Below are positions 1-18,337 of a stretch of DNA of 18,337 bases, in pieces. The DNA comes from Zygophlyctis sp. KS116. Lineage: Eukaryota > Fungi > Chytridiomycota. A program made the translations under genes and the position numbers. The notes beneath the pieces are model-generated. The model was not told where the DNA came from. It was given only the letters and a program-made list of their open reading frames with translations, and ran no database searches. The DNA is taken from positions 1-18,337 of the forward strand of contig BAAFSQ010000198.1 of assembly GCA_054661495.1 (NCBI GenBank), written 5' to 3'. Positions within the stretch are counted from its first letter, which is position 1. Every line of letters begins with the position of its first letter.

Positions 1-165
1 AGTTATTATCATTGATGTTTGATTAGCTTGCATATTTTGACTTTCCTTGATACTATTAAAGTATCTGATGGCCAGATAAGTGAAGATTCCGACTAGAGTC
101 AACAAACAGAGTCCGATGATTCCAAATTTGATTAATACTGATGTTGAGCTTGAATCCGATTCCAT
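1..165 (-). CDS. 5' end of a hypothetical single-pass membrane protein (runs off the window)
   Basis: ATG at 165-163 opens a frame to the window edge: MESDSSSTSVLIKFGIIGLCLLTLVGIFTYLAIRYFNS..., a clear hydrophobic helix followed by a basic residue. Divergent from TACO1. Confidence 0.55.
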   Translation of the reverse strand, partial: MESDSSSTSVLIKFGIIGLCLLTLVGIFTYLAIRYFNSIKESQNMQANQTSMIIT

Positions 166-318
166 TTATTATTAAGAGAATATTAATAGTGTTTGTATAT
201 ACGGAAATAGTGATCCTATATTTATGCACAAATTCGTGTTCTAACGCGCTGCAGATCTCTTTATAGACTGAAAGAAATCTAAAAATAAACCTAAAATCTA
301 ACCTTTAAGATCTCAAAC

Positions 319-1056
319 ATGTTTAGTAAATTCCAAAAAAGAACTTTTGCAGGACATAACAAATGGTCAAAGATCAAGAGAGATAAAGGCCAGAATGATT
401 CAAACAAGTGCGTCTTGTTTGGTAAAGTTTCATCTCAGATTATATCTGCAATTTCTGCTGGTAACGGAGAAACTGATCCATCTCTAAACTTTTATCTTGC
501 TGCTGCTTTAAATAAGGCTAAACAAATTCAAATGCCCAAATCAAATATTGAACAAGCTCTTTTAAGAGCAAAATCCAAAGATTTCCTGGATACTTTTCAT
601 GTTTTTTATGAAGGATTTGGTCCTGGAGGAGCCGCTATCATTGTAGAAGCATTAACACCTAACCGCAACAAAACATTTAATCTAGTTAGACACCAGTTTA
701 TTGAAAATGGAAGTCTTGGATCTGTATCCTACTTGTTTAAAAGATCTGCATTTATAACCTTATCATGCACTGATTTGGAAAAGGCTTCAAATGATATTAT
801 AGAATCTGGATTTGCTCTAAACTATTCAGAAATCTCTGACTCAGAGTTGGAAGTGGAGACTCTAATTACTGATTCATTTAATTTTATTAATTTCATAAAA
901 CCCCTAGGCTATGCTATTACTTCTACTGATATCAGACATGAACCTATTGAACGTATAAGTATATCCTCTAGTGGTTTGATTCCTCTTCAATCTTTTATTT
1001 CTTGTTTAAAAGAATTGGAGGACGTGGTTGGTGTCTTTCACAATGCACAATTTTAA
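319..1056 (+). CDS. TACO1: YebC/PmpR/TACO1-family protein (mitochondrial translational activator-like), intronless, 245 aa
   Basis: Family motifs AGHNKWSKIK, MPKSNIEQA, YEGFGPGGAAIIVEALT-NRNKT and the C-terminal DV..VFHN. A short N-terminal basic leader MFSKFQKRTF resembles a presequence. Confidence 0.9.
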   Translation: MFSKFQKRTFAGHNKWSKIKRDKGQNDSNKCVLFGKVSSQIISAISAGNGETDPSLNFYLAAALNKAKQIQMPKSNIEQALLRAKSKDFLDTFHVFYEGFGPGGAAIIVEALTPNRNKTFNLVRHQFIENGSLGSVSYLFKRSAFITLSCTDLEKASNDIIESGFALNYSEISDSELEVETLITDSFNFINFIKPLGYAITSTDIRHEPIERISISSSGLIPLQSFISCLKELEDVVGVFHNAQF

Positions 1057-1085
1057 GAAAGTAGTTTAGGCCTAGGAGAAAAAGT

Positions 1086-1092
1086 TTTCGCG
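1086..1092. promoter_or_regulatory. TTTCGCG element (SCB/E2F-like) just upstream of the CCDC57-like ATG
   Basis: TTTTCGCGTTTT lies in the 44-nt TACO1-CCDC57 gap. The same core occurs three times at 5117-5145. Confidence 0.35.
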
Positions 1093-1100
1093 TTTTCAAA

Positions 1101-3138
1101 ATGCTCGCAAAACTCTTGTCCGAAAAGGATTTTGAAATCACTAATTTTGTGAATGATTTAGAGTCTAAATTAAAAGAAAAACAGGAAACATTAAAAAAAG
1201 TTTATGCACAGAAAGACGAATTGGAAAAAGATTTTAGATATAATTTATCGCTTTTAAAAGACAGAGATGAAGAATTATTAGCATTGGAAAATGAATTGTC
1301 ACTCAAAGACGTGGAATTGAAGCTATTACAAGAAGAAAAATTAAAATTAATATCAAAAGCACACGAATCTGAAGAAAAATACAAGGATTTAAAATGTTGT
1401 TTGAAAGAGCAAGAGAATGTCTACTTGGACAAATTTTCCAAAAGTAAGGAAGATGTTGAAAAAACCTTTCTTTCTAGGGATAAAAAAGAACTGGTTTTTG
1501 TAGAAAAAATACAGGAGTTGTCAAATAGATTAAGGGAGAAGGAAGAAGAGCTTTTTCAAGAAATTCAGAAAAATAATTATGAAAAAAAGAAAAATTCAGA
1601 TGTTTGTTTACTAGAAATGATGAAAATTCGTCAAGATTATCAAGAAAAGTTGCAAAGTCTTCAAGATTCTTTGTCAAAAGAAGTAGAAAAGGTCAGGGAA
1701 AAAGAATTTCTGCTGCACGATTTAACTCTTCAAAATGATTTCAAATTTAAAAAAATTCAAAGCTTAGAAGAAGAAATAATAAAATACAAAAATTTAGAAA
1801 AAGAAAACCAGAACACAAGAGAAATATTCCAAGATGAAAAATCAGGATTGGAAAAATTAATCACTAAACTAGAGAAACAAGCTGAAAATTCAAATGAAAT
1901 GTTTCAAAAACAAGAAAAGGATAATTTAAAAAAGATGCAAGAATTAGACGAAATAATCTCAGGATTGTCCGAAAGGAATGAATTCTTAAAAAATGAATTT
2001 AAACAGAAACTCACTTTAATGGAAGAAGAGATAAAGGAAGTTGTATTAGAAAAGCAAGTTGTGAATGTAAAGTTAGAACAAGAAAGGGGAATTAAAGAGG
2101 CTCAAAAAGAGTTCTATTTAAAGAAGCAGGAAGAATTCTTTGGAAATTTAAAGGAGAAGGAAATAGAGTTTAAAGTCTTACAAGGAAAATATACGAATTT
2201 AGAAGATGATTGTAGACAGCAGAGCTTAAAATTGGATAAAATGAAATCATTTGTGCATGAATTAGATAAAGAAAAACTAGAGTTAAGAAAGAAATTTAGT
2301 CTAGGTATTTTGCTAAATTCATTCATATTAAAGAAGGAGAAAAGTATAGCAAGAAAATAAATGAACTTTCAGAAAAGAATTTGATAATAGATAGGCAAAG
2401 AAGAGAAAAGGAGATAGAAATCAACAAATTGACGAGGGATTTTGAAATTTTGGGGAAAGAAAAGGAAGAACTTCTCGAAAATTTCAAACAATTAGAAAAA
2501 TCTCATTCTAACCATGAGCAGAAGTCTGCAAAAGTCCTAGAATTGGAAGCTACGGTAATATTTTACTATACTGAATCTAGAATGAGCAGTTGTCATCTAT
2601 AATTCATCAGATGAGGCTAGATATGGAAAGTTTACAGGAAGAATTCAAACTGTCACAGCAGAATAATGTAACTCCGCAAGAGGTCACACCCAATGATCAT
2701 ATCCTAATGGAAAATAATAAAATGAAAATAGAAATAACGGAGTTGCAATCACGGATAAAGAAGATTACAAATGAGAAAAATAGACTTGTACGTTTTAAGA
2801 TCACTAATAGTAGGTTGATATTAGCAATTCCGTAAGGTCCCATATAAGAAACTGGAAGGAGGCTCAAGAAAACAGACATGAAAGATCAACTCAAAGTAAG
2901 TTCCAGAGGATTAACATTAATAGCAAATATAGTATTAAATTCTTCTGAAATCAAAGATAATAGTGCCGTAAAAAATCCAAGAGTGGTTGCAAGGCAATCG
3001 GACAAGGAAACTTTATCACAAAATAGATCTAGGACAAAACTTACAAAGCTGACTAATAATGAGCATCCTGAAAAGCTTCCAGCTTCTATGCACAATCGGG
3101 CTCTTGGAGTTAGAAATTGGAATGACATACATGATTAA
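1101..3138 (+). CDS. CCDC57: Coiled-coil domain-containing protein 57-like (centriolar), 5 exons, ~642 aa
   Basis: Introns at 2305-2333, 2555-2580, 2788-2813 and 2896-2923 join the ORF fragments in frame. Motifs LEKDFRYNLSLLKDRDEEL, NEQLSSIIHQMRLDME, EKNRLVDISNSVR and C-terminal VRNWNDIHD resemble CCDC57 (DFVYNLQVLEERD; IRNYN). Confidence 0.75.
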
Positions 3139-3158
3139 TCAAAAACTTTTCATTCGCT

Positions 3159-5070
3159 CTAACGACCATCTATAATTTCATTAGTTTGAGCCCTTTTTCT
3201 CTTCAAGTTCGCCGCATCGAGATCAACAGATAAAGCTGGCGAATTTTCTGTTTCGGCTGAAAACAATTCATCTAGACCTTCGTCAATTTCATTTCCTATA
3301 CTATCTGATTCACTATCATCCTCATTCATTGCTTCTTCTACTTCTCTATCCATTTCTAGCAAATCATCGTCAGCTAGATGGGCAAATAAATTATCGGAAG
3401 ATTTAGCTGAAAGGATTTCAAAATCGTGGGCATCTACTTGTTCGACTGTGTTAACAGAATCTCCTCCAACTTGTTCTATACGAATCAATAACTTTTTAGA
3501 GCTTAAATTTTCCTCAAGGATATATTTTTCCTCATCCTGCTTTCTCCATTTTGCCAAACTATCGAAAAGCCATGCAGGCTTAACTATAAATACACCAGGG
3601 ATTTTTTTCGCCTGGTTCAACTTAAGTGTACCTTTCCTATTAGCTACTACATGAGTCACTGATTCATCAACTGTATTAGAAATTTCAGCTCCGAATTCTT
3701 TAGCTTTTTTCCAAATAAATTCCCTAGAATTATAAATTTATGTATCCTACTTTGTTGGATCCACTCCAAGAGGAATAATTCCACTGAACACAATTTTTGT
3801 ATCCTTTAAAACATGATGCTTTAGTTCAGGCAATATTATCCCAACATCTGCACTTACTCCTTTGAGAGAAGAATCATAAAAACGGTAATAAACCTCATTG
3901 AGCATCCACGTTACACGGTCCAACTCTATATCATCGTCTGCTTTCATCGTTCGCGTAACAGATTGATCGCCTACCTGATTACCACCGATTTGTCCAGAAA
4001 CAAGCGTAGTTTCAGAGTTCATAGACATATCAACATCTTTCGTTTCGGAATTTTCTGCATCATCTCCTGGAGCAGAAAGAGGCTTTGGCGCATTTATATC
4101 ACCAATGCCTTCAAAAAAATTGTCTACAAAGTACATACAAAAAAATAATTTACACGCATTTACGTGGACCAGATTGGGAGACCAATCCCAAATATCACTC
4201 CGATCATCCACGACCACCACCATTGATTGATCACAAGGGAAAAGCCGCTTAATTGACTTTATCGAAAAACTCCCTGATTCATCTCTCGACAGAATCCTTT
4301 CCTTGAATAACGCCTGGTCAGGATCAAGAATCTTTGCAATTTCGACAGCATAACTTCTCGTGCCCATAGTATAAATATGCATTTCATACTTTTCATCCAT
4401 CTCCTTCAAAAACTCTCTAGTTCCCGGCCTTATTGTTATCCAAAAGAAATCAGTACCTCAATTTTATATGATATTCCATGGACGAACCTGGTAAGCAAAA
4501 TGTATATATATCTTCCATTTTTGATGTTGGATCACTCATCATTTTTTTAACTTTTAAATCGACTGTCGCATGAATCAATGTTTGATCTAGATCTAATATG
4601 AGCGAAAGCTTTTTCTCTTTTATCAATCTTTCTTTTGTTTCAAGATCAATTCTTTCCGCCTCCTAAATATTACCTAAAAAAATCGTCACCTTCATACTCA
4701 ATGTGATTCCTCGAGCATCATGGGTGATATTAATTGTAGTTTTTTCATCTTGCGATACGTCAGATCCGCAAAGTGCACAAAGGCCATGCAGCTGAACTGA
4801 ATGACTGCAAATTTCCGTATATATTCCTATTGGACTAATCATAATTATTTCTAAAAATTACCTTGAGCTTTCCCATTCTTCGTTGCTAGATATTGCTAAA
4901 CTTAGTAGTTCTCCGCTGAACTCTGATTTTAATTGGAACTGTTCGCCTTTTGAAGAATAAGACCCCAAAAGAGTTCCTTTTTCTATAAATTTTCCTATGC
5001 TTACGTTCCATTTACTCCATTTGATAGGAAAATGGTCGATCGGTATAATTAGTGGCCTATGAGTTATCAT
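3159..5070 (-). CDS. FCP1: RNA polymerase II CTD phosphatase Fcp1/CTDP1, 6 exons, ~590 aa
   Basis: Introns at 4835-4861, 4663-4689, 4429-4456, 4124-4153 and 3724-3750. The spliced protein has CSH..LCALCG, the catalytic LILDLDQTLIHAT, IKLRPG, YTMGTRSYA, RILSRDE, VVDDRSDIW, YNFFEGIGDIN, a BRCT domain (IVFSGIIP...THVVA...W) and an acidic tail. Confidence 0.95.
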
Positions 5071-5116
5071 TTATTATACGGTGTTGCTAAAGTTCGTTTG
5101 GGGGGTACGGTTATGT

Positions 5117-5145
5117 CGCGAAAATGACGCGAAACTAACGCGAAA
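5117..5145. promoter_or_regulatory. Three CGCGAAA motifs at 11-bp spacing upstream of FCP1
   Basis: CGCGAAA at 5117, 5128 and 5139, about 50-75 nt upstream of the FCP1 ATG. It matches the SBF (CRCGAAA) and E2F (TTTSSCG) cores. Confidence 0.55.
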
Positions 5146-5202
5146 AGTGCCACTGATTAGCTTAGATATAATACACTGTCCCTTCAGTTGAACATTATTA
5201 TT

Positions 5203-5472
5203 TTATACTTTTCTAAACGTATCAGTGTTTTTAATAACCAAAATAAATTTAATAATATAAATCTTCTTCAAAATGATCGGCAGTGAATGCATCAGAATCT
5301 AAATTCTAATGCCTAATATTATGCAATGACTAGTTACAGTTGATATCATTGAAATACCAACACTTTAAAGGGATTTTAGAGTATGGGATATCAAAAACCC
5401 CAAAGCTGCATTGCTTTTAAGAGGAAAAAGATTGGATTCGGACAAGTTTAGTCTCACTATTGAGAAGCTGCA
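5203..5472 (-). pseudogene. Decayed, internally deleted duplicate of the LRR-like gene at 6743-8097
   Basis: 5203-5362 aligns to ~6700-6879, with 5295-5349 identical to 6803-6857 including the intron. 5363-5472 aligns to 7894-8004. It carries frameshifting deletions and has lost ~1 kb internally. Confidence 0.85.
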
Positions 5473-5481
5473 TCCATGAAT

Positions 5482-5529
5482 ATACAAGTTTTCTTATCAA
5501 TAAGAATACAAGTTTTCTTATCAATAAGA
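5482..5529 (+). repeat. Perfect 24-nt tandem duplication
   Basis: ATACAAGTTTTCTTATCAATAAGA at 5482-5505 and 5506-5529. Confidence 0.95.
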
Positions 5530-5569
5530 AGTGTGAAATTTGCGAGGATTATTCTTTTCACAAACAAAA

Positions 5570-6578
5570 ATGTCAAAAAAGCTCTGGATTGCACATGATT
5601 CCCCTGCAAAGAGATTTTTTAGCAAAGTCTCTATTCATGGGTGTGAATATGTGGATGATTTTAAATGTATTTGGAAATATCATGCTAACCAAAGTTGCCA
5701 TCAGAAACAATCCAGAACTGGCCATCCCTCAAAATACTCCAATTACTCTCTACAAATCTGATGGTACTACATTAATTGATGTTGGAGACTCCCCTTCTTT
5801 ATTAGTGGAAGGAAATTCTAGAGGAAATCCTCTCATTGTGAAAGTATTTGTTTCGTCATCAGGAACCAGTCTTGAAAGAAAAGCAATGCATCCTAATCGA
5901 GTGAAAAGGCAACAAGCTTTAAACGATGTACTGGACAAAAACAGGCATTCCAAAAAGCGCAAAGGTGCAACAGAAGAAGACGACGTTTCAACTCCTTACT
6001 GCAAAGCCTCTTGGGATGCCGTGAAAGAGATATTTGACGTTGAAAAGAAGTCATATTATGAACCAGTTCTTCCTATCCCTGAAGAAACTTTTTCTTTATT
6101 GTCAAAGTACTTGACTCTGGTGATGAAATGCTATGGGTTGACTTTACTCAGCGGAAATGAAGCGAAACGTTTGCACTTGATTGCCCCTGTTATCATGTGC
6201 GTTGTATCTCTATTACCTGATGTTGTTGTGAAAGTAGAAGAAGACTTAAATGGGGTTAATGTGCATGCTAATGAACATTTTGAATTCATTCTCATCAGAG
6301 GCGCCAAACGAATTTGCATAACTCAAGCCAAAGAAGAACAATTCAAACAAGGAATGGCCGAAAATTTAGTCGGATGTGAAGTCACTGCTGACCTGGATGG
6401 AAGTAATATGGTTTGTGGAATTGTGACAAACTTTTACAAGTGGATATTTGTCAGGAGCAACGATGAAGAAATCTTAGTTGACGAAATTAGTAGTGCCATT
6501 GGATTTGATTCAAATGGTGTTCCAAATCAAGATGGACTGTTGACAGTGGTTGGTAAATTATATTCTCTATTACAATGA
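5570..6578 (+). CDS. Crinkler (CRN)-like effector: ubiquitin-like N-terminal header plus C-terminal PD-(D/E)xK REase-fold domain, 2 exons, ~326 aa
   Basis: ATG at 5570 (MSKKLWIAHD...KVSIHGCEYVDDFK), then a 28-nt intron at 5667-5694 with a GCTAAC branch site, then AIRNNPELAIPQNTPITLY...GNSRGNPLIVKV and an NLS-like HSKKRK. The REase-like segment is GNEAKRLHLIAPV...VEEDLNG...FEF...ICITQAK...QGMA..LVGCEV...GIVTNF..WIF. Confidence 0.8.
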
Positions 6579-6742
6579 AAAGTTGTTGTTTAGTAATATA
6601 TGATATCAATTAGGACTGTTCTAATCTACAATATAGAAGAGGGTTATTACTCATATATTGTTGTTATATATGATACGGTGTTGCGCAAGTTATGTCGACT
6701 TATATTTTTGTAAACGTATTAGTTTTTTAAACCAAAATAGAA

Positions 6743-8097
6743 TTAATAATATAAATTTTCTTCGAAATAGTCGAGGGTATATTGCAGTGAATGCATCAGT
6801 CTGAATCTAAATTCTAATGCCTAATATTATGCAATGACTAGTTACAGTTGATATCATCGACATCATAGAAATACCAACATCCATTAATTGGCCATGATCA
6901 TATATATATAATTTTGATTGTAGATTTGGATCGTGCATTGTACACGCATCAAGCATGTTTAACATAAACTTACCATGTTCTAATAGACAAGAATCATTTG
7001 CGTTCAAGTTCAGTTTTAACAGCTCCACTTTAATTCGAGTAAAATCCTGGGGATCAAAATTTGTATTTGTATCATGAGTTTTAACATCATGATAAATGTA
7101 TGATGATCTTGAATTATAAATGCTTTTCGTTATTAGTTCAAGAGAGCTCTTGATTGATTTTAAACTTTCTAAAGGCAATACATCATTATCTTGTGTTCTT
7201 TCTGACAATCATTATAAATCTTAATTACCTGTAATGCTTGAACTAGAAAGCCTTGCAACCAGTAATGAGCACGCCTTGAGTTTACTCTGAAGATCCCAAT
7301 GTAGTGGTGATGAATTGACCCATGAATGCAGCGATGGCTCAAACAATTCTTCTGTAGTCCCCTGCAATAATTTATTTGGAAATCCAAGAAAAGATCCAAA
7401 TAATAATAATAAAAGAGATGATCTGCTAGATGTCGTATTTTCGATTTGATTATTTGATGATGGTAATGATACAAATAAACTCATACAATCATTAAATGAT
7501 GTTCCCATACTCGAGACAATCTTTGAAAATCTCCACAGATCATGCTCAAATCCCTTTCATTAGCAAAAATTCTAATACCATTGTGAATTGAGGTCCCACT
7601 GCCTTAAATAACGCCTTTGCTCTATTGCTCCAAATAAGTGGCTCGTTTGAAGAGAATTCCGAATGATGTATAAAATGCTTCCTATAAATCTCTGAGAATT
7701 GTCCAGCTCCAAAATCAAAATATTTTGTCCAATGAGATTTCTCGATGCAGTTGATTACACTCCCATTAAAAGACCAAATATCTGAAAGACAATGTTCTAA
7801 GAATCCGCGTGTAATATCCTCATCAAACGTCTCAAAGACATCAAAATAATGAAATTCAAGAATCTGAATTTGACTTATAGAAGATATCAATGCCTCTAAA
7901 GAGATTTTAGAGAATGAGATATCTAAAAACCCCAAAGCTGCAATACTTTTAAGAGGAAAAAGATTAGATTCGGACAAGTTTAATCTCACTAGTGATAAGC
8001 TCCATAATTGAGAGAAATCTGTCTTTATATGAGATAACAATGGAATCTTATTTTGAGAAGAAATCAGCAATACTTCCTTTTCAACTTCGGAATTCAT
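6743..8097 (-). CDS. Hypothetical protein with N-terminal leucine-rich-repeat-like segments, 4 exons, ~425 aa
   Basis: Introns at 7554-7578, 7202-7228 and 6821-6845 give a continuous frame ending ...YFEENLYY* at 6745-6743. LRR-like patterns include LWSLSLVRLNLSE and LGFLDISFSKI. Confidence 0.7.
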
Positions 8098-8102
8098 TTA
8101 CT

Positions 8103-8841
8103 TTATTTGCGATGTATCCTAAATGATTCCGTTAATGACTTTCCACCTTTAACATCTTGCATTACTTTTTCATCTGCAATTGTCTTTTCTAAACATATAT
8201 TAGCCACTTTACTCAATAATTCAATAGGAATACAAACTACACCATGAATATCTGCCAAAATTATATCCCCAGATCGTACAAGTACAGGCCAAAGACTAGA
8301 TTCTGCAATTTCAAAATCATTTCCACAAGATACAACTTTAGCATATCCATTTGCTCCTAAAGTTGAAGTTCCAGTAGAAAAGACTGGAAATCCCTAAATT
8401 TTAATCTAAAAAAGCAAACCATTTCTTGGCATTCTGTTAGATCCCTACAGTTACCATGAATAACAACTCCTTTAGCGCCCAGAAATGAAGCTCTAGCACT
8501 CATTAGCCCTCCCCATACAGCATTAGGAAGATCAGAAGGAACTTTAATCATAACAACCGATCCTTTAGGTATAGAGTCAACTGGATTATCAATCTTTGGC
8601 GATTGATTCCATGGACCCCATTGAATAGTGTATGCCGGACCACATATTTTAGTTGCTTGCCTTTGAATCAATATGACATTAGTTACCCAACTATTCCTGT
8701 CGGATTGGGAGATCTCATACTAATATTTGGCATAAAAGAGTTTATACCCAACGACGTCAGTGCATCAGAAATATCACAGGTAGAGTAAGGACAGAGGATA
8801 TCGGTCTCTTGGGAAGGAATTCTTTTAAGATCCATAGACAT
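8103..8841 (-). CDS. RraA-like / HMG-CHA aldolase family protein, 3 exons, ~228 aa
   Basis: Introns at 8661-8686 and 8394-8419. Motifs YSTCDISDAL, ICGPAYT, NAVWGGLMSARA, GVVIHGNCRD, GFPVF and VRSGDIILADIHGVVCIP. Confidence 0.9.
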
Positions 8842-8938
8842 TTTCGTACAAACTGGCGATCAATGGTAAACAAACGGGAACCTACGCAAACAACCCAACG
8901 GTTCCAGTAAATTTGTACCTGAAAAAGTAAAACAGATT

Positions 8939-10678
8939 ATGATTGTTGTATTTTTAGAAACAGTAGATCATTGTTGCCAAGACCAAGGAAAAATTAAATC
9001 AAAAGGATTACTTGCACTAGATGATAACCACTCTCTAGTAGAATGGAATTTAAAACATTTTCCTATTGGTAAAGTGTTTTTAGTCGTTAATGCATCCTGG
9101 TATTTGACTCTAAATTAAAATCAGCATACAAGAATATTCGGAAAACCTGGGCTCGGAGATGCAACATTTGCCAATTATAAACACGGGGATTTGTGATCAA
9201 GATTTGAATCAGAGGTATCAATCACTAATAATTTTATAGAGATTTGATCATGAAAAGTATACAAATATTCGGACTTTGGAATGGGTTTCCTAAAGATGAG
9301 GAAATCGTATTTATTACGTCTGATAACTGTTATGAAGGAGGAATTTATGGATCACAAGAGGGGCTATCAGAGTTTAAAGAGTCATTTATAGTTACAGATC
9401 ACTCTCATGGTAGGATATGTATGATTGGAGTGGCTGTAAAGGACTCTGATAAATTTTGGAATGGATTTTATGGACAGAATAGAATAGATTGGGAGTCGGC
9501 TGAGTCAGTGTTTTCACATTTTAGCAAATATTCCTATAGCGAATTATCAAAATCTGATATTTGGGCAAGGATAGTAACTGAAAATCAGTATAAAGACTTC
9601 TTAAACAAGTTTCCAATAACTAAAATAGCACAAAAAAGGGAAAATATTTTAGTTAAATCATATGCACGGGTTGGGTTGATTGGAAATCCCTCAGATGGCT
9701 TTTATGGAAAGACAATTTCGTTTTTACTAAAGAATTTTTATGCTGAAATCTCAATTATCCCACATTCTGATCCTAAAAACGAACAAATAGTGATTGATGA
9801 TGTTGTCAGTTTTTCATGTTCTAACTCTGTTTTATCATGTATTAAAAGGAATGGATATGATGGAGTATCTAGACTTTTGCTTGCTACCATTGTAGTTTTT
9901 TACAATTACACGATAAATTACGAAAAATGTAAACAAGGTTTTACAATTCATTATGAAACAAATATTCCAAGACAAGTTGGACTTTCTGGAAGTTCTGCTA
10001 TAGTTGTAGGACTACTCAAGGCTCTCATATTATATTATAAAATTGAAATTCCTCTAGAAATTCAAGCAAATTTAGCACTTTCAGCTGAACAAGATGAACT
10101 CCACATTGCTGCTGGGTTGCAAGATCGAGTAATCCAAACTTTCGGTGGACTCTTGTATATGGATTTTAATAAGCAAACTATGACAAAACATGGTTTTGGA
10201 ATATATGAACCACTTGACGTCAAAAAATTACCCAATCTTTGGATCGCATATTGTTCTAATCCAAAGGAATCTGGCAAAGTACATTCAAACGTAAGACAGT
10301 AAGTTTACTTTTTTTTAATTTTTTAGACGTTTTATAGATCAAGATTCTAGAGTTTTGGAGGCCATGGAAAAGTTTGCATCTTTTGCAGAACAAGCAAAGC
10401 AGGATCTTTTAAAAGGAGACTTTGAACATTTGTCATTTCTCATGAATGAGAATTTTAATCTAAGACGCAGTATTTATGGAGATGAAGTGATTGGTGAAAT
10501 GAACCTGCAAATGATTAACCTGGCACGATCATATCGAATGGCAGCCAAGTTTTGTGGATCTGGTGGTTGTATTATCGGAATGCATTGTGGTCCTCAGGAA
10601 CTGAAAGACAAGGATATTTGGGATTTTCGATTTGCATTGGCTAGGTGTGGTTTCAATTTTGCCGAGGTTAAAACGTGA
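8939..10678 (+). CDS. Glucuronokinase (GHMP kinase) fused to a degenerate N-terminal nucleotidyltransferase-like domain (GKUP-type), 4 exons, ~553 aa
   Basis: Introns at 9100-9124, 9215-9239 and 10299-10326. Glucuronokinase motifs YARVGLIGNPSDGFYGKTISF, YETNIPRQVGLSGSSAI, AGLQDRVIQ, ESGKVHSNVRQR, MNENFNLRR and KFCGSGG. Confidence 0.88.
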
Positions 10679-12667
10679 TGTCAACCAGCGAGACAACACC
10701 TCTCATTTCCCAATCTGTAGAGTTTGATTAATAAATATTTAGAATATGTCTATTCCCGAAAGGCCTGAAACTTCTGATGCTGAAGCTGAGGAAGATGGAC
10801 AATTTAGTTTCTGTACATCACAGAGGCTGCTGATTAGGTATCGAACGGGTTTTAAAGTATAGTTTTATAATATTATTTTGTATTGGTATTCTAGTGGCTG
10901 TAGCTTCTCTGTTCTTTTTGGAGATGGGAAATTCCAGTCCAAATCCACCGCTGCCTCCACGGGCGATTCAGATAACTGCTGGAAAGGCTGCAGTTTCATC
11001 AGAAAATAAGATTTGTTCTGATATCGGTGTAAAAGTCATTCATGATGGAGGATCGGCTGTTGATGCGGCCATCGCCACTACGATTTGCATTGGAACTGTC
11101 AATAGTAAGCTGGTTTGAAATAATACTCAGGCTATTCATCGGGAATTGGTGGCGGAGGCTTTGCAATTGTAAGAGAGGCTAATGGAGTTTCAAAAGCATT
11201 AGATTTTAGAGAAGAAGCTCCAAATTCTGCATATACAGACATGTTTAAGAATGATACGAGTCAAGCTGGGGGGAAAAGTGTTGCCGTTCCTGGAGAACTA
11301 AAGGGACTTGAATATATGCATAAAAAGTATGGAGTTCTTCCTTGGGATCGTCTTTTTCAGCCTTCAATCGCATTGGCAAGAGAAGGATGGGAAGTCAATC
11401 GTATTTTAGCTTCACGTTTAGTGTCGGCCAATGACACTATTTTAGGAAATCCAGAGTTTAGAAAAGTATTTGCACCAAATGGAAAGTTGCTGGTTGAGGG
11501 AGAACGGGTTAAAAGGGAAGTTTTTGCAGACACTTTGGAGATTATAGCTAAAAATGGTGCAGATGAATTTTATACGGTAAATTTTGAGAAATAATATTAG
11601 GGGTCACTAGCAAATGAATTGGTGTCATTTATAAACGAGAATGGAGGAAATATGACATTGTCCGATTTTGCATCTTATAAAGTACGTGTAAATGAACCCC
11701 TTTATGGATTTTATCATGGTAAAAAGGTCGTAACAACCCCGCTTCCAGCAAGTGGACCGGTCCTGATTTCTATTCTTAATATTCTGGAGGGATTTGTTGA
11801 TTCCAAAAATGATCATTTTATCAATATTCACAGAATTGTAGAATCTTTTAAATTTGGATATGCCCAGAGAACTTATGTATTTAAATTACTTGATTTAATT
11901 AATATATAGTACGGAGATCCTGTAGATACCATATATAAAAATATTTCAGATATAGCTGCTGCGTTTATGACAAAAATGAAAGCCGAAGAAATTAGAAAGA
12001 AGATCAGTGATGTATTTTTCCTTTTTTATAATCGTAGAAAAGAACTTTCCCTGTCGATTACTATGATCCTGCTTTTGATGTCAGTGAAGACAAGGGCACT
12101 ATGCACGTTTCCGTTCTTTTGAGTGACGGTTCGGCGGTCTCCTTGACTTCTACTATAAATCTTTTATTCGGATCCAAGCTCATGAATCCTGCAACTGGGA
12201 TTATTCTTAACAACGAGATGGATGATTTTTCTGTTCCAGGAACAAAAAATTATTTCGGTCTACCTCCATCTCCATACAATTTTATTCAGCCAGGTAAAAG
12301 ACCTCTATCTTCCTGTATTCCGACTATTGTAGAAACTGATGGTGAAGTAAATGTAGTGATTGGTGCATCAGGCGGATCAATGATAACATCGTCCGTGATA
12401 AATGTTTTACTATCAATACTCAACTTTCACAAGGATCCTTTAGCCTCTCTATTAGAACCGCGAATTCACCATCAGCTTATTCCCAATGGTGTAGTTACTG
12501 AGCCTGAATTTGATGGTATAGTAGAAGAAGCACTTAAAAGGCGCGGGCATGCAGTTATGCGATTAGACAAATATATGACTGGAGTTGGAGTCATTGAAAG
12601 AAAAAGTAATGGGCTAATTTTGGCTGCTGGTGACTGGAGAAAAGGCGGCGAAGCTTCGGGATATTAG
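10678..12667 (+). CDS. GGT: Gamma-glutamyl transpeptidase (vacuolar type II membrane, Ecm38-like), 7 exons, ~609 aa
   Basis: Introns at 10717-10742, 10838-10862, 11105-11130, 11577-11600, 11877-11909 and 12012-12037. It has an N-terminal ETTPLI sorting signal, a TM helix, GGSAVDAAIA, SSGIGGGGF, DFRE, VAVPGE, the catalytic G-T-MHVS (Thr codon at 12098), LNNEMDDFS and PGKRPLSS. An alternative in-frame start is ATG 10746. Confidence 0.92.
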
Positions 12668-13014
12668 TTTACTGTTCCTTTTAAAGTTGTTATTAGAAAA
12701 GAAATTAAACAATTTAACTAAATATTTAAGGCGTTATTTAGAAAGTACTTATATACCGAGAATGAGTATGAATCGCCGGGCTTTCAAGATTGTCCGAACA
12801 TGCTCATCAATGTCACGATCTAGAATTGAAATGAAAAAGTAAGCACAGCCAAAGTAGCAATAGATGGATACTTTTGTTTTATATAATATTTTAAAAATAT
12901 CTTTTTAACTGCGCCAAATGTTTAAGAAAGATCTTTGATTGCCATGCAAAAGTTACCAACTAGAGATTTCGGACATAGGCTAATCGGGGCAATTCAAATA
13001 GGAAGAGTTCCACC

Positions 13015-14043
13015 ATGAAGAACAGTGTAGCAGCTATTTACATACAATCTTTTTATCGCGGCTATAGGACAAGAATTCTGATAAGACACATGCATATTGC
13101 TGCAATACAGATTCAGAAAGTATATCGTGGATTCGTTGTCCGGACAAGAATGCGCCCAAAAAGAGCAATTTTTCAGCATAGAAATTTAATTGATAATCAG
13201 ATTCAAGATACCGAGAAGAGAATATTTCTTTTAGAATCCCAAATGAGGGGATTGTCCCAGGCGAATGCCAGTCGAATGCTTCAGTATGAGTCTGAGAGAC
13301 GCGAACGGGCAGCTAGAGTTATTCAAACACATTTCAAAGGATATCTGGCCAGAAAAGTATATTCAAGGGCTACATCTCCGATTAAATCAGTGCTGGGAGA
13401 TGATGACAAGGCTGTTGATTCAGAGGACTCAAGAAGAAAGGAGCTGCAATTATGGGATGCCGATGAAGAAGAAATGGAGTTGGAAAATGCTATCGGTTCA
13501 ATTGTCAATAGGATGCATAAAGATCAATTTGTACATGATTCACTCTTGGGATTATATGGTGGTGTTAGCCGTGAAATTTCAGTCATTAATCAAGAGATAA
13601 GTAAAGACAGAAAGTTAACTGCCAATTCTATTGTATCGAAATTACAAGTTTTGCATTCTCTTCTTGATGATTACTATGGTAAAGTAGATGATAATCCGAG
13701 TGCAGGAAATCTTAATAATAATCTGATCGCTGAATGTTCGTCTTTGAGGAATGAAATCGAAGATATAGTGAATATCGTAAAAGATGGTATCTTTATTTAA
13801 ATAATTTTAGTGAATTCAGGGAATATAAATGAAAAATCATTGGAGGCTTTATTGTCATTTAAAGTGCCACCAAAACTAGCGTCTGTTAATCATCAGGAAA
13901 ATAAAAGAAAGTCAAAGTTGATGAATTTAAATTGGTGGGATTTAGTCGAACTATATTGCCAAAATGACCAAGAAGTGGATTCAATTCTGGAATTATTACA
14001 TGATGAAGACAACAAATCTTCAAGTAATAACGTGTACAAATAG
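13015..14043 (+). CDS. IQ calmodulin-binding motif protein, IQCB1/NPHP5-like (C-terminal half), 2 exons, ~334 aa
   Basis: Intron at 13787-13810. Three IQ motifs (IQSFYRGYRTR, IQKVYRGFVVR, IQTHFKGYLARK) flank a coiled coil, and a C-terminal WW dipeptide occurs as in IQCB1. The start context is CCACCATG. Confidence 0.65.
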
Positions 14044-14115
14044 ATTTTAATTGCAAAAGACAGTTATTATTTATAGCAACAGAAATATAATGAAAAAAGA
14101 ATTTTGGCCAATTAT

Positions 14116-15369
14116 CTAATGATTGTGGCGAAAATAGTCAAGCTGATTCGGAAGTAGGCCAAGATCTTTATCCTTCCACTGATTATGAGAAATTACGTCA
14201 ATGTCGGATTCATTTTTTACCAAGATCATAGAAACTCCAGTTGAATGTGACTTCTCATGTTTTTTAAGAGATCTTGAATGATAATATGCCTTCTTACATC
14301 CTGGAAATGAGCAAATATATGGCTTAACATTTGAATGAATCTTTGCGTGAGTAGAAAGTCCATCCTGCCTAGAGAATTTCCTGCTACATCCAGGAAAATT
14401 ACAAACAAAAGGACGCTCTCCTGTATGAATACGTATATGATTATGAATCTTGTGCCTTTTAGCAAACGGCAATCCTTTTCTTGGACAATTTCTCCATCCA
14501 CAATAATACTCACCGAGTCCCGACTAAATAATTAAATTTTGAGTAATTACCCCAACATGATCATCAGAAATATGATTCACCAATTCTGTTTGTTCTGAAA
14601 AAATCCGATGACATTCATTCCATAAACAGATATGTTCATCGGGATCCTCTTCTTTGACACCTGCTGGTGGGTAAAATAATCTTGAAAACTGCTTTATACC
14701 AATTTCAGGCATTGGATTATCCAAAAGCCCTAGAAAATCAGCATTAGAACTAATTGAAATATCCCTTGCTGGCAAAGGAGGTGTAATAATAGATGATTGT
14801 ATAGAAGAACAATTTGAATCATGACGTTTATGCCGATATGAATCAAATGAGCTTCCCAATCTTCCCACAATATCTAAGAACCCTTCATTAGAAGACTTTT
14901 TATGTAAGAATCCTTGAGGAGGGAGCCTTGAAGCACATAATTGATCTAATTGACTTGTAGAGTGATGTGCCTTCTCATGAATACTTTTCCGTCTGAGTAA
15001 AAGATTTGGATCAATTGTCCTTGGCCTTTGAGGAATAGTCAATAAGTCATCAAAGTTGAGTTGTTCCTGGTAGTCCATGCTACTAAAACTCTGCTTGATA
15101 CCTTGATCAGTGCGAAAAGGCGATGTCTCTGGAGTGGGGAAATCACTAAATAGTGAAGATACCGGAGTCATTGCAGATCCTTGACCAAAAGGAGACAAAG
15201 TATTAGCAGATAATGATCTTCCATGTTTAGAGACAGGAGGACTCAGCAACCCATCGCCCGTCAGAGCCTTTCCGATTGATGGAATGATTGCATTATCCTT
15301 TAGATTAATTAATGATTCAGATGCCAGATCATCATCTGGTCTGCTTCCAGCCCACATTTCTGAATTCAT
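14116..15369 (-). CDS. GLI/ZIC/GLIS-like C2H2 zinc-finger transcription factor (tandem CWCH2 fingers), 2 exons, ~408 aa
   Basis: The intron at 14524-14550 joins CLWNEC...HISDDH to CGWRNC...HIRIHTGERPFVC..PGC...H..IH..KPYIC..PGC.KAY.H.RSLKKH. Four fingers follow an S/P-rich N-terminus. Confidence 0.88.
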
Positions 15370-15427
15370 GGAAAAGAATTTTTTGTTTCAAATTTTTGTT
15401 GTTTCAAATTTTGGTTAGGAGTGACTT

Positions 15428-16772
15428 ATGAGTTCAGAAGTTTTGACATTTTACAAACTGCTGGAAAGCCTGACATCCTCACTATCAGAGACTCATGTCA
15501 AGAGTAAAATAATCGAATCGCTTGAACGTCTGGAAGATCATGCAATCGTTTTTAAAAAACAGGAACTAAACACTTTTTTAATGCAAGTCTGTAAAAGGGT
15601 GGGACTGCAATACATCACCGATGAGATGACTGACAGCTTAACATTATGCGGGAATATTTTTGTTTTTGATGTATGCCATACCCGATAATAATTAGATTAA
15701 TCCAAAATCTGCTCAAAGTGAAATCAGGGCAAAAGTGTCACTTGCGTCTCACTTGCAAGTCTCTCTACTTGAAAATTATTTATCAGATTTGCTGAAAGAC
15801 GGGAAATGGTGGAAGTTTACAAAAGCATTTGAATATCTTTCTTTTTTAGATCAACAGTCATCGGCGGGGAAAATTGATCTTTTTAAATATCAATTTGGAT
15901 TGGAGAAAGATTGGAAAATGATTGCGGATTATGAAGCAGGTCTCATGAATGATTTAGATTCAAAAGTTGCGGGGCATGGCAAAATATCAGTTTTTGATAA
16001 AAATTATGGAGTAGTTTTAGAGTATTACCAAAACTATACTGCAAACGTGACTATAACTAAATCAGAGAATTTCTCTTTGAGGCTTTTGCCAGATGCTGCT
16101 GATCAGTATTTAAAGTAAATATTTTAAAACAAAACTTTTAGATCTACAATTCATGGGATTGATTTTCATGAAGGGCAAGATTGTTCTGGGAATATAATTT
16201 ACAGCTTATTACTTAAACCAAAAGTATTGTTGTCAGTGAATGGGATGAATGAGCTAAGGGGAAGTAATCAAGTTCATGTCAGCAGTAGTATGCAAGAGCA
16301 GGTTTTGTATTTTTCTAAATTGGTACGGATATTCTTATAGTTAATCATAGATTTCAAAAATTCAAGACAATGATTCTGATGCATATATGATTGGGGAGAT
16401 CCCATTTGAACATCCTTCACAAGTATACAATATTTTATCTATTTTGCGTAAGCAACTAACCTTTAACACTCTGGTGGCCAGTTGTATCCAAGGTATTTAA
16501 AAGGTTCAAGTAATATCAAAGATGGCAGAAAGGATGGTTCAAAACCATTAATCACAATTATTGAAAATGATTTCTTTAGTATCCTTCATATCAGATTCTA
16601 TCATCGAAAAGAACCGCACATATACTATCTGAAAATACAAGTCAATGATTCAAATTCCATTAATTATCAAGTAGAATCACAAGGTCAAATTGTGCAGCTG
16701 CGCGGAGTGAACAAGCTTCTAACAGAACAGCTATGTATTCCAGAATTTATAAACAGTCTTGAAATCGATTAA
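15428..16772 (+). CDS. MED1: Mediator complex subunit 1 (Med1 domain), 5 exons, ~411 aa
   Basis: Introns at 15671-15695, 16115-16141, 16323-16350 and 16493-16521. The spliced protein contains TLCGNIFVFDI and the Med1 signature IPFEHPSQVYNILSILRKQLTFNTLVASC. Confidence 0.85.
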
Positions 16773-17584
16773 TCTTTTCTTTTGCTCTTTTTACTTTCTG
16801 AAATCAAGTTATTCCCTTCTAGCAATGATCTCGCCGTTTGATTAATATCTTTGAATCTCTGCGGTCCTAAAAGTGTTCCTCCAAACCTAAAAGTTGAATA
16901 TTGATTGTATTACCATCTTGAGACCATAATATACACATTTATGCATTCGGCAGATTGAAGCATATGTAATAGTCTTTTCCCAGCAGCAACTTCTCCATCA
17001 TCATTATATTCTTCACGAACTTTTTGAGAACCAAGATCCATAATTCTGTATGCAGTTATATTATGCGTGGCCTTTGAAATCTTCTTGTCCGACTTGAGGT
17101 AGTTTTCCACCAAATCTATTTCATCAAGAGAAGAAACCGACGCACAATGAGCAATAAAAACAGATTTTTTGTCTATAAGAGGATTTGAAGAATGATATAT
17201 TGTCGGACATCCCAAAGGCAAATCTATTGTTTCCTCTGGTAAATCATCTTTCACAAGAGATTCCGCAAAACTTGGATCAGCCTCATCAATAGATAGGTCC
17301 AGCCCCATCAGATATTGTATCCAGTCAAAAGCTACTACTTGTCCAGGAACAAAAAGAGAAAGCATGATTTTATCTAAATCAATGGGCAATTTGTGTTTTG
17401 CAACTCCATGAACAGAAAAGAATGGCGGACAATTTGGATAATCCATCGGGAAATCAAGAATTAGCTGAAAAGTCTCTAAATCTACAATGCATCTTCTATC
17501 CTCGGTCCATTTTAATTGATCTAAGAAAGCAGATGTCAAGACGAGTTTCTCATCGTCAAATTCACTCATAAAAAATTCAAACAT
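16769..17584 (-). CDS. IMPACT: IMPACT/Yih1 (RWD + UPF0029/Ancient domain), 2 exons, ~262 aa
   Basis: RWD motif FPMDYPNCPP, plus DKKSVFIAH, KATHNITAYR and DDGEVAAGKRLL. The intron at 16887-16913 restores VSRWFGGTLLGPQRFKDIN. The start may be ATG 17569. Confidence 0.92.
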
Positions 17585-17666
17585 TCTATTCTATCAATTA
17601 CCAAGCAATCAATGTTTATAATCATAAATATGAGTAATGCATTTCAATAGCGGCTGGTAAATCGAA

Positions 17667-17966
17667 TCATAGTCTTTTCAGAAAGCCCAAAGCTCTGAAT
17701 TTATATCTGTCTTCTATTGCTTGATGTCGCATTAGCCTATTTCTCCTTCCGACATTTAAACTCTCCATACTTTTATGTTTTAAGCTTCTTTTGTGATTAA
17801 ACTTATCAACAGGTTTAATCATGGAGTGATTCCCCTTGCGTAATAGTGTATCAGAGTATATAATAAAGTTTTTATCGGCCAGATCTAATTCAATAGAGTC
17901 TTCTACTCTCTTAGATCTACCAAGAAACGAAAATACTCCTACGAAAAACTCTGCATATGATTTCAT
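17667..17966 (-). CDS. Small basic hypothetical protein, 99 aa
   Basis: ATG-initiated ORF filling most of the gap between IMPACT and a GC-richer putative promoter. No recognisable motif. Confidence 0.4.
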   Translation of the reverse strand: MKSYAEFFVGVFSFLGRSKRVEDSIELDLADKNFIIYSDTLLRKGNHSMIKPVDKFNHKRSLKHKSMESLNVGRRNRLMRHQAIEDRYKFRALGFLKRL

Positions 17967-18122
17967 TTATATAATTAATTGGAGATGCGGCGCAACTAGC
18001 CGCAGATTCTAGAGCGGCAAAAACGGCATAAACGGCAATTTATTTATTGGATCTGGGGTTAATATAGTTTCCAGTTAGGATTAATGATGATTATCTGACT
18101 AAAGTGGTTTGATGAAAATTTC

Positions 18123-18337
18123 ATGACCATGTTTAGTAAGGTCAATTTTGATAAATACTTAACAATATAGACGCCCACATTAAAATATTTTCCTATTATT
18201 ATTTGCTTTCAGATTAAGGTAATTTCTGCTGAAGAGTGGGAAGAAGAGTTCCCATCAACCGAAGCAAACCTGCAGCAACTACGTATGTTACTTAGGATAA
18301 ATAAAATAATGTAGATGGTTTCATGAAAATGGCACCA
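18123..18337 (+). CDS. Possible 5' part of a hypothetical gene running off the window
   Basis: ATG 18123/18129 with putative introns at 18141-18170 and 18283-18314 gives an open frame: MTMFSK|TPTLKYFP...EEWEEEFPSTEANLQQLH|GFMKMAP. Confidence 0.35.

What the first reader, a model, noticed from the sequence alone, without database searches (positions are those of the whole stretch)
10670..10750. Bacterial-style TGATG stop/start overlap coupling glucuronokinase to GGT in a eukaryote
Seen: the glucuronokinase stop TGA (10676-10678) shares its A with an ATG (10678-10680). That ATG opens MSTSETTPLISQS, which a typical 26-nt GT-AG intron (10717-10742) joins in frame to the GGT body. Established: [DE]xxxL[LI] (here ETTPLI) is the acidic dileucine vacuolar-sorting signal typical of fungal vacuolar membrane hydrolases, which supports this ATG as the real start. 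UGAUG overlaps mediate translational coupling in bacterial operons and termination-reinitiation in some viruses. Inference: with no intergenic space, either a spliced bicistronic mRNA is translated by reinitiation, or the GGT promoter/5'UTR lies inside the kinase CDS while the kinase 3'UTR runs through GGT. Either would be unusual for a nuclear fungal locus.
Basis: partly seen in the sequence, partly recalled or inferred. Interest (0 to 1): 0.8.

Follow-up and report, generated by a model that had tools for sequence, protein, structure and literature searches.

The report
Touching kinase and GGT genes
In a very compact freshwater chytrid-like fungus, the stop codon of a sugar-kinase gene shares one base with the start codon of the next gene (a glutathione-degrading enzyme). 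This is real, but it is the zero-gap extreme of gene packing seen across this genome, not a special bacterial-style coupling of these two genes.

Summary
The kinase stop TGA (10676-78) shares its A with ATG 10678-80. That ATG opens a 13-codon first exon of the GGT gene, joined by an ordinary 26-nt intron.

Six related metagenome contigs keep the kinase->GGT order, the mini-exon, its ExxxL[LI] motif (6 of 7 loci) and the intron. Only the 97%-identical relative keeps TGATG. The others have spacers of 2, 8, 16, 16 and 75 nt, so the overlap is derived and not selected.

Two named chytrids lack the adjacency. In a 218-kb sample of this 12.7-Mb genome, about 8 of roughly 100 same-strand gene boundaries have spacers of 10 nt or less. 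Four of them join unrelated genes confirmed by Pfam, with spacers of -1 to +1.

The scan has noted the same thing on other contigs of this genome (mevalonate kinase/SHY1, OXLD1/COA4, Chs5/Elp6, RNA14/RRG7 and others).

No RNA data could be obtained, so the expression mode is inferred. The most likely mode is overlapping transcription units, as in microsporidia. A bicistronic mRNA with reinitiation is not excluded.

Two local oddities remain: an invariant AATAAA in GGT intron 1 and an invariant CGTGA at the kinase stop.

The parts
8939..10678 (+). GHMP kinase gene of the glucuronokinase family. Its last intron is 10299-10326 (28 nt) and its last exon is 10327-10678.
   Evidence: PF00288 hit. 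Named homologues are glucuronokinases at about 50% identity. Intron. C-terminal exon aligned with relatives.
10619..10623 (+). TGGGA, 57 nt upstream of the stop. It resembles TURBS motif 1 of viral termination-reinitiation signals, but it is simply the codons Trp-Asp.
   Evidence: present in 6 of 7 loci, TGGAA in L001. (PMC2793014) for the viral motif; not a general feature of tight junctions.
10674..10680 (+). CGTGATG: the invariant CGTGA (end of the last sense codon plus stop TGA), overlapping the GGT start ATG by one base.
   Evidence: CG before a stop occurs at 2% of sampled gene ends and TGA at 25%.
10678..10716 (+). GGT exon 1: 13 codons, MSTSETTPLISQS, carrying the acidic dileucine-type motif ETTPLI.
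   Evidence: Conserved in L010, L007, L008, L009, L001 and L002, with length differences in whole codons. S. pombe Ggt2 starts MSPTDTTPLL.
10717..10742 (+). GGT intron 1 (26 nt, phase 0), containing the invariant AATAAA at 10730-10735.
   Evidence: Scores at the median of 97 sample introns. AATAAA is invariant in 7 loci but found in only 1 of 97 genome introns. It lies at the usual branch-site distance.
10743..10837 (+). GGT exon 2: the acidic cytosolic tail. It holds ATG 10746, which is not conserved.
   Evidence: the ATG is ACG in L010, and there is no in-frame ATG in the other loci.
10838..10862 (+). GGT intron 2 (25 nt).
   Evidence: It is the only link that restores the membrane-anchor frame.
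10863..12667 (+). The rest of the GGT gene: exon 3 (10863-11104, with the signal anchor) and further exons to the stop TAG at 12665-12667. Other introns include 11105-11130 and 12012-12037.
   Evidence: PF01019 hits covering profile positions 2-512 across the exons. Introns. Stop.

Best explanation
The TGATG is the zero-spacer end of gene packing across a compact chytrid-like lineage. It arose when an ancestral spacer of a few to about 16 nt between two unrelated neighbouring genes was deleted on the branch leading to the window and its closest relative.

Shown:
- The gene models.
- The conserved 13-codon first exon, which supplies an N-terminal ExxxL[LI] sorting-type motif ahead of a type II membrane anchor.
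- The variable spacer.
- The frequency of equally tight junctions elsewhere in the genome.

Inferred: the two genes are expressed as overlapping but separate transcription units, as in microsporidia and nucleomorphs.
- GGT transcription would start inside the last exon of the kinase gene, with a short 5'UTR.
- The kinase mRNA would end inside the 5' part of GGT, possibly using the invariant AATAAA in GGT intron 1. Splicing removes that hexamer from the GGT mRNA.
For: - Seven loci keep the order kinase->GGT with spacers of -1, -1, 2, 8, 16, 16 and 75 nt. In the tree, the window and L010 are sisters and every other lineage has a positive spacer.
- The next junction, GGT->IQ gene, is 23-39 nt in four relatives.
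- In the 218-kb genome sample, 82% is covered by coding-like ORFs.
- Spacers from -20 to +10 occur at about 8 same-strand gene boundaries. Pfam confirms unrelated partners at four of them: a COG4 C-terminus to the next ORF (-1, TAATG), NMD3 to Glyco_transf_49 (+1), RNase_T to a zinc-finger protein (+1) and CutC to peptidase M1 (0).
- The kinase is not next to GGT in Rhizoclosmatium or Globomyces, so this is not an old functional unit.
- AATAAA lies 52 nt after the kinase stop and is invariant in all 7 loci, while the orthologous introns 2, 3 and 6 are not conserved and only 1 of 97 genome introns holds this hexamer.
- Precedent: transcripts that start in upstream genes or end in downstream genes in E. 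cuniculi and A. locustae (PMC3629993).
- Earlier scan notes list further touching pairs in this genome.
Against: - There is no RNA evidence of any kind.
- No conserved promoter-like motif was found upstream of start codons.
- The kinase's last exon shows no extra synonymous-site constraint: 0.70 against 0.69 in a control exon.
- A[AT]TAAA is not enriched after stops at other tight junctions (4 of 16, against 13% in coding controls).
- The AATAAA sits exactly where a branch site is expected, so reading it as a poly(A) signal is only a hypothesis.
Confidence: 0.55

Rival explanations
1. The kinase and GGT are mainly expressed from one spliced bicistronic mRNA. [quoted passage not shown]
For: - Spacers are 16 nt or less in 6 of 7 loci.
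- No promoter signal or extra constraint is detectable in the kinase 3' CDS.
- UGGGA lies 57 nt before the stop in the window and is present in 6 of 7 loci (UAUGGGAA in L009). This falls within the 34-73 nt range of viral TURBS motif 1.
- Fungal ribosomes reinitiate after long ORFs across a 9-bp spacer (PMC10352335) and at the UAAUG of hypovirus CHV1 (PMC2699510).
- Read-through polycistronic transcripts exist in Agaricomycetes (PMC4503453).
Against: - The overlap is not conserved. L002 has a 75-nt spacer containing two short uORFs.
- UGGGA is fully determined by the Trp-Asp/Glu codons and is broken in L001.
- UGGGA is not enriched at other very tight junctions (1 of 7, against a baseline of about 10%).
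- No stable or conserved RNA structure is present (z from +1.6 to -1.1).
- The invariant AATAAA just downstream suggests that kinase mRNAs end there.
- In Agaricomycetes, co-transcribed genes are also transcribed on their own, and read-through may repress the downstream gene.
Confidence: 0.22
2. The gene model is wrong. GGT starts at ATG 10746, the 26-nt stretch is not an intron, and the TGATG is a meaningless coincidence in a 5'UTR.
For: ATG 10746 is in frame and lies 4 nt after the proposed intron.
Against: - That ATG is ACG in the 97% relative L010 and absent in L001, L002, L007, L008 and L009. In those loci the only start upstream of the membrane anchor is the mini-exon ATG.
- Mini-exon lengths differ by whole codons (11-16 codons), whereas intron lengths (26-29 nt) do not.
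- The intron scores at the median for the genome.
- The N-terminus matches S. pombe Ggt2, MSPTDTTPLL.
Confidence: 0.03

Closest known systems
Overlapping transcription units in compacted eukaryotic genomes (microsporidia such as Encephalitozoon cuniculi and Antonospora locustae; nucleomorphs)
   Same: Near-zero or negative spacers between unrelated genes across the genome. Control signals must therefore lie inside neighbouring genes. Transcripts start in upstream genes or end in downstream genes (PMC3629993).
   Different: Here the host is a chytrid-like fungus with many ultra-short introns (mode 26-27 nt). The overlap involves a spliced mini-exon, and transcripts have not been observed.
Fungal bicistronic or polycistronic expression (Glarea lozoyensis IGG1 and the 9-bp IGG6; read-through transcripts in Agaricomycetes)
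   Same: Same-strand neighbouring genes with a very short inter-ORF spacer. Reinitiation after a long upstream ORF has been shown in yeasts and filamentous fungi (PMC10352335). Polycistronic reads are reported in mushrooms (PMC4503453).
   Different: No bicistronic RNA has been shown here. The spacer sequence and length are not conserved, and the partners are not functionally related or tandem duplicates.
Viral termination-reinitiation at UAAUG/UGAUG with TURBS (caliciviruses, influenza B M1/BM2, hypovirus CHV1)
   Same: A stop/start pentanucleotide, with a UGGGA-containing stretch 57 nt upstream, within the 34-73 nt range reported for motif 1 (PMC2793014, PMC2699510).
   Different: The motif is explained by the Trp-Asp/Glu codons, is absent in one relative and is not enriched at other touching junctions. 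The overlap itself is not conserved, and there is no supporting structure.
Prokaryotic translational coupling at ATGA/TGATG overlaps
   Same: The identical pentanucleotide geometry (PMC6728339).
   Different: That mechanism needs a polycistronic mRNA and 70S/30S retention. Here it is a nuclear spliced gene pair, there is no operon-like conservation of the overlap, and the downstream ORF is split by an intron 39 nt after its start.
S. pombe Ggt2 and other fungal type II membrane GGTs; E/DxxxLL AP-3 sorting signals of yeast vacuolar membrane proteins
   Same: The N-terminus MSPTDTTPLL in S. pombe Ggt2 against MSTSETTPLI here. The E/DXXXLL motif in a cytosolic tail ahead of a membrane anchor (PMC8859911, PMC2132875).
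   Different: The localisation of this GGT is untested. Here the motif is encoded on a separate 13-codon exon.

Membership tests
Translational coupling by overlapping stop/start (operon type) | The stop of the upstream ORF overlaps the start of the downstream ORF | tested here: met
   TGATG at 10676-10680. The same junction is present in L010.
Translational coupling by overlapping stop/start (operon type) | Both ORFs lie on one mRNA | not testable with these tools
No RNA-derived sequence was found.
Translational coupling by overlapping stop/start (operon type) | The overlap or close coupling is kept by selection among relatives, and the partners form a conserved unit | tested here: not met
   Spacers are -1, -1, 2, 8, 16, 16 and 75 nt. 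The adjacency is absent in two named chytrids.
Termination-reinitiation with TURBS | [quoted passage not shown] | tested here: inconclusive
   Present at -57 in the window and in 6 of 7 loci. It equals the Trp-Asp/Glu codons, is TGGAA in L001, and is not enriched at other tight junctions. The organism's own 18S was not read.
Termination-reinitiation with TURBS | Dependence on upstream RNA sequence or structure | tested here: inconclusive
   Folding z-scores run from +1.55 to -1.12 in six loci.
Overlapping transcription units of compacted eukaryotic genomes | High gene density across the genome, with near-zero spacers between unrelated genes | tested here: met
   82% of the sample is coding-like. 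About 8 junctions have spacers of 10 nt or less in 218 kb, four of them checked by Pfam.
Overlapping transcription units of compacted eukaryotic genomes | Transcripts that begin in the upstream gene and/or end in the downstream gene | not testable with these tools
   No RNA data.
Gamma-glutamyltranspeptidase (PF01019), type II membrane form | A full-length G_glu_transpept domain, an N-terminal signal anchor and the nucleophile Thr motif | tested here: met
   Exon-wise Pfam hits span profile positions 2-512. The anchor FIILFCIGILVAVASLFFL lies in exon 3. GTMHVS is present in the last exon. The joined protein was not searched.
Glucuronokinase (GHMP kinase) | A GHMP kinase N-domain, with closest named relatives annotated as glucuronokinase | tested here: met
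   PF00288 at E 3e-12. Named hits at about 45-55% identity include plant, fish and fungal glucuronokinases. The substrate is untested.
Acidic dileucine (E/DxxxL[LI]) AP-3-type sorting signal | The motif lies in a cytosolic tail of a membrane protein and is conserved among orthologues | tested here: met
   ETTPLI, ETTPLL, ETSPLL, ENAPLL and ETAPLL account for 6 of 7 loci; L009 has ETEPFL. S. pombe Ggt2 has DTTPLL. Function in sorting was not tested.

The most novel reading that the evidence does not exclude
A splice-or-polyadenylate switch driven by the kinase promoter alone.
- Transcripts that leave the 26-nt GGT intron 1 unspliced are cleaved at its invariant AATAAA and give kinase mRNA.
- Transcripts that splice it lose the signal and run on as a bicistronic mRNA.
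- GGT is then made from that mRNA by termination-reinitiation at the overlapping or nearby AUG, perhaps helped by the UGGGA stretch 57 nt upstream.

If this were general, it would be a eukaryotic nuclear solution for expressing touching genes without intergenic promoters.
Probability: 0.08. Interest if true: 0.8.

Novelty: new member of a known kind. Interest (0 to 1): 0.35.

Why it matters
Taken alone, the locus is one more example of extreme gene packing, and it does not show operon-like coupling.

It is, however, a well-documented test case with seven orthologous junctions and spacers from -1 to 75 nt. The broader question is how a fungus with no intergenic DNA between many tandem genes places promoters and poly(A) sites, and whether some downstream genes are translated from read-through mRNAs.

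The comparative data also fix the true N-terminus of this GGT. They show that a dileucine-type N-terminal motif shared with S. pombe Ggt2 sits on its own 13-codon exon. That is useful for annotating such genomes, because ORF-based callers miss mini-exons of this kind.

Tried and rejected
- **RNA evidence.** I did not try to get round this.
- **Metagenome scan.** A scan with the kinase C-terminal alignment found only 41-43% relatives. The close relatives came from the protein word search plus contig look-ups.
- **More genome sequence.** All genome-wide numbers therefore rest on 218 kb.
- **Shared promoter motif upstream of starts.** None found, only a weak A-rich Kozak context.
- **CGTGA as a general upstream motif.** Not enriched.
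- **TGGGA as a general mark of touching junctions.** 3 of 6 in a first crude set (p about 0.02, and other pentamers score as well). This fell to 3 of 16, and 1 of 7 for the tightest, once junctions were defined better. Rejected as general.
- **AATAAA/ATTAAA as a general poly(A) signal after stops.** Only weak, non-specific enrichment.
- **RNA structure at the junction.** None.
- **Synonymous-site constraint in the kinase's last exon.** None.
- **Fusion by read-through, frameshift or an alternative GTGA donor at the stop.** The frames are inconsistent among loci and stops follow at once (inspection).
- **Spliced, transcript-derived GGT N-termini.** The search of the 1.84-billion-protein library found only exon-sized ORFs of close relatives.
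- **Rfam.** Nothing in the window.
- **Joined models.** Exons were searched one by one.
Full report
**Observation.** The window reads ...GTT AAA ACG TGA TG TCA ACC AGC GAG ACA ACA CCT CTC ATT TCC CAA TCT gtagag...tttag AAT ATG TCT....
- The kinase stop TGA is at 10676-10678 and shares its A with ATG 10678-10680.
- The ATG opens 13 codons (MSTSETTPLISQS).
- GT-AG at 10717-10742 (26 nt) joins them in frame to exon 2. Unspliced, the frame ends at TAA inside the intron.
- Pfam finds GHMP_kinases_N in the upstream gene and G_glu_transpept, exon by exon, over profile positions 2-512 in the downstream gene.
- The kinase's best named relatives are glucuronokinases of plants, fish and early-diverging fungi at about 45-55% identity.
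- I add that intron 2 is 10838-10862 (25 nt). Only this link restores the frame of the membrane anchor FIILFCIGILVAVASLFFL that opens exon 3.

Exons were searched separately.

**The organism.** The window is a whole contig (C198) of a 12.73-Mb assembly in 1175 contigs. Earlier scan notes describe it as an uncultured, very compact freshwater chytrid-like fungus with 24-33-nt introns. In my own 218-kb sample (the window plus 20 stretches of 10 kb):
- 82% of bases lie in coding-like ORFs.
- 97 unambiguous introns are 23-33 nt long, with a mode of 26-27 nt.
- GGT intron 1 scores at the median of these introns.

**Relatives.** Protein word searches with the kinase exons, followed by contig look-ups, gave six metagenome contigs with the same kinase->GGT order on one strand. 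Identities on the kinase C-terminal exon are: L010 97%, L007 75%, L002 74%, L008 71%, L001 65% and L009 64%.

All six keep a first mini-exon:

| Locus | Mini-exon peptide |
|---|---|
| L010 | MSTSETTPLLSQS |
| L007 | MSETSPLLAQN |
| L008 | MSTAETTPLLAQA |
| L009 | MASNVTEETEPFLSQN |
| L001 | MSTDENAPLLNQN |
| L002 | MSTNDETAPLLAQN |

- Mini-exon lengths differ by whole codons (11-16 codons). Intron lengths do not (26-29 nt).
- The second ATG of the window (10746) is ACG in L010 and is missing everywhere else. In those loci no other in-frame ATG lies ahead of the membrane anchor.
- ExxxL[LI] is kept in 6 of 7 loci.
- S. pombe Ggt2 (O14194) begins MSPTDTTPLL.
- E/DXXXLL is the AP-3 dileucine signal of yeast vacuolar membrane proteins (PMC8859911; PMC2132875).

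**The overlap is not conserved.** The spacer from the kinase stop to the GGT ATG is:

| Locus | Spacer (nt) |
|---|---|
| window | -1 |
| L010 | -1 |
| L009 | 2 |
| L001 | 8 |
| L007 | 16 |
| L008 | 16 |
| L002 | 75 |

- In L002 the spacer holds a duplicated GAAAATGTCAA and two short uORFs.
- In a tree of the last GGT exon, the window and L010 are sisters, L009 branches first, and all other lineages have positive spacers (the inner forks are not resolved).
- The window junction equals the L001 junction minus 9 nt.

The overlap is thus a recent deletion of a short spacer, not a selected feature.
- The frame offset between the two ORFs also varies, which excludes fusion by frameshift or read-through.
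- The adjacency is absent in Rhizoclosmatium globosum and Globomyces sp., so the pair is not an old functional unit.
- Its retention within the clade is what short intergene distance alone predicts (PMC2258174).

**The locus is ordinary for this genome.**
- At the next junction, GGT->IQ-domain gene, the spacer is 23-39 nt in four relatives.
- I screened coding-like ORF ends in the 218-kb sample for a nearby ATG opening another coding-like ORF, and scored possible introns with a matrix built from the 97 introns. This gave about 16 likely gene-gene junctions with spacers of 53 nt or less, eight of them 10 nt or less: -20, -1, -1 (this locus), 0, +1, +1, +5 and +10.
- Pfam confirmed unrelated partners at four of them:
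  - a complete COG4 C-terminus followed by another ORF at TAATG (-1);
  - NMD3 followed by Glyco_transf_49 (+1);
  - RNase_T followed by a zinc-finger protein (+1);
  - CutC followed by peptidase M1 (0).
- With roughly 100 same-strand boundaries in the sample, about 8% are this tight.
- The scan noted the same on other contigs: mevalonate kinase/SHY1, OXLD1/COA4, Chs5/Elp6, RNA14/RRG7, a LYR gene and RraA/LRR. I treat those notes as leads that agree with my own counts.

**How it is expressed.** No RNA evidence was available. Two models remain.

*(1) Overlapping separate transcription units.* This is the known solution in microsporidia, where transcripts start in upstream genes or end in downstream genes and 5'UTRs are very short (PMC3629993).
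- Locally, an AATAAA 52 nt after the kinase stop (10730-10735, inside GGT intron 1) is invariant in all seven loci.
- By contrast, orthologous introns 2, 3 and 6 have diverged, and only 1 of 97 sample introns contains this hexamer.
- This fits a poly(A) signal for the kinase mRNA that splicing removes from the GGT mRNA.
- Caveats: the hexamer sits exactly at the usual branch-site distance, and A[AT]TAAA is not enriched after stops at other tight junctions (4 of 16, against 13% in coding controls).

*(2) A bicistronic mRNA with reinitiation.* This is not far-fetched in fungi.
- A 9-bp spacer supports reinitiation after long ORFs in several fungi (PMC10352335).
- Hypovirus CHV1 uses UAAUG (PMC2699510).
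- Read-through polycistronic RNAs occur in Agaricomycetes (PMC4503453), green algae (PMC7896298) and Cryptosporidium (PMC11761812).
- A UGGGA stretch lies 57 nt before the stop in the window and occurs in 6 of 7 loci (UAUGGGAA in L009, identical to the murine norovirus motif 1; PMC2793014).

Against this second model:
- The motif is simply Trp-Asp/Glu. The Trp is specific to this clade.
- It is TGGAA in L001.
- It is not enriched at the other very tight junctions (1 of 7, baseline about 10%).
- There is no unusual RNA structure.
- The variable spacer with uORFs in L002 argues against a tuned stop-start signal.

In favour of neither model:
- I found no promoter motif.
- There is no extra synonymous constraint in the kinase's last exon.

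I put model 1 at about 0.55 and model 2 as the main route at about 0.22. The rest goes to mixtures of the two and other readings.

**Unexplained.** CGTGA (the last sense codon NCG plus TGA) is invariant in all seven loci, although the C-terminal residues and their number vary. CG before a stop is seen at 2% of sampled gene ends and TGA at 25%. It is not a general upstream motif.

**Verdict.**
- The gene model and the sorting-motif inference are supported.
- The 'bacterial-style coupling' reading is not supported as a property of this gene pair.
- Novelty: a new member of a known kind (overlapping gene expression in compacted eukaryotic genomes), here in a chytrid-like fungus.
- Interest is moderate to low for the locus and higher for the genome-wide question, which needs RNA data.

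Noticed in passing
window 10674-10678; L001 1753-1757; L002 3530-3534; L007 1723-1727; L008 624-628; L009 890-894; L010 4311-4315: CGTGA (third-position G of a rare NCG codon plus stop TGA) is invariant at the kinase gene end in all seven loci, although the C-terminal peptide varies in sequence and length. CG before a stop occurs at 2% of sampled gene ends. The cause is unknown.
   Followed up: partly
window 10730-10735 and the same place in intron 1 of L001, L002, L007, L008, L009 and L010: AATAAA is invariant inside the 26-29-nt first GGT intron, whereas it occurs in 1 of 97 sampled introns of this genome. It may be a poly(A) signal of the upstream gene hidden in an intron, or an unusual conserved branch region.
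   Followed up: partly
L002 3535-3612: The kinase-GGT spacer is 75 nt here because of an insertion that repeats GAAAATGTCAA. The insertion creates two short upstream ORFs before the real GGT start.
   Followed up: no
window 12668-13014 (and L010 6306-6621): The GGT->IQ-domain gene spacer is 347 nt in the window and its close relative, but only 23-39 nt in L001, L007, L008 and L009. The extra DNA holds a small ORF (MSMNRRAFKIV...) of unknown status.
   Followed up: no
L002 2050-3534; L009 1082-1813: Intron loss or gain among close relatives. The L002 kinase is one uninterrupted 494-codon ORF, where the window has introns. L009 lacks GGT intron 3.
   Followed up: no
L014 4406-4413 (+); L014 7166-7171 (-); L022 6410-6415 (-); L025 8670-8674 (-): Further touching same-strand gene pairs of unrelated function in this genome: COG4 to an unknown ORF by TAATG, NMD3 to a Glyco_transf_49-like gene (+1), RNase_T exonuclease to a zinc-finger protein (+1), and CutC to peptidase M1 (0).
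   Followed up: partly
window 10355-10675 and relatives (alignment A3): The Trp in the kinase motif DIW[DE]FR is specific to this clade. Other glucuronokinases have no Trp there.
   Followed up: partly
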